This document shows, piece by piece, positions 1 through 64,000 of a stretch of 64,000 nucleotides of DNA. The DNA is taken from the IMG/VR virus record IMGVR_UViG_3300028833_000092, positions 1-64,000 of that record. The stretch is one strand, 5' to 3'. Both the position numbers and the translations under genes were made by a program. Within the stretch, counting starts at the first letter, position 1, and each line of letters begins with the position of its first letter. Below the pieces are notes generated by a model that worked only from the letters and a program-made list of their open reading frames with translations, was not told the DNA's origin and ran no database searches. The DNA is from a virus. Lineage: Duplodnaviria > Caudoviricetes.

Positions 1-105
1 ACAGATGAATACCCTTTCTGTCAAGCACCATCGGAAGAAGAAAAACCAGAATATTAAAAAGGAGGTAAAAATAAATGAATAATTTAATCCGGAAAATATA
101 GTCTT

Positions 106-291
106 TTGTTTAATTATATAGGAGAATTAATAATGATTACTTTTGAGTTGACATTAATTATAATATTAATAATAGAAACATTGTTAATTTTTGGTTTTTC
201 TACATTTTATATAACTGGACTTTTATATTTTAATTGGAAATCAGAAAAAGAAAATAAAAATCAAAAGGAGAAAAATCATGAAAAAATTTAA
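106..291 (+). CDS. small membrane protein, hypothetical (start uncertain, possibly ATG 133)
   Basis: Hydrophobic stretch followed by basic tail; AGGAGA upstream of ATG 133. Confidence 0.5.
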   Translation: MFNYIGELIMITFELTLIIILIIETLLIFGFSTFYITGLLYFNWKSEKENKNQKEKNHEKI

Positions 292-640
292 TTCAATTGA
301 AGAAGCAAAAGAATATGGCAGAAATAATAAACTTTTTGATTTATTTGATGATGATACATATTTAGGACTTAGTGCTTTAAGGACATATGCAAAAAATGAA
401 AAGCAAAATATAATACTATGCGAAACTTGTAAAGAATATGAAGATAATTTATGGAGTGATGCATATAAATTATCTAATAAATTTTATGATATCTTTGCTT
501 CAAAAGATTTGGATCATTTAGATTATCAACTTTTGTCAAATAGTTTAACAGACCTTGCCAGTGAAATACGAGATTTAATAATAAAAAAATTTGAAGAAGA
601 TACTAAGTTAAAATTTGTTAATGTATACGATGAATTTTAA
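278..640 (+). CDS. hypothetical phage protein
   Basis: 120 aa ORF with AAGGAG RBS. Confidence 0.7.
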   Translation: MKKFNSIEEAKEYGRNNKLFDLFDDDTYLGLSALRTYAKNEKQNIILCETCKEYEDNLWSDAYKLSNKFYDIFASKDLDHLDYQLLSNSLTDLASEIRDLIIKKFEEDTKLKFVNVYDEF

Positions 641-670
641 TTGACAAAACAACAAAAGTTATAGTAATGT
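641..670 (+). promoter_or_regulatory. putative sigma-A promoter
   Basis: TTGACA-N18-TAATGT in intergenic gap. Confidence 0.45.
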
Positions 671-694
671 TGTAATAGAAAGGATGGTGAGCAT

Positions 695-1129
695 GTGGAA
701 TATAAATATGGGAAAATTGATATCGAAAACAATAAATATGAAATTAAAAAATATTCATTTGAAGAAAAATTAAAAATAATTATTGATATAATGGATGAAT
801 ATTTTGATTATTGGTATGAATATAAAGATGATAAATTTCATTTTGTAGACAGAGTTTATAAACATTGGAAATATTTAAAAATGCCACATTGGTTTGATAT
901 TGAAAAATGTAAAAAATGTAAAATATTATATACTGAAAAAATAAACGATAATTATTGCAAAAATGATTGTTGTGATTTTATAATGAAATCAAGATTAATT
1001 GATAATACTTATGAATTATTTTTCGACAATCTCATAGATATTATTAATTGGATAATTGATAATAGTTGTAAAGAAAAATCATATTATAATTTATTAAAAT
1101 CTTTTATAGAGGAAAATAATCATGAATAA
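695..1129 (+). CDS. hypothetical protein with Cys cluster
   Basis: ORF track; CKKC and CKNDCC. Confidence 0.65.
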   Translation: MEYKYGKIDIENNKYEIKKYSFEEKLKIIIDIMDEYFDYWYEYKDDKFHFVDRVYKHWKYLKMPHWFDIEKCKKCKILYTEKINDNYCKNDCCDFIMKSRLIDNTYELFFDNLIDIINWIIDNSCKEKSYYNLLKSFIEENNHE

Positions 1130-1346
1130 AGAAAGAAGAAAGAAATTAAAAAATATTACAATTGAATTAAAGAACGTTAATGAGAAATTAAACATGTTAT
1201 TAGACGAAGAAAATTATTCTTTTGATAACATGCCAGAAAATCTTCAAGGAAGTTTTAACGGAATTGATTCTGAAAATGCAATTGAAATAATGGAAGAAAG
1301 TATAGAAAAAATTAAAGGAATAATTGATGATCTCACGGTAATTTAA
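1122..1346 (+). CDS. hypothetical coiled-coil phage protein
   Basis: Overlaps previous stop; GAGG RBS. Confidence 0.7.
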   Translation: MNKERRKKLKNITIELKNVNEKLNMLLDEENYSFDNMPENLQGSFNGIDSENAIEIMEESIEKIKGIIDDLTVI

Positions 1347-1371
1347 TTAATTTAAAAGGAGGGAAATAATT

Positions 1372-2172
1372 ATGTTGGGCATATTTTTGTTGTTAACTAA
1401 TTGGATAACTTATGCTACCGAAAATATAAAAAATAATATTAATAATAATATTAAAATAGAAAATGCTAAAAATTCAAATAGCATAATTTATACTGATGTA
1501 TCCGGGAAAAGAAGATTAGTTTCAAATAATCATGTAGTTATTTTTAATGGAAATAAAACAATAGATGCCGAAACAAATAAAATTATTTTTGATCCAGATG
1601 TTGAAAAAATTAAAAAATCTATTGATGATAATAAAAAATTAAAAGAAAAATTTTTAATATTAGATAAAAATAAAATAATAAATGCAAAAAATAATAATAA
1701 ATTGTGGGTTAAAACATTAAATATTGATAATTGGCAAATGAGAGGTGAGATATCATTAAAAGATCAATTAAAGCATTATTATGTTAGAGTAAAAGATGGA
1801 TTAATGTGCAGAGTTGAAATCAAAAATATCATTTATTTATATGATAAATATGGTTATATTTATGATTTAGATATTATTAATTATCACAATTGTCTTATGT
1901 CAATTGAAGAACAATTAAGATTTAATGACTATAACACATATATAAATATTGATAAACGTAAAAAATACAAGGAAACAAAATTACCTGAAGTTCTTTATGA
2001 AAAATATATAGAAATGGTAAAACACAATAAAGAAATATATGATTTATTAAAAGACGATAATTATATTTCTAAATATAATGTTTCACTTAATATTATTTCA
2101 TTTGAAGAATATAAAATTATTTATGATTCAATTGAAAAATTATATAAAAACACATATTCTTTAATAGATTAA
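1372..2172 (+). CDS. hypothetical protein, hydrophobic N-terminus
   Basis: 266 aa ORF with AAGGAGG RBS. Confidence 0.7.
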   Translation: MLGIFLLLTNWITYATENIKNNINNNIKIENAKNSNSIIYTDVSGKRRLVSNNHVVIFNGNKTIDAETNKIIFDPDVEKIKKSIDDNKKLKEKFLILDKNKIINAKNNNKLWVKTLNIDNWQMRGEISLKDQLKHYYVRVKDGLMCRVEIKNIIYLYDKYGYIYDLDIINYHNCLMSIEEQLRFNDYNTYINIDKRKKYKETKLPEVLYEKYIEMVKHNKEIYDLLKDDNYISKYNVSLNIISFEEYKIIYDSIEKLYKNTYSLID

Positions 2173-2188
2173 AGGAGAAAAATAAATT

Positions 2189-3208
2189 ATGGCAAATAGA
2201 ATAGAAAACGAATTAAAAATCGAACAACTTATTCTTAATAATTTAAAAGAACTTCCAGACTATGTTTCATCTTGGTATAGTAATCTTAAAGCATCTAGAA
2301 AAACAATGTCATCTTGCAATGATTTTGTAAATAAAATCAGAAATTATTTAAAAAGCATAAATACAGATACAAAAAATATAACAATTGATCAACTTACAAT
2401 TTCCTCAATTGAAAAGTATTTTATATCTATACAAACAAAAAAAGATAATGAGGGAAATATTGTATATACTTCAGATTCTTATCAACAAGGTATATGGTGT
2501 GCTTTAAATAACTTTTTTAAATATCTTTATTTGAGAAAACTGATTTCTGAAAATTATGTTGAATCAATTGCAAAACCTAAAAATCACGATTTGGAAAGAA
2601 TCAACGAACATAGAATTCGATTAACTCAAAAGGATTTTAATAAAATTCTTAAAGCTGTTGATTCTGGAACTGGAACAGATCGTTCAAAAAGTTATCAATC
2701 TAAATTTAAATCAAGAGATAAGGCAATCATATATCTTTTCATGACTACTGGAATGAGAAGAACAGCACTGACTGAAATTAGTCTTGAAGATTTAAATCTT
2801 AATGAAAAAGTTTTGTATGTTATAGATAAAGGAAATAAAAGACATACATATAGTTTAAATGAACCACTTGTTAACCTTTTAAATCAGTGGTTAAAGGATC
2901 GATATGATTTGTTCGGAGATAATATTAAAGGAAATTATCTGTTTGTTTCAAATCGTGGTCAAAAAATGGATTCATCTTCCGTATATTATTTGGTTGAAAA
3001 GTATTCAGAAGAAGGTTTAGGATATGGAATTAGTCCACATAAATTACGAGCCGGATTTTGTTCGATACTTTACGATAAGACAAAAGATGTTGAATTTGTA
3101 AGACGAGCAGTTGGTCATAGTAATATTGCAACAACACAGAGATATATTGTAACTGATAATAAGGAAAGACAAAAGGCTTCTGAAATAATGAGCGTTTTAT
3201 CAATTTAA
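2189..3208 (+). CDS. tyrosine recombinase / integrase (XerC/D-like)
   Basis: RDKAI..TGMRR, K(GNK), HKLR, VGHSNIATTQRY catalytic motifs. Confidence 0.95.
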   Translation: MANRIENELKIEQLILNNLKELPDYVSSWYSNLKASRKTMSSCNDFVNKIRNYLKSINTDTKNITIDQLTISSIEKYFISIQTKKDNEGNIVYTSDSYQQGIWCALNNFFKYLYLRKLISENYVESIAKPKNHDLERINEHRIRLTQKDFNKILKAVDSGTGTDRSKSYQSKFKSRDKAIIYLFMTTGMRRTALTEISLEDLNLNEKVLYVIDKGNKRHTYSLNEPLVNLLNQWLKDRYDLFGDNIKGNYLFVSNRGQKMDSSSVYYLVEKYSEEGLGYGISPHKLRAGFCSILYDKTKDVEFVRRAVGHSNIATTQRYIVTDNKERQKASEIMSVLSI

Positions 3209-3218
3209 GGAGATAATA

Positions 3219-3776
3219 ATGAAAAATATTAAAAGAGTATGGGAATATCATTCTACTGATGATGTAAATTTTTATAAATATATATTTCCAGAAAATAAAA
3301 ATATAACATTAAAAGATTTTATTAATTATTTTTCCGAATTAAACTTTCATCGTAGTGGAGATGAAATTCGAATATACGATGAAGATACACTGTGGTGGGA
3401 TAAACCAATTATGAATTTATATTATGATAATAAAGAACAATTGAATTTAGATTTATTTAAATTAAATAAATCTAAAAAAATAACAGTGTTAAAAGTATAT
3501 GAAAATATGCATGCTGGAGGATGTTCAACTTGGATATGGATTAAAATAAAGAATAAAAAAATATTAAAATCTAAAATAGGATATTGTAAAGATTGTGATT
3601 ATTTTGAATATGATGGTTCTAAAAGAGCCGACGGTGTATTATCTGGAATTTGTAAATATATGAATATGGATTCTCCACGATTCGAAGATTCTCATTGTTC
3701 TAAATTTAGTAATTATTATTCAGAATTAAAAAGAAAAACTGAACAAAAACAAAGTAAAAAAAGAGGAAAAAGATAA
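3219..3776 (+). CDS. hypothetical protein with C-terminal Cys-rich motif
   Basis: CKDC..C..C; AAGGAG RBS. Confidence 0.65.
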   Translation: MKNIKRVWEYHSTDDVNFYKYIFPENKNITLKDFINYFSELNFHRSGDEIRIYDEDTLWWDKPIMNLYYDNKEQLNLDLFKLNKSKKITVLKVYENMHAGGCSTWIWIKIKNKKILKSKIGYCKDCDYFEYDGSKRADGVLSGICKYMNMDSPRFEDSHCSKFSNYYSELKRKTEQKQSKKRGKR

Positions 3777-4297
3777 TGAAAAAAATATTAGTAGTTGTTG
3801 ATATGCAAAATGATTTTATAACTGGATCATTGGGAACAAAAGAAGCACAAGCCATAGTAAAACCTATTGCAAAATTGGTGGACAACTTTAAAGGAGATAT
3901 ATTATTTACGCAAGATACTCATTATGATAATTATCTTTCTACTCAAGAAGGTAAAAATTTGCCTGTCATTCATTGTATAAAAGATACTGAAGGATGGGAA
4001 ATAGTTCCAGAAATTAATACCATTGATAAAGTTTGTTTTTCGAAGTCTTCTTTTGGTTGTCCAGAACTCTCAAATTGGATTTTTTATGAACGAAAAAAAA
4101 TGTATAAAAAATTAGATGAAATTATTTTATGTGGAGTATGCACTGGAATATGTGTAATTGCTAATGCAGTTCTTCTTAAAACAGTTTTCCCAGAAATTAA
4201 AATTACTGTTTTAAAAGATTATTGTGCTTGTGTTACACCAGAATCACATAAAAATGCACTTGAAGCAATGAAGTTATTACAAATAAATATTGAATAA
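3776..4297 (+). CDS. pncA: nicotinamidase / isochorismatase-family cysteine hydrolase
   Basis: VVDMQNDF, DTH, HC, K-S-S-F, GVCTGICV motifs. Confidence 0.85.
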   Translation: MKKILVVVDMQNDFITGSLGTKEAQAIVKPIAKLVDNFKGDILFTQDTHYDNYLSTQEGKNLPVIHCIKDTEGWEIVPEINTIDKVCFSKSSFGCPELSNWIFYERKKMYKKLDEIILCGVCTGICVIANAVLLKTVFPEIKITVLKDYCACVTPESHKNALEAMKLLQINIE

Positions 4298-4316
4298 TTT
4301 GTAAAAGGTAAGTAAA

Positions 4317-4544
4317 ATGAATAAAAAATTAATTGTTATGTCACCAACTATTAATATAGCAACCAATGAGTGGAGAGATTTTTTATCTAGATGGTCAATG
4401 ATAATAAAAAAAGCGAATAGAACAAGTTTATGTATAGAATTATTAAGTGGTTATAAAATATATTTCAGAGCAGAAACAGAAGGACAAAGAGCATTATTGG
4501 GAATTCGTGCAGATATTATTGAAGCAGATGAATTATATTCATAA
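4317..4544 (+). CDS. hypothetical protein
   Basis: ORF track, AAGG RBS. Confidence 0.6.
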   Translation: MNKKLIVMSPTINIATNEWRDFLSRWSMIIKKANRTSLCIELLSGYKIYFRAETEGQRALLGIRADIIEADELYS

Positions 4545-4568
4545 ATAAAGAAAAAATATGAATAACTA

Positions 4569-4597
4569 TTGACAATAATTAAATATAGTGATATTAT
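4569..4597 (+). promoter_or_regulatory. sigma-A promoter for the Tyr-rich/rSAM operon
   Basis: TTGACA-N17-TATTAT with extended -10 TG. Confidence 0.75.
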
Positions 4598-4633
4598 CAT
4601 AATGGAAATTACGAAAGGAGATTAATATGAAAA

Positions 4634-4834
4634 GTGGATAAAGTCAAAATATACTGTAGTTGTGCTAAATGTAAGAAAATATTCGATTTCAACAATGCCG
4701 GGATTGTAGATCGATTATTATATAACATTTCAAAAAAAGAAAAGGTTTGCCCTTTTTGTGGAACATATGGATTTACAAGGATTAAAGATTTGAAATGGTT
4801 TGAAAGATATTTAATTCAAACAGAAAAAAATTAA
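4634..4834 (+). CDS. small zinc-ribbon protein
   Basis: CAKC ... CPFCG; the RBS-proximal ATG 4627 is out of frame by one base. Confidence 0.6.
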   Translation: MDKVKIYCSCAKCKKIFDFNNAGIVDRLLYNISKKEKVCPFCGTYGFTRIKDLKWFERYLIQTEKN

Positions 4835-4846
4835 AGGAGAAACAAT

Positions 4847-5527
4847 ATGAAAAGAGATTTCACTTTTAAGGCTTCTCCGGCATTTAAATCAACATCAAGT
4901 TTAAATCCAATAAAAAGATATGCTACATATGTTCAATATTATGTAAATGGATATTATAAAGATTCATACACTTATAATAGTACTTATTCATATAATTATC
5001 CTATAGATTATTCTTATATAAGTAGTTATTACAGTTACATTACTGGAACATATACAACGTATGCGAGTGCATATGTACCATCTCAAGGATATTCTTATCA
5101 AGAATATGTAACATATGGTGTAACAGATTATGCTCAAAATACTGGATACGGAACAACTACTGGATATCGTTCATATGTTTATTATGGATATAATACAGTT
5201 TCATATAAATATGGTTATCATAATACACAAACTGGTTATTATTATGTAAGATATCAAGGAACTGGTTATCAAAGTTTTCCTGTATCATATTCATATACGT
5301 ATACATCTGCTTATACATATTATAAGACGTATAATTACACTAGAAATGTTACTACACAATATGCATATACTTATCGTTATAAGAGTGGTTCTTATAGTAC
5401 TTATGCATATGGAACAAATTACACGAGTGGAACGACATATGGAACTACTTCATATACCACTCAATATACATATTATAGATATTATCCGACATACGGACAA
5501 TATAATGTTTATTATATAGTAGATTAA
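4847..5527 (+). CDS. tyrosine/threonine/serine/glycine-rich protein (candidate precursor or fibrous protein)
   Basis: AAGGAG RBS; about 65 Tyr in 226 aa by hand count; Tyr-free basic 24-aa leader. Confidence 0.85.
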   Translation: MKRDFTFKASPAFKSTSSLNPIKRYATYVQYYVNGYYKDSYTYNSTYSYNYPIDYSYISSYYSYITGTYTTYASAYVPSQGYSYQEYVTYGVTDYAQNTGYGTTTGYRSYVYYGYNTVSYKYGYHNTQTGYYYVRYQGTGYQSFPVSYSYTYTSAYTYYKTYNYTRNVTTQYAYTYRYKSGSYSTYAYGTNYTSGTTYGTTSYTTQYTYYRYYPTYGQYNVYYIVD

Positions 5528-5533
5528 AAAAAG

Positions 5534-5669
5534 CAACATAGTGGCGGAAAAGTGTAGACGCTAAAAGAGGTATGCGCAAAGCCAAAGGCTCGTCGTGCTT
5601 AATATCCTCTCACGTCGGAGGATACATACCATGTAAGGTGACAGAAATTCAAATCCTTACCTATGTTGA
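5534..5669 (+). ncRNA. tRNA-like RNA lacking an anticodon arm
   Basis: CAACATAG/CTATGTTG acceptor-like stem; TGGCGGAA..GTAGACGC D-arm; GGTATG/CATACC branched arm; GTAAGG/CCTTAC stem with TTCAAAT. Confidence 0.7.
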
Positions 5670-5699
5670 TTTTTATAAATGATTAAAAGGAGATTTAAA

Positions 5700-6656
5700 A
5701 TGGCGAATATAGCGATTACAAATATTTGCAATCTTAAATGCGAATATTGTTTTGCAGACGATATGATACACGAACCTTCAAGTTCTATATCATTGGAAGA
5801 TTTTATTAAAATACTACAATTCACATCAAGAACACCGAAAAACCATATAGGTATAATAGGTGGAGAACCCACATTACATCCTGAATTTGATAAAATAATA
5901 AAGGAAATAAATATATATTGTAGAGAAAACAATACTGGTGCAACGCTTTTTACAAACGGCATTGAACTTGAAAAATATTTACCAATGTTATGTGAAAGAA
6001 TAGGAATGTTGATTAATTGTAATTCGCCAGATAAGATGTCTATTGATCAATATAAGAAGTTGTCTAGTACGTTAGATAAAATTAATGAACTGTGTATGTT
6101 CGATACAAGATGTACTTGTGGTTGTAATGTGTATTTAGGTTGTGATAATTATTATTGGATTTGGGAAATAGTTGATAAATATCATCTGCCTCATATAAGA
6201 TGTTCGGTAGTATCTCCCGGTGGTTGCTACCGAAATATGAGGTCTGATAAAGAATTATATTATAATATGATGAAACCCATCTTTCTTAATTTCTGTACTC
6301 AAGCAAAAGACCATAATTGTAAATTACATATGGACTGTGGAAAAATTCCGTTATGTTACTTTGATCAATTTGAAAAAGAAATTGTATTAGCAGCATGTGA
6401 TAATTATATGGAATCATATTTTTGTCATCCAGTTGTTGATATTACTCAAGGATTTAGAGCAACTGCATGTTTTGGATGTTATGATCCAGTTGATATAAGA
6501 GATTTTAACACAGTTGATGAACTTGAAGATTATCTTTTCATAAGAAAAAACATTCCAAGATATGAGACAAATTGTACTGGCAAATGTACTACTTGCAAAA
6601 AGCATGAATTATTCCAGTGTCAAGGTGGATGTTTAGGATTTGCGGAGGTGAATTAA
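5700..6656 (+). CDS. radical SAM protein with C-terminal SPASM-type Cys domain
   Basis: CNLKCEYC (CxxxCxxC), GGEPTLH, TNG; C-terminal C..C..CTTC..CQGGC; AAGGAG RBS before ATG 5700. Confidence 0.92.
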   Translation: MANIAITNICNLKCEYCFADDMIHEPSSSISLEDFIKILQFTSRTPKNHIGIIGGEPTLHPEFDKIIKEINIYCRENNTGATLFTNGIELEKYLPMLCERIGMLINCNSPDKMSIDQYKKLSSTLDKINELCMFDTRCTCGCNVYLGCDNYYWIWEIVDKYHLPHIRCSVVSPGGCYRNMRSDKELYYNMMKPIFLNFCTQAKDHNCKLHMDCGKIPLCYFDQFEKEIVLAACDNYMESYFCHPVVDITQGFRATACFGCYDPVDIRDFNTVDELEDYLFIRKNIPRYETNCTGKCTTCKKHELFQCQGGCLGFAEVN

Positions 6657-7273
6657 TGAAAATATTATGTATAAATTTCAACATTGTTATGTATAATTGC
6701 ATAAAATTATATGCAGATAAAGTAAACATAAATGAAAATCCTAAGTTAATTTGGGATTATCTTAATGATGTATATGAAATGGATAAACACACAAGTATTG
6801 ATGCGAGAATATTAAGTTCATTAATTGCATTGATTAAGAAAAACAAAAGTGCAAAATTTGCACCAATAATTTCTCCTCGTGCAATTGTAGAAGAAATGAA
6901 AGATAATAGTAATATAGACGTAACAAATATTAGTTTTTTCCATGATTTAGTGAATACAAAAGAAGAAATAGAAGACTGGGATAAAGATAATTATACTGAT
7001 CTTAATTGGTTAGGATATCTTATTTATAAAAATAAGGTAGAAAATTGTACTTGGGTTAAAGCACCTAATTCATTTCCTTGTGAAAATAATATTGTAGATG
7101 ATGTAAAGATTTTAAATATATATGATATTGATAAGTTGGGAAACGATTACGATATTATTTATTTTAATTTATCGCCACATTTTGTTCCTTATAAATATGA
7201 ATATATATTTAGATTATTCTGCGATTTCTTTTCAAATAACACAGAAGAGGAAAATACAAATGAATCGAAATGA
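6656..7273 (+). CDS. UPF0489/arginase-fold-like protein, apparently degenerate
   Basis: Translationally coupled to rSAM (TAATG); KILCINFN, NISFFHDL, NWLGYL, LSPHFVP resemble SIDFD / NIDxHHD / SPxWVP motifs. Confidence 0.5.
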   Translation: MKILCINFNIVMYNCIKLYADKVNINENPKLIWDYLNDVYEMDKHTSIDARILSSLIALIKKNKSAKFAPIISPRAIVEEMKDNSNIDVTNISFFHDLVNTKEEIEDWDKDNYTDLNWLGYLIYKNKVENCTWVKAPNSFPCENNIVDDVKILNIYDIDKLGNDYDIIYFNLSPHFVPYKYEYIFRLFCDFFSNNTEEENTNESK

Positions 7274-7421
7274 AAAAAAGAAACTTACATGGATTGATAA
7301 ATGGACGAAATGGTATACAAAAGGTGCTAGTAGAAGAATGAAGCGAAGTGATAAAAAAAGAAATAATCGATTCATGAGAAATTATAATAAAAAAATATGT
7401 AGGGAAAATGAAAATGATTAA
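7260..7421 (+). CDS. small highly basic protein
   Basis: GAGG RBS, ATG 7260, 53 aa K/R-rich; overlaps both neighbours. Confidence 0.6.
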   Translation: MNRNEKKKLTWIDKWTKWYTKGASRRMKRSDKKRNNRFMRNYNKKICRENEND

Positions 7422-8223
7422 TATATTAATGGCTGCTTCAGACAATATGTATGATGGGCTTGAATTGGTAATATGTTCAACTATGGCACATAATAAAAAT
7501 GTTCATTTTTATATTATGACTATGAATATTCATCTTCAAATGGTTAATGGATATGGAAATTTTCATAGATTATCTGAAGAACATATAAACGAATTAAGAA
7601 AAATAATTAAATACTATGATAAAAATTCAGATTTATCAATAATATATACAGAAGAACCTTATGTTAAAAATTTGGAAAATAATATAAACGAAAATAATAT
7701 ATTTACTCCATTTGCAAATTTAAGATTATTAGCTGATATATTGTTACCAAATATAGATCATTGTTTGTATTTTGATTGCGATATAAGCGTTCAATCTGAT
7801 TTATCAGAAATGTATGAATATTATACTAGCCAAGATTGCAATTATGCGGCTTACACAATTCCTCAAGCATGTGACTATGCAGGAGAAATGGTATCTGGAG
7901 TTTTAGTTTTAAATCTTAATAAAATAAGAGAAACAGGATTTTTAAAAAAGGCAAGAAGAAATCTTTTTGAAAATGAATATAAATTTCCAGATCAAATGGC
8001 ATTAAGAGATTCAGATACTCCTTTTCCCATGCAAGAAACATATAGTTATATGTTCGATTTAAATAAATGTCACTATACTCCGGCAATAATTCATTATACT
8101 GACGAATTATATCCAAAAGTTTATGATTGTGGAAAGAAAGTTATTTTTTATAGAAAATTTCCTTTTTTGCAATATGTTCAAGATACAGTTAATCTTTTAA
8201 AAAATATTGATATTCATTATTGA
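7408..8223 (+). CDS. glycosyltransferase family 8
   Basis: LRLL, YFDCD (DxD), SGVLVLNL, DQMAL, IIHY motifs. Confidence 0.88.
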   Translation: MKMINILMAASDNMYDGLELVICSTMAHNKNVHFYIMTMNIHLQMVNGYGNFHRLSEEHINELRKIIKYYDKNSDLSIIYTEEPYVKNLENNINENNIFTPFANLRLLADILLPNIDHCLYFDCDISVQSDLSEMYEYYTSQDCNYAAYTIPQACDYAGEMVSGVLVLNLNKIRETGFLKKARRNLFENEYKFPDQMALRDSDTPFPMQETYSYMFDLNKCHYTPAIIHYTDELYPKVYDCGKKVIFYRKFPFLQYVQDTVNLLKNIDIHY

Positions 8224-8248
8224 CTTTTAAATAAATAATGATATACTA
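8220..8248 (+). promoter_or_regulatory. sigma-A promoter of replication operon
   Basis: TTGACT-N17-TATACT with TG. Confidence 0.7.
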
Positions 8249-8293
8249 TAGTTACACAATAAAAAACAAAAGAATAAAGGGAGAGAAATAATT

Positions 8294-9412
8294 ATGAGAT
8301 TTTCTTTTACTGGTAATCTTAATCTTAATGGTTTAGAAACCAAAAATCCTTTTCATAGGGTAGGAACTACAAGTTCTGGAAAAGCCTATGAGTCATTTAA
8401 TGTTTCTGTAGTTGCAGAAAAAAATAATCGAGCATATACAGAAGTATTCGGAATGGTTCAAGACAAGATTAAAACAATGGACACCGACAATAACAAAGTT
8501 GAAATTGACTGGGAAGATAGAAACGATCCAGACATTATCAAGAGTGTTGCGGGATTTAAGAAGCACGTTGTTAAACTTGGAGATGAACGTAAGGAATTTA
8601 TTTCCGATTATGATTTTGTAAAATATCTTGCAAGTCATGCAGATGATCTTAAAGATATTAAAGCGACGGTAACTGGTCAGTCAACTGTCAATGTTTATAA
8701 TGGTAAGATTTCACAGAGATTTACTATTCAGAATATTTATGAAGCAGATGATGAATCGAAGAATCAGTTGAGAATTACTACACCTTATTATTTTAATAAG
8801 AATTCTTTCGATTTTTCTGACTGGAATGATGAACATAAGATTATCATCAATGGATATATTCAGACATATATTGATAAAGATAATGGAAATAAATATGTCG
8901 AATTACCTACTGTTCTCGATTGTTCAAAGATTAATTGGGATAATGAAAAACATGTTAATCTTGTAAAGTATAAGTTAAAGATGCTTGGTTGCGATCTCGT
9001 TGATAATAAACCTAAGTTTAAATCAAAAGGAAGTAATTTCTATAGTATTGCAACAATACTTGCTTATCAGAATGGAGCAGAACAAGTAGATTTTACAGAG
9101 GATATGCTTACTGATACTCAGAAGGAACTTCTTGAATTGGGAGTAAAGACGCTTGAAGATTTCAGACCAGCAGGAAATGTATATGGCGAAAGAGTACAGA
9201 TTTATAAGATTGTAGATTTTGATATCCGTGGCGATTATGAAAATGGTTATGTAGATACAGAGTTATCTGAATCAGAATTTGAAGATGAAATTTATGTTCC
9301 AATAAAGCCGGAATCTGTAGAAGATTTGGAAGAGGAAGATGAAAAGCCTTCAAAGAAGAGTAAAGATGTAGAACCAGAAGATTCTGATGATGATGAAGAT
9401 TTATTTGGTTAA
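8294..9412 (+). CDS. putative single-stranded DNA-binding protein (SPbeta-like replication module)
   Basis: Beta-rich body, long acidic tail ending DDDEDLFG, position ahead of AAA/helicase genes. Confidence 0.55.
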   Translation: MRFSFTGNLNLNGLETKNPFHRVGTTSSGKAYESFNVSVVAEKNNRAYTEVFGMVQDKIKTMDTDNNKVEIDWEDRNDPDIIKSVAGFKKHVVKLGDERKEFISDYDFVKYLASHADDLKDIKATVTGQSTVNVYNGKISQRFTIQNIYEADDESKNQLRITTPYYFNKNSFDFSDWNDEHKIIINGYIQTYIDKDNGNKYVELPTVLDCSKINWDNEKHVNLVKYKLKMLGCDLVDNKPKFKSKGSNFYSIATILAYQNGAEQVDFTEDMLTDTQKELLELGVKTLEDFRPAGNVYGERVQIYKIVDFDIRGDYENGYVDTELSESEFEDEIYVPIKPESVEDLEEEDEKPSKKSKDVEPEDSDDDEDLFG

Positions 9413-9417
9413 TAATG

Positions 9418-9436
9418 GGGGAGATATTTTCTCCCC
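9418..9436 (+). terminator. stem-loop after SSB-like gene
   Basis: GGGGAGA-TATTT-TCTCCCC; short U tract, so partial terminator or stabiliser. Confidence 0.45.
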
Positions 9437-9470
9437 TTAACTCACTAAAGAATAAAAGGAGATAAGAAAT

Positions 9471-10598
9471 ATGGGAAAATTTGGTAAAAAAGTATCTATT
9501 AGTTTGAATCCTCTTGACTACAATATTACAATACTTGGTGAAGGTGGTATAGGAAAGACTACTCTCGCAAAAGAATTTTGCGAAAAATTAGTAGGTGATA
9601 ATGGATATATTCATCTTGACATTGGTAGAGAAGATGGCGCTGCCGCAATTGAAGGAATTGTATCTGAAAAAATTGAAAATTGGGCAAAACTTAAAGAAGT
9701 AGTAGATGATATTGTAGAAAATAAAGACGAAGATTATAATGAATTAAAAACTGTAATCTTTGATACTCTTGATGAATTAATTATTTTAGCAGAAGATGAA
9801 TCAATTCGTCAATATAATAAGAAAAATCCAGACAAGAAAGCTGATTCAATCGGAGCTGCTTGGGGTGGATTCATGCGTGGACAAGATTACGCGGCTCAGT
9901 TAATTGTAGATATTCTTGCAAAATTAAGAGAAGTTAATGTTTCAAGTATTATTATAGGTCATGTTAAGAGAACAGATATTGTTGATCCTATTACTCAGGA
10001 AACATATTCTAAACTTACTGCTGATACAACCCAGAGATATTTTAACGTAATAAAGAATAAACAACATTTTGTTGCACTTGCTTATGTTGACAGAGAAATT
10101 GTTAAAGAAAAGACTGGAAAGAAAAATGTTGTTACAAAACAGGATATAACTATTAATAAAGCAGTTTCAGAAAGTCGTGTATTGAGTTTTAGAGATGATA
10201 CTTATTCTGTAGATAGTAAGTCAAGATTTGCAAATATTGTTGATAAGATTCCTTTCGATGTTGATGAATTTATTAAGGCTATTACTGATGCTATTGAAAA
10301 TGAAAAGATAAGCAAAGGTGTTTCTTTGAAAGATGCTAAAAAGGAACAGGAAAAGAAAGAAAAGGAAAAGATTAAGAAAGCATCTGAAGCATCTGAAAAC
10401 GCTAGAATAACTAAGGCTAATGAGGAACTTGAAGAACAGAGAGCAGAATATATTAATATTATTTCTGAAAAATTTTCAAGTGCAGATAAAGAAATAAAAG
10501 ATAAGGCTAAAGAAATGTTGACAAATGCCGGAGTTAAAAAGTTTACAGACGAAGAACTTGATATCAATATTCTTAAACAAATCTCTGAATTATTTTAA
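9471..10598 (+). CDS. AAA_24-type ATPase (Sak4-like)
   Basis: GEGGIGKTT Walker A, VIFDTLD Walker B, IIGH, SKSRF. Confidence 0.8.
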   Translation: MGKFGKKVSISLNPLDYNITILGEGGIGKTTLAKEFCEKLVGDNGYIHLDIGREDGAAAIEGIVSEKIENWAKLKEVVDDIVENKDEDYNELKTVIFDTLDELIILAEDESIRQYNKKNPDKKADSIGAAWGGFMRGQDYAAQLIVDILAKLREVNVSSIIIGHVKRTDIVDPITQETYSKLTADTTQRYFNVIKNKQHFVALAYVDREIVKEKTGKKNVVTKQDITINKAVSESRVLSFRDDTYSVDSKSRFANIVDKIPFDVDEFIKAITDAIENEKISKGVSLKDAKKEQEKKEKEKIKKASEASENARITKANEELEEQRAEYINIISEKFSSADKEIKDKAKEMLTNAGVKKFTDEELDINILKQISELF

Positions 10599-10687
10599 TT
10601 CATAATTGTGTAAGTCACAAATATTGTGGTAGAATTACACGATTCTACCACAAAAAATGTGACTATCATATTACAAAGGAGAATTAT

Positions 10688-11014
10688 ATGAGGATAATAT
10701 CTCAAGATGGGACAAGGGATTTTCCTTATGAATCAACTGCGTTAATACTTCGTCATAGAAAATTGGGTAATGAAGATGTTTTTGTAATTGTTGCGTTATA
10801 TTGTGGAAAAGAACATGATTTGGCATATTATCATAATAGTGAATTTGCATATGGGGTATTAGAAGAGATAAGAAGTACTCCAGAATATATAGATGTTTGC
10901 AATAAAAATAATGATGACCAAGACGATGAAGCATTTCCTTATCCAGTTCGAGAAAAAATATTATCTATAGTATTACCTAAAGATCAAGAGGTTAATAATG
11001 GCAAGGAAGGTTAA
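10688..11014 (+). CDS. hypothetical phage protein
   Basis: AAGGAG RBS; MRIISQDG start typical of small phage proteins. Confidence 0.7.
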   Translation: MRIISQDGTRDFPYESTALILRHRKLGNEDVFVIVALYCGKEHDLAYYHNSEFAYGVLEEIRSTPEYIDVCNKNNDDQDDEAFPYPVREKILSIVLPKDQEVNNGKEG

Positions 11015-11495
11015 GTTAAGAGATACAGGCGAAGATAGTACTTCTGATATTGCTTTTAAAGCAGAAGATGGAAAGTATTATTCTTCAGAAAAAGCCTATG
11101 AAAAAATATCTAAAAACAAATATTATAAAAATAAGTGTATTGATTTAATGTTTGAAGTTTTAGGATATAAAAATAATATGATCATTCCTACGTTTTTTTA
11201 TAAATCTTTAAAAAATTTTGAAGGAGTAGGATATGAAGCATTATATAATACAATGATTTCTCAAGATAAATCTGTCCAGTGGGCTTTAAATAACAAAACA
11301 TTTAATGGTGAAATCTCTAAAGTTATGTACATTATGGCAATCTATAGCAATAATGTTATGGACGAATATAAAAAAATAATTGAGAATCAAAAAAATAAAT
11401 CTATTATGGAAAAAACTAATGACATAAATGAAATGTCAGATAATATAAATAGAAAACAAGAAGTGAAAAATATAAGTAGATTTTTAGAGGACTAA
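10998..11495 (+). CDS. hypothetical protein, possible helicase loader
   Basis: Directly precedes helicase; positional inference only. Confidence 0.55.
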   Translation: MARKVKLRDTGEDSTSDIAFKAEDGKYYSSEKAYEKISKNKYYKNKCIDLMFEVLGYKNNMIIPTFFYKSLKNFEGVGYEALYNTMISQDKSVQWALNNKTFNGEISKVMYIMAIYSNNVMDEYKKIIENQKNKSIMEKTNDINEMSDNINRKQEVKNISRFLED

Positions 11496-11496
11496 T

Positions 11497-12951
11497 ATGG
11501 ATTCAAAAATACCAGAGGAACTTATAAAAAACAGAAATGTTATAGAATGTAATTGGATTTTTTGTTTATTTAAAGACATAAATCTTGTAGGCGATTATAA
11601 GAATATTGTTAATACAGAAGATATTATTACTGATGATGGCATTTTTTATTATGGTTTAATTCAAGGACTTGCAAAAAATGGATATCAAGTTGCAGACAAC
11701 ATATCTATTCATGAATATTTAAGTAGCAAGAAAACATTAAATAAAAAGTTTGAAGAACTTGGTGGTTATTCAACAATAAAAGAAATAAGTGATCTTCTTT
11801 CTCTTAAAAATTTAGATACCTATTATGATGAATTGGTAAAAAATAATTTATTAATCAGATTATATAATGCTGGATTCAATGTATTAAAAGACTTAAATAA
11901 ACTTAATACTATGAGTTCTGAAGAAATTTATGATTATTATGATTATCAATTAAATAATATAAGTGTTGGTAAAATAGAAAAAATAAAAGTCGAAGATTTA
12001 TCTTCTGGTTATGATGAGTGGATTAAAAGAGCTGATTCTGCTACAAATATAGGTTATAGAGTAGGAAGTAAATTATTAGATTATCAACTTGCTGGAATTC
12101 ATAAAGGTTGTTTAACGTTATATCTTGGTGGTATAGGACAAGGAAAGAGTTCTTCTTCTGTTTCATTATTTATTCTTCCCGCGATAGAAGACGGTAATGA
12201 TATCACTATACTTTGCAACGAACAGACTGCTGACGAATATAGAAGTATGATTATATCCGCCGTATTGTTTGGTAAAATCGGTAACGTTAAAGGTATGAAT
12301 CGTATGTCAATCACGTTAGGTAATTTTGATGATTACAAAAGAGAAAAGTTACGTGAAGCAGCAGACTGGATTGAAAAACAACCCGGGAAAATACGTTTCG
12401 TTGAATTACAAAATTATGATATTGTAAATGTTAGAAAAATCATAAAACAACAATCTAAATTAGGATGTAGTTATTTCTTTTTTGATGTGTTAAAGAATGT
12501 AAATGATGCAAGTGATAAAGCGTGGGCAGAACTTTCTGACATTGCAAAAACATTATTTGTTTTAGCAAAGAATCAAAAAGTCGCAATCATTGCAAGTGCT
12601 CAGTTAGCATCTGATAGTATGAATCGTAAATATCTTGATTTATCTGCCGTAGGTAAATCTCGTGCTATTTCAGAATGTTGTGCTACAGTAATTGGATTTA
12701 GACCAATTATGAATAATGAAGTAGAAAAAATAAAACCGTGGAAATATAAGAAGAATCCAGACGGATCAGATGTAAAAATTAAAGAGATATATGATTTAAA
12801 TCCAGATAAACATTATATAATGCAATTTATAATGAAAAACAGATATGGTGATACTTCTACTCAGATAGTTCAAGAATTTGATCAATCATTTAATACTATA
12901 AAAGATATAGGATATTATAGAGCAAGTTATGATGATTTTAAAAGAAATTAA
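11497..12951 (+). CDS. DnaB-like replicative helicase
   Basis: GGIGQGKSS Walker A, NEQ, FFDVLK, ASAQL, KNRYG. Confidence 0.88.
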   Translation: MDSKIPEELIKNRNVIECNWIFCLFKDINLVGDYKNIVNTEDIITDDGIFYYGLIQGLAKNGYQVADNISIHEYLSSKKTLNKKFEELGGYSTIKEISDLLSLKNLDTYYDELVKNNLLIRLYNAGFNVLKDLNKLNTMSSEEIYDYYDYQLNNISVGKIEKIKVEDLSSGYDEWIKRADSATNIGYRVGSKLLDYQLAGIHKGCLTLYLGGIGQGKSSSSVSLFILPAIEDGNDITILCNEQTADEYRSMIISAVLFGKIGNVKGMNRMSITLGNFDDYKREKLREAADWIEKQPGKIRFVELQNYDIVNVRKIIKQQSKLGCSYFFFDVLKNVNDASDKAWAELSDIAKTLFVLAKNQKVAIIASAQLASDSMNRKYLDLSAVGKSRAISECCATVIGFRPIMNNEVEKIKPWKYKKNPDGSDVKIKEIYDLNPDKHYIMQFIMKNRYGDTSTQIVQEFDQSFNTIKDIGYYRASYDDFKRN

Positions 12952-12961
12952 AAAATAAGTA

Positions 12962-12990
12962 TTGACATTAATTAAATGTGGGAGTATATT
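12962..12990 (+). promoter_or_regulatory. sigma-A promoter driving repeat-RNA / tRNA-Asn / DUF2828 unit
   Basis: TTGACA-N17-TATATT. Confidence 0.75.
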
Positions 12991-13001
12991 ATATTTAAAG
13001 A

Positions 13002-13066
13002 AAGGTGCATACAGCAAACCAAGTTTAAATAACAATCGCCTGTTAAACGATCCAAAATGCACCTTG
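13002..13066 (+). ncRNA. TACAGCAA stem-loop RNA unit 1
   Basis: AAGGTGC-ATACAGCAA...GCACCTT-G; internal ATCG-C-CTGTTAA-A-CGAT hairpin. Confidence 0.7.
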
Positions 13067-13070
13067 TTCG

Positions 13071-13143
13071 GCTCTTGTAGTTCAGTTGGTAGAACGACTG
13101 ACTGTTAATCAGTAAGTCATAGGTTCGAGTCCTATCGAGAGCG
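13071..13143 (+). tRNA. tRNA-Asn(GTT)
   Basis: GCTCTTG/CGAGAGC acceptor, ACTGA-CTGTTAA-TCAGT, GTTCGAGTC; no encoded CCA. Confidence 0.95.
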
Positions 13144-13146
13144 TTT

Positions 13147-13219
13147 AAGACACATACAGCAATTTAAAATTATAACTGAAAATTTGCCTAATAATTTTTT
13201 TGTAAAATATGGTGTCTTG
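13147..13219 (+). ncRNA. TACAGCAA stem-loop RNA unit 2
   Basis: AAGACAC-ATACAGCAA...GTGTCTT-G. Confidence 0.7.
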
Positions 13220-13245
13220 ATTAAATAATATGATGATTTATAGAA

Positions 13246-13305
13246 AAAACAGGTACAGCAAAAATTTAAAATCGGGCTAATGTGAGCAGAGAAAAAACTG
13301 TTTTG
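13246..13305 (+). ncRNA. TACAGCAA stem-loop RNA unit 3
   Basis: AAAACAG-GTACAGCAA...CTGTTTT-G. Confidence 0.65.
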
Positions 13306-13349
13306 TAATATAAATTATCATATTTTTTTTATTTAAAAGGAGGATTAAA

Positions 13350-14864
13350 ATGAATTTTATTACGGCTTTTGACAATGAAACAAAAAAAGCAAAAACTCTT
13401 ACTGAAAATGGGGCAGTAGTTTATGAAACATCTGGAAGTAGTCTTCTTGATTTGAATTTTGCAACTTCAAGTATGAGAATGTGGTCGGAAGATAAAATAG
13501 TACATGCATTTGAAAAAGCATACTTTGAATGTCCTGTTTTAGCAGTAGTATGGCTTTTCTTTTTGCGTGACGTAAGAGGATGTGGAATGGGCGAAAGAAG
13601 ATCATTTAGAATATGTATGAAATGGTTATGCGATAATCGTCCAGATGATGCTAAAAAGATAATTTCTTTAATTCCAGAATATGGAAGATGGGATGATTTA
13701 ATATATCTTACAAATTCTAATTTGAAAAACAATATTATTAAAATAATTGATAATCAGTTAGAAAAAGATATGGATGATTGTATGAACAATAAACCAGTAT
13801 CTTTACTTGCTAAATGGTTGCCATCTATTAATGCTTCTTCATATAAAACTAAAAACCTTGCAAAGATAATTTGTAAAGAATTAGGAATTAAAGAAGTTCA
13901 GTATAGAAAAATTCTTTCTAAAATGAGAAAATACATTGATATTGTAGAAAGAAAAATGTCATCAAAAGACTGGAATGAAATTAATTATAATACAGTTCCG
14001 TCTGTTGCAAATTTAAAATATTCAAATGCATTTTTAAAAAATGATAATAATAGACGAAAAGAATATCTTGATAATTTAGCAAAAGGTAATCCTGAAACAA
14101 AAATAAATGCTAAAACATTGTTCCCATCAGATATTGTAGGACAATATAATTATCCTTGGTGTAATTATGATGAAACTAAAGAACAATTATGGAAAGCATT
14201 ACCTAATTTTGTTGAAGATGATTCAAATACTATAGTTGTAAGAGATGGTTCTGGATCAATGACTGTATCTATTCCGGGAACTAAAACACGATGCATTGAT
14301 GTTTCTACTGCATTAGCAATTTATTTTTCTGAAAGAAATAGTGGAGAATTTAAAAATAAGTTTATCACTTTTAGTAGTAATCCCAAAGTAGTTAATTTAG
14401 AAAATTGCAAATCTCTTTTTGAAAAACTTTCATTATGTAGAAAATATACTGATTGTACTAATACAAATATAGAAAAAGTTTTCGATATGATACTCGAAGC
14501 TGCTATAAATAATGAATTATCTCAAGAAGAATTACCTAAAAATATAATAATTGTTTCAGATATGGAATTTGATTCTATGTGTGAAGTTAATAATAACACT
14601 AAAACTATTTTCGAAAATATAAAGTATAGATATGAAGCACATGGGTATAAACTTCCTAAATTAATCTTCTGGAATGTTTTAAGTAGGACTAATGGAATTC
14701 CTTTAAGAGAAAATGAATTAGGAGTAGCGTTAGTAAGTGGATTTAGTCCCGCAATTTATAATATGGTTTTGTCAAATAAAACGAATCCATTTGATTGTTT
14801 AGTTGAGCAATTAAATAATGAGAGGTATAATCCTGTTTGGGAGGCTTTACTTCTAAATAAGTAA
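13350..14864 (+). CDS. DUF2828-family protein (helical domain + vWA/MIDAS)
   Basis: TENGA, RDVRG.G.GER, EYGRWDDL, AKWLPS, DGSGSM, SDMEFD, IFWN, VSGFS motifs. Confidence 0.88.
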   Translation: MNFITAFDNETKKAKTLTENGAVVYETSGSSLLDLNFATSSMRMWSEDKIVHAFEKAYFECPVLAVVWLFFLRDVRGCGMGERRSFRICMKWLCDNRPDDAKKIISLIPEYGRWDDLIYLTNSNLKNNIIKIIDNQLEKDMDDCMNNKPVSLLAKWLPSINASSYKTKNLAKIICKELGIKEVQYRKILSKMRKYIDIVERKMSSKDWNEINYNTVPSVANLKYSNAFLKNDNNRRKEYLDNLAKGNPETKINAKTLFPSDIVGQYNYPWCNYDETKEQLWKALPNFVEDDSNTIVVRDGSGSMTVSIPGTKTRCIDVSTALAIYFSERNSGEFKNKFITFSSNPKVVNLENCKSLFEKLSLCRKYTDCTNTNIEKVFDMILEAAINNELSQEELPKNIIIVSDMEFDSMCEVNNNTKTIFENIKYRYEAHGYKLPKLIFWNVLSRTNGIPLRENELGVALVSGFSPAIYNMVLSNKTNPFDCLVEQLNNERYNPVWEALLLNK

Positions 14865-14878
14865 ATAATGGTAGGACT

Positions 14879-15142
14879 ATGAAAGAAAAAATAAAAGAAA
14901 AATTAAACATTTACGGTTCTTTAATATCTTTGATAATACTTATTTCTTGTATAATATTTATTATTATAAAAGGAATAAGTTATCTAGATGAAAAACATTC
15001 AGAAAAACATTGGAATAATGGTTATTGCAAATGTGGTGGGCAATGGGAGTATGTTCAATTTTATCCTAGTCCATCTGAAATAAAATATTATTATGAGTGC
15101 AACAAATGTCATAATATTGAAGGTTTTAATAAACGTAGATAA
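14879..15142 (+). CDS. small membrane protein with zinc ribbon
   Basis: One TM helix then CKCGG..CNKC. Confidence 0.65.
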   Translation: MKEKIKEKLNIYGSLISLIILISCIIFIIIKGISYLDEKHSEKHWNNGYCKCGGQWEYVQFYPSPSEIKYYYECNKCHNIEGFNKRR

Positions 15143-15165
15143 ATAAGAAAGAGAGGTATGAATGG

Positions 15166-16179
15166 TTGAACGTTATTGAATTACAAAATAAAATTATTCT
15201 TGAACCAGAATTAATTCATACCATTCTTACTAAACTTGGACACAAAGAAATACAAGATCGAGGAAATTGTTATAGAACATCGAATTTAGATGGAGATAAT
15301 GGTACCGCAATAAGTATCATTAAAGAAAATTTAGTATATTCTAATTTTACTCGTGGGGAAAAGGGCAATATTTTTTCATTAGTTATGTCTGAAAAAGATT
15401 GTTCTTTTCCTCAGGCTATAGAATATATATCGAATTGGATTGGTTTTAAAAGTAATCATTACATAATCAGAAAACCATTTGGTGGGTTTTACGAACATTT
15501 AATTAAGTCTGAAATTGAACCAGAATTAAATATGAAAACCTTTAAAGAAGATGTATTGCCCCCACCAGATAGTTTATCTATGAAATGGGTGAAAGATGGC
15601 GTTTCTTTACAAGTTCAAGAAAAATATGGAATAAGATATGATCACGTAACTAATGGAATAATAATTCCGGCTCATGATTTTAATGGCAAATTAGTTGGGG
15701 CAAAATGGCGAAATAATGATGAATGTGATTTAAGTGAAAGATGGGGAATGTATATTCCATATTCTAAATCAAATATATTGTGGGGATATAATCAACATTA
15801 TAAAGAGATACAAAATAAGAAAACAGTCATTGTCGTAGAAGCAGAAAAAGGTGTTCTTCAAGCCGAATCATTCGGTTGTTATATATGTGTTGCAATTGGT
15901 GGTCATAGTCTTTCAGTTACACAAATTAAATATTTAAAAGGACTCATGTGTAATAAAATAATTTTGGCTTTTGATGAAGGATTACATAAAGAAGAAATTG
16001 AATTCGAAGCCAAAAAATTGTTAACAAAAAATAATGTTGTAAATACAAAAATAGGATATGTTTTTGATGAAAATAATAAATATTTAAAGAAAGATAGTAA
16101 AAATAGTCCTACCGATTTAGGAAAAGATATATTTGAAAAATTGATAAAACAACATACAATTTGGATTACAGATAAATAA
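15166..16179 (+). CDS. DNA primase (TOPRIM)
   Basis: IIIP, KWR, VVEAEKG, ILAFDEG; replication module context. Confidence 0.82.
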   Translation: MNVIELQNKIILEPELIHTILTKLGHKEIQDRGNCYRTSNLDGDNGTAISIIKENLVYSNFTRGEKGNIFSLVMSEKDCSFPQAIEYISNWIGFKSNHYIIRKPFGGFYEHLIKSEIEPELNMKTFKEDVLPPPDSLSMKWVKDGVSLQVQEKYGIRYDHVTNGIIIPAHDFNGKLVGAKWRNNDECDLSERWGMYIPYSKSNILWGYNQHYKEIQNKKTVIVVEAEKGVLQAESFGCYICVAIGGHSLSVTQIKYLKGLMCNKIILAFDEGLHKEEIEFEAKKLLTKNNVVNTKIGYVFDENNKYLKKDSKNSPTDLGKDIFEKLIKQHTIWITDK

Positions 16180-16194
16180 ATTAAAGGTGAAGAT

Positions 16195-16524
16195 ATGAAT
16201 AATAGTTTTAATTTTAATTGGAAATTTGGTCATTTTCAAATAACAACCGTTCATGAAAAATATGATGATAAAAATCATTGTTATGATGTAGAGTCTCCTA
16301 TTCGAAAAAATTGTCCGATTGAATTGTTGAAATGGTCTGAAGATTTTGATTATTGTTGGGTAGTTGCGTGGTTTAGAAAAACAGACGAAGGATATGAATT
16401 TTTAAGTATAGGAAGTAGATTGTTTGACGAAATATCTGAAGATGAAATATCTGAAATTTGGAGACAACTTAAAGCAGCCTCGAAAATATTGAACGAATAT
16501 TATGAAGTATCTGGTGAATATTGA
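16195..16524 (+). CDS. hypothetical protein
   Basis: AAGGTG RBS, ORF track. Confidence 0.65.
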   Translation: MNNSFNFNWKFGHFQITTVHEKYDDKNHCYDVESPIRKNCPIELLKWSEDFDYCWVVAWFRKTDEGYEFLSIGSRLFDEISEDEISEIWRQLKAASKILNEYYEVSGEY

Positions 16525-16526
16525 TT

Positions 16527-16685
16527 ATGAAGATAATATGGTGGATATACTATCAATTATTAAGATGTTTAATAGTATATAACGAAGAATTAAATATAGA
16601 AATGGCATATAATGAAATGACTTCATTATATACATTAATGAATAGAATAAAAGATAAAATAAGGAGAAAAAACAATGTTAGTTAA
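16527..16685 (+). CDS. small hypothetical protein (52 aa, not in ORF track)
   Basis: MKIIWWIYYQLL... fills the gap exactly; GGTG RBS. Confidence 0.45.
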   Translation: MKIIWWIYYQLLRCLIVYNEELNIEMAYNEMTSLYTLMNRIKDKIRRKNNVS

Positions 16686-16878
16686 GTGCGAAAAGGAAAT
16701 TAATATTAAGGAACTTATTCGTGATTTAGATGTTAAATCTAAAAAGAGTCCTATTGATCCTAAAAATAGTTATGTAGTTGCTGTTAATCGTGAATTACTT
16801 GCAAATGCCAGAGATGTTATTCGTCAATTATATAACGATGAAGACGAATCAACAAATGAAAATGAAGTAGGAGTATAA
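16675..16878 (+). CDS. hypothetical protein
   Basis: AAGGAG RBS. Confidence 0.7.
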   Translation: MLVKCEKEINIKELIRDLDVKSKKSPIDPKNSYVVAVNRELLANARDVIRQLYNDEDESTNENEVGV

Positions 16879-16882
16879 AAAT

Positions 16883-17089
16883 ATGAGAGACCCAAATAGA
16901 TTAAACTTATTTTATACTAAATTATGTGAAATACATAAAGTAAATTTTCCGGACTGGAGATTTGGTCAATTTTGTTCAAATTTTTTTGGTTGGTTAGCGT
17001 ATGAGAAAAAAAAGGATTTATTTTTTCCAGAAGAAGATGAAATGTTAAAGTATTTAAATGAGTTTGTTAAGGGCAAAAAGGTAAAATAA
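16883..17089 (+). CDS. small conserved phage protein (YihD/DUF1040-like)
   Basis: MRDPNR..PDWRFGQ motif. Confidence 0.7.
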   Translation: MRDPNRLNLFYTKLCEIHKVNFPDWRFGQFCSNFFGWLAYEKKKDLFFPEEDEMLKYLNEFVKGKKVK

Positions 17090-18189
17090 TGGAAAGAGAA
17101 ATTGAACCTGAACTTCAGGAACTTTATGATAGTGATAAAAAAGTCTATAGTATATCTCGTTTAAATACCTTAAATCAATGTGAATATCAAGCATTTCTTA
17201 AATATATAGAAGAAATAGAAGGTAATAATATTGGAATATATGGAATTCTTGGTGGGAAAACTCACGATACTATAGAAGCATGTATAAAAGGTGAAGCCAA
17301 TTCTGATGATCTTAAACAAATTATTCATCAAGAAATATCTGATTTGGAGATGTGTGGTATTGAATTTCCAGTTGATAGAAACGGTAATTCTACCATAAGA
17401 AACAATTGGATTTCTAATATGACTAGATTTTCTGAAGAATTCACTACTCCTAAAGGAGTATTCGATACAGAAAAATTGCTTATTTATCCTATAGATGAAA
17501 AACATTATATGATAGGATATGCCGATGCTATCAGACATAATTCAAAAAATAAAAATAAAGTTTGGTTAATAGATTGGAAAACTTCTTCACAATTTACTGG
17601 AGATCATCTTATTGAAGCCGGAAGACAGTTAGTTATTTACAAATTGGCTTTAGAAAAATTGGGATATGAAGTAGAAAGATGTAGTTGGTGCATGGTTAAA
17701 TACTGTATAACTACATATGAACAATATGTTAAGAAATCAAAAGAATATGTTAAGAAAGAAAAAATATCTGAATGGCGTAATCTTATTAAAGATTTAAAAA
17801 ATGTAATTGAGAAATTTTTAAAAGAAGAGGGATATGATGATGTAGATATTGAATGTTATATTCATGATTGTTTAAAAGTTAATTCATTCGATCCACTTCC
17901 AGATGTAATTAAAAATAAATTCAATACAAAAATATATGTGAGAGATTATGAAATTACAGATGACATAATTGATGAAACTATTAATTATATTAAATCATCA
18001 ATAGATAAATTCGAAGAATATGGCGATGAAGAATTGAATTATAAGCCATGTGATTGTAATAAAAATTCTTTCTTTTGTAATGCTTTATGTGATTATGGTG
18101 GAAAGTCTGGACAGTGTAAATATTGGGTAGATTTTTGTAATACATTTGAAAAAAAATCAGATAAAGATGAAGATGAAGACTTATTTTAA
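17089..18189 (+). CDS. PD-(D/E)XK nuclease (AddB/Cas4-like)
   Basis: SISRLN..C, G..TH, E..GYAD..LIDWKTS, QL.IY, C-terminal C..LC..C. Confidence 0.85.
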   Translation: MEREIEPELQELYDSDKKVYSISRLNTLNQCEYQAFLKYIEEIEGNNIGIYGILGGKTHDTIEACIKGEANSDDLKQIIHQEISDLEMCGIEFPVDRNGNSTIRNNWISNMTRFSEEFTTPKGVFDTEKLLIYPIDEKHYMIGYADAIRHNSKNKNKVWLIDWKTSSQFTGDHLIEAGRQLVIYKLALEKLGYEVERCSWCMVKYCITTYEQYVKKSKEYVKKEKISEWRNLIKDLKNVIEKFLKEEGYDDVDIECYIHDCLKVNSFDPLPDVIKNKFNTKIYVRDYEITDDIIDETINYIKSSIDKFEEYGDEELNYKPCDCNKNSFFCNALCDYGGKSGQCKYWVDFCNTFEKKSDKDEDEDLF

Positions 18190-18202
18190 TTAGGAGATTG
18201 AC

Positions 18203-18499
18203 ATGCAGAAGTTTCCAGAAGGTTGGAGTGATTTAACAAAAATTAATTATTTGCAAAGAAAAATTATTCTTTTATCTATTTGTTATTATGAATTAAATAA
18301 AAGTAAAGTATCAGATAAAGAATATGATGAATTATCTAAACAACTTGTCGAAATGCAATCAAAATGTAAATGCATTGAAGATAGTCAATATTATTATATA
18401 TTTTATGATTTCGATGGTTCTACTGGATTTGATTTAAGAGATAGGTTAAATGAATCAGATAAACAATATTTGACTCATCTTGCAATGCTTATGAGGTAG
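18203..18499 (+). CDS. stand-alone NAD-ligase domain Ia-like protein
   Basis: YYE....VSDKEYDEL resembles the LigA N-terminal YY..SDxEYD motif. Confidence 0.65.
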   Translation: MQKFPEGWSDLTKINYLQRKIILLSICYYELNKSKVSDKEYDELSKQLVEMQSKCKCIEDSQYYYIFYDFDGSTGFDLRDRLNESDKQYLTHLAMLMR

Positions 18500-18506
18500 A
18501 AAAAAT

Positions 18507-18689
18507 ATGGACGAAAGAAAATATTTGAGTGAAGCATATAAAAGATATGTAGATCAAGTTAAAAAAATTAATGAAATAGGCAAAAAAACAGATAAAAAAA
18601 TACATGTTCCTTTTGTCAATACTCTTTCGTTGGAAGAAATTATAGTAAATTGGGATAATAAAGTTGAAGATAGTGAAATTTTTGATTGA
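18507..18689 (+). CDS. hypothetical protein
   Basis: GAGGT RBS. Confidence 0.6.
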   Translation: MDERKYLSEAYKRYVDQVKKINEIGKKTDKKIHVPFVNTLSLEEIIVNWDNKVEDSEIFD

Positions 18690-18714
18690 CAATATATAAT
18701 TTATAAGTTACATT
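18686..18714 (+). promoter_or_regulatory. sigma-A promoter of dnaE
   Basis: TTGACA-N17-TACATT. Confidence 0.6.
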
Positions 18715-18733
18715 ATTTTTGGAGGTGGAAATC

Positions 18734-21700
18734 GTGCAAAATTATCATAGACATACATGTTATTCAAATATATTTACTCCAGATAGTGCGACTAAAAATG
18801 AAGAATATGCTAAACGAGCTGTAGAATTAGGACATAAAATAATAAGTTCTGTAGAACATGGGTTTCAAGGTTATTACTTTGAAACCTTTGAATTGGCTAA
18901 AAAGTATAATTTAAAATGTGTGATAGGAGCAGAAGCATACTGGGTTAAAGATCGACAGAAAGAATATTCTACTCATACTACAAATAAAAATGGGGAAGAG
19001 ATTTTTCAGAAAGATAAGTCGAATCATCATATTATAATTTTAGCCAAAAATAATAATGGTAGAGAAGCATTAAATGATATACTCTCTGAAGCCAGTATTA
19101 CAGGATATTATTATAAACCTAGAGTAGATTTAGATTTATTATTATCTCTACCTCCAGAAGATGTCTTTATTACTTCAGCTTGTATTGCTTTTTCTGGATA
19201 TGATGATATTGATGATATTATTTTGAAATTACATAATCATTTTAAAAATAATTTCATGCTTGAAATACAATATCATAATACGGATAAACAAAAAGAATGG
19301 AATAGACATCTTTGGGAATTGTCAAAAAAATATAATATAGAACTTATAGTTGGACTTGATTCACATTATATTTATGAAAATGAAGCCGAATTAAGAGATA
19401 TTGTTCTTGATGCTAAAGAAATTCATTACGAAGATGAAGAAGGATGGTATATGGATTATCCTGATGATGAGACAGTAATGAAAAGATTTCTTGAGCAAGG
19501 AATATTTGATGAAGATACAATCCGTAAAGCAATGAATAATACAGATATTTGTCTTACATTTGATGATTATGATGATGTTCCTATATTTAACAAGGAAATA
19601 AAACTTCCGACTCTATATCCCGGAAAATCCAAAGAAGAAAAAGATAAAATTTATAGTAAACTTATAAGTCGAAAATTTAAAGAATATATGAAAAACATTC
19701 CTTCAGAAGAATATGATAAATATTTTGAAGGAATAAAGATGGAAGTACAAACATATAAGGATACTGGAATGTCTGACTATCCACTTATTGACTATGCTAT
19801 TGTTAATGACGCAATTGAACATGGTGGACTAATAACTGATACAGGAAGAGGTTCTGCCGTAGGATATATGACAAATACTCTTTGTGGATTTTCTAAAGTT
19901 GACAGATTTAAATCTGCAATTAAATTATATCCAGAACGTTTTATATCAACCACACGTATTCTTGAAACACACAGCTTGCCAGATATTGATCTTAATGTCG
20001 GCACAGTAGATATATTCGAAGAATCTCAAAAAAGAGTATTGGGTGATGATCACGCAGTTCCTATGATTGCTTTTGGAACATTAAAGAAAAAATCTGCTTT
20101 TAAGTTATATGCCAAGGCTAAAGGAATGGATTTTTCATTGGCCAATACTATTTCTGAACAGATTAGCAAATATGATGAAGCCATCAAAAATGCGGATGAT
20201 GATGAAAGAGATACAATCGATATTTATGATTATATAGATGAAAAATATAAAGACTATATTGATCAATCACAAGAATATTGGGGAATTATATCTGATAAGA
20301 AAAAAGCACCATCTGCATATCTTCTTTATCAAGGAAGTATAAGACGAGAAATTGGTCTTATAAAATGCAAAAGTGAATCTACGAAGAAAGAATATATTAC
20401 TTGCGTAATTGATGGTGCTATTGCAGAGAATTATAAATTTTTAAAGAATGATATTCTTAAAGTCGATGTTGTTTTGCTTATCGATAAAGTATTTAAACGT
20501 ATTGGTATAAAACATTTTGATGTAAATACTTTAATTGATAAGATTAAAGACGATAAAGAGTTCTGGAACTTATATGCTAATGGTTATACTATTGGTGTAA
20601 ATCAAGTAGAACAAGATGGCAGTAGACATAAGTGCATGAATTATAAGCCTCAAAATATATCTGAATTAAGTGCTTTTATTGCTGCGATCAGACCGGGATT
20701 CAAGTCTATGTATGATCGATTTGAAAAAAGAGAAGATTTTAAATGGGGAATTCCAAGTTTAGATAATCTTTTAAGAACAGAAGAACTTCCAGTATCTTTT
20801 CTTTTCTTTCAAGAACAAGTAATGAGTGTTCTTAACTATGCTGGATTTCCTATGGATGAATGTTATGGAATAATTAAGGCTATTGCTAAAAAACATCCAG
20901 AAAAAGTTCGTCCTTTAAAACAAAGATTCATTGATGGTTTTAGAAATAGGTTAATCAAAGATGAACAATTATCTGAAGAAGAAGCCCAAAAAAACGCAGA
21001 AGATGTTTGGGTAATTATTAATGATAACTGTAAGTATGGGTTCAACAGCGCGCATGCGTTCTGTATGGCACTTGATTCAAGTTATCAAGCATGGTTAAAA
21101 GTTCATTATCCTTATGAATTTTATGAAGTATTATTGCAGCATTATTCAGATAAAGGCAATAAGAAAAAAGTGTCTTTATTAAAACAAGAAATGAAAAAAG
21201 CCTTTGGAATATCTGAAGGACATTATAGATTCCGTGTCGATAACCGTAGTTTTGTTGCAGATAAAGATAACAAACGTATAAATCCGGCATTATCTTCAAT
21301 AAAAGGTTTATCATATAGTTTGTCACAAAAATTGTACGATATTCGTGACGAAAAATTTAATTCATTTGTTGATTTATTGAAAAGATTAAAAGAAATAAAA
21401 GTATCATCAGATCAACTTGATATTTTAATAAAAATAGGATATTTTGAAGAATTTGGCAATATTAATTTTTTGTTGACAATCGTCAAGTATTTTAATTTAT
21501 TATATGACCGTAAACAAATTGATTATAATTTTATTGAAAAAAACAATATTCCTTTATGGATAATTCAATCTTGTGCTAAAACACAAACTGAAAAAATGTT
21601 TAAAAACTTTGATTCGATTGAACTTATTGATAAAATTATATATGAATTAGGTGAGATTAAAACATCTATTGTCGAAAAAATGAAATATCAAAATGATTTA

Positions 21701-21985
21701 TTGGGATATGTTGATCTTGTATTGCCTAAAACCAGTAAAGAATATTATTATGTTAGTGCAATAAATGGCAGTATGATTACATTATATCAATTGTGTAGTG
21801 GTGATACATTAAAAATTAAAATAAGGTCAAATACTATGAAAAATTCTCCATTTTTTGAGAATGACATAATCAAAGTTCTTGAGATAAATCAAGAAAAGAA
21901 ATTTGTTAAAAATCCAGATGGAACTTGGGGAAGAAAAGATGAATTAGAAAATATATTAAGTAAATATCTTGTTTTAAAAAAATAA
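18734..21985 (+). CDS. dnaE: DNA polymerase III alpha subunit
   Basis: PHP domain (HRHT, EHG, DSHY), GRGSA, PDIDL, FQEQ, GFNSAHA; GTG 18734 after GGAGGT. Confidence 0.95.
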   Translation: MQNYHRHTCYSNIFTPDSATKNEEYAKRAVELGHKIISSVEHGFQGYYFETFELAKKYNLKCVIGAEAYWVKDRQKEYSTHTTNKNGEEIFQKDKSNHHIIILAKNNNGREALNDILSEASITGYYYKPRVDLDLLLSLPPEDVFITSACIAFSGYDDIDDIILKLHNHFKNNFMLEIQYHNTDKQKEWNRHLWELSKKYNIELIVGLDSHYIYENEAELRDIVLDAKEIHYEDEEGWYMDYPDDETVMKRFLEQGIFDEDTIRKAMNNTDICLTFDDYDDVPIFNKEIKLPTLYPGKSKEEKDKIYSKLISRKFKEYMKNIPSEEYDKYFEGIKMEVQTYKDTGMSDYPLIDYAIVNDAIEHGGLITDTGRGSAVGYMTNTLCGFSKVDRFKSAIKLYPERFISTTRILETHSLPDIDLNVGTVDIFEESQKRVLGDDHAVPMIAFGTLKKKSAFKLYAKAKGMDFSLANTISEQISKYDEAIKNADDDERDTIDIYDYIDEKYKDYIDQSQEYWGIISDKKKAPSAYLLYQGSIRREIGLIKCKSESTKKEYITCVIDGAIAENYKFLKNDILKVDVVLLIDKVFKRIGIKHFDVNTLIDKIKDDKEFWNLYANGYTIGVNQVEQDGSRHKCMNYKPQNISELSAFIAAIRPGFKSMYDRFEKREDFKWGIPSLDNLLRTEELPVSFLFFQEQVMSVLNYAGFPMDECYGIIKAIAKKHPEKVRPLKQRFIDGFRNRLIKDEQLSEEEAQKNAEDVWVIINDNCKYGFNSAHAFCMALDSSYQAWLKVHYPYEFYEVLLQHYSDKGNKKKVSLLKQEMKKAFGISEGHYRFRVDNRSFVADKDNKRINPALSSIKGLSYSLSQKLYDIRDEKFNSFVDLLKRLKEIKVSSDQLDILIKIGYFEEFGNINFLLTIVKYFNLLYDRKQIDYNFIEKNNIPLWIIQSCAKTQTEKMFKNFDSIELIDKIIYELGEIKTSIVEKMKYQNDLLGYVDLVLPKTSKEYYYVSAINGSMITLYQLCSGDTLKIKIRSNTMKNSPFFENDIIKVLEINQEKKFVKNPDGTWGRKDELENILSKYLVLKK

Positions 21986-21995
21986 TAAAAAAGTA

Positions 21996-22024
21996 TTGAC
22001 ACAAAAATATTTTAATGTTATTCT
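21996..22024 (+). promoter_or_regulatory. sigma-A promoter
   Basis: TTGACA-N17-TATTCT with TG. Confidence 0.7.
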
Positions 22025-22046
22025 ATAGAAAAGGGAGGAAATCTAT

Positions 22047-22646
22047 ATGGCTAAATACGTTTCAAAGGTATCTGGCAAATGTTGTCTTGAAGATACTATC
22101 GAAATGTGGACAAAATTTGAAGATGAAAAAATCAAAGATTTTCTAAATCGAACAAAATTTTATTTAAACATAAAAGTTTATGGTTCTACAATTTGCCCAG
22201 ACAATGAAATAAAGATTACGAATTACAAAGAATTAGTACCATATCTTCCAAGATGCGAAAGTTTTATGTCAATGAGTAAATCGGATAAAAATATAATTAT
22301 ATTAAGTGGAAGACCTCATTGGGCATTTGAAGAAACTGAATTAAAAGAACAAATTTTTAAAGATATTCTTCGTGTTTATAATAAATGCAAACGTAAGAAA
22401 ATAGAGTTTACTAAAGAATATCTCGAAAAAGAGTCATATTATTTTGGTCATGATTATTATAAAGATATTTGCGATCCAATATATGAACGTTTTGTAAAAC
22501 TCGGCAAAAAAGCAACTTTAGCCGATATTCACTCAAATAACAAAAATCTTTTATACAGAGAACCATTTATGAAAGAAATGCTTGCCGTAGGTTATACACA
22601 AGATCAAGCATATAATTGGGTATATAATGAAATTAAAACATGGTAA
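22047..22646 (+). CDS. hypothetical phage protein
   Basis: GGGAGG RBS, 199 aa. Confidence 0.75.
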   Translation: MAKYVSKVSGKCCLEDTIEMWTKFEDEKIKDFLNRTKFYLNIKVYGSTICPDNEIKITNYKELVPYLPRCESFMSMSKSDKNIIILSGRPHWAFEETELKEQIFKDILRVYNKCKRKKIEFTKEYLEKESYYFGHDYYKDICDPIYERFVKLGKKATLADIHSNNKNLLYREPFMKEMLAVGYTQDQAYNWVYNEIKTW

Positions 22647-22660
22647 AGGAGTAAAATGAT

Positions 22661-22921
22661 ATGAAGTACATTACTGATGATGGAAAAACTTTTGCAACTG
22701 TAGAAGAAGCTGCAAATCACGAAGCTGAACTTGCAAAAGTTGAAAAAGAAAAAAAGCAGAAAGAAATTGAAAAAGAAAACTTGTCTAAAAAAATTGAAGA
22801 AGCATTTACTGCTTATGAGAAGTTGCTTGATGAATATTTAGAAAAGTATGGCGAATATTCAGTTGACAGAGCATATAAAAATGGAATAACTTTAATGGAT
22901 ATGATTAATAGAATATTTTAA
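22661..22921 (+). CDS. hypothetical coiled-coil phage protein
   Basis: TDDGKTF..EEA..HE motif; AAGGAG RBS. Confidence 0.75.
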   Translation: MKYITDDGKTFATVEEAANHEAELAKVEKEKKQKEIEKENLSKKIEEAFTAYEKLLDEYLEKYGEYSVDRAYKNGITLMDMINRIF

Positions 22922-22960
22922 TTCAATATAGACTTTTGATATTCAATATCAAGAGTTTGT

Positions 22961-23044
22961 GCACTCATGGTGGAATAGGCAGACACGAAGGACTTAAAAT
23001 CCTTTCCATATAAATGGGTGAGGGTTCGATTCCCTCTGAGTGCA
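22961..23044 (+). tRNA. tRNA-Leu(TAA)
   Basis: GCACTCA/TGAGTGC, AAGGA-CTTAAAA-TCCTT, long variable arm. Confidence 0.95.
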
Positions 23045-23046
23045 TT

Positions 23047-23118
23047 GTGGCTTTCGTATAAAGGCTAATACATCGGGTTGTGGTCTCGAAAATGTGGGTT
23101 CAATTCCCACAGGTCACC
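23047..23118 (+). tRNA. tRNA-His(GTG)
   Basis: GTGGCTT/AGGTCAC, TCGGG-TTGTGGT-CTCGA, C73. Confidence 0.88.
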
Positions 23119-23123
23119 TGAAT

Positions 23124-23211
23124 ACTTCGGTAGCAAAAAAGGTAATGCACATTTTAGTACTGAAATGGTTGGCTTGAAAACCATGTAGAGTTCAAATCTC
23201 TACCCGAAGTA
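23124..23211 (+). ncRNA. tRNA-like RNA with closed anticodon arm and 6-bp T-stem
   Basis: ACTTCGG/CCGAAGT, D-arm GCA..GGTAA-TGC, CATTTTA-GTAC-TGAAATG, GGTT/AACC, GTAGAG-TTCAAAT-CTCTAC. Confidence 0.7.
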
Positions 23212-23360
23212 GCGAAGTAGTTGACAGTCACTCAAATAAATGAATCTAAACGAATTACAAAAGTACAATGTTAGCGTGGTTCATAACTGTCCCCTATATA
23301 TGGAATGGAGAAATTCGGCATGTACGACATTGAGCATTTCGGCAGATTATATAGGGTTCC

Positions 23361-23431
23361 GGCTCCGTAGTCGAGTGGTAAGACATCGCCCTTTCACGGC
23401 GGTAACACGGGTTCGAATCCCGTCGGAGTCA
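23361..23431 (+). tRNA. tRNA-Glu(TTC)
   Basis: GGCTCCG/CGGAGTC, TCGCC-CTTTCAC-GGCGG. Confidence 0.95.
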
Positions 23432-23440
23432 CTTTTATTT

Positions 23441-23512
23441 TGGGCTATCGCCAAGCGGTAAGGCACAGGACTTTGACTCCTGCATTCGTTGGTTCGAATC
23501 CAACTAGCCCAG
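23441..23512 (+). tRNA. tRNA-Gln(TTG)
   Basis: TGGGCTA/TAGCCCA, CAGGA-CTTTGAC-TCCTG. Confidence 0.95.
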
Positions 23513-23539
23513 TTATCATTATTAATAAAGAGGTAGAAT

Positions 23540-23797
23540 ATGTTTGCAATTTATGTAAAAAATAAAAATAAATATTTTTGTAAAGAAAATAAGCCTATTG
23601 CTTTTGAATTATTTGAAGACGCTTATAATTTCGCAAATGGTTTTGCTAATTACGCTATTAATATTGCATTATCTGTTGTTTTTCAAGAAGGATTCGGTCT
23701 TTTAGAAGATGTTCAATCAACATTAAAAGAAATTGAAATTCAAGATTTTGATGATAAAAAAGATTTTTATCCTTTCGAAAAAATAAAAAATAGATAA
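23540..23797 (+). CDS. hypothetical protein
   Basis: GAGGT RBS, lies within tRNA cluster. Confidence 0.7.
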
Positions 23798-23803
23798 TAA
23801 TCA

Positions 23804-23876
23804 GCTCGCATAACTCAGTTGGTAGAGTAACAGACTTTTAATCTGTAAGTCGAGAGTTCAAGCCTCTCTGCGGGCA
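23804..23876 (+). tRNA. tRNA-Lys(TTT)
   Basis: GCTCGCA/TGCGGGC, ACAGA-CTTTTAA-TCTGT. Confidence 0.95.
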
Positions 23877-23890
23877 TCATAAAAAAGGTA

Positions 23891-23919
23891 TTGACTTTTT
23901 TTACATTTAATAGTATTGT
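23891..23919 (+). promoter_or_regulatory. sigma-A promoter upstream of tRNA-Pro
   Basis: TTGACT-N17-TATTGT. Confidence 0.55.
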
Positions 23920-23947
23920 TAATTTACCACTTAAATAGTTATTGTTT

Positions 23948-24021
23948 CGGAATATGGTGCAACTTGGTAGCATGCGTGATTTGGGATCACGAGGTTGTCG
24001 GTTCAAATCCGGCTATTCCGA
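23948..24021 (+). tRNA. tRNA-Pro(TGG)
   Basis: CGGAATA/TATTCCG, CGTGA-TTTGGGA-TCACG. Confidence 0.95.
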
Positions 24022-24165
24022 TGGATGGGACTTAACTAGTTCTTTCTTGGACATGTTTACTTACATTCTTTAAACGCACAACTTCTGGTGGAAATGTAAG
24101 TGTAGTTCTTAGGAGTGAAAAGTGTGGGGAACGACCTTCTTTCTAAAAAAATGAAAGGAAAAAAT

Positions 24166-24780
24166 ATGAAAAATACATATGATAATGAAAAAATTAACGT
24201 GTCAAATTTAAATCGGTATTTAAATGACACATATGGAAATTGTAAAATTGTTTCTAAAAAAATAATTTATAACGTTCCTTGTTTATTACAAAGTAATTAT
24301 GGAAAATCAAATGATTGTACTTTGACTTGTATTACCACTTGTATAGCATTTTTATTAAAGACATTAACTAGAGGTTTTGAATATATTTATTCAAAAGTAG
24401 AAAAATATGCTAATCAATATGGATATAATGAACAAGACGGTACTAATCCTTTAAAAATTAAAAAAATATATGATTTAGCATATGAAGAAATAAGTGGTAA
24501 ATCTAGAAAATCTTATTCTAAATATATTAAAAATATAGCAGTTACAGAAAATATAATTAAAAAAAATATTGATAATAATAATCTAATTATCTTATCTTTT
24601 GCAAATGATGGAAGAAACTATTATAAAAATCATTCCGTTACAATAATTGGTTATTTAGATATTAAATATAAAAACAATACTAAAAATAATTTAATTTTGG
24701 CAATACATGATAATTGGAACGAAGAAGTAACTTATATTGATTTCAAAAAATTATCAACAATTTGTTCAATAAATTATTGA
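24166..24780 (+). CDS. C39-like cysteine peptidase
   Basis: Q..NDC, HSVTIIGY, HDNW papain-like triad; ATG 24166 after AAAGGA. Confidence 0.7.
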   Translation: MKNTYDNEKINVSNLNRYLNDTYGNCKIVSKKIIYNVPCLLQSNYGKSNDCTLTCITTCIAFLLKTLTRGFEYIYSKVEKYANQYGYNEQDGTNPLKIKKIYDLAYEEISGKSRKSYSKYIKNIAVTENIIKKNIDNNNLIILSFANDGRNYYKNHSVTIIGYLDIKYKNNTKNNLILAIHDNWNEEVTYIDFKKLSTICSINY

Positions 24781-24825
24781 TAATTTTCTATATAAACTGC
24801 CTCCTTTTCAGAAAAATATCCACTA

Positions 24826-24860
24826 GCATACTGGATACAAAAATGTATGCTTTTCTTTTT
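24826..24860 (+). terminator. putative intrinsic terminator
   Basis: AGCATAC..GTATGCT followed by TTTCTTTTT. Confidence 0.5.
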
Positions 24861-24887
24861 AAAAAGTAAACTAAAAAGGTGTACAAA

Positions 24888-25529
24888 ATGAAAAAAATAT
24901 TTTTATCTTTAATAATTTCAGGAACTATTTTTTTGACTTTTTTTACAGTAGAAATTAATGCACCAGAACTTGACGCTCAAGAATTAATAATTGATCAAAA
25001 TATAATTGACGAAACTGATAAAGATGATATAATTGAATTATCAGAAGAAGAAATTATGTTTAACGAATATGAATTAAAATCAAAATATATAAATGATATA
25101 GAAAATAAAGAGGAGAAAATAATAGCGTATAAATCACTTATGAAAGAATATAAAGAATATATCGAACCACAGATTCAAATATATGATATATATTCTAATG
25201 AAGAATTGAACGCTATTTTTTCTACTGTAGAAACAGAAGTATTTGAATGTGGTTTTAATGAAAAATGTAATATTGCTTCAGTTATATTTAATAGATTAAA
25301 ATCTGAAAAATGGGGAAATACATTGCAAGAAGTATGTTATTTTCCGAATCAATTTTCTAATTGGAGAACAGATATATCTGAAGATACAATACTTGCTTGC
25401 GAATATGTTTTTCTATTTGGGGATACTGCCCAAGAGTGTTTATACTTTCAATCTTCTGAATATATGGAAACATTTTGTGGAGCTGAATATATTTTTCAAG
25501 ATGAAGCAATTCATTATTTTTATAGGTGA
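24888..25529 (+). CDS. cell wall hydrolase (SleB/Hydrolase_2-like) with signal anchor
   Basis: N-terminal TM; VETE, IASVIFNR, NQFS, LYF, HYFY. Confidence 0.8.
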   Translation: MKKIFLSLIISGTIFLTFFTVEINAPELDAQELIIDQNIIDETDKDDIIELSEEEIMFNEYELKSKYINDIENKEEKIIAYKSLMKEYKEYIEPQIQIYDIYSNEELNAIFSTVETEVFECGFNEKCNIASVIFNRLKSEKWGNTLQEVCYFPNQFSNWRTDISEDTILACEYVFLFGDTAQECLYFQSSEYMETFCGAEYIFQDEAIHYFYR

Positions 25530-25723
25530 TTAACATGTATGACAGTAAATATTTTATAGTCAAAAATGGATCATATGAAGTTTTACAAGAAGATGGTTCA
25601 TTTGATGAATATTTAAAAGACGGTGTATGGTTTAAAACTAGGACTTCGGCAGAAAAATATTTAAAAAATAATATAGATAAATTTTCTTTCGAAGTTAAAG
25701 TAGTTGAGGTCTGGATGAGATGA
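25526..25723 (+). CDS. hypothetical protein
   Basis: Coupled to both neighbours. Confidence 0.6.
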   Translation: MINMYDSKYFIVKNGSYEVLQEDGSFDEYLKDGVWFKTRTSAEKYLKNNIDKFSFEVKVVEVWMR

Positions 25724-26277
25724 TAGCATTAGTAGGAAAAACTGCAACCGGGAAAACTTCGATTTGCGAAGAATTAATCAAATTAGGAAAAAATAAAATA
25801 GTTACAACAACTACAAGACCAATGCGAGAAGGTGAAGTGGAAGGAATTGACTATAATTTTGTTTCAGATGAAAAATTCGAACAGATGCGAAATAATAATG
25901 AGTTTGTAGAGACAACAGAATATAATACAGTTTATGGTTTGTGGAAATATGGCACTCCATTTTCAAGTTTAAGAGATGACGGAGTAATTATTCTTAATCC
26001 AGATGGATTAAAAGCATTTAAAAATTTAGGGATTGATTGTTTTATTTTTTATATAGAAACACCAATATCTATAATTCGAAAAAGATTAGAACAACGAGGT
26101 GATTCTTCTGAAGAATCAGAAAGAAGAATTAAAACAGATAATGAAGATTTTAAAAATATAAATCTTTATTTCGATTATATAATCGAAAACGATGGTTCTA
26201 AATCAATAAAAGATATCGCTCATAAGATTTTGGAAATATCAAAATGTTATGATGAGATTATAAAAACAAAAACATAA
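25720..26277 (+). CDS. gmk: guanylate kinase
   Basis: GKTATGKT, TTTRPMREGEVEGIDYNF, YGT. Confidence 0.92.
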   Translation: MIALVGKTATGKTSICEELIKLGKNKIVTTTTRPMREGEVEGIDYNFVSDEKFEQMRNNNEFVETTEYNTVYGLWKYGTPFSSLRDDGVIILNPDGLKAFKNLGIDCFIFYIETPISIIRKRLEQRGDSSEESERRIKTDNEDFKNINLYFDYIIENDGSKSIKDIAHKILEISKCYDEIIKTKT

Positions 26278-26290
26278 AGGAGGACTTTTA

Positions 26291-26536
26291 ATGGTAAAAG
26301 TAAGATTGAATACCATATCTGATGTCCAAAATTTTTGTCGATTATCGAGTAGTTTATACGGTGATGTTGACATTGTTTCTGGAAAGTATATGGTAAACGG
26401 AAAATCGATTTTAGGATTATTTAGTCTTGATCTTTCTAATCCAGTCGAAGTAATTGTTCATGAAGTTGTTCCAAGTGAAGAAATTCAATTTGAATCACAA
26501 CTTAAAAATTTAGGTTTAGTTGTGGAGGATAATTGA
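26291..26536 (+). CDS. HPr-family phosphocarrier-like protein
   Basis: VNGKSILGLFSL (HPr Ser46 motif); no His15 motif. Confidence 0.8.
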   Translation: MVKVRLNTISDVQNFCRLSSSLYGDVDIVSGKYMVNGKSILGLFSLDLSNPVEVIVHEVVPSEEIQFESQLKNLGLVVEDN

Positions 26537-26538
26537 AT

Positions 26539-29500
26539 ATGAAAGTTGTTAAGCGTGATGGACGAGAGGTTATATTTAATAAAGATAAAATAATAAATGC
26601 TATAAGTGCTGCGTTTAAAAGCGTTTATAACAATGAAATAACAGATGAACAATTGACAAAAGCCAATGATATTGCCAACTATATCGAAGGATTGAATAAA
26701 GATATGACAGTAGAAGACATTCAAGATATAGTTGAAAATAAATTAATGGCAAGTTCATATAAGAAAGTTGCAAAAGAATACATACTTTATAGAAATGATC
26801 GTACTATAGAACGAGAAAAAAAGAGTAAATTATCTAAAGATATTACACGTAGACTTAAAGCAACAAATGTAGAAAATCAAAATGCTAATGTCGATGAAAA
26901 ATCTTTTGGTGGAAGACTTGGTTCAATTACAAGTGATGTAATGAAACATTATGCTCTATATAATTGTATGTCAAAAAAATCGAGAATGAATCATTTAAAT
27001 AATAGAATATACATTCACGATTTAGATCATTACGCAATTGGAGATCATAATTGTTTGACCATTCCTTTTGATGACTTACTTGCGAAAGGTTTTAATACAA
27101 GACAGACAGATGTTCGTCCGGCAAATAGTGTAAGTACCGCTTTTCAATTAGTTGCAGTTATTTTCCAGATACAAAGTTTACAACAATTTGGTGGTGTAAG
27201 TGCTGGACATATAGACTGGACAATGATTCCTTATGTAAGAAAAAGTTTTTATAAACATTATAAAAATGGATGTAAATATATAAAAGGAATAGAAGAACTT
27301 GATTATAGTTTTACTCCAGATTTATCTATAGAAGAAGAAGATTATAAAATTTATTGTCCAGAAGCATATCAATATGCTATGGATATGACACAAAAAGAAA
27401 TTAAACAAGCGTGTGAAGGTATGTTTCATAACCTTAATTATTAGGGCGGCTTAACAGTAATGTTAAGAACATAGTTATCTAAACGGTGAAACTCTTTTAT
27501 AAAGACAATACCGTGCTAAATTATATTATCGTTAAAAATGAATTATACAGTTTATAGACACATAAATAAATTAAATAACAAACAATATATTGGAATAACC
27601 AAACAAAATCCACCATCTCATCGTTGGGGAAGTAATGGAGCAAATTATAAACAAAGTCCTCATTTTTGGAATGCTATTCAAAAATATGGATGGGATAATT
27701 TTGAGCATGAAATATTATTTATTAATTTATCAAAGGAAGAAGCGTGTAAAATAGAAAAAGAATTAATAAGCAAATATAAAACTCAAGATAAAAATTTTGG
27801 ATATAATTCTTTTGAAGGTGGAGACGCTCCTGAAATTCCACAAGAAGTAAGAGATAAGATGTCCAAATCTATGATGGGAAATAAAAATGGTTTAGGAAAA
27901 ATATGTTCTGAAGAAAAGAAGAAAAAAATAAGTGATGCGCAAAGAGGAAAAATACTTACTGAAGAACATAAACAAGCAATTTCAAAAGCAAAAAAAGGAA
28001 AAACACATAAACCATTAAGTAATGAAAGTAGAAAAAAGATATCAGATGCTCATATAAAAAATCCAGTATATTGTTTTGAAACAAATATAATATATGAATC
28101 AATTCAAGAGTGTTCAAGACAATTAAATGTTCCAGCTACAACAATTTGTAAAATATGTAAAAATAAATTGAAAAGTATACACGGATATCACTTTAAATAT
28201 TTTAACGATAATATATAAATGCCTAACGACTATTCCTATAAAACGGGAAGTAGAGTCAAGCGACTCGAAATGATAACCCCCTTTTTATTAAAGGGTGAAG
28301 ATATAGTCTAATCTTTATGGTGACATAAAGAAGTTCATAAGAGAACTGCATAAGCATAGCGAACTTATGTGAATAAAAATGTAATACATTACAATCACGC
28401 AGCGGTAATCAATTGCCTTTTTCTTCAATAAATACTGGTACTTGTACTTTAAAAGAAGGAAGAATGATTACAAAGGGATTACTTGAAGGTTGTTTAAGTG
28501 GTGTTGGTAAATTTCATAAAACAAGCATATTCCCTTGTTTAATCTTTCAATATATGAAAGGTGTAAATGATAAACCAGAAACACCCAATTATGATTTATA
28601 TCAACTTGCATTAAAATCAACTGCTCAGAGATTATATCCAAATTATGCAAACGTAAATTGGAGTGGAAATGCTGGATTCGATCCAAATGATCCTAAAACA
28701 TATTTTGTTACTATGGGTTGGTAATATGGCTCATATAAAACTTCGTGAACTTACAAATGTAGGGTGTCAGATTAACGAATAGTAATTGTAGGAAATGACA
28801 ACTAATAATCTGGCTAACAGGGAACGCTTATAAAGAAAATCCTGTGCTAAGACTTATAACTAAATAAATACCTTTTACGTGAGGTGTTTATGAAAGAATA
28901 TGATGGTTTTTTAGTAGATGATGATTTAAATATTTATAGTTCAAGAACTAAAAATAAATTAACGAGACATATGGGAAGTGATGGATATGAACAAGTTATG
29001 TATCGTGATAAAAATAATAAACTTCATCATCAACGAGTACATGTAATATTAGCAAATTGTTTTATAGACAATCCTAATAATTATAAGTACATAAATCATA
29101 AAGATAATAATAAAATGAATAATTCTTTAGATAATTTAGAATGGTGTACTAATTCTTACAATGTTTTTCAAAGTTGGCATGATGGCAGTTTTAGGCACAA
29201 ACGGTCAACTAAATTAAAAGTAGAAGATTTAAAACATAATCATATTGGAAATTATAAATCAATAAGAGAATGTGGAAAATCATTACATTTAGATAGACAT
29301 AAAATTGCAAGAGTATTAAAAGGTGAGTTAAAAGAAGATTATTTAGGTTATTTATTTAGTTATATTTAAAGTCAAACGACTATCGAAAACATAACATAAG
29401 AGAAAGACTTATGTAAAGAAGTGAGTAGAGTACATATAATGTGAAATTCATTATATGGAAGTGCGAAGCATTTATTATTTGGTAAAAGAGTAATAAATGA

Positions 29501-32289
29501 AGATATAGTCTAAATCCTCTTTTATAAGAGGTTTTGTGTAGAACTGCAAATGGATGGGATATAAATGGTTTCGGTCAACTTAAAGATGGGCGTGGAAATA
29601 TTTGTCCAGTAACCATAATTCTTCCAACAATAGCAATGGATGCTAAAGAAGAACTTGATAATGAAATAAAAGGAAGTTTCGTTCCTCAATCAGTTGAATG
29701 GTATCAAAATCAACATACTAAAAAGTTTTTGAAAATACTTGATAAAGCAATTGATGATGCGAAAGATATGCTTATTGAGAGATTTGAATATATATGTTCA
29801 CAATCTCCAGAAGCCGCAACATTTATGTATGAGAATAATGTTATGGCAGGATATGTTCCAGAAGAAGGAATACGAAGTGCTCTTAAACATGGAACACTTG
29901 CAGTTGGTCAATTAGGTCTTGCAGAATGTTTGCAAATTTTAATTCATTGTGATCATACTTCAAAAGAAGGTATGGAATTAGCCAAAAAAATAGAAAGTCT
30001 TTTTAAAGAAAAATGTGCAAAATTTAAAGAGGAATATAAATTAAATTTTGGCGTTTATTACACCCCTAAATGTAAAAGGTTAACATCTGTGGGGGCTTCT
30101 ATAGCGATATAGAATGATAAATCCGGCTAACTCAGGGGAAGTTCTTATGAATAATCCTGAACTAAATTAATAATTGTAAGGTAATAAATATGTATATTGA
30201 CAAAATACCAGATACGGCAAAACAAATTAAAAATTCTTTTGATTTTATTGATATAGACGGTAAAGTATATGGTATAGAAAATAGAAACAACAACAAACAT
30301 AAAGGACAACCATTTATAAAAACATTACATACAATATATGGTTATAAATATTGTGGAATAAGATATAAAAATGGTAAAGTTATATCGAAAAGAGTTCATA
30401 GACTTGTAGCTGAAGCATTTATTCCCAATCCTAATAATTATCCGATTGTAATGCATAAAGATAATAATAAAAAAAATAATCATATATCAAATTTAAAATG
30501 GGGAACAGTTTCAAATAATACACAACAAGCTGTTGATGATAAATTATTAGTAAATAAAAAAGGTTTTGAAGATAATCAATCTATTCCTTGTGAATGTTAT
30601 GATTCCTTAACCAATAAACACATTGGAACTTTTGGATCAATTTCAATTGCTTCACAAGAAATGAATATAACAAAGGGTGGAATATTATATCAGATTAATA
30701 ATCCAGATAAACCTATTAGAAAATCTTTTTATTTTACTAAATATGGAGAATCTCCTAAAAAACATGATATAATTTGTCAATATGATTTTAATACCGATAA
30801 AGAAATTAACCGTTTTATTTCAATTGGTAAAGCAAGTGAAATAACTAAAATAAGTCAAAATACTATATCTGAACAAATTAAAAATGGTTCAAAACCTAAA
30901 TGGTCAAAAACTAATACTTATTTTTTAAAATTACAATTATTATAAATGTGCAGAGACTATCGAAAACAATATAGTGAGTAGAGTAGCGAATAGCGAAAGA
31001 CCGGACTCTTTCAGTGCGAAAGATGAAAATATAGTCCAAAACAAAAGGCAGAAAACCTATGTTTCACTGCAATGACGAAGTTTAAAGAAAAGTATGGTGA
31101 AATACCAAATGTTTCCGATAAGAAATTTTTTACAAATTCAATACATGTTCCAGTATGGATCGAAATGAGTCCAATGGAAAAAATAGATATTGAATCACAA
31201 TTAACTGGGTATTCGAGTGCTGGATGCATCACATATGTTGAACTTGATGGAACAGTAAAACATAATTTAAAGGCTCTTGAATCAATTGTTAATTATGCTA
31301 TGGAAAAAGATATTCCTTATTTTGCAATTAATGTTCCAAATGATACTTGTCTTGATTGTGGATATTGTGATGAAATGAATGATACTTGTCCTCAATGTGG
31401 TGGACATAGAATTCAAAGATTAAGACGAGTTACAGGGTTATCTGAATAATTGCTAGGAAATGCCCTTCAATTGTCGTAAAACTATATAATAATAGTGTTT
31501 CATTAGCCAGAATCCTAATAAGGATCATAAGTAAAATAATAACTAATGAGGTATCAAGAGATGAATAAAAATAATTCAAACCTTGAGTTTAGAAAAATAA
31601 AATCATTAAAATTTTTATATGAAGTGAATGAAAACGGAACAATATTTAGAAATGTGAAATCTAAAAAACAATTAAAAATAAAATTAGATTTACATCATTC
31701 AAAAACTGGTTACTATACAACATTTATACATATGGGTGGTCGTTCTCAAAATAGTAGAACTATAAGAGTTCCTATACATCGTGTTGTTGCAGAATGTTGG
31801 TTGGGTGATATTCCAGAAGGTATGGAAGTAGACCATATAGACAGAAATACTCATAATAATGATTATCGAAATTTAAGATATGTCACAAAAAGTGAACAGA
31901 TGAAAAATCGTGATCATTCGAATATTTCTAAAACTGGTGCAAAAAATTTAGAAAAAGCCAGACAAGAAAGGTCAAAATCAGTAATAATAAAAAATGAATT
32001 AGAAGAAATTAAATTCAATTCATATGCAGATTGTTCCAGATATTTAGCAGAAAAATTTAGTAAAACATTTGAACATATAAGACATAAACTAAAAAATCAT
32101 CGTTCATATATTTATGGTTATGAAATTATTTATTCTAAATGCAGAGACTAAACACGACAGCTCTACGGAGCAAGAAATAGTCCACAGTTATGTGATTTAA
32201 CTGGCAATTATACAACTGCATTTAACGAAGGAAAGATACAAGAAGTTGAAATGCGTGTAAAGCATCAATCATTTTCGGGGAGATTTTAA
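26539..32289 (+). CDS. nrdD: anaerobic ribonucleoside-triphosphate reductase, 5 exons: 26539-27434, 28382-28718, 29537-30067, 31048-31438, 32195-32289 (749 aa)
   Basis: ATP cone (VVKRDG), HDLD, HNC; spliced junctions restore HNLNTLQSRSGNQ, TMGCRT, YTPAENLC, RRVTGYL; exons sum to 2250 nt. Confidence 0.93.
27435..28381 (+). mobile_element. group I intron 1 in nrdD
   Basis: P1 CCU|UAA..UUAGGG with U.G at splice site; GACUA/AUAGUC P7; terminal G. Confidence 0.88.
27538..28218 (+). CDS. GIY-YIG homing endonuclease with NUMOD3 repeats
   Basis: TVYRHIN..QYIGIT, RW, GYN; repeated SEEKKKKIS-type motifs. Confidence 0.9.
   Translation: MNYTVYRHINKLNNKQYIGITKQNPPSHRWGSNGANYKQSPHFWNAIQKYGWDNFEHEILFINLSKEEACKIEKELISKYKTQDKNFGYNSFEGGDAPEIPQEVRDKMSKSMMGNKNGLGKICSEEKKKKISDAQRGKILTEEHKQAISKAKKGKTHKPLSNESRKKISDAHIKNPVYCFETNIIYESIQECSRQLNVPATTICKICKNKLKSIHGYHFKYFNDNI
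28719..29536 (+). mobile_element. group I intron 2 in nrdD
   Basis: P1 AUGGGU|..GCUCAU; GACUA/AUAGUC; terminal G before TGT(Cys). Confidence 0.88.
28890..29369 (+). CDS. HNH homing endonuclease
   Basis: RVH..F, INHKDNNKMNNSLDNLEWCT..N. Confidence 0.9.
   Translation: MKEYDGFLVDDDLNIYSSRTKNKLTRHMGSDGYEQVMYRDKNNKLHHQRVHVILANCFIDNPNNYKYINHKDNNKMNNSLDNLEWCTNSYNVFQSWHDGSFRHKRSTKLKVEDLKHNHIGNYKSIRECGKSLHLDRHKIARVLKGELKEDYLGYLFSYI
30068..31047 (+). mobile_element. group I intron 3 in nrdD
   Basis: P1 CCCCU|..GGGGG; GACUA/AUAGUC; terminal G before GCA GAA. Confidence 0.88.
30190..30945 (+). CDS. HNH homing endonuclease with NUMOD1-like repeats
   Basis: VHRLVAEAFIPNP, MHKDNNKKNNHISNLKW; FGSISIAS / FISIGKAS. 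Confidence 0.9.
   Translation: MYIDKIPDTAKQIKNSFDFIDIDGKVYGIENRNNNKHKGQPFIKTLHTIYGYKYCGIRYKNGKVISKRVHRLVAEAFIPNPNNYPIVMHKDNNKKNNHISNLKWGTVSNNTQQAVDDKLLVNKKGFEDNQSIPCECYDSLTNKHIGTFGSISIASQEMNITKGGILYQINNPDKPIRKSFYFTKYGESPKKHDIICQYDFNTDKEINRFISIGKASEITKISQNTISEQIKNGSKPKWSKTNTYFLKLQLL
31439..32194 (+). mobile_element. group I intron 4 in nrdD
   Basis: P1 AGGGU|..GCCCU; GACUA/AUAGUC; terminal G; splits the Tyr codon after the glycyl-radical Gly. Confidence 0.85.
31546..32151 (+). CDS. HNH homing endonuclease
   Basis: IHRVVAECW, VDHIDRNTHNNDYRNLRYV. Confidence 0.9.
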   Translation: MRYQEMNKNNSNLEFRKIKSLKFLYEVNENGTIFRNVKSKKQLKIKLDLHHSKTGYYTTFIHMGGRSQNSRTIRVPIHRVVAECWLGDIPEGMEVDHIDRNTHNNDYRNLRYVTKSEQMKNRDHSNISKTGAKNLEKARQERSKSVIIKNELEEIKFNSYADCSRYLAEKFSKTFEHIRHKLKNHRSYIYGYEIIYSKCRD

Positions 32290-32290
32290 A

Positions 32291-32686
32291 ATGAATGAAA
32301 ATAAATTATCTAAAACTACATTTTATTGTCCTAATTTATCAAAAGAATGGATAGAAAAAAATGGATTTAGATATAACAAATCTCTTAGTTCCGAAGAAGA
32401 TGGTAACATTTATACAATGAGATTTCCAGTTTTAAACTGGAATCTCTATGTTACCGTTGAAGCGGAAGTAATACTCAATGCTACTGATAATATTGCACAT
32501 ATTAATTGTTTTGACAGAGGAACAAGAAGTTTATATGGAGCATTTTATGCATATGAATATGGCAATTATAGTCCAGTAGTTGATGAAATTAATAAAACAA
32601 TAGAAAAAAAGATTAAAAAGATGGGATTGATTTCTACTGATATAGTAAGAAATGAAATGTTTACAATTCCTAAAAAGGAGAAATAA
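32291..32686 (+). CDS. hypothetical phage protein
   Basis: GGGGAG RBS, follows nrdD stop. Confidence 0.7.
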   Translation: MNENKLSKTTFYCPNLSKEWIEKNGFRYNKSLSSEEDGNIYTMRFPVLNWNLYVTVEAEVILNATDNIAHINCFDRGTRSLYGAFYAYEYGNYSPVVDEINKTIEKKIKKMGLISTDIVRNEMFTIPKKEK

Positions 32687-32687
32687 T

Positions 32688-33212
32688 ATGACACCAGTTG
32701 CTAAGTTTGAAAAAGTGAGTAAAGAACAGTATATAAAAGATTTTAAGAATTTATATCCCGAACTTGAATATACTGAAAATGATATACTAATGATTGAACA
32801 GATTTGGGAAGATATTAAACTTCCTACAAGGTCTGATCCCGGCTCTGCTGGATATGATTTTTATTGTAATATTCCACTTATGGATTTAGACCCTATGAAA
32901 GCATTCACTGTTCCTACTGGAATAAGATGTAAGATTGAAGATGGTTGGGTTCTTTTATTAATGCCAAGAAGTGGTATGGGATTTAAATATGGTATGAAAT
33001 TACATAATACGATAGGTGTAATTGATTCATCATATTATAATGCACAAAATGAAGGTCATATTATGGTTAAGTTTTCACATACTTCTCCAGACCCAATAAC
33101 TATTAATGTCGGAGATCGATTTGTTCAAGGTATTTTTGTTCCTTATGGAATAACCGAAGATGACAACGCACAAGGAGAAAGAACTGGAGGATTTGGCAGT
33201 TCTGGAAATTAA
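32688..33212 (+). CDS. dut: dUTPase (trimeric)
   Basis: SAGYD, PRSG, GVIDSSY, QGIF, RTGGFGSSG; ATG 32688 after AAGGAG. Confidence 0.95.
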   Translation: MTPVAKFEKVSKEQYIKDFKNLYPELEYTENDILMIEQIWEDIKLPTRSDPGSAGYDFYCNIPLMDLDPMKAFTVPTGIRCKIEDGWVLLLMPRSGMGFKYGMKLHNTIGVIDSSYYNAQNEGHIMVKFSHTSPDPITINVGDRFVQGIFVPYGITEDDNAQGERTGGFGSSGN

Positions 33213-33224
33213 AAGGAGAGATAT

Positions 33225-34421
33225 ATGTTAAATAAAAATGGTATTCGTGAATTAGCATATGTAGTAAAAATTGATGATATTCAACCTATTATCGGTTCAG
33301 ATAATTGCGAAGCCGCAATCGTTGGTGGGTGGAAAGTAATGGTTCGTAAAGAAACATTTAAGCCCGGAGATTTAGCTGTTTATTTTGAAATTGATTCAAA
33401 GGTTCCTGAAACTGAGGTATTTGAATTTCTTGCAAAAAAACATTATAAAATTAAAACACAAAAATATACTTTTGGTGGAGCAAATAAAGAAGGATTTTAT
33501 TCTCAAGGATTATTAATGCATTTTAATGATTTTGGATGGGAAAAGGATGCTCATAAAGAAGGTGATTTTCTTACCGAAGAATTAGGTGTAACTTATGCTG
33601 AACCAGAAGATAATAAAAGAAAATCATCTGGAAGTGATAAATATAAAAAGATGGCGGCAAGACATCCTAAGTTATTCCAGAATCCTATAATTAAAAAAAT
33701 ATATAAGAATAAAACTGGCAAGAAAATTTTATTTTTCTTTTTTGGCAAAAAACAAGATAAATTAGATTTTCCTTCTTGGGTAATTAAAACCGATGAAGAA
33801 AGAATTCAGAATTTACAACATATGATTCCAGAATTTTGTAAAGAAAAATGGATTGCTACCGAAAAAATTGATGGAACATCGACCACTTTTACTCTTCATA
33901 AGAGAGGTCATAAAAAATTCGAATATGCAGTTTGCAGTAGAAACGTAAGAATGACTGAATTTAAAAATGGTGGTTATTACGAAAATAATGTATATACAGA
34001 AATGTCAACTAAATACAATATGAAAAATGTTCTTCTCGATATGCTTAATAGAGCACCCAAATGTGATTATGTGACTATTCAAGGTGAAACATATGGTGAA
34101 GGAATTCAAAAACGTAACTATAATACAAAAGAACATAATTTAGTTGTTTTCAATGTAATTTTCGGCAAAGATGATGGATTAACTTTAAGATTAAATCCTT
34201 TAAAAATGAAAGAACTTATGGATTGTTATAATATTCCTACAGTTCCAATTATAGCTGAAGATGTTGAACTTCCAGAGACTTGCGATGAAATACTTGTTAT
34301 GGCTCATGGTAAATCTCAATTTGATGATGATTTAAGAGAAGGAATTGTATTTAGAAACTATGATGCTACAAAATCATTTAAAGCAGTAGATAATGAATTC
34401 TTATTAAAATATCATGGATAA
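33225..34421 (+). CDS. ATP-dependent RNA ligase (DRB0094/Rnl5-like, N-terminal OB domain)
   Basis: VYFEIDS, SQGL, KTDEERIQN, EKIDGTS (motif I), CSRN, QGE, EGIVF, SFKA. Confidence 0.88.
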   Translation: MLNKNGIRELAYVVKIDDIQPIIGSDNCEAAIVGGWKVMVRKETFKPGDLAVYFEIDSKVPETEVFEFLAKKHYKIKTQKYTFGGANKEGFYSQGLLMHFNDFGWEKDAHKEGDFLTEELGVTYAEPEDNKRKSSGSDKYKKMAARHPKLFQNPIIKKIYKNKTGKKILFFFFGKKQDKLDFPSWVIKTDEERIQNLQHMIPEFCKEKWIATEKIDGTSTTFTLHKRGHKKFEYAVCSRNVRMTEFKNGGYYENNVYTEMSTKYNMKNVLLDMLNRAPKCDYVTIQGETYGEGIQKRNYNTKEHNLVVFNVIFGKDDGLTLRLNPLKMKELMDCYNIPTVPIIAEDVELPETCDEILVMAHGKSQFDDDLREGIVFRNYDATKSFKAVDNEFLLKYHG

Positions 34422-34425
34422 TGCG

Positions 34426-34463
34426 AAAAAAGGGATTACTAAATGTAATCCCTTATTTTTTTT
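34426..34463. terminator. bidirectional intrinsic terminator between convergent arms
   Basis: A-tract, AAGGGATTAC-TAAAT-GTAATCCCTT, T-tract. Confidence 0.85.
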
Positions 34464-34692
34464 AATCATTTGTTGTTTCAGAATTATTTGTAGTTTGTCC
34501 TATAAAAATCATAACTGCACTAGAAGAAGAAATTTTTATTCTTTTAACTTCATATCCATCAAGTAAAGTATCTTCTACTGCCGCATAACCGGGAGCATTA
34601 AAAGATATAATATTAGCATCATTTTCATCTATAAGAGTTATTGTTATATTAGCATTGATGCTAAGTGCTTCAAGTAAACTTCTTAATGTCAT
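34462..34692 (-). CDS. hypothetical protein
   Basis: ORF track, AAGGA RBS. Confidence 0.7.
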   Translation of the reverse strand: MTLRSLLEALSINANITITLIDENDANIISFNAPGYAAVEDTLLDGYEVKRIKISSSSAVMIFIGQTTNNSETTND

Positions 34693-34706
34693 ATTATTTC
34701 CATCCT

Positions 34707-36194
34707 TTATTTAAGATACATACTAGAACAATATCCAGTATATTTTAATCCATTTATTGTTGTTTGAACTAATAACCATTTAATTCCCAATACTGTTGTA
34801 TAATATCCATAACAACGAACAACAGTACCTTTAGGCATTGTTAATTCTTTTTTCTTTGTCATTCCAGCGCCTACTCTTAAATTCAAAGCAGTTGTTGTCG
34901 TATATGATCTATTAAGATTAGCATCATATGACTTTGCTTTTTCTATTTCAGAACTTGGTATTGGTTCTGGAAGAGGTGTAGGAGTTGGTTCTGGTGTAGG
35001 AGTTGGTGTAGGAGGAACTGGCGTAGGTTCTGGCGTAGGTGTTACCCCATCCATCTTATCTTTAACTATTTTTCTAAACCAATTCATATCTTTACCAAAT
35101 TTAGATAACCAATTCTCAGGATCAGAATGACTTGAAGCCATTCCTTGCGCTGCAGCTTCTTTATGTGAAACAATATTATTTAAAGGTAAACTAAATGTTT
35201 TACAAAGATAAGCACATAAATCAGTCGCATAATCCATCACTTTATTGAAATAATCTTCATTAGTAAGATCATCTTCACACATTTCAAACTGAATAAAAGG
35301 TTTGTCATTTGGATGAGTTTTAGTTGCTGGATAATTATATGATCCAACTTTGCCACGACCACATCCCCATGTACACATATTCCACGGTAATGTTTGTCTA
35401 CCAGTTACATTACCATTCTTATCTTTGCCTACAAATGCAGATACACATTTTTCGATACCCGGATGATTCCAGTCATTACCATTAGAATTTAAGCCAATAA
35501 TACCGTCATCTGGTTGAACATATCTTTTAATTGAAGGATTATTACATCCAGTGCTATGGACTACAATACCTTGAGGTATCATTGCCCATCCATCTTTGTA
35601 ACAATCATTGTTTGTTAAGAATATCTGAGGAATCGAAAATTTTGACGGAGTAGGTTCAGATAAATATTTATCATAAAAATCTTGAGCATATTGAGTTCTC
35701 TTGTCAAGAGTTGCTTGTCTAGTGCTTGGGTCTAATACAGAACCCGGAACTTCATATTTAAGAACTACAATTTCTGCACACGATCTTACTGTATTATTGG
35801 GAGATATTAATTCAGTTAAAACTGATTTATAGGCTTGACTTAATTCAATATAAATATATTCAGTTCCTACTGATAAATCGCCAACAGAAAGATTTTTACT
35901 TTTAGCATAATTATGATAACCAGTTTTTCTTCCCTCTCGTGTCCACTGACACAACCCATACCCGGCTGCGTCCGTATCGAATTTTGTATATGTTCCAGTA
36001 TCTACTGCTTCAGTATATTCTTCATCAGTAAGATTAAATATTTTATTATATTTGTTTTGAAGGTTATTCGGATATAATCTGCTCTCTGCATAAATATTTC
36101 CCAATAATCCAGCAATACCATTATTGTTTAATCCTTTTGATCTCATGTAATCAATGATATAAAGAACGGCTTGTTCATTATAATTTTCTATCAT
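34707..36194 (-). CDS. endolysin: phage-tail-lysozyme domain + amidase_2 + Pro/Thr linker + SH3b
   Basis: GNIYAES..GYGLCQWT; IVVHST, FEMCED, SHKE, HSDP; PTP repeats; LNLRVGAG. Confidence 0.88.
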   Translation of the reverse strand: MIENYNEQAVLYIIDYMRSKGLNNNGIAGLLGNIYAESRLYPNNLQNKYNKIFNLTDEEYTEAVDTGTYTKFDTDAAGYGLCQWTREGRKTGYHNYAKSKNLSVGDLSVGTEYIYIELSQAYKSVLTELISPNNTVRSCAEIVVLKYEVPGSVLDPSTRQATLDKRTQYAQDFYDKYLSEPTPSKFSIPQIFLTNNDCYKDGWAMIPQGIVVHSTGCNNPSIKRYVQPDDGIIGLNSNGNDWNHPGIEKCVSAFVGKDKNGNVTGRQTLPWNMCTWGCGRGKVGSYNYPATKTHPNDKPFIQFEMCEDDLTNEDYFNKVMDYATDLCAYLCKTFSLPLNNIVSHKEAAAQGMASSHSDPENWLSKFGKDMNWFRKIVKDKMDGVTPTPEPTPVPPTPTPTPEPTPTPLPEPIPSSEIEKAKSYDANLNRSYTTTTALNLRVGAGMTKKKELTMPKGTVVRCYGYYTTVLGIKWLLVQTTINGLKYTGYCSSMYLK

Positions 36195-36526
36195 CTCATC
36201 GATTCCTCCTCATTTTCATTTTCATCTAAATATTCTAAATTATTATATAATCTAGAATTATAAATAAGTTTATTTTTCTCTTCTTCTCTAGTTTCAAAAA
36301 ATGATTTAGCAAGATATGGTATTATTACAAAAATAATATTTGCAACAATTGCAATTGCTAATTTTTCTGCAATTTGTTCTCTCCCCATAAACGCAAGAAT
36401 ATATGATAATTGAATATCAAATACTGACATCCATAATAATCTACCAACCCATACTTTAGAGAATGTTAGTTTAGTGATTATTCTCTTTTTTTTCTTTTTC
36501 TTTCGAAATTTTTCCCTTATGTTCAT
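36191..36526 (-). CDS. putative holin
   Basis: Basic N-terminus, two TM segments, coupled to endolysin. Confidence 0.6.
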   Translation of the reverse strand: MNIREKFRKKKKKKRIITKLTFSKVWVGRLLWMSVFDIQLSYILAFMGREQIAEKLAIAIVANIIFVIIPYLAKSFFETREEEKNKLIYNSRLYNNLEYLDENENEEESMR

Positions 36527-36650
36527 ATTTACTCCTACGAGTTATTCTCTGCATACATAATTATTACTCTGTTAACAGTAACAACAGTGCTAGCATATTG
36601 TGTAACATTATATGTGCCATTTTGAGTTATTTGTATTGAACCTGATACTG

Positions 36651-38531
36651 CTACATCTCATTAGTACAATAGAGATAAGTTAATATTCCATTCTGAGCTG
36701 TATTACTCTTTTGAAATACTAAGAATCCATTAATCTGAGAGGTAAACGTATATGATGAGCCACCTGCAGGTTCACCACTAAAACCAACAAATGTACCAGA
36801 TACTTCTGTGCCTGGAGTAGCATTTCTAACATCAGTCTCAGTAATACATCCTCTTGCTCTAGAACCACTCGTATTGCCAATTACAAGTATATACTTCTTA
36901 CCACTTTCAATAGCATAAATATCAGAACGATTGTTGGACGGATATTGATAAGTCCACTTACCAGTGTTATCCACGTATCCATTCTCGTAATCAAACTCTA
37001 TAGGGTTCTTCAAATAGGATGGAGAAGAACCTGATACGTTTACTGTTACTGCTGAATAACCATCAAGATTGTCACTTGATGCATTGTAAGTTCCATTCTG
37101 TGTTATTGATTTAGCACCAAGGGTTGCACCAGATGATACATTTACAGTAACTTCTGAGTATCCATCAAGATTATCATCAGAAGCACTATATGTTCCATTT
37201 TGAGTTATTACTTTAGCACCAGTATCTACTGCATTACCAGCAGTATCTACTATAAATGTTCTAATGAGTGTATCATTATCATATATATTTATATTATGTA
37301 TTCCTGATGCATCAATTTCTTTAATTAAATCAAACGGTAAATCAGACCATTTAGAAACTGTCTGTGATGTTGCACCACTTCTTGTAGGACATGCGGGTAC
37401 AGTTTCAGTGATGGTTACATTTGTATCCGTAACAATTTTCAATGTTCTTTCAGAGTTTAAATCATTAGAGTAACATATCTTAATTTTATTTCCATCTACC
37501 CATACTGACGATACAAGAAGTGTATCAATGTAGTCTGCCCATTCATCAGTCATTTGATATCGATCTGCATTAGGATAACAAGGTGAATTGTAATCATTAG
37601 CACTTGTGATGAGGTTATTAGCAAAATTCTGATTCTCTGCTTTTAGTAATGATACGTTATAATATCCACCACCGTGGAACATACAATAATTCAAAGAACT
37701 ATTAGAACAAGAATTTTCAAAGAATAATGAATATGACCAGTTACCACTAGAATATTCATAGGGCATATCAAAGCATTCAAATCTACAGTTATAAATATGA
37801 ACATCGGTACCTGTGTAGTGCATCTGAATACCATCGAGATGAGCACTTGATTGTGTTTCAGTTTCAACTTCAATATCCATAATATAACTATTTCTAAGAT
37901 TTACATGACCACCAAGAATAGTTCCACCATCGGCACCGGGATCATAATTAGGTATGATTGATTTATAGTAAGTACGATTACCTATCAAACATCTATCTAC
38001 AATTGCTTTATTCATAGTAATCTTGGAAAATGAACAATCGTAGAATTCTAAACTGATGTTTGTCTCTTCAGGAAATGCATAAGATTGTGTAACTGCTAAA
38101 AATAAACAATTCTTAAACACAAACCTAAGATTATCCTTGTAATATGATTTATCGGATGAATATGCATTTGCCAGATAAAAATCAAAGGCAGCATAATCAG
38201 TAAAATCATAATTCTCAAATACAATTACTTGATTATCTTGAAGATTCTTTACTGAATTTGAACTATTGAAATCAATCATTGTAGTATTATCTCTCCACCC
38301 GATACCACTTGTATCTGTGGATATATTGAACTTTGTGAGAGTTCCATGACAACCAGTATTATATTTATCAGGTATAATAAGTTTATCTCTAAGTAAACCC
38401 TCACCTTGTATAAGTTCAATTTCGTCTGCTAATTCACTAACTGGTATAGGATCAGATGTACCACGTTTTGAACGTACTGCATTTGCAATATCTGTAAGTG
38501 TATTGCTATTAATTGTCCATGTAGACATCAT
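36651..38531 (-). CDS. tail-associated beta-helix (pectin-lyase-like) protein with ITQNGTY repeats
   Basis: FKNC/FYDC/IYNC repeats, HLDGIQ; two ITQNGTY..DNLDGYS.VTVNVS repeats. Confidence 0.65.
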   Translation of the reverse strand: MMSTWTINSNTLTDIANAVRSKRGTSDPIPVSELADEIELIQGEGLLRDKLIIPDKYNTGCHGTLTKFNISTDTSGIGWRDNTTMIDFNSSNSVKNLQDNQVIVFENYDFTDYAAFDFYLANAYSSDKSYYKDNLRFVFKNCLFLAVTQSYAFPEETNISLEFYDCSFSKITMNKAIVDRCLIGNRTYYKSIIPNYDPGADGGTILGGHVNLRNSYIMDIEVETETQSSAHLDGIQMHYTGTDVHIYNCRFECFDMPYEYSSGNWSYSLFFENSCSNSSLNYCMFHGGGYYNVSLLKAENQNFANNLITSANDYNSPCYPNADRYQMTDEWADYIDTLLVSSVWVDGNKIKICYSNDLNSERTLKIVTDTNVTITETVPACPTRSGATSQTVSKWSDLPFDLIKEIDASGIHNINIYDNDTLIRTFIVDTAGNAVDTGAKVITQNGTYSASDDNLDGYSEVTVNVSSGATLGAKSITQNGTYNASSDNLDGYSAVTVNVSGSSPSYLKNPIEFDYENGYVDNTGKWTYQYPSNNRSDIYAIESGKKYILVIGNTSGSRARGCITETDVRNATPGTEVSGTFVGFSGEPAGGSSYTFTSQINGFLVFQKSNTAQNGILTYLYCTNEM

Positions 38532-38812
38532 ACCACCTCGCTTTCTGCCTCAGGCAGTTCTGAAAGTACTATATTAGCAATATCTGTTTTGTCTTGAAGT
38601 GTAAGCGTGTAATCATCGCCATTCATCACATCCATAGTGGAAGTATGCTCAACATCAGAGTTATCTATCCATAAGAATGTAACTCTCTTACCACCTGTGA
38701 TGTCAGTAATTGACTGAATTTGACAAGGTTTACCTGCTAATGCACCTGTACCTTCTACAGTTGCTTTGGTGAATCCCATTGCGGCAGCTAAAGTTTCGTT
38801 ATTAATTGCCAT
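38528..38812 (-). CDS. hypothetical tail-module protein
   Basis: AAGGAGGTG RBS. Confidence 0.7.
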   Translation of the reverse strand: MAINNETLAAAMGFTKATVEGTGALAGKPCQIQSITDITGGKRVTFLWIDNSDVEHTSTMDVMNGDDYTLTLQDKTDIANIVLSELPEAESEVV

Positions 38813-38825
38813 TTATTTCACCTCC

Positions 38826-39032
38826 TTATACCCAATTCCAAGTGCCATCTGATTTCAAGAATGCAAGTTCGCCAGATGCAGTCATTACAGAACTACCAAA
38901 TGCTAGAGTATATCCTTCAATCTGTTCAATATTCATATTTGGTTGTATTTCAGATTTAGTATCAGCAAATAGAGATACTTGCATTGTGTTATTGCTTTCG
39001 TCTACTTTATTTACTTCGTTTACTATTATCAT
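38826..39032 (-). CDS. hypothetical tail-module protein
   Basis: AAGGAGGT RBS; GS.V.TA..LKSDGTW pattern. Confidence 0.7.
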   Translation of the reverse strand: MIIVNEVNKVDESNNTMQVSLFADTKSEIQPNMNIEQIEGYTLAFGSSVMTASGELAFLKSDGTWNWV

Positions 39033-39100
39033 ATTTCTACCTCCTTTTTATTAATTATATCATAACGGTAAATTACGTTAAACCGTTGATTTTAAGAAAA

Positions 39101-40195
39101 TTAATAGAATATCTCAAAACTCCAACCGCTTGTTGGTATTTGTGTTGAAATATCTACTCTTGTACTTCCTGTTGCTTGCATATTTGAACTTCCTGTTGAA
39201 GCAATATAGTAAGACTCTATTCTCGCACCACTTGATGAAGCGGCCGTTCTATTAAATACAAGATAATTGTTCGCAATTTCCTGTAATATATATCGTGCCT
39301 TTGTTCCCGACGAATTATGATAATCAAAAACAAGATAAGAATTGTTCGTAACTTTCGATAGATTAACAAGCGCAAATAAAGCATTGAATAATTGCGAATA
39401 TGTCTTTGTGCCATCAGCGGTTACACTCACGCTACCACGATCTATCATTTCTTCCACGCTTGTCTGCCCATCGCTCATCATACACTTCGATGCACTGGTG
39501 GATACGTCATGTGCTATGGCTTGAATTTTAACAGTTTGCTTAAATTTAAAACCATAGATACGATAAGGTATAGCATAATCATTTAAAGTTTGTGTAGCTG
39601 CTGTCATGTCTTTCCACGTAGCATTTCCGAATTGATAAGTCGTAGCATTAACATACACTATATCTCTAGTCATAACTCCTATACCATTACTAGTTTCTTG
39701 TGGAATTGAAATCATTCCAGATTGTCCTTTTGGAATTAAGGGTATTGCATATCTCCTAAAATTACTTGTAGACCATAATACATCAATCCATATGAAATCG
39801 TAATCATCACTATTTAATGTAATATTGCCTGAAGGAAATGCTGTCGTATAAGAATTATTCTGCCATAATACTTTACATGTTTCAATCTCTATATTACCAT
39901 TTGCATCTGGAAGACCTGAAATTATAGCACTAGGAATTGCTTCACGCTGTTCATCTGTCATAGCCATCCACTGATCCCATGTGTAATTATCAGGTGATGC
40001 ATCGATCTCAGTAATATTATCAGTACTGTTATCGGAGACCTTCATACCCTTAAACTGCATATTAGGACGCTGTATCATAGCAGTTCCACTAGGATCGAGT
40101 ATGGTATGACCTCCACTACCTCCTCCGCCATTTCCTGAGAATCCACCGACTATGTCTTCTCCGAAAGCTAATAAATTTCCTGTATTACTAGGCAT
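39101..40195 (-). CDS. tail fibre-like modular protein
   Basis: Shares modules with 41205-42911 (LA.GED, GGHTI..PSGT.M.QR, LWQN, VST.A..CM.SD). Confidence 0.65.
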   Translation of the reverse strand: MPSNTGNLLAFGEDIVGGFSGNGGGGSGGHTILDPSGTAMIQRPNMQFKGMKVSDNSTDNITEIDASPDNYTWDQWMAMTDEQREAIPSAIISGLPDANGNIEIETCKVLWQNNSYTTAFPSGNITLNSDDYDFIWIDVLWSTSNFRRYAIPLIPKGQSGMISIPQETSNGIGVMTRDIVYVNATTYQFGNATWKDMTAATQTLNDYAIPYRIYGFKFKQTVKIQAIAHDVSTSASKCMMSDGQTSVEEMIDRGSVSVTADGTKTYSQLFNALFALVNLSKVTNNSYLVFDYHNSSGTKARYILQEIANNYLVFNRTAASSSGARIESYYIASTGSSNMQATGSTRVDISTQIPTSGWSFEIFY

Positions 40196-40207
40196 AATTA
40201 ATCTCCT

Positions 40208-40918
40208 TTAAATATAATAGGTAAGCACTCTTCCGTAATATGATTGAGCTACAGATGCTGTAAATCGAATATCATGCATAGAACCATTATATAGATGCAT
40301 ATCTACCTGACCTGAAGTGAATGCCCAATTAGCAGTTACTCCATAGCATACAAATATGCTACCTAAATAATCAGTCATATTATTTGGTAATTCATAATTG
40401 ATAGAAGCATAATTATTTGCAGTTGAGACAACAACTGTAATACCAGTTAGAACTTTAACCTTAACAGCTCCAACAACTGATGCAGCACTTACCTGCAGAT
40501 TCTCATGAATAAGGTTAGCTACTTTCTTCAGACCATAGATTTTATAAGGAATCATAATAGCATTATTAACTTCTACGGAGCTACCATTAGCTTGAAAATA
40601 ACCATTTTGAATTGTGAGGGTAATATCAGATGTATAATCAATCTGTCTCATCCATACCTGTATAGTTGTTCCACCAGTAGTGTTAGGTCTCTGTATAAGA
40701 ATGTTTTTACCTTTCTCTATAATTTCACTTGTTACATATAACTGTGAACTTGTAGATCTTAGACACTCAATCAATAACAAATCATAATCAGTGTTTGCAA
40801 GAGTAATAGTTCTAGGTGTGAATACTGCAGTAGGATCAGGGTTCTCCCATAATAATTGTATAGAAGCATAATTATCTCCGCCAATAATATGACCATTAAT
40901 CGCTAATGCATCTGCCAT
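40208..40918 (-). CDS. tail fibre-like modular protein
   Basis: LWENPDPT..IPYKIYG module shared with neighbours. Confidence 0.6.
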   Translation of the reverse strand: MADALAINGHIIGGDNYASIQLLWENPDPTAVFTPRTITLANTDYDLLLIECLRSTSSQLYVTSEIIEKGKNILIQRPNTTGGTTIQVWMRQIDYTSDITLTIQNGYFQANGSSVEVNNAIMIPYKIYGLKKVANLIHENLQVSAASVVGAVKVKVLTGITVVVSTANNYASINYELPNNMTDYLGSIFVCYGVTANWAFTSGQVDMHLYNGSMHDIRFTASVAQSYYGRVLTYYI

Positions 40919-40920
40919 GA

Positions 40921-41175
40921 TTAATTATCTCCTTCGTTGTTTACAGGTTCAAAAGTTGCTTCATCTTTGACTTCTACTCCGCCCCACTGATTAGAGATGT
41001 ATGTACAGAAGTAAGAAAGATTGCCTACCTCACGAGCATATTTAGCAAGCTCATGATACTTAGCCATAGCTGCATTCTTCTGATCACTCGTGTAATCAGT
41101 ATGTGCGATTACTGGCTGTCCTTCAAAAGGTACTGTAATGTGTGTTACTGTGAAAAATAAAGATTCGTTGTTCAT
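40921..41175 (-). CDS. hypothetical protein (possible fibre chaperone)
   Basis: GAGGAG RBS before ATG 41175. Confidence 0.65.
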   Translation of the reverse strand: MNNESLFFTVTHITVPFEGQPVIAHTDYTSDQKNAAMAKYHELAKYAREVGNLSYFCTYISNQWGGVEVKDEATFEPVNNEGDN

Positions 41176-41204
41176 AAATTTTCTCCTCACTTTCTTATTT
41201 TAAC

Positions 41205-42911
41205 TTATGATGTTTTTGTGTAACGTAGTGTAACGTATGTAGCGGTATATGATGACATATCTGAACCTGTATTGATATACACAAGAGAATCGGTTGCTTC
41301 AATGTCAATATGTGTTGCATTCCAAATGTATGGAATAGGTTTAAATGCGCCGCTTTTAGTTGCAATACCATTGATACTAATAACTTTTCCAAGATTAGTA
41401 ATGCCATGTCCTTTTGATTTGGTAGTGGCATTAGGCAAAGCACCAAAATCAATAGTTTTCTCATACAACGTACTTCCATCTATCCACTTACCTACAACAT
41501 GCTCTGATGTAGAATAGTTAAGTGCATTTTCTACACTTGATACATTATCTGACAGCATACAATGATCAGCTCTGGTAGATACGTTTGCAGCAATTGCTGA
41601 GATTTTAGCTGTTAGAGTTTTCTTGTAGGTGTAGATTTCAATGGGGATTAAAACATTATTTGTAACAGTTCTTGCCGCATTTGATTTCTGCGTAACACCA
41701 TCTCCAATAATAAACTGTGTGTCGGAAACGTAAGAGATAGACCTAAAATAGTTATTTGAATATGTACTGTTACTTGTGCCTGCACACGAAAATACGCCCC
41801 CATTCCCTTTGGGAATATCAACAGAAATGTTCATGGCATTATTTAATGCCGCTATGAAACGCACAAAATCATAATCAGCATCTGCATTAAGAGTAATCTG
41901 CTGACTTGCAAAATCACTTGTCGGATTAGGATTACTCCAGGCTAGATGCATTGTTTCAATCTCGACTTCTCCTTCAGCTCCTGGAACATTAGTTATAAGC
42001 CATTTCTTACCCTGCTTATCCTGAGCAGACATAGCATCCCATTGAGCTTTAGTAACACGTATAGGCGCATCAGATACAACTGTTGCTCCATCTGCTGAAT
42101 CATCAGTAGTTTGCAGATATCCATCAAACTCTAATTTGCGTCTTTGAGTCATTAGAGTACCAGTACTATCATAAATCAGATGACCAGCATTTTCTAGTTC
42201 TTCGCCGACAGTAGTCTGTGTGAAATGAGATGCATCCCATGCACCAGTATGAGCAGTAGTACATTTATATAAATTGTTATTATAGTATACATAATCTCCT
42301 ACTGTATAATTTGTAGCATCACTGAATGATCCAGTAATGGAAGGAGTGGAGAGATATATCGTACCGCCTTTAGTACTATTATAAGTATAGGCTATACCAT
42401 CTCTGGGAACAATATTCGTACTCGTATATCTGGTAGTACATGACCATCCATTAGTACTATCTAAAGTATAGACAATCATTGTATCTGTTTGGTGATTATA
42501 ATCATGACTGTTTGTAGTCTTCGGATATAAAAACTCTGCTCGTGTAGGATTTGCAGGATTATCAACATATGAAAGAACTGCATGTCTACTCTGTGTTCCA
42601 GAAGATGGATCGGAATCAGTTATTGATGCTTTACAGAATACTACATTATTATTACTATAAGCTGTAGTAAAATCATTCCATGTTGATGTACCATATGAAA
42701 GTATTGTTATTCCACTACCTGACCCACCAGAGATTGTAACTACAGTACGATCATTAGTACTATCATCTGTGACAGTTACATTATTTCCAGCGAACTGTAA
42801 ATTTGCTCTCTGTGTCATAGTTGTACCAGATGGATTCTCAATTGTATGACCGCCGGAACTTTCTACATCGCTACCTATAACATCTTCTCCATAAGCAAGA
42901 AAATTTGCCAT
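41205..42911 (-). CDS. tail fibre-like modular protein
   Basis: Y.VGDYVYYNNNLYKC..AH carbohydrate-binding-like module; G.WIDG..LYEKT..RYTKTS tip domain. Confidence 0.7.
   Translation of the reverse strand: MANFLAYGEDVIGSDVESSGGHTIENPSGTTMTQRANLQFAGNNVTVTDDSTNDRTVVTISGGSGSGITILSYGTSTWNDFTTAYSNNNVVFCKASITDSDPSSGTQSRHAVLSYVDNPANPTRAEFLYPKTTNSHDYNHQTDTMIVYTLDSTNGWSCTTRYTSTNIVPRDGIAYTYNSTKGGTIYLSTPSITGSFSDATNYTVGDYVYYNNNLYKCTTAHTGAWDASHFTQTTVGEELENAGHLIYDSTGTLMTQRRKLEFDGYLQTTDDSADGATVVSDAPIRVTKAQWDAMSAQDKQGKKWLITNVPGAEGEVEIETMHLAWSNPNPTSDFASQQITLNADADYDFVRFIAALNNAMNISVDIPKGNGGVFSCAGTSNSTYSNNYFRSISYVSDTQFIIGDGVTQKSNAARTVTNNVLIPIEIYTYKKTLTAKISAIAANVSTRADHCMLSDNVSSVENALNYSTSEHVVGKWIDGSTLYEKTIDFGALPNATTKSKGHGITNLGKVISINGIATKSGAFKPIPYIWNATHIDIEATDSLVYINTGSDMSSYTATYVTLRYTKTS
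41455..41486. repeat. 32-bp exact direct repeat, copy 1 (copy 2 at 43405-43436)
   Basis: GTTTTCTCATACAACGTACTTCCATCTATCCA. Confidence 0.9.
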
Positions 42912-42927
42912 ACGTAGTATCTCCTTT

Positions 42928-43126
42928 CTATAATTTCATAATCTCTTTAATCCAATCATTGAATGTAATAGATTCCATCATAAGACCTTCTTGGAACATT
43001 CTATTTTTCATACCTACAATGATTTGATTTTTTTCTTTTTCATCTATTGTATCAAAATATTCTTTATATTTTTCATAATACTCTTTAAACCTAATTCTGT
43101 ATTCTTGATTCTCTTAATCGAGTCAT
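42928..43126 (-). pseudogene. small ORF (65 aa) broken by a +1 base near its start
   Basis: ATG 43126 with AGGA RBS; removing one base gives MTRLENQEYRIRFKEYY...IMKL. Confidence 0.5.
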
Positions 43127-43151
43127 TCTTATCCTATCACTTATGAAAGTT

Positions 43152-46100
43152 TTATGATGTTTTAGTATAACGGATAGTGATATATGTTTCTGTACACGAT
43201 GACAGATCGGTATTGTCTACAATGTTTAATTTTGTTGGTTCTACATCTATCCTTACAAACATTCCTGATGTTGCAATAGGTAATGCCATAGTGTTTCCAT
43301 AAGTAGTGTACGTATATCCTCTTATATCAACACAACGTTTGAAATTTGAAATGTTATGTAACACTAATTTCTGTGATGCATTTGGTAACGTTCCACAGTC
43401 AATCGTTTTCTCATACAACGTACTTCCATCTATCCATGTTCCGATCTCATGTTCTTCAGCTGAATAATTAACTCTCTGAAATTCTGCACCAATAGTTGTC
43501 TGAGTGAAGTGATTTGCATTCCATGCACCTGCAGAATGAGCAGTTGTACATTTGTATAAATTACCATTATAGAATACAAAATTATTTACTGCATAACTTG
43601 TAGAAGTACTGAATGATGGTGCAATTGCAGGAGTCGAAAGAGTCATTGTCGGACTGCCATCATTGGAGTAACTATACGCAATACCATCTCCTGCTTTAAT
43701 AGTAGTAGATGTATGTCTATTTCCATTAAATACCCATGTGCCACCATTAGTATTATTGAGTTTATATATATACACTTCATCTGTCTGAGCATCATATGTT
43801 TTACTTGATACAGACCTAACATACTGAAATTCTACTTCTGTAGGGCTACTTGCATTATTTACATATGCCATAAATGCAAGTCTAGTCTGACTACCAGTAC
43901 CCGGATTACTTGCGTTACTTGATGCACGACAATATACAACAGTATTATTATTATATGCATTTATAAAATCATTCCATGTTGAATGACCATATGATAATAC
44001 TACCATGTTAGGTATTGATACTATAGTAGCATTATTTGTACTATCATCAGTAACTGTTGCACCAGTAAACTTCAAATTGGTACGCTGAGTCATTGCAGTA
44101 CCAGTAGAGTCTTCGATTGTATGACCTCCACCTCCACCACCAGATGCTGCTAATGCTGACAATGCAGATTGAACAGTTGTTTGTGTTTGACCACCTACAA
44201 CTACAGGAGTATCGAGAGTTTTAGGTTGTAAGTTATTTACAGGAGTTCCGGGTGCATTAGTAATTAACCATTTTTTACCCGATTTTTGTTGAGGTGTCAT
44301 ATTTACCCATGTATCATATGTTACTGTGTTAGGAGCGTCAGATACAACAGTTCTACCATTCGCAGAATCATCTGTAGTTTCAAGATATCCAGCAAACTGT
44401 AATCCATTTCTTTGTGTCATATCTGTTCCAGATTTATCTTCAATAACATGTCCAGTATCTTCCGATGCTAACGCACTTAAAGCATTTTGTACTGTAGTTT
44501 GAGATTGTCCACCTACTGTAATAGGTGTTTCAAGTGTTTTGGGTTGTAACGAACTAACATCTTGATGTGATTTAAGAACAGTAGCAGAAGTACCACTCTT
44601 TAACTGAATAGTTACTTTATCTACATCTGTTCCTGTACCATTAGTAACAGACATTTCTGATTTATCTGCTTTTCCAGATATATCAGTAGATGTAAGATAT
44701 TGATTCGTATCAATTGTACCATCATTTTTAATAAGACCTGAAGTAGATGATTTTTCTACATAATTAGTAAGTTTTTCACTTAATTGAAAGTTTGTATATG
44801 TTGGTGGTAAATACGTGTTATCTTCTACTGATTCAGAACATATCATTATTGCAGCATATGCTTCATCTCTCGAAGTAGACTGAGGTGCAGTAAAATTAAG
44901 AGTTGAAAGTTTTATACTCTTTATTCCAGATTGTTCAGAATTATTTATTTGAAATGTTCCCGAATTATTATTTGTAACAGTAATAGTATTTGTATTTCCA
45001 TCATAATATTCAAGAGTTATGAATATATCACCAGAAATTTGATCTCCATATATATCTTGTTTAATAAATCTTGATACGAGTTTATAATTTCCCTTATTAA
45101 GAGGATAAGGAGAATTTTGATCATAAATAACATATTCGGTAGCGTTGGTTTGAGTTCCATACATACGTATAGCAGAAGTTACACGAATATAACCCGACTG
45201 AGTAGCAAGATAATCTTTTTGCGAAACTGTAAAAGTTACTCCACCTACAGTTTTAGTATCTCCGTCTTGATATGGGAACGGTAATAAGTTTTTAGAACTA
45301 TAAATATTGAAAATATCATCAATACTTTCAGTATTTCTATTTTTACCAAAAACAGTTTTTTCTCCCAAGTTGTTAACTACAACAATTTCTTTATTGTTTT
45401 TAATAAAGTTAATACTGTTATCGTTTAATGAATTAGGTTCATTAGTATAACGATTAAATTCAACAGACGTATTGTTTTCATCTGGTATTATATTTTCATT
45501 AATATCGAAAGCATATACATTTCCTATTGTGGCAGTTCCAGCAGTAGTAACTTGAGTACTGTTACCAGATATATAATGCATTTCAATATAATCACAATTT
45601 TCTGGCACTACTAATTGAATAGCAACACCGTCAGTATTAAATAATAAATCAGATGAACCTTGTCCAGTTTCACTTGAAAATACATTAAATACTTCTCCAT
45701 TTACGGAATATTTAAGAGATAATATATTTTCATTTTGATATGTATATTCATATGTAACTGCACCAAACTCAATAGTTTTACCAACCATTTCGTTTAATTT
45801 AGTTGAATCATTGATCCTAATAAACATATCACTCCATCCAATTGGAACATTATATTGAACTGTTTCAGTTATAGGATTTGATCCACTTATTTTAGTTACT
45901 TGACTATCTGTTTCAGCGTAATTATCATTTGAATCATAATAATAATTTGTATAATAATCAAAGCCGGGTATTTCACCCCACTCATCTTTATTTAATTTAA
46001 CTTTGTTTGGATAACCATTTTTCCATTTATTACTTGATTCATTATATACAGTAGTTTGACCATCTTCCAAGTCATGAATTTCTGTATTATTTAAACCTTC

Positions 46101-47228
46101 TATAGTGTGACGTTTAGTAAGTTCTGCATTTGTCATTGCATATTTAACATATGTATTGTCAGAAATACTAGCAACTCTCAACATAGGTTTAAATACTCTA
46201 TTATTTAAAACAGTTTCATCATCTACTTGAATATCTAATAAACTAATATAAGCATCATTATTTATAGCATTTACAGTAATATTTCTATTACCATCACTTA
46301 AATTTATTGTATATAAATGTTGGGTTATACTTCCACTTTCATAAAATGCTATACCTATTTCAACTCTACATCCGGGTGTTACCAACACATCAGATAAAGA
46401 ATATGTATTATTTGGTATATAAATACAAGTATCATCAGGAGTTAACCCTTTATCAATTAAATTAAATTTAACAAAAGAAGTCGCAGTACCACTAGCACTA
46501 ATAGAACCATCATCTAATATTGAAAATTCTATTCCATTTAATTCAGCAGTAGTATTACATTTTTCTGTATAATCTAATAAGTTTTTCGCACCATAAATAT
46601 TTACAATATCTCTAATATCATCTTTCGATGTTTGTTCACTATAATATTTAGAGTTATTATGATAATATGGACTTTGTGGGTCTACTGGCACACCATTTTG
46701 CGTACCAATTGCAAATCCTTCTGCCATTAATTTATTTGATATGGCTGCATTTTTTGCAGAAACCGCGTCACTTGCATTTGCAGACGCAGTAGCTGCGTTA
46801 GTAGCAGAATTCCTTGAATATTCAGCAGATTCATTTTTATATCCGAGTGTTAATTCACTGTAATATTTTGAATTATTGTGAAAATATGGACTTTCAGAAT
46901 CTACTGGAATTTCATTTTGTGTACCTACTGCATAACCTTCAGATTTTAATTTATGAGTTTCTGCATCATCTCTATAACTTTCTGCTTCAGTTGCGGCACT
47001 TTCTGCTCTTTCAATATAATCATTTATATTATTAAAAGCATTTTCGATACGATTTTCTAAATCATTAAATTGATCTGCTTCAAATTTATTACCTTGTTCA
47101 ATTATTTCTCCAACAGCTAATTCAACGTTATATAAATCGTCATCAACTTGCGTTAATTTTCTTCGATTAGGATATTGGGCAGCAAAATCTTTCCACACTT
47201 TTTTATTAAAAATTGGCAATACTGTCAC
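43152..47228 (-). CDS. large tail fibre / receptor-binding protein
   Basis: Tandem GTQN.PVD..SPY.HNNSKYYSE, twice KNLL domain, repeated GH.IED..GT.MTQR and LQPKTL.TP modules, WIDG tip. Confidence 0.75.
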   Translation of the reverse strand: MTVLPIFNKKVWKDFAAQYPNRRKLTQVDDDLYNVELAVGEIIEQGNKFEADQFNDLENRIENAFNNINDYIERAESAATEAESYRDDAETHKLKSEGYAVGTQNEIPVDSESPYFHNNSKYYSELTLGYKNESAEYSRNSATNAATASANASDAVSAKNAAISNKLMAEGFAIGTQNGVPVDPQSPYYHNNSKYYSEQTSKDDIRDIVNIYGAKNLLDYTEKCNTTAELNGIEFSILDDGSISASGTATSFVKFNLIDKGLTPDDTCIYIPNNTYSLSDVLVTPGCRVEIGIAFYESGSITQHLYTINLSDGNRNITVNAINNDAYISLLDIQVDDETVLNNRVFKPMLRVASISDNTYVKYAMTNAELTKRHTIEGLNNTEIHDLEDGQTTVYNESSNKWKNGYPNKVKLNKDEWGEIPGFDYYTNYYYDSNDNYAETDSQVTKISGSNPITETVQYNVPIGWSDMFIRINDSTKLNEMVGKTIEFGAVTYEYTYQNENILSLKYSVNGEVFNVFSSETGQGSSDLLFNTDGVAIQLVVPENCDYIEMHYISGNSTQVTTAGTATIGNVYAFDINENIIPDENNTSVEFNRYTNEPNSLNDNSINFIKNNKEIVVVNNLGEKTVFGKNRNTESIDDIFNIYSSKNLLPFPYQDGDTKTVGGVTFTVSQKDYLATQSGYIRVTSAIRMYGTQTNATEYVIYDQNSPYPLNKGNYKLVSRFIKQDIYGDQISGDIFITLEYYDGNTNTITVTNNNSGTFQINNSEQSGIKSIKLSTLNFTAPQSTSRDEAYAAIMICSESVEDNTYLPPTYTNFQLSEKLTNYVEKSSTSGLIKNDGTIDTNQYLTSTDISGKADKSEMSVTNGTGTDVDKVTIQLKSGTSATVLKSHQDVSSLQPKTLETPITVGGQSQTTVQNALSALASEDTGHVIEDKSGTDMTQRNGLQFAGYLETTDDSANGRTVVSDAPNTVTYDTWVNMTPQQKSGKKWLITNAPGTPVNNLQPKTLDTPVVVGGQTQTTVQSALSALAASGGGGGGHTIEDSTGTAMTQRTNLKFTGATVTDDSTNNATIVSIPNMVVLSYGHSTWNDFINAYNNNTVVYCRASSNASNPGTGSQTRLAFMAYVNNASSPTEVEFQYVRSVSSKTYDAQTDEVYIYKLNNTNGGTWVFNGNRHTSTTIKAGDGIAYSYSNDGSPTMTLSTPAIAPSFSTSTSYAVNNFVFYNGNLYKCTTAHSAGAWNANHFTQTTIGAEFQRVNYSAEEHEIGTWIDGSTLYEKTIDCGTLPNASQKLVLHNISNFKRCVDIRGYTYTTYGNTMALPIATSGMFVRIDVEPTKLNIVDNTDLSSCTETYITIRYTKTS
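43405..43436. repeat. 32-bp exact direct repeat, copy 2
   Basis: Identical to 41455-41486. Confidence 0.9.
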
Positions 47229-47233
47229 CCCCT

Positions 47234-47644
47234 TTACTCAATAAGACCAGTTTCATTTCCAGTATATAACTCAGATATATCAGAATTGTAACTTATAAGA
47301 ATATTATCATTATCAATTTGTCCAATCCAATGTGCTCCAGTAAATATATTATTAGGATATAATTCTTCATCATCTAATGTTATAAATATCTTTTTCTGGA
47401 TATCCATTTCATTGGCATATGTTGCACTTTTTTTAATTTCGCCATCTATAAAAGATAAAAGTTCTGCCCCAACAAACCAGACACCTCTTTTTTCGTCATC
47501 CATAGCATTATGAGAATTCAAATAATTTGAGGCTTCTGTGTATTTTTTTTGGTTTAATAATGACAAATATTCTTTCATTATTTCTCTTTTTTTATTTGAT
47601 AAATCTGAATAATATAATCTATCACATACTTCTAATTCACTCAT
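47234..47644 (-). CDS. hypothetical tail-module protein
   Basis: GAGGAG RBS; similar to 47645-47950 (Y.EA..Y, ..I..EI). Confidence 0.7.
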   Translation of the reverse strand: MSELEVCDRLYYSDLSNKKREIMKEYLSLLNQKKYTEASNYLNSHNAMDDEKRGVWFVGAELLSFIDGEIKKSATYANEMDIQKKIFITLDDEELYPNNIFTGAHWIGQIDNDNILISYNSDISELYTGNETGLIE

Positions 47645-47950
47645 TTAACTCTCCTCAATTGGTTGTATCCAACATTGATTATTAAAAATAGTCGGATAGT
47701 CAGAACTTATTATTACAGATACTTTTTTGGCAATAGTCATTTTTTGAATATCGATAATACCTTGTTCTATTTCATTTAATGCTTTTGGTGACATCATATC
47801 ACCTAAAATATCACGTTTAGATTCGGCATATCTATTGGCTTCTGTTATGTTATAATCATTCTTATACATATCAATAAACCTTATTATTTCTGCCATTTCA
47901 TCATTTACATCCCTAAAATCATGTAAATTATATATAATATTATTTGCCAT
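47645..47950 (-). CDS. hypothetical tail-module protein
   Basis: GAGGT RBS. Confidence 0.7.
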   Translation of the reverse strand: MANNIIYNLHDFRDVNDEMAEIIRFIDMYKNDYNITEANRYAESKRDILGDMMSPKALNEIEQGIIDIQKMTIAKKVSVIISSDYPTIFNNQCWIQPIEES

Positions 47951-47966
47951 TTCTTTTTACCTCATA

Positions 47967-48341
47967 TTAATTAGTTATGAGGAAAATAATATCATTATTA
48001 TGACAAGGTATATTTTCTGATTCATTATTAATTTGGAAAAATTCTTGTCCCTCATAATCTTTTAAATATATTTCAGTATTTCTAATTTCTTCAAGTATGG
48101 CATTTATATCTGCTGTACTTATTGTTGCTTTTTTTAATGCTTGACTATTTGTTTCTATTGCTCTTGAAATATTAAAAAAGGCATCTTTTTGATCCGCTTT
48201 ATTTAAGTTTAAAAATGCTTTTTTTATATTTGCTCTCATATCTTGCATTAAAGACCCCTCATTACCAGTGGGGTTTTCATAATTATGAGCAGTATATAAA
48301 ATACCTTTACCTAATTTAGAATATTCAGAAGTTAATTTCAT
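47967..48341 (-). CDS. hypothetical tail-module protein
   Basis: AGGAG RBS. Confidence 0.7.
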   Translation of the reverse strand: MKLTSEYSKLGKGILYTAHNYENPTGNEGSLMQDMRANIKKAFLNLNKADQKDAFFNISRAIETNSQALKKATISTADINAILEEIRNTEIYLKDYEGQEFFQINNESENIPCHNNDIIFLITN

Positions 48342-48350
48342 ATTTATCTC

Positions 48351-48770
48351 CTAAAATAATTTATATCTTGGTTTTTCTTCATTAAAAAAGAAATATCTAA
48401 TATAATCATCTAAAACAATAGCAACAGAAGATAACAAACACCATATTATTGAAAATAACAAACATACTTGTCCTAAAATATTTAATGGAAGAGAAGAATA
48501 ATCCCACTCATTAAATCCCAATAATATATTAACTATACATCCTGTTATAAATTCTATTATAGTTATTCCTGTTCCACCGATTAATGCTTGTAATAATAAT
48601 GGGGTATCCCAAGATAATATCTCATTTATCATTCCACAAAAAATAAATGAGATAAAACCCATGATGAACGAAGATGGAAAACTATATCCTCTAAATAATA
48701 ATTCTATTATCAGATATAGAGTTCCACCTACTGTTCCTAAAAAAAGATATTTAATTATTTGTTTCATCAT
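48351..48770 (-). CDS. 4-TM membrane protein, CmpB/TMEM229-like ('putative ABC transporter permease')
   Basis: Y..IE..FRG, EF.TG, WDYS.LP.N..GQVCL.FS. Confidence 0.75.
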   Translation of the reverse strand: MMKQIIKYLFLGTVGGTLYLIIELLFRGYSFPSSFIMGFISFIFCGMINEILSWDTPLLLQALIGGTGITIIEFITGCIVNILLGFNEWDYSSLPLNILGQVCLLFSIIWCLLSSVAIVLDDYIRYFFFNEEKPRYKLF

Positions 48771-49476
48771 CTACAATACCAAGCAACTGTTTGATTCCAA
48801 GTATTGCTTGTTTTATTGCGTTATTATATGTTTCAAGATATTCTCCAGTTAATTCAGTACCCCAATGAATTGAGTTTATTTCATCTTCATCTAATAAAGA
48901 GTATATATATAATTTCATTTGATTATAATATGTTATAGACTCTATTTTATTTAAAGATTCTTGAACATATATTTGTATAATATCTTCGGGAGAATATTCC
49001 ATACACGATTCTCCGTCAGCATGATAATACTGAGGAACTTTAGTTTGTAAAACAATATCAAATAAATCTTTTATGTTAGTTTGATCTTCAATATTATAAC
49101 TAAAATGTTTTGTTTCTCCATTTTCCAATTTAACATCAACACCATTTAATATAATATCGTTACAATGAACCGATAATTCATTTAATTTATTATCTCTAAC
49201 ATCTTCAATCGTAACTACAGGATCAACATATACTTCACCATTATTTGATAAATCAACTTCATTAGTTAATCTTCGATAAATTGTATTATATTCATAATAT
49301 GTGTCCCCAGACATATTAGAATAATTAAAATCATTTGAAATAAAAAATCCAGAAGTTAATATCATATCTGCTGGAATTTCATCTTCAAATAAAATTCTCA
49401 TAACATGTTGAGATTGATTAATTAACTTAACCGAATGTCTTATCGAAGGTTCTTTTAAAAATACTATATTTGACAT
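48751..49476 (-). CDS. DUF4376-like tail-associated protein
   Basis: HFSY..EDQ.N, YHADGE.C..Y, TY.NQ.K.YI. Confidence 0.65.
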   Translation of the reverse strand: MSNIVFLKEPSIRHSVKLINQSQHVMRILFEDEIPADMILTSGFFISNDFNYSNMSGDTYYEYNTIYRRLTNEVDLSNNGEVYVDPVVTIEDVRDNKLNELSVHCNDIILNGVDVKLENGETKHFSYNIEDQTNIKDLFDIVLQTKVPQYYHADGESCMEYSPEDIIQIYVQESLNKIESITYYNQMKLYIYSLLDEDEINSIHWGTELTGEYLETYNNAIKQAILGIKQLLGIVDDETNN

Positions 49477-49486
49477 TTATATCTCC

Positions 49487-52400
49487 TTATCCAATAGCAA
49501 AATATTTATAAGATCGAGGAAGTAATGGTTCTCTTATAGTAAATCCCAAATCCTTAATTTCATATAAACTTTCCGCTTCTTGTATTCCTATTTTCTTTTC
49601 TGTCAACATATTGTTTGAATCACTCTTGAGGAATTTTCCATTATTATAATCTTTGTAATAAATAATAATGGTTTTCTCTCCGTCATTACTGGTTTGAATT
49701 AATGCTATACATTTCGGAGAAAATCCTAAATCTACATCATATGTTCTATTTGCACCACCAATGACATTAAATTCACCTTTAGCAAATTTATCACTATAAT
49801 TCATAAAATTAATAGAATCAATATCTGGTAAAGCAAAATAATTTTGTATAATTCCATTATTTTTACACATTGCAAATCCATCATTATCTACCGAATAAAT
49901 TCCCGGAGGATATAAATTATACTGACCAATAGGATCATCTTCCCTAAAGTAAGCATCTATAGAATTTGATCTATATAAACCATTCGAAGCAGAATATCTA
50001 TATTGTTCATTTGAATAATCTTCATTATAAACATATCCTAATTGAGTTGTATTACTATATTTATTATTAACAGTTCCAGTTAAAACTGCAATATATTTAG
50101 GTTTAAATCCTGTTTCTATAAATGTTGTATTATTATTTGAATTAATATAAAATCCACTTTGAACCATTATCTTACTCTTATTAATAGACGTATTCTGAGA
50201 TAATGCTTCATTAATAATACTTACTTTATTCAAACAATAACTATCATTATTTCCATAAATCTTTATTTTTCCTAATTGTAATATCTTACTTATAACGCTT
50301 GATAACAATGAACTACTTATATTTTCTCCATTAATAAACAATCCCATATTATTAAAAACAATTCTTATATTGTGTTTAATATTTGATAAGTTATAAATAT
50401 TCACAGTATCTTCTTGATTATTGTTTTTAACAACTATATTTCTCAAACTATTATCAGTGCAATATAATTTAATACCATATTCAGAAGTATTTTCCTCTGC
50501 TACAAAACATAATTCTAAATTACTTCTAATAATATCTATAGGTAATGAAATATCGAAATAAAGAGTTTTATTACTAATATTTAATGTTTGATTATATAAA
50601 ACAAAATTATTTTTAGGAATATAATTTTCTGCTATAGTTGTTGTTTCAGATATTTCTTCATCTGATGTATATAATCTATAGTATTTTACTAATTGTAAAC
50701 TAGTAGTTCCAGATGATAAATCATGTTCAATATGTTTAATTAAATATTCTTCAGGATTTTCTTTGTCTTTTCTTTTATATCTAACTTTTTGATTAACGTC
50801 TAAAAACGGACACAATTTAGTTGTAATAGTAATATTATCTGTTAATCTACATGTGCGATAATTTTCCTGTCTTGCTCCTTCAGAACCTAAACTATCTGAA
50901 GTCATATTTTCGTTATTATATACATTTAATAACACACCTAATTTCTGAATAGTAAAAGGAGAATCCTTTATTACAGTAAGATGAACATTATCACAATTAA
51001 ACATATTTTGAAAATATTCTTTACTATATTTAGGAACTGTAACAACTACATCTTCATTTGGATTAAGGGTTACATCTTCTCCTACTGATCCATCAGTTAA
51101 AACATCCATTGCATGCACTTCCCAGTTGCCTTGGAAATATGCTTTTATAATATATGTTCTATTTTGTGTATCATAAGTCTTTTTAATTTTAAATGTATAT
51201 ACTTTATTTGGAATCATCGTTCCTGCACTAATTCCAGTTTCAGTATTTTCATCAAGAATATCAATCGCAGTAAGATTATTAATTATTAATTTAGGATTAT
51301 CTGCGTTTGTTCTATTTACAAGAAAAGCAACTTCATCACCATTTGAATAATCTGTATGGTCTTCATCTATATATCCCGGAAAAGTTACTGAATATGTATT
51401 ATTTGAAAATGTAGCCGCAACTTGAGTAAACCATTCTGGTTCGAAACATTTTCCCCATGCTTCGGTTACATTTTTAACTTCTGAAAAATCTAACGTAGTT
51501 TCTTCAGATATTAAAATAGAATCAATAAAATCATAATCTATTACTATTTCGTCATCATCTCCAGAAGGTATTAATTTACAATAAAAAATTCCATCTTCAT
51601 CAAAAAATGTTTCATAATTTTCATATAAATCTCTCAATTCAGTAACTACTGATAAAACTGTAGTATCTGAAGTGAATTCTATATCATGAGGAATTGTAAA
51701 ACATTGTAAATAATTTTTTCCATCAAGACCGACAACAGTGGTGCTTTTTCTATATTGTTCATAATCCCAATCTGCTAAATAATTCGGTTGTGCTTTTGCT
51801 TCGCCTAACCAATCAATATTATATCTGGTGAGCTGTCCTAATTGAGTTACTGCATTAATCATTGCATCACGAATATAATTATATGAAATAGGTTCTCCAT
51901 TTTTATAAAAATAATGAACATAAAAACTATTTGAAGTAAAAGTACCTTTTCCAAAAATACCCCAATCAGATGCTTTTTGATCTGTTAATGTTATATTTGT
52001 TCCATTTTCTTTTTGATATGTCACAGACCAGAGATCGCTAGTTTCAATGTTGTGAGTTGATCCAGTATGTGTGAAATTAAAATTAGTATTATAATATGGT
52101 TTATCAGTTAATGTTGTACATTTGTATGCAAAAACTGCTTCATCTTTCTGTGTAATCCATTCAGTTCCACCAATTACTTCAAAAATAGACTCAACATAAG
52201 CTGGATATTCTATTTTTTTACTACCAATTTTACCAGAACGAGTTCCATCCCAATATGACATCATATCAGAACAATCTACGCTTATTTGATTTGTTACGGC
52301 ATCGTATGTTGCATTAGTATTCATAAAAACATATATACCATTTGCCCAGTACTTATATTCTTCAGTTACTGTATTTTGTATGCCTATATATATTTTTATT

Positions 52401-52645
52401 TTCTTATTTAACCAAATTATATTATTTTCATCAACATTTAAATTTTGTTGAGTATCTGGTGATAATACTAAAGACGCAGTTCGTCTTATATCGCTTTCTG
52501 CGTCTATAGAAATATTACCAGAAATTAAACCACAATTGATTTCTTCTATTACTTCATCATTAAAATTATATACTTCAATTTTAATTTTATAATTTATTAT
52601 GTTTTGTTGGACAAGTAATAAGTCATCATAAATTGGTTTATACAT
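49487..52645 (-). CDS. tail/baseplate hub protein (DUF5048-like)
   Basis: ISIDA.SDIRRT, ELRDLY..YE.FFD.DG.F, VKN..E.WG; ATG 52645 after AGGAGG. Confidence 0.65.
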   Translation of the reverse strand: MYKPIYDDLLLVQQNIINYKIKIEVYNFNDEVIEEINCGLISGNISIDAESDIRRTASLVLSPDTQQNLNVDENNIIWLNKKIKIYIGIQNTVTEEYKYWANGIYVFMNTNATYDAVTNQISVDCSDMMSYWDGTRSGKIGSKKIEYPAYVESIFEVIGGTEWITQKDEAVFAYKCTTLTDKPYYNTNFNFTHTGSTHNIETSDLWSVTYQKENGTNITLTDQKASDWGIFGKGTFTSNSFYVHYFYKNGEPISYNYIRDAMINAVTQLGQLTRYNIDWLGEAKAQPNYLADWDYEQYRKSTTVVGLDGKNYLQCFTIPHDIEFTSDTTVLSVVTELRDLYENYETFFDEDGIFYCKLIPSGDDDEIVIDYDFIDSILISEETTLDFSEVKNVTEAWGKCFEPEWFTQVAATFSNNTYSVTFPGYIDEDHTDYSNGDEVAFLVNRTNADNPKLIINNLTAIDILDENTETGISAGTMIPNKVYTFKIKKTYDTQNRTYIIKAYFQGNWEVHAMDVLTDGSVGEDVTLNPNEDVVVTVPKYSKEYFQNMFNCDNVHLTVIKDSPFTIQKLGVLLNVYNNENMTSDSLGSEGARQENYRTCRLTDNITITTKLCPFLDVNQKVRYKRKDKENPEEYLIKHIEHDLSSGTTSLQLVKYYRLYTSDEEISETTTIAENYIPKNNFVLYNQTLNISNKTLYFDISLPIDIIRSNLELCFVAEENTSEYGIKLYCTDNSLRNIVVKNNNQEDTVNIYNLSNIKHNIRIVFNNMGLFINGENISSSLLSSVISKILQLGKIKIYGNNDSYCLNKVSIINEALSQNTSINKSKIMVQSGFYINSNNNTTFIETGFKPKYIAVLTGTVNNKYSNTTQLGYVYNEDYSNEQYRYSASNGLYRSNSIDAYFREDDPIGQYNLYPPGIYSVDNDGFAMCKNNGIIQNYFALPDIDSINFMNYSDKFAKGEFNVIGGANRTYDVDLGFSPKCIALIQTSNDGEKTIIIYYKDYNNGKFLKSDSNNMLTEKKIGIQEAESLYEIKDLGFTIREPLLPRSYKYFAIG

Positions 52646-52659
52646 AATTCCTTGTCCTC

Positions 52660-53841
52660 CTATTGATATGTATTCCAATAAATTCTTGGAACGTTTATAA
52701 AATTACATTCATATAAACTTTTTTCAGAATTGATATCTCCTATTTCAGTACAACCAAAAGTTATCTGTCTAAATTTATATATATCTATAGCATCATTAGT
52801 AGGTGGTGTTGTAACCCAAACTAACCATATTCTACCATCTATATTTTTAAGTATTTTAGGTTTTCTATTTGTGAGCATTTTCAAAACTTCATTGATATGT
52901 TTATTTCGTTTCATATCATTAAAAATTCCTTCTTCTTGATCACAAACATCTGGATAAAATGATCCACTTACTTCTATTGTTTGATAACATATAGATGTAT
53001 TTGAAACAACTGATGGATATACACTATAAAGTGGTTCTACTAAAGAAGATGGAACTACATGTGTTGTATTACAATATCCATCTGTAATAGGAGTAGATTT
53101 ATAAGAATCTGAATCAATTATAGTTAATCTATCAACTTTTACATCTATAGGAACAGTAGTAGTATATGCTCCTTCAGTTCTATCATTTAATGGAACAATT
53201 GCATATTCATACGTATTTGTTGTAGCAGTATAATCATATCCAGTAAATGAGAAATCTTCAACTTTATTAATTGGTATATATTTAATCGAAATCCATTTAT
53301 CGTCATCAATTAATGAATGTCTTTTTACTAAAATACCATTTGTGGTTTCAAGTGTCCATTCAAGATTTCCGGCACTTACATTATTTTTGAATTTTGCATC
53401 AAAAATAGTATCAAAATTCCAATTTGGAATAGGATTTAATCTAGAATAATATGCGACTGCAAATGTATCATTTTCATAAGGTATATATGAAGAATACAAC
53501 GTTATTCCATATTCACTTAATTCAACTTGAGTTTTTTGTGAAATATCACCAGTATACATTTCCCAATATCCAGATGAATTATAAATAAAATGATACATAT
53601 CGTGTCTTTCATTAACTTTAGAAACAAAAGTTTCATTATCAATACTTTTAATCCTATCTGATGGATCGTCTTTTTGTACTATATCTTCATATGGGACAAA
53701 ATCAGACTTATTTTCTATATATGTTTCATCTATAACAAAGTTACTTAAAATTATTTCTGTAGAATAAATAGGATTGACAGATGTAACAATTCCACAAAAT
53801 TCATCTCCACACAAGAGAGTAGATGCACCAATAAAAATCAT
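52660..53841 (-). CDS. tail protein (distal tail-like)
   Basis: YEYAIVP, L.N.KPKILK..DGR.W.V, F...EIGD. Confidence 0.6.
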   Translation of the reverse strand: MIFIGASTLLCGDEFCGIVTSVNPIYSTEIILSNFVIDETYIENKSDFVPYEDIVQKDDPSDRIKSIDNETFVSKVNERHDMYHFIYNSSGYWEMYTGDISQKTQVELSEYGITLYSSYIPYENDTFAVAYYSRLNPIPNWNFDTIFDAKFKNNVSAGNLEWTLETTNGILVKRHSLIDDDKWISIKYIPINKVEDFSFTGYDYTATTNTYEYAIVPLNDRTEGAYTTTVPIDVKVDRLTIIDSDSYKSTPITDGYCNTTHVVPSSLVEPLYSVYPSVVSNTSICYQTIEVSGSFYPDVCDQEEGIFNDMKRNKHINEVLKMLTNRKPKILKNIDGRIWLVWVTTPPTNDAIDIYKFRQITFGCTEIGDINSEKSLYECNFINVPRIYWNTYQ

Positions 53842-55106
53842 AATACACCTCCTCTTATTACATATAAATCATATAAACTATTAGTTCTTTGAATTACTAT
53901 TTCGGTTACAGGATTTTCAATATTATACTCCATCATTTCTAATTCTTCAGAATAAATAATATATTCAAATCCTTCTACGTCATAAACTGTTAATTTATAT
54001 CGGCAATGTATATCGTCACCAACTTCTATACATTCTAATTTACTTATATGTGTATCTGCCAATATTTTTACTAATTCACCTAGAAAACCTTCTTGTAATT
54101 TTATAACTAATGTATAATCATCGTTGATAGCAAATCCACTCTTATAATCAATACTATCATCTCTTAAATCAATATATTCTCCATCTATAAAACCATAATT
54201 ACTTCTTTCTGGAGATATTATTTTTATATCAGTATAGTAAGTTACTATTCCAGTTCCTTCTTCAACTTCTGCTCTGATAATAGAATGTACAGAAGGTATA
54301 TCATATTTAACATGAATATTTACCATAATACTTATTTCAGTATCATATTCAGTATGACCAAATGCTTCTATCCAATATGTGCTATTATCAGATAACATTG
54401 TATAAACATAATTATAATTATCTGGGGAATTAAATATTTCACTTGCTTTTATTAAAGATTTTTCAGCATCCAATAATCTAAATTGAAAATCTTTAAGTTT
54501 TTCCCCTTCTGGTTGATAATATCCTAAAGTTACTTCAAGAGAAGAACTAGTTATTTGATTTATTATACTAGGATCGATATTTTCAAATGAAAGAGTAGGA
54601 GTAGTAAAACAATTAAACCATAATGGATCAGATAAAACAGATTCAGTTTGAAAATCATATCCATAACATTTCATTACGACTTGATATTGTTTTCCATTTA
54701 TTAAACCACTTGGAGGAGTGTAATTAACAACAAAATTATCTCCCTCTGCAACTTCTTCAACAACAATACCATAATCAGTTAAATCAACTTGTGTTGAATT
54801 TAAATACCATTCTCCAGATTCATATACAAAAGCATAATTTCCTTCTACGTATCCAACTTGATTACCGAAAACAGATATATCTATTACTGGGTCTACACTT
54901 CCAACAACAATTATATTTTCGGCTTTAATAGTATGTTTATAACTCATTGATGCTTCTAATTTATGATAAACTGGTTCTGTTAAATCTTCACTATCATAAA
55001 TAAATACTTCGTTATAATTTGGTTGCATACCACTACAAGAAAAGGTGAATGTATAATCATAACTACAATCAAAAGCAGCTATTTTATCTATTACTGGTTT
55101 TGCCAT
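53838..55106 (-). CDS. tail-associated beta-sandwich (FN3-like) protein
   Basis: L.NGKQY, Y.Q.EGE.L, L.DN..Y. Confidence 0.6.
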   Translation of the reverse strand: MAKPVIDKIAAFDCSYDYTFTFSCSGMQPNYNEVFIYDSEDLTEPVYHKLEASMSYKHTIKAENIIVVGSVDPVIDISVFGNQVGYVEGNYAFVYESGEWYLNSTQVDLTDYGIVVEEVAEGDNFVVNYTPPSGLINGKQYQVVMKCYGYDFQTESVLSDPLWFNCFTTPTLSFENIDPSIINQITSSSLEVTLGYYQPEGEKLKDFQFRLLDAEKSLIKASEIFNSPDNYNYVYTMLSDNSTYWIEAFGHTEYDTEISIMVNIHVKYDIPSVHSIIRAEVEEGTGIVTYYTDIKIISPERSNYGFIDGEYIDLRDDSIDYKSGFAINDDYTLVIKLQEGFLGELVKILADTHISKLECIEVGDDIHCRYKLTVYDVEGFEYIIYSEELEMMEYNIENPVTEIVIQRTNSLYDLYVIRGGVL

Positions 55107-55118
55107 TTTTCCTCCTTT

Positions 55119-55370
55119 CTATTTGTATGCTAATATAAATGCGTCATTAATATTTCCGTTTGGTATATGAACCCACACTGGAGTTCCAATACTTAAAGAT
55201 ATATTGCACCCATTTTTTACCCAAATTTTAACTCCGTTAACTAAAACTTTATATTTGTTTCCATTTATTTCTTGGACTACAGAGGCAACATCTGTAGAAA
55301 TATTAGATTTTTCTAATTTTTTAGCAATCATTACGTTGATTGTTTTTATAATTTCCTCTTGTATATCCAT
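55119..55370 (-). CDS. small OB-fold-like tail protein
   Basis: GAGGA RBS before ATG 55370; Y.V.VNG..G..VWV.IP.G. Confidence 0.6.
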   Translation of the reverse strand: MDIQEEIIKTINVMIAKKLEKSNISTDVASVVQEINGNKYKVLVNGVKIWVKNGCNISLSIGTPVWVHIPNGNINDAFILAYK

Positions 55371-55384
55371 ATGTGTTCCTCTTA

Positions 55385-55858
55385 TTACTGTATAATTTTC
55401 CAAGTGTATGATTCCGGCTGACAAATTTCATGAACAAAAGAGTTTTTCCCTCCACGACTTTCATAATCTTCAATGAGACCCCAAAACGCTTCTTGTTCCA
55501 TTCTTGTCCATTCGCCTTTTTCGTGATAATCACGATACGCTTGTGCTATTCTGTCTTTAAGTTTTCTTCGTTCAGATTCGTCCTCTCTTTTACTCATGGT
55601 TTCAAGTTTTTCAATTATACCATCTACAGAATTTACAATTTTATCTATTTGTTTTTTCTGTTCTTTTAATTCAATATTATGTTTCATTAATAAATCATGA
55701 TCTGTTTCAAGTTTTTCATCTTTAACAAATCTTGCTTTTATTCTTTTCTTGAACCAATCATATAGTTCGGACATTGATTTAAAACATAAAAGGATTATGA
55801 CCATTCCCAATATAACCTCAGGAAAATTCAATCCCAATAATTCTTTTATTTCAGACAT
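55385..55858 (-). CDS. membrane-anchored coiled-coil protein (holin-like)
   Basis: N-terminal TM, coiled coil, Y...GG.N. Confidence 0.55.
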   Translation of the reverse strand: MSEIKELLGLNFPEVILGMVIILLCFKSMSELYDWFKKRIKARFVKDEKLETDHDLLMKHNIELKEQKKQIDKIVNSVDGIIEKLETMSKREDESERRKLKDRIAQAYRDYHEKGEWTRMEQEAFWGLIEDYESRGGKNSFVHEICQPESYTWKIIQ

Positions 55859-55888
55859 TTTTATTATCTCTCCTTAAATTGAATTTCC

Positions 55889-56410
55889 CTATAATCCCTT
55901 AACTTGTATAGTTACATCAATAGAGGGTTTACTGGTAGAATAAAAAATCACTTCTGTATTTCCAGTAGATTGATTAAGTACTACTTCCATAATTTGGATA
56001 ATTTCGTTAGCATCTTTTTCAGCAGTAGTAGGAAATCTACTAGCAGTCTTTAAACACCAGTCTGGTGAAGAATTTGGAGCATATAAATCAGAAACGAATA
56101 CTGCTTTCCATCTATAATTCGCATCACCTGTGTCTACCCACTTACTTATAGGAATATTAAATTCTTCAATGTGACAAATCTGAGAAGCAAATACAGAATC
56201 TAAAGCGTATCCTTCTTGCGTTATGTTTCTGTCAGAAGTTATTCCTTTAATAGCACCAACTGTCTGTTGTAAATTACTTTTCGTTCCATTACCTTGATCT
56301 ACTTCGACTTGAGATGCTTTTGTCCAAAATGCTATACGTTGGAATATTTTATTTTCTGCGTCAACACAGACACGATAATATGCATCTTTTATAGTTTCTG
56401 TAATAAACAT
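55889..56410 (-). CDS. hypothetical structural protein
   Basis: GGAAGG RBS; FWTKAS.V, KP..D..I.VKG. Confidence 0.65.
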   Translation of the reverse strand: MFITETIKDAYYRVCVDAENKIFQRIAFWTKASQVEVDQGNGTKSNLQQTVGAIKGITSDRNITQEGYALDSVFASQICHIEEFNIPISKWVDTGDANYRWKAVFVSDLYAPNSSPDWCLKTASRFPTTAEKDANEIIQIMEVVLNQSTGNTEVIFYSTSKPSIDVTIQVKGL

Positions 56411-56429
56411 TTTAATTATTCCTTCCTAA

Positions 56430-56463
56430 AATAATAAGAGAGTGAGTAAAAATACCCACTCTC
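56430..56463 (-). terminator. intrinsic terminator after tape-measure C-terminal ORF
   Basis: GAGAGTGGGTA-TTTT-TACTCACTCTC then TTATTATT on - strand. Confidence 0.7.
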
Positions 56464-56474
56464 ATAAAAATAAG

Positions 56475-57542
56475 TTATTTACGTGCACTTTGTTGATATG
56501 CATTTACAAATAATCCTTCGAAACTTCTTTCTATCTGATGCAATACTTCTTCTCCTGTTACTCCAGTACACTGGAATGTTGGATTAGTAATATTAATAAT
56601 AGGTGTCTGTTCAGTGGGATTATAAAGCATATTTGCACTATTAATTTGTTTTGTCAATTCTTTAACCGAAGAGTTTATATTTAATATTGAACCCTTCATT
56701 ATATCTGTATTTGAATGTATCTTTGAAACGAATGAATTAAGCATTTCATATTTTTTAGGATCAGAAACAGATAAAGGAGTGAAATCAGTTCCATCTGCAA
56801 GTGCTTTACCTCTAGTACTAATTCGACCATATTTAAGTAATGCTTTAGTTTGTGAAGCATTAAATATAATGTCTGATGGTCTAATATCAGTAAATTCAGC
56901 ACCATGCTTTCCAATAAGTTGAAACATTCCATTACGAATAAGAAGTTCTTGTCCAAGTTCTCCGACTAATGCACTACCTTTATATCCGGCAGTTCCATCA
57001 GTTCCTCTTGCATATGCATTTCCTTCAGAAAATGTACCAGTAGCACGAGTTGTTGCTTTTATTGCATTTTTCTTATTCTGAGGTTGATGTTTTTCAACTT
57101 CTTTTTGTAATTCTCGTATCTCTTCTTTTGCTTCTTCAATTCCACTAGTATCTATATTTGCTTGAATAGTAGTTGAAATTACTCCACTTATTCCACTAAG
57201 AGCACCAGCAACTGCACCTATTTTTCCTAATGCATCTCCAGAGTTAACATTAATATCTACATTCTTGTTTTGTGGAATATCCAATAATGCATAAGCAACA
57301 TCTTTTATTCCAGTTAAAGCAGATTTAACACTAGATACAATTTTAACTATTCTCTCTTTAGTAGTTAATTTATTTGCTTCTTTTTCAACATTATCTATTT
57401 CAGGAGTAGCGTTATCTTTAGCATCAATATTAAAAGTTTTATCTTCAATTTCTTCAGAATTTATATCTTCAATTGTTCCAGACGCACTATCTGAGGCTTC
57501 AACGTCTACTTCTTTGCTTGGCATAAAAATACTATAATCCAA
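56475..57542 (-). CDS. C-terminal part of tape measure protein (in -1 frame)
   Basis: Continues the D.ATP repeats of the upstream ORF; A.GT, ALVGELGQEL, IFNA.QT; no RBS of its own. Confidence 0.7.
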   Translation of the reverse strand: MDYSIFMPSKEVDVEASDSASGTIEDINSEEIEDKTFNIDAKDNATPEIDNVEKEANKLTTKERIVKIVSSVKSALTGIKDVAYALLDIPQNKNVDINVNSGDALGKIGAVAGALSGISGVISTTIQANIDTSGIEEAKEEIRELQKEVEKHQPQNKKNAIKATTRATGTFSEGNAYARGTDGTAGYKGSALVGELGQELLIRNGMFQLIGKHGAEFTDIRPSDIIFNASQTKALLKYGRISTRGKALADGTDFTPLSVSDPKKYEMLNSFVSKIHSNTDIMKGSILNINSSVKELTKQINSANMLYNPTEQTPIINITNPTFQCTGVTGEEVLHQIERSFEGLFVNAYQQSARK

Positions 57543-60500
57543 TCAAAAATTGGAGTCGCTTTATCATTAGCAACTACGTCTACAACTAATTTTGAACCAA
57601 TCTTACTGCCAAGTTCAGCTATATTTTCACTAGCATTTAATTCGGGTTTATATCCATATCCAAAACTTATGTCTAAACCGTCTTTAATTATATCAGGAAG
57701 TGTTCCTAAAAAACTTAATAAATTTTTATTCGATTTAGTATTATTATCTGTAGATTCTATATTTTCGCTTACAGATTTAGTATTATCTTGTGTTGATTTT
57801 GTATTTTTTTCTTCTGCTCTACGTTGTTGTTCTCTATCATATGCTTCTTGAATTGCTTTTTCTCTGGCTTTTTGACTATCTTCACGTAAAGGTGTTGTAC
57901 CATTTGTTTCACGGTCACTATAAAAATTATTTAAAGCAGAAGTCATGTCATTGATAGATTTTTCATTCTTTTCTAATGCGTCAAAATATTCGTCATCATC
58001 AGCATATTCATCTTCACGGATATCATAACCTGTATGTCCAGTCATTTTAGCAATTGCTTGAACCATTTTTTGGGCTTGTTTATATCCTTCAGTTACATTG
58101 CCTTCTTCATCATATTTTTGAGCATCTTCTATCTGACCTAATATTTTTCCAGTATTAACGTCTACGACTTGAAGAACTTTTTTGCCATTTTCTTCTTCAA
58201 AATCAAATCCGCCACCACCTTCTCCACCGAATCCATCTTGTATTGCTTTAAGTATTTCATCGTATGCAGCTTGAGCGATACTGATATTATTTTCATCTAT
58301 GTTTCTTTCAAGATTTACATAATCGTTCTTGAAATTTTCATAAATATTAGGATCAAGATTAAGAATTTTATCAATCCAACCATTACCTAGAACATCTTCG
58401 GCAAGTTGTGCATCTTTCATATCATCCCAGATATCAGCTATTTCTTGCCATTTTTCTTTATACTCTTCTAATGAATCAATAAGTTCTTGAATCGCAGATT
58501 TTTGCTTTTCTAATTCACTTACTTTCTTTTCAAGTATAGCATTATTAATTTCAGATTGGGCATCTCTAATTGCTTGAGGATCGTTAAGATATTGCAGTTG
58601 TCCATTTTTATAAACTAAACGACTTCTTTGCGATCTTGCTCTTTCTAATTCATATAATTTCTTTTGTAAATCTATTGCATCTTGACGTTCTTTATTTGCA
58701 TCTTGAAGTAATTCAATTTGCTTATCAATTTCTTCTTGTTCTTTTTGATAAACTTTAACTTGCTTATCAATTGTTTTAGTAACTGCTTTTATTACTCTGT
58801 CGTAAATTGCTAATTGTGCTTGATACATAGCACCAATTTCTTCATAATAATCTTTTGCAGTAATTAATCCATCAGCATAATATTTTTCAATTAAATCTCT
58901 ACGCTTATGAATATAACTTTCGAAATCAATATAACTCATTTCGAGTTTACTATCGAGAATTTTTATTTCAGCGTCAAGTAATTCTTTATATTTTTCTTTA
59001 TTATCATTGCCAGAACCACCAGATACAAAACCACCAAATCCAGTTTTGAAACTTTTTACAGTTTTATTCCAAACTGTATTATACTTTTTAACAACGCCCT
59101 TGATGTCAGATACATTGACACCCTTTTCCATTGCATTAATAATCGCTGCTTGAGTGTTTTGTCCAAGAGCACCAGTGTTTTCTACAATTTTTGCCGTAGC
59201 ATTACTTGTACTTTCTGCAACCTTATTTTCTGCAAGAGCGTTTATTTCTGCTGCGGCGGCACTGTCTAACTGCGCTCTATAAGATAATAATTGTTCTGCA
59301 ATTTTTTCTTTATATTTCTTTGTGTTAACAACTAACTGTCCATTTTCAACAGACAACATTTCAATATAATTCTCTTCACCAGATAATAAAGTCTGTAATT
59401 GATCAAGCGTTAACGCTTTACCACTATTAACTGATTTAACAATTTCTCCTAATGAAGAAAATGAAGATTGAAGTCTATCTATTTCAGAATTCATATTCTG
59501 GAATTCAGAAACAGCTTTTTTCTCTGTTGCAATAGTATCAATTAAACCTTCTAAGAATGGCTTAAATGTTTCTTGAACTTCTGGACTCATAGAATCAAAA
59601 TCAAATGCATCAAGCATTTTTTCTTTTTCTACATTTGCAATTATATCTATTTGTTCAGATAATTCTTGGGCAGTTAATTTACCATCTGATAATACTTTTT
59701 CCCACGGAATACTAGCCCCTAATTCTTTACTTGCTTTATTTAATTCTATTAATGAATTAAGTAATTCGTCTGAAGTAATATTAGGATTGAGCAATTTTTG
59801 ATATGCATCATAAGCAGAATTTAAACTGGAAGTTAATTCAGATACTTTCTTTTCTGCTCCAGTAATAACATCTGAAATTTCTACATAATCTTGCTCTTTT
59901 AATTTATCAAGTTTTCTCTGAAGTTGATCTACTGAATATAATACATTCGGGTCTAATTCCCCAATTATTTTATTAAGTAAATTCAAATCTCCCTGATCTA
60001 ATTTACTTATAAAACTCTTATACTCCTGTTCAATTTCATCTATAAAATCATTACCTTGATTATTGCCAATAAGTCTAGATGCTATTTCATTTATATCTGC
60101 ATTTCTACTTATAAAACCATTTTGAGCAAAAATATCCGAAACAGTTCCGGGAGATAAATTATAAACACTATATAATATATCTAATTGATCTTTAAATTTA
60201 CTATTAAATTCTGTAGTTGAGAAATTTTTATTTTTAGAATCTTTAACTATTCTTTCTATAATAGAATCAGAAAGTCCACCATTAAGTATTTCTTGAACTA
60301 AATCATATCTCCCAATACCTTTATTTGATTTAGGAATTGAATCTAATATATAATTCTTTATACTTTCTGGTAATTCAGAAGCATAAATATCTTGTATTGT
60401 TTTAAAGTATTCATCTTCAAATTCATCTGATTCTTCATATTTTTTATAAGTATCTAATAATTTTTCTCTAAATTCTACAGCTTTTTCGCTTTCAAGTAAT

Positions 60501-63500
60501 TGAATTTCGAGATATTGGTTACGAATATCTCCAATTTCATTAATACTAGATTTAGCGTCAGCTATAAATTGATAAATTTTATCTTTATCTTTTTCTTCAA
60601 AATTAAAATTCGAATTATCAAACAATTCAGAAATTGTTTCTAATTCTTCTAATGATTTATAAATATCACCAGAAATTTCGAATTTTCCATTATTTATAGA
60701 TATATTACTAAATTTTTTATTTATATAACTTTCAAATTCTTTATCAAAACTAGAATAAAATGATTTACTAAAATTCTCAGCAATTTTATTAGCATATGCA
60801 ATACTATCTCTCGAACCAAGTTCAGTTCTTTGATAAAATGCATAATCATAAGTGTCTTGAACTTTTCTCGCTGCGTTATTAAATCCATTTTCTTGTAAAT
60901 ATGTTCCATCTAAAGCATTTAAGATGGCTTGATCTAATGCGGCTCCACCAGCTAAAACATAATCATACCATTTATTTTCTCTTTTTGCATTTGAATAAAA
61001 ATCACTTTTAAGTTTTTTAGAATTTTTTAAATTTTCAATTTCTTCAAGAGTTTCTTTTTGTTCTTTATAACTTGCATTTACTAAATCTATTTCTCTTGCT
61101 TCGTCACCATAAGTATCTATTAATTCTTTTTGAATATCAATTAATTCAAGTTTAGAAGAATTAATTTCCTCAGTGGTTGAATTTTCGTCATTTAAAACAT
61201 TATATAATTTTTCAATTTTATTTTTATATTCATCGACTGCTTTTTGTTGTTCTTTAAATGTATTTACAGCGTCTTTACCAGTCTGAATCATTAAATCGTT
61301 ATATTCATGAACTGCTTTGTATATTTCTGTAATAGCAAATACAACCGCGGCAATAATAGCAGAGGATGCTAATGATTTTAATGTTATTTCTAATCTCGAA
61401 GCACTAGTTCTAAATTGTTCTAATGATTCTTTTCCAGAATTTAATGTACGTATATAATTATTTGTTGCATTTTCAGCACTACCAAGTGATTCAACAAAAC
61501 TATTTCTATCATCTGATTTCAGATAATCTTTAACAACATTAAATTCCACATCTTTTAATTCTTCTGTCGAATTTAAAAATGCTTTAACACCATTTAAATC
61601 ATATTGTTTTTGAGAAAAACTTCTTAATGTTTTAAAAAGACTAGGAATTCCAGTTATAATTGTGGAAACGTCTGTGCCTTTTATTAATGCGGTTAATCCA
61701 GTTATAATAGATAACAATGCCGGGGCATCAAGTTTGTCTACAAAATCAACGAGATTAGATGTAAGATCAACTAAATCTTTTAAAGTATTACTATCTAATA
61801 TATCTTGTACTAAATGCTTTATTTTATTTTGAAGAATTGTTACCTTTTTTTCTATTGAGTTTAAAGATGTATCAAGAGCAGTTTGTCCTGCACCTTCTGA
61901 ATTAAATAATGCATCGTTATATGCAGACTCAAGTATATCTCCATTTTGCAAAATAGCGGCAGCGGATGATGCACGAACTTTACCAGCAATAACTTCAAGT
62001 AATGCGGCTCTATTTACGTCACTGATTTCATCCCATACTTTACTTATATCCTTAAGTATTTCATAGGTGCTTTTATATTCTCCATTCATCTTATTGATGA
62101 TTGAAACACCTTCTGGATTACTTTGAGTTTTAGTTAAATTTTTAACTGTCGAATATAATTTAGAAGCACTCTCAATAAGTCCTTCAGTATCTTCCCCTGC
62201 TTTTTCTAACTCACTTGCTTTAGTACCCCTAAGACGCATACTTAATACTTTAATAGCATTAGCAACTGCATCTGAATCTTGAAGTATAGTATTACCAGCA
62301 ATTTCCATTGCTTGTGCTTGCTCAATTGTATTTCCGGCAGCAACTAAAGCGGCAGATGATTTCTCCAAAGATGTCGCAAGTTCTTCTGATGTAATAGCAT
62401 AATTATTACCAAGATAAATAAATTGGTCAACCATCTTTGATGTATCTTCAATAGAAATATCAAATGCTTGAAGTGATGAAGTAATTGCTTCTGTAGCGGT
62501 ACTTACTTCCATTAAACCACCAGTTGCCAATTTAGCAGATTGTTCTGCGAGAGTCATAGATTCGTCAATGGACTTACCTAATCTCCTCCAGTCGGTAATT
62601 GAAGAAACAATAGATACTGTAGAAGTACCTAAATTTTTAGCCAATTCATATGCTCTTTGAGAAACGTTTTCAATTTCTGTAGAAGTAGCACCACTAACAA
62701 TTTTTAATTGAGTTAATGCAGAATCTAATTCTGTCACTACTTGAACCATTTCTCTTCCATAACGAATTAAATCATAAAAAGATAAATATCTTACAATTGC
62801 TTGAGCAAAAGCATCTCTGATTTTTTCTCCCATTTTAACAAAAACGCTTTTACCATAATATCCAGCTTGATGTAAGTTGTAATTTAATTCTTGAAATTTA
62901 GAATTTAATTGATCTAATTCTTTTTGAGGTGCTTTTGAATTAAGTAAAGTAGCATATTCTTCATTTAATTCTTCAAATTGTTCTTTTAATTTTTTTGACA
63001 TTCCAGAAGAATCATAAAGAGTTTTCTGGATTTTTGTCATTTGATATTTTATAATTTTAGGATCGGCAATTTTATAATACTTTGAATCCTCAACGGCTTT
63101 TTCAAATTCTTTATTAAAATCACCAAAAGTTTCTCCAGATAAATCATCTAATGATTTTAATTTAACAATTAATTCATCTATAGTCTTAATAAATGATTCA
63201 CTGTAATCTTTTGAATTTTTAAATTTATTTAAAGAATTTAAATAAAAATTTTTTACCAATTCCTCAGAAGAATTTGTAAAAGTATTATATGCTTCAAGAT
63301 ATCTTTCATTTGTTTTATCGCCACTGAATTTACCATATTGATTTATTGCTTTATTACGTTCTTCAGTTATCTCTTGCAAAGTAGCAAATTCTTTAGCGTC
63401 AATTTCTTGTCCTTTTGCTTTTAAAGAATAATATGTTTGTATTTTTTTTATTAATTCATAATAATTATTTATTGCTCTTTCTGTTTGATTATTTAATTTT

Positions 63501-64000
63501 TCTTGTTCTAAAGCAAGTTTATCTGTTTTTTCAATTTTAGAATCAGTAACACCATCAATATTTTTATCTTTAGACTGTATATCTTTTTCTTCGATTAAAT
63601 TTTTAGTGTCTTTTATTTTTTTATTTGAAATTGATAAAACTTTAGATAAATCTTTTAACCCTTTAGAATTTGATAAATTAGTTAAATCTTTTATAAAATC
63701 ATTTGGTGCATTTTCAAAGGATTTTATAAAAGAAGACATTGATTTAGATAAATCTTTTAATTTACCAGAAAGATCGTCTTTAATGTTGAAATTTTTAAGA
63801 ATCTTTAATGAATCTATATGATTATCAAGTTCTTTTATTAAATCAATGAACAATTGCATATTTGTTGCAACTGTTTTCGTAAATTTTATATTAATATCTA
63901 TTGGATTTTGAGTAATACTTTCTATAGTTGAATTTAATAATTCATATTTATCAATAATATCTTTAATTGTTTTAGATATTTTTTTAAGACTATTAACTTC
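57506..64000 (-). CDS. tape measure protein (TP901-like core), 5' end outside window
   Basis: Frame open to the window edge; ELDSALTQLKIV, LGNNYA, IAGK..AA; long helical protein. Confidence 0.88.
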   Translation of the reverse strand, partial: EVNSLKKISKTIKDIIDKYELLNSTIESITQNPIDINIKFTKTVATNMQLFIDLIKELDNHIDSLKILKNFNIKDDLSGKLKDLSKSMSSFIKSFENAPNDFIKDLTNLSNSKGLKDLSKVLSISNKKIKDTKNLIEEKDIQSKDKNIDGVTDSKIEKTDKLALEQEKLNNQTERAINNYYELIKKIQTYYSLKAKGQEIDAKEFATLQEITEERNKAINQYGKFSGDKTNERYLEAYNTFTNSSEELVKNFYLNSLNKFKNSKDYSESFIKTIDELIVKLKSLDDLSGETFGDFNKEFEKAVEDSKYYKIADPKIIKYQMTKIQKTLYDSSGMSKKLKEQFEELNEEYATLLNSKAPQKELDQLNSKFQELNYNLHQAGYYGKSVFVKMGEKIRDAFAQAIVRYLSFYDLIRYGREMVQVVTELDSALTQLKIVSGATSTEIENVSQRAYELAKNLGTSTVSIVSSITDWRRLGKSIDESMTLAEQSAKLATGGLMEVSTATEAITSSLQAFDISIEDTSKMVDQFIYLGNNYAITSEELATSLEKSSAALVAAGNTIEQAQAMEIAGNTILQDSDAVANAIKVLSMRLRGTKASELEKAGEDTEGLIESASKLYSTVKNLTKTQSNPEGVSIINKMNGEYKSTYEILKDISKVWDEISDVNRAALLEVIAGKVRASSAAAILQNGDILESAYNDALFNSEGAGQTALDTSLNSIEKKVTILQNKIKHLVQDILDSNTLKDLVDLTSNLVDFVDKLDAPALLSIITGLTALIKGTDVSTIITGIPSLFKTLRSFSQKQYDLNGVKAFLNSTEELKDVEFNVVKDYLKSDDRNSFVESLGSAENATNNYIRTLNSGKESLEQFRTSASRLEITLKSLASSAIIAAVVFAITEIYKAVHEYNDLMIQTGKDAVNTFKEQQKAVDEYKNKIEKLYNVLNDENSTTEEINSSKLELIDIQKELIDTYGDEAREIDLVNASYKEQKETLEEIENLKNSKKLKSDFYSNAKRENKWYDYVLAGGAALDQAILNALDGTYLQENGFNNAARKVQDTYDYAFYQRTELGSRDSIAYANKIAENFSKSFYSSFDKEFESYINKKFSNISINNGKFEISGDIYKSLEELETISELFDNSNFNFEEKDKDKIYQFIADAKSSINEIGDIRNQYLEIQLLESEKAVEFREKLLDTYKKYEESDEFEDEYFKTIQDIYASELPESIKNYILDSIPKSNKGIGRYDLVQEILNGGLSDSIIERIVKDSKNKNFSTTEFNSKFKDQLDILYSVYNLSPGTVSDIFAQNGFISRNADINEIASRLIGNNQGNDFIDEIEQEYKSFISKLDQGDLNLLNKIIGELDPNVLYSVDQLQRKLDKLKEQDYVEISDVITGAEKKVSELTSSLNSAYDAYQKLLNPNITSDELLNSLIELNKASKELGASIPWEKVLSDGKLTAQELSEQIDIIANVEKEKMLDAFDFDSMSPEVQETFKPFLEGLIDTIATEKKAVSEFQNMNSEIDRLQSSFSSLGEIVKSVNSGKALTLDQLQTLLSGEENYIEMLSVENGQLVVNTKKYKEKIAEQLLSYRAQLDSAAAAEINALAENKVAESTSNATAKIVENTGALGQNTQAAIINAMEKGVNVSDIKGVVKKYNTVWNKTVKSFKTGFGGFVSGGSGNDNKEKYKELLDAEIKILDSKLEMSYIDFESYIHKRRDLIEKYYADGLITAKDYYEEIGAMYQAQLAIYDRVIKAVTKTIDKQVKVYQKEQEEIDKQIELLQDANKERQDAIDLQKKLYELERARSQRSRLVYKNGQLQYLNDPQAIRDAQSEINNAILEKKVSELEKQKSAIQELIDSLEEYKEKWQEIADIWDDMKDAQLAEDVLGNGWIDKILNLDPNIYENFKNDYVNLERNIDENNISIAQAAYDEILKAIQDGFGGEGGGGFDFEEENGKKVLQVVDVNTGKILGQIEDAQKYDEEGNVTEGYKQAQKMVQAIAKMTGHTGYDIREDEYADDDEYFDALEKNEKSINDMTSALNNFYSDRETNGTTPLREDSQKAREKAIQEAYDREQQRRAEEKNTKSTQDNTKSVSENIESTDNNTKSNKNLLSFLGTLPDIIKDGLDISFGYGYKPELNASENIAELGSKIGSKLVVDVVANDKATPIFDWIIVFLCQAKK

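What the first reader, a model, noticed from the sequence alone, without database searches (positions are those of the whole stretch)
12962..14864. Array of covarying TACAGCAA stem-loop RNAs plus tRNA-Asn ahead of a Ro60-like DUF2828 gene
Seen: one promoter, then three 60-73 nt units with one grammar: 7-bp stem / RTACAGCAA / AT-rich variable loop containing TTTAAA / complementary stem / G. The stems differ in sequence yet pair perfectly (AAGGTGC:GCACCTT, AAGACAC:GTGTCTT, AAAACAG:CTGTTTT), so the covariation is visible within this one genome. A real tRNA-Asn sits between units 1 and 2. A 7-bp stem plus one 3' base copies acceptor-stem/discriminator geometry. The downstream protein has a helical domain plus vWA/MIDAS. 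Established: Ro60/Rsr has that architecture and binds Y RNAs that are often encoded next to it. Inference: DUF2828 and these RNAs form an uncharacterised ribonucleoprotein, with TACAGCAA as binding site and the loop as variable cargo; alternatively they are autoregulatory operators.
Basis: partly seen in the sequence, partly recalled or inferred. Interest (0 to 1): 0.88.

Follow-up and report, generated by a model that had tools for sequence, protein, structure and literature searches.

The report
Phage Ro60-like protein with partner RNAs
A phage gene for a ring protein that folds like the RNA-surveillance protein Ro60 is preceded by three small RNAs sharing one conserved "handle"; this pairing recurs in thousands of phages, the RNAs appear undescribed, and one relative of the protein was recently shown to defeat a bacterial anti-phage defence.

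Summary
Downstream of one strong promoter (12962-12990) lie three 60-73 nt units (13002-13066, 13147-13219, 13246-13305). Each has a 7-bp terminal stem, one base, TACAGCAA, an A/U-rich interior, the complementary strand and a G. A genuine tRNA-Asn sits between units 1 and 2. The DUF2828/DUF7788 gene follows with no terminator in between.

The AlphaFold2 model of the protein matches full-length Ro60 (Z 18.2 over 420 residues).

The RNA-protein link holds in both directions:
- All 80 IMG/VR loci with the gene have units on the gene's strand (271 versus 7 on the opposite strand).
- 25 of 28 virus records found through the RNA carry the gene.
- In 151 genomes of one bacterial order, all 6 with the RNA have the gene (p = 6e-9).

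The shared "handle" is a 7-bp helix, two bases, then (A)CAGCAA. It closes the small RNAs, or sits as a hairpin in the anticodon region of tRNA bodies. Many small units carry an anticodon-stem-loop mimic.

Recurrent neighbours are RNA ligases and Thg1-like genes. A Felixounavirus homologue, Bas63 gp130, is a published counter of the Ppl defence, and I found four units beside it.

Best reading: a Y-RNA-like particle acting in counter-defence or tRNA damage control. Binding is untested.

This scan has flagged the same system on other DNA in at least 20 genomes.

The parts
12962..12990 (+). sigma-70-type promoter (TTGACA, 17 nt, TATATT), the likely start of the RNA-plus-gene transcript
   Evidence: It is the best match in the region, 11 of 12. 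The syntenic relative L204 has a TTGACA/TATAAT pair at the same place. The assignment rests on consensus only.
13002..13066 (+). Unit 1. Handle AAGGTGC / A / TACAGCAA closed by GCACCTT + G. The interior holds an anticodon-arm-like hairpin with loop CTGTTAA (GTT, Asn-like) and a C-A mismatch at the loop-closing pair.
   Evidence: Sequence. Model R1 scores 36.5 bits, E 1.5e-8; this unit was in the model's training set. Fold z = -2.66.
13071..13143 (+). Canonical tRNA-Asn (GTT), with no encoded CCA and no insert
   Evidence: ARAGORN. Rfam tRNA 75.4 bits.
13147..13219 (+). Unit 2. Handle AAGACAC / A / TACAGCAA closed by GTGTCTT + G, with an A/U-rich interior
   Evidence: Model R1 scores 50.7 bits, E 4.8e-13; this unit was in the model's training set. 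It is the only unit with an Rfam hit: RF01414 Dictyostelium Class I RNA at 20.0 bits, E 0.37, gathering score 41.5.
13246..13305 (+). Unit 3. Handle AAAACAG / G / TACAGCAA closed by CTGTTTT + G
   Evidence: Model R1 scores 36.4 bits; this unit was in the model's training set. The orthologous unit in L204 has AAGACAG/CTGTCTT, a compensatory change at one pair.
13336..13343 (+). Shine-Dalgarno sequence AAAGGAGG, 6 nt before the ATG
   Evidence: Read directly from the sequence.
13350..14864 (+). Ro60-like ring protein of 504 aa: DUF2828 helical domain plus DUF7788 vWA domain, with MIDAS motif DGSGS at residues 299-303
   Evidence: Pfam. Invariant MIDAS residues. AlphaFold2 model with pLDDT 82 and pTM 0.82. 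Foldseek's top 13 hits are all Ro60/TROVE. VIA-align gives Z 18.2 over 420 aligned residues to Xenopus Ro60.
33225..34421 (+). RNA ligase (PHA02142 OB-fold plus RNA_ligase), a possible functional partner 18 kb away
   Evidence: Pfam E 1.9e-20 and 9.1e-20. The same architecture lies directly downstream of DUF2828 in 19 of 160 related loci. The link in this genome is inferred from context only.

Best explanation
U1-U3 are small stable RNAs made from one transcript together with tRNA-Asn and the DUF2828 mRNA.

Each RNA carries a constant handle: a 7-bp helix, two bases, then single-stranded (A)CAGCAA. I infer that this handle is the docking site for the Ro60-like ring protein encoded next door, so that RNA and protein form a Y-RNA-like particle.

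The variable interior is cargo. Across the family it is often a piece of tRNA: an anticodon-stem-loop mimic, a T arm, or a whole tRNA body when the handle is inserted as a hairpin. The cargo would present tRNA-like surfaces to enzymes that act on tRNA, either as an adaptor or as a decoy.

The particle most likely acts early in infection, in counter-defence or control of RNA/tRNA damage.

Shown here: the elements, their conservation and covariation, two-way genomic linkage, the Ro60-like predicted fold, and the RNA-repair neighbourhood.

Shown by others: a homologue counters the Ppl defence.

Inferred: binding through the handle, processing into separate RNAs, and the role of the cargo.
For: 1. 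Forward link. In 80 IMG/VR loci there are 271 closed units on the gene's strand, 7 on the other strand and about 9 in shuffles. All 80 loci have at least one. Units peak within 250 nt upstream of the start codon and just after the stop. In 80 loci from bacterial assemblies the counts are 111 versus 8.

2. Reverse link. Loci were found by the pattern AAGACACNNACAGCAA. 25 of 28 records with a closed unit carry DUF2828. Among chance 'open' matches the figures are 1 of 48 held fragments and 1 of 5 whole records (p about 2e-15). In 151 genomes of one order the RNA is in 6 and all 6 have the gene; none has the RNA without the gene (p 5.6e-9). A complete genome with two DUF2828 genes has units beside each.

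3. Covariation. All 7 stem pairs show double changes. The optional anticodon-like helix is 72% paired with double changes at 5 of 5 pairs. CAGCAA is invariant. The relative at 60% protein identity keeps the order promoter, U1, tRNA, U2, U3, gene, with different stems.

4. Ro60 fold. Foldseek E 3.8e-10 to 1e-5 for 13 Ro60/TROVE chains. VIA-align Z 13-18 over about 400-420 residues. The next hits match the vWA domain only, at Z 11.2 or less.

5. tRNA-like cargo. 59 of 155 small units have an anticodon-arm mimic, against a mean of 9.7 and a maximum of 20 in shuffles. 287 of 348 over-long tRNA calls contain RCWGCAA, against 13 of 338 normal tRNAs. In 179 of 223 unique cases a 5-8 bp hairpin, typically 7 bp with a GNNA loop, ends 0-2 nt before the motif. 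This parallels the tRNA-like module of YrlA Y RNAs (PMC4201824).

6. Context. Recurrent neighbours are RNA ligase, a Thg1-like gene and Band_7. A tRNA splicing ligase and an RNA ligase lie near the gene in Listeria phage WIL-1. An RNA ligase is present in this window.

7. Function of a homologue. Bas63 gp130 is a counter of the Ppl defence and was described as Ro60-like. I confirmed it belongs to this family (E 1.7e-104) and found four units beside it.
Against: - No binding, expression or processing data exist for these RNAs.
- Bas63 gp130 alone, from a plasmid or inserted into T7, restored T7 growth on the Ppl host. At least that activity therefore does not need the phage's own handle RNAs, unless host RNAs substitute.
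- 3 of 9 DUF2828-positive genomes in the order sample had no model hit. 19 of 80 genome loci had no closed unit within 3 kb. This may reflect variant handles or strict search filters.
- The RNAs do not match the Rfam Y RNA or YrlA models.
- The protein does not hit Pfam TROVE at E <= 0.01.
- Single-sequence folding z-scores are weak for U2 and U3.
- The stem pairing in alignment A2 is perfect by construction, because the detector required it.
Confidence: 0.6

Rival explanations
1. The units are tRNA-part decoys or sponges that act without DUF2828, for example against anticodon nucleases or tRNA-modifying enzymes. They sit near the gene only because both belong to the phage's tRNA and RNA-repair module.
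For: - Units lie inside tRNA arrays.
- Many carry anticodon-arm mimics. UUU (Lys-type) is the commonest at 17, followed by UGG at 9 and UGA at 9.
- gp130 works without them in T7.
Against: - The second tRNA array in this window has no unit, while the DUF2828 leader has three.
- In a complete bacterial genome the units track both DUF2828 copies.
- No genome in the 151-genome sample had the RNA without the gene.
- A constant CAGCAA handle next to a 7-bp helix, kept across very different cargos, points to a common binding partner.
Confidence: 0.17
2. The units are cis-acting leader elements: operators through which the DUF2828 protein controls its own mRNA, or processing and stability signals of that mRNA.
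For: 105 of 271 units lie within 250 nt upstream of the start codon on the same strand. Here there is no terminator between the units and the gene.
Against: - Units also lie just after the stop codon (24 in the 250-nt bin after the gene) and in tRNA arrays.
- In complete virus records some units lie in fragments that do not hold the gene.
- There are several copies per gene, each with different cargo.
- The hairpin form of the handle sits inside tRNA bodies.
- A dual role, as stable RNA and as feedback site, is not excluded.
Confidence: 0.12
3. The handle is a short protein-dependent intron or mobile insertion of tRNA genes. It is removed with the help of the DUF2828 protein and the neighbouring RNA ligase. 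The free-standing units are derivatives.
For: RNA ligase genes are frequent neighbours.
Against: - After the best possible excision only 58 of 182 give a canonical anticodon arm, against 194 of 239 plain tRNAs (p 6e-25).
- The insertion site is heterogeneous.
- Some inserts lie between the D arm and an intact anticodon arm.
- This window has only free-standing units and a normal tRNA.
Confidence: 0.04
4. The units are decaying tRNA pseudogenes or chance hairpins with no function.
For: They lie among tRNAs. Folding z-scores for U2 and U3 are weak.
Against: - CAGCAA is invariant and stems show compensatory changes across phages of Firmicutes, Proteobacteria and Actinobacteria and in a giant-virus fragment.
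- The strand bias is 271 to 7.
Confidence: 0.02

Closest known systems
Ro60 (Rsr, TROVE + vWA) with Y RNAs, especially bacterial and phage YrlA/YrlB (Chen et al. 2014, PMC4201824; Rfam RF02553)
   Same: - The protein is predicted to have the same two-domain ring plus vWA fold.
- The partner RNA candidates are encoded beside the gene.
- The RNAs are closed by a stem joining the 5' and 3' ends.
- They combine a constant part with a tRNA-like module.
- One YrlA has a 7-bp acceptor-like stem that RNase P cleaves.
- There is an RNA-repair gene context.
   Different: - No sequence-level match to Pfam TROVE.
- The conserved RNA element is helix + NN + (A)CAGCAA, not the Y RNA helix or the GNCGAA motif of YrlA.
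- No Rfam Y RNA or YrlA hit in the window. Only 25-28 bit hits (gathering score 69) on tRNA-like parts in relatives.
- The RNAs are shorter, at 55-75 nt.
- In the tRNA-body form the RNA ends lie in the acceptor stem and the handle is in the anticodon region. From my recollection of YrlA, not checked here, that is the reverse of its topology.
Bas63 (Escherichia phage JohannRWettstein) gp130, a counter of the Ppl defence (PhageMaP preprint, 10.1101/2024.10.10.617714)
   Same: It belongs to the same protein family (A1 profile E 1.7e-104; about 34% identity between the window protein and Felixounavirus homologues). The gene lies directly beside tRNAs. The authors noted the Ro60 fold and guessed at Y-RNA-like partners among the tRNA genes.
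   Different: The paper did not identify the RNAs. I found four handle units in the tRNA-array gaps after g130, two of them under annotated mini-ORFs. In the window the units precede the gene. Whether the window protein counters any defence is untested.
Dictyostelium Class I RNAs (Rfam RF01414; Kjellin et al. 2021, PMC7919456)
   Same: - Total length of about 60 nt.
- A short stem joining the 5' and 3' ends.
- A conserved motif directly after the 5' strand that contains the same UACAGCAA.
- A variable A/U-rich interior.
- U/G after the 3' strand.
   Different: - The score is far below the family threshold: 20.0 versus 41.5 bits. No hit at all was found in 65 kb of related loci.
- The spacing between stem and ACAGCAA differs by one base.
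- Class I RNAs are eukaryotic, with their own DUSE promoter.
- The known binder is the RRM protein Rnp1A. The other pull-down proteins are GuaB, NdkC and DDB_G0281243.
- I could not test whether dictyostelids have a DUF2828 protein.
Phage tRNA gene clusters and aberrant or armless tRNAs
   Same: The units sit in tRNA operons. They have a 7-bp terminal stem plus one 3' base, and many have an anticodon-arm mimic at roughly tRNA-like spacing.
   Different: The free-standing units do not match the tRNA model. They lack D arms, and most lack T arms.

Membership tests
Ro60/TROVE-Y RNA ribonucleoprotein | Protein is a helical-repeat ring (TROVE) followed by a vWA domain with a MIDAS site | tested here: met
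   AlphaFold2 model with pLDDT 82. Foldseek's top 13 hits are all Ro60/TROVE, E 3.8e-10 to 1.1e-5. VIA-align gives Z 18.2, rmsd 4.8 A over 420 residues to 1yvr; the next fold class is vWA only, at Z 11.2 or less. DGSGS at 299-303 is invariant. This is similarity of a predicted model, not a solved structure.
Ro60/TROVE-Y RNA ribonucleoprotein | Sequence membership in Pfam TROVE (PF05731) | tested here: not met
   hmmscan at E <= 0.01 lists only DUF7788, DUF2828 and VWA_2. A profile search of PDB sequences finds no Ro60.
Ro60/TROVE-Y RNA ribonucleoprotein | Partner RNA matches the Y RNA / YrlA families | tested here: not met
   No Y_RNA or YrlA hit at E <= 10 in 12900-13400. In relatives there are only 25-28 bit YrlA hits (gathering score 69), and these overlap tRNA-like parts.
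Ro60/TROVE-Y RNA ribonucleoprotein | Small RNA genes encoded beside the protein gene and co-inherited with it | tested here: met
Ro60/TROVE-Y RNA ribonucleoprotein | Protein physically binds the RNA | not testable with these tools
   Needs RIP/CLIP or EMSA.
Dictyostelium Class I RNA (RF01414) | Score at or above Rfam's gathering threshold | tested here: not met
   U2 scores 20.0 bits against 41.5. U1 and U3 are not reported. No hit at E <= 1 in ten related loci.
Dictyostelium Class I RNA (RF01414) | Short terminal stem, then the conserved 11-nt motif CCUUACAGCAA, then a variable interior; total about 42-65 nt | tested here: inconclusive
   The stem, the position of the motif, UACAGCAA (8 of the 11 bases) and a length of 60-73 nt all agree. 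The first three motif bases and the spacing do not agree.
Dictyostelium Class I RNA (RF01414) | Dictyostelid origin with a DUSE promoter; binds Rnp1A | not testable with these tools
   The window is a phage record. No eukaryotic genomes are searchable here.
tRNA (RF00005) | Cloverleaf matching the tRNA model | tested here: not met
   This applies to U1-U3: only 13071-13143 matches. The tRNA-Asn itself meets it, at 75.4 bits.
Pfam DUF2828 + DUF7788 protein family | Scores above the curated cut-offs of both models | tested here: met
   124.1 bits (cut-off 29) and 156.1 bits (cut-off 27.1). More than 7,800 homologues at E <= 0.001.
Ppl counter-defence proteins (Bas63 gp130 type) | Homology to gp130 | tested here: met
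   bas63_0130 matches the A1 profile at E 1.7e-104. The window protein is about 34% identical to Felixounavirus homologues over 95% of its length.
Ppl counter-defence proteins (Bas63 gp130 type) | Counters the Ppl defence in vivo | not testable with these tools
   Reported for gp130 only.

The most novel reading that the evidence does not exclude
The handle RNAs and the Dictyostelium Class I RNAs are the same kind of molecule. Under this reading, helix + UACAGCAA is the docking site of DUF2828-type Ro60-like proteins across viruses and eukaryotes. The family also occurs in mimivirus-like and plant proteins, and units occur in a giant-virus fragment. The long-unexplained Class I RNAs would then be partner RNAs of a Ro60-like particle, possibly acquired through giant viruses. 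In phages the particle would be a modular display of tRNA parts that disarms RNA- or tRNA-directed host defences.
Probability: 0.15. Interest if true: 0.92.

Novelty: new variant of a known kind. Interest (0 to 1): 0.8.

Why it matters
Ro60-Y RNA particles are a classic but still poorly understood RNA-surveillance system.

This finding points to a second, much larger viral branch. There are more than 7,800 protein clusters and 711 cultured-phage records, including phages of E. coli, Salmonella, Listeria, Mycobacterium, Staphylococcus and Campylobacter. Its partner RNAs have a simple, recognisable handle and swappable tRNA-like cargo.

One member of the protein family already has a phenotype: it counters the Ppl defence. 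The RNAs can therefore be tested directly in E. coli K-12 with phage Bas63.

The finding also has practical consequences for annotation:
- It explains many odd over-long "tRNA" calls.
- It explains spurious mini-ORFs in phage annotations.
- It offers the first testable lead on the Dictyostelium Class I RNAs.

Tried and rejected
- **Close relatives in IMG/VR by single-protein patterns:** none found. A profile of 28 homologues was needed.
- **Rfam:** no family at gathering thresholds except tRNAs. Relaxed scans gave only the weak Class I hit and weak YrlA or tmRNA hits on tRNA-like parts of relatives.
- **PDB by sequence profile:** nothing relevant.
- **Fused or long forms, as a route to named eukaryotic homologues:** only two long fusions turned up, one with a RecQ helicase and one with an NrdD piece. 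No eukaryote was listed.
- **Dictyostelium link:** Avesson 2011 is not held. The supplements of Kjellin 2021 contain none of the searched terms DDB_G0281243, DUF2828, vWA or GuaB. No paper other than the preprint names DDB_G0281243. Whether dictyostelids have a DUF2828 protein remains open.
- **Literature:** searches for DUF2828, UACAGCAA/TACAGCAA, ROT/TROVE and tRNA-like decoys found no description of the RNAs.
- **Thg1 and Band_7 in the window's own record:** absent, although the record is only 67% complete.
- **Second tRNA array (22960-24022):** no handle units.
- **Intron reading:** tested and found weak.
Full report
**What is in the window.**

After the stop of a DnaB-like helicase gene (11497-12951) comes the best sigma-70-like promoter of the region: TTGACA, 17 nt, TATATT at 12962-12990. 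Three units of one design follow:
- U1, 13002-13066: AAGGTGC, A, TACAGCAA, 41-nt interior, GCACCTT, G.
- U2, 13147-13219: AAGACAC, A, TACAGCAA, 49-nt interior, GTGTCTT, G.
- U3, 13246-13305: AAAACAG, G, TACAGCAA, 36-nt interior, CTGTTTT, G.

A canonical tRNA-Asn(GTT) lies at 13071-13143. A Shine-Dalgarno sequence and the 504-codon ORF 13350-14864 follow. No terminator-like site lies in between.

The ORF matches Pfam DUF7788 (E 1.1e-45) and DUF2828 (E 8.7e-36), with a weak vWA match.

The window is the replication and nucleotide-metabolism module of a phage. It encodes an AAA_24 ATPase, a helicase, a Toprim primase, a PD-(D/E)XK nuclease, Pol III alpha, NrdD, dUTPase and an RNA ligase. It has a second array of six tRNAs. 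The record is an IMG/VR virus of 118,920 nt, estimated 67% complete.

**Is it more than chance?** Within the window alone the evidence is thin. Three TACAGCAA sites are not unusual by count, and single-sequence folding is unremarkable for U2 and U3. The case rests on comparison.

The protein has more than 7,800 homologues. I aligned 28 of them (A1) and fetched 80 IMG/VR loci. I then applied a simple detector requiring a 7-nt strand, N, N[AG]CAGCAA, up to 170 nt, and a perfect 7-bp complement. Results:
- 271 units on the gene's strand, 7 on the other strand, and 4-16 in shuffled loci.
- At least one unit in all 80 loci.
- Peaks just upstream of the start codon (105 in the last 250 nt) and just after the stop (24).
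- G follows the 3' strand in 165 of 188 unique units.

In 80 loci from bacterial genome assemblies the counts are 111 versus 8.

An alignment of 84 non-redundant units shows CAGCAA invariant and the preceding A in at least 90%. Double (compensatory) changes occur at all seven stem pairs. The stem is perfectly paired by construction, so the informative controls are the strand and shuffle counts.

The covariance model R1 built from this alignment finds exactly three sites in the whole virus record, which are the three units. Those three units were part of the alignment, so their scores partly follow from that. The useful result is that nothing else matches.

The closest relative in the genome collection is L204, at 60% protein identity, on a 125-kb contig binned with an Absconditabacterales MAG. 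It keeps the order promoter, U1, tRNA, U2, U3, gene, with different stem sequences, including a compensatory change in U3.

**The reverse test.** I scanned IMG/VR for AAGACACNNACAGCAA and split the 80 loci by whether the stem closes.
- Of 32 loci with closed units, 14 had a DUF2828 gene in the held fragment.
- Of 48 unclosed, chance-like matches, 1 had the gene.
- I searched the whole records of 14 further closed-unit loci. 11 had the gene, including 10 of 11 records at least 90% complete.
- Of 5 control records, 1 had the gene.

In a sample of 151 genomes of one bacterial order, R1 hits at E <= 1e-5 occur in 6 genomes. All 6 have the gene. Nine genomes have the gene, and none has the RNA without it (Fisher p 5.6e-9). 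One complete genome has two DUF2828 genes, each with units beside it.

**The protein.** An AlphaFold2 model from A1 has mean pLDDT 82 and pTM 0.82.

Foldseek against the PDB puts 13 Ro60/TROVE chains first. These include the Thermus phage phiLo Ro60, Xenopus and human Ro60, and Deinococcus Rsr (E 3.8e-10 to 1.1e-5). Isolated vWA domains come next. VIA-align gives Z 18.2 (rmsd 4.8 A, 420 residues) to Xenopus Ro60 and Z 13-18 for all ten Ro60 entries. vWA-only matches score 11.2 or less.

The MIDAS motif DGSGS is invariant. The protein does not hit Pfam TROVE or Ro60 by sequence profile. It is therefore Ro60-like in its predicted fold, but not a recognised TROVE member by sequence.

GenBank annotators already call some homologues "Ro-like RNA binding protein" or "RNA-binding protein".

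First, 59 of 155 small units hold a 4-5 bp stem with a 7-nt loop of anticodon-loop form (Y-U-NNN-R-N). It lies 9-13 nt after CAGCAA and 7-12 nt before the 3' strand. Shuffled interiors give a mean of 9.7 and a maximum of 20. The "anticodons" are diverse, with UUU the commonest. In the alignment this helix is 72% paired with double changes at all five pairs. In the window, U1 has such a hairpin with loop CTGTTAA, the same anticodon as the neighbouring tRNA-Asn. U2 and U3 do not have one.

Second, 33 of 188 units include a T-arm motif.

Third, the related loci are full of tRNA bodies of 100-135 nt.
- 287 of 348 such ARAGORN calls contain RCWGCAA, against 13 of 338 normal tRNAs.
- In 179 of 223 unique cases a hairpin ends 0-2 nt before the motif, typically 7 bp with a GNNA loop.
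- Rfam's tRNA model scores these at 38-54 bits over 115-130 nt.

The constant module is therefore a 7-bp helix, two bases and single-stranded (A)CAGCAA. It can be formed by the RNA's own ends, with the cargo inside. It can also be closed by a tetraloop and inserted in the anticodon region of a tRNA body, with the cargo outside. Locally the two forms have the same geometry.

The intron alternative is weak. After the best possible excision only 58 of 182 yield a canonical anticodon arm, against 194 of 239 plain tRNAs, and the insertion site varies.

**Context and function.** I clustered the ORFs around the gene in the 160 related loci. Recurrent neighbours are:
- Band_7/SPFH, in 28 loci.
- RNA ligase with a PHA02142 OB-fold, directly downstream in 19 loci, plus a second ligase type in 9.
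- A Thg1-like gene, in 17 loci.
- A class-V aminotransferase, in 15 loci.

Listeria phage WIL-1 has a tRNA splicing ligase, a NADAR protein and an RNA ligase within 6 kb. The window has the same RNA ligase architecture at 33225-34421. Its record has no Thg1 or Band_7 gene.

The family is present in 711 cultured-phage records. R1 finds units beside the gene in Listeria phage WIL-1, Mycobacterium phage LeBron and Escherichia phage Andreotti.

The PhageMaP preprint (10.1101/2024.10.10.617714) reports the following about gp130 of the Felixounavirus Bas63:
- It resembles Ro60.
- It lies directly upstream of the tRNA stretch.
- It counters the Ppl defence.
- It does so even when expressed alone for phage T7.

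The authors guessed that some of the annotated tRNAs might be Y RNAs.

I confirmed that bas63_0130 is a member of this protein family (E 1.7e-104). I also found four handle units in the gaps of the tRNA array after it. Two of them lie under annotated minus-strand mini-ORFs. The partner RNAs are therefore not tRNAs but a separate family that the paper did not see.

**Most likely mechanism.** The promoter at 12962 drives one transcript. I infer that tRNA-processing enzymes and other RNases release tRNA-Asn and the three units and leave the DUF2828 mRNA.

I infer that the ring protein binds the helix + CAGCAA handle, by analogy with Ro60 and Y RNA and from the strict co-inheritance.

The cargo would then place tRNA-like surfaces on the particle. 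It could recruit tRNA-directed enzymes, as Y RNA tethers PNPase to Rsr, or it could divert them. Either role would serve counter-defence or RNA repair.

I put 0.6 on the particle reading as a whole. I put about 0.4 to 0.5 on the counter-defence or tRNA-damage role. The main evidence against an obligatory RNA partner is that gp130 alone rescued T7.

**Comparison with Class I RNAs.** The only non-tRNA Rfam hit in the region is RF01414, Dictyostelium Class I RNA: U2, 20.0 bits, E 0.37, against a gathering score of 41.5.

The published description is a short stem joining the ends, an 11-nt motif directly after the 5' strand, a variable interior and a length of about 60 nt. The Rfam consensus shows that motif as CCUUACAGCAA. 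The phage units match this grammar and share UACAGCAA.

Formally, membership is not met, and ten related loci give no hit at E <= 1.

The proteins pulled down with a Class I RNA were Rnp1A, GuaB, NdkC and the uncharacterised DDB_G0281243. I could not determine whether the last of these, or any dictyostelid protein, is a DUF2828 member.

DUF2828 does occur in mimivirus-like and plant proteins, and handle units occur in a giant-virus fragment. I keep this as the novel case at 0.15.

**Novelty and standing.** The Ro60-Y RNA kind is known. The Ro60-like fold of this protein family has been noted in annotations and in one preprint, and one member has a phenotype. I found the handle RNAs in no paper or RNA catalogue.

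I rate this a new variant of a known kind, with interest 0.8.

The same system has been flagged by this scan in at least 20 other genomes, with follow-ups reaching similar readings. Those notes stated that no publication existed. The gp130 preprint qualifies that for the protein.

Noticed in passing
window 26533-32151: The anaerobic ribonucleotide reductase gene nrdD is in pieces. Profile positions 2-147 lie at 26533-27444 and positions 264-414 at 29534-30112. The pieces are interleaved with a GIY-YIG and three HNH homing-endonuclease ORFs. This looks like a gene invaded by several endonuclease-bearing introns or inteins.
   Followed up: no
window 23124-23211: There is a tRNA-like element that neither ARAGORN nor Rfam calls. 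It has acceptor strands ACTTCGG/CCGAAGT, a T arm with TTCAAAT, a D-arm-like stretch, an extra segment of about 16 nt, and an 8-nt anticodon-type loop. It has no CAGCAA handle. It lies in the 242-nt gap of the second tRNA array.
   Followed up: partly
window 2189-3208: A tyrosine integrase (Phage_integrase, E 9.8e-32) lies in a phage that otherwise looks like a large lytic-type genome with its own Pol III alpha and tRNAs.
   Followed up: no
L001 280-405: This is a tRNA body with an intact anticodon arm of loop CTCTAAA (anticodon CUA, amber-suppressor type). It carries the hairpin handle (7-bp stem, GGAA loop, CT, AACAGCAA) between the D arm and the anticodon arm. The 5' strand of the anticodon stem (TCAGA) is duplicated on both sides of the insert, which allows two alternative pairings.
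   Followed up: partly
L286 5665-5808 (Listeria phage WIL-1) and L290 3195-3408 (Bas63): Handle RNAs lie under annotated mini-ORFs: PI27_gp032/gp033 and bas63_0137/0138. These CDS calls are probably spurious.
   Followed up: partly
L069 342-453: A drum RNA (Rfam RF02958, 59.1 bits against a gathering score of 43) lies upstream in a DUF2828 locus, among tRNAs. A weak HDV-like ribozyme hit is at L069 4363-4420.
   Followed up: no
P0122 and P0121: Fused forms of the protein exist. One is 1148 aa and combines DUF2828/DUF7788 with a RecQ-type helicase (DEAD, Helicase_C, HRDC). The other is 954 aa and includes an NrdD piece.
   Followed up: no
L204 2700-2825: In the closest syntenic relative, the tRNA between U1 and U2 is not a plain tRNA-Asn. 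It is a tRNA body with a hairpin insert (6-bp stem, GAAA loop) followed by a variant core, ACTGCAA.
   Followed up: partly
L088 (giant-virus MAG fragment): Three near-identical units (AAGACAC, T, AACAGCAA ... GTGTCTT, G) alternate with tRNA genes in a repeated cassette. No DUF2828 gene is in the 11.3 kb held, and the rest of the record could not be searched.
   Followed up: partly
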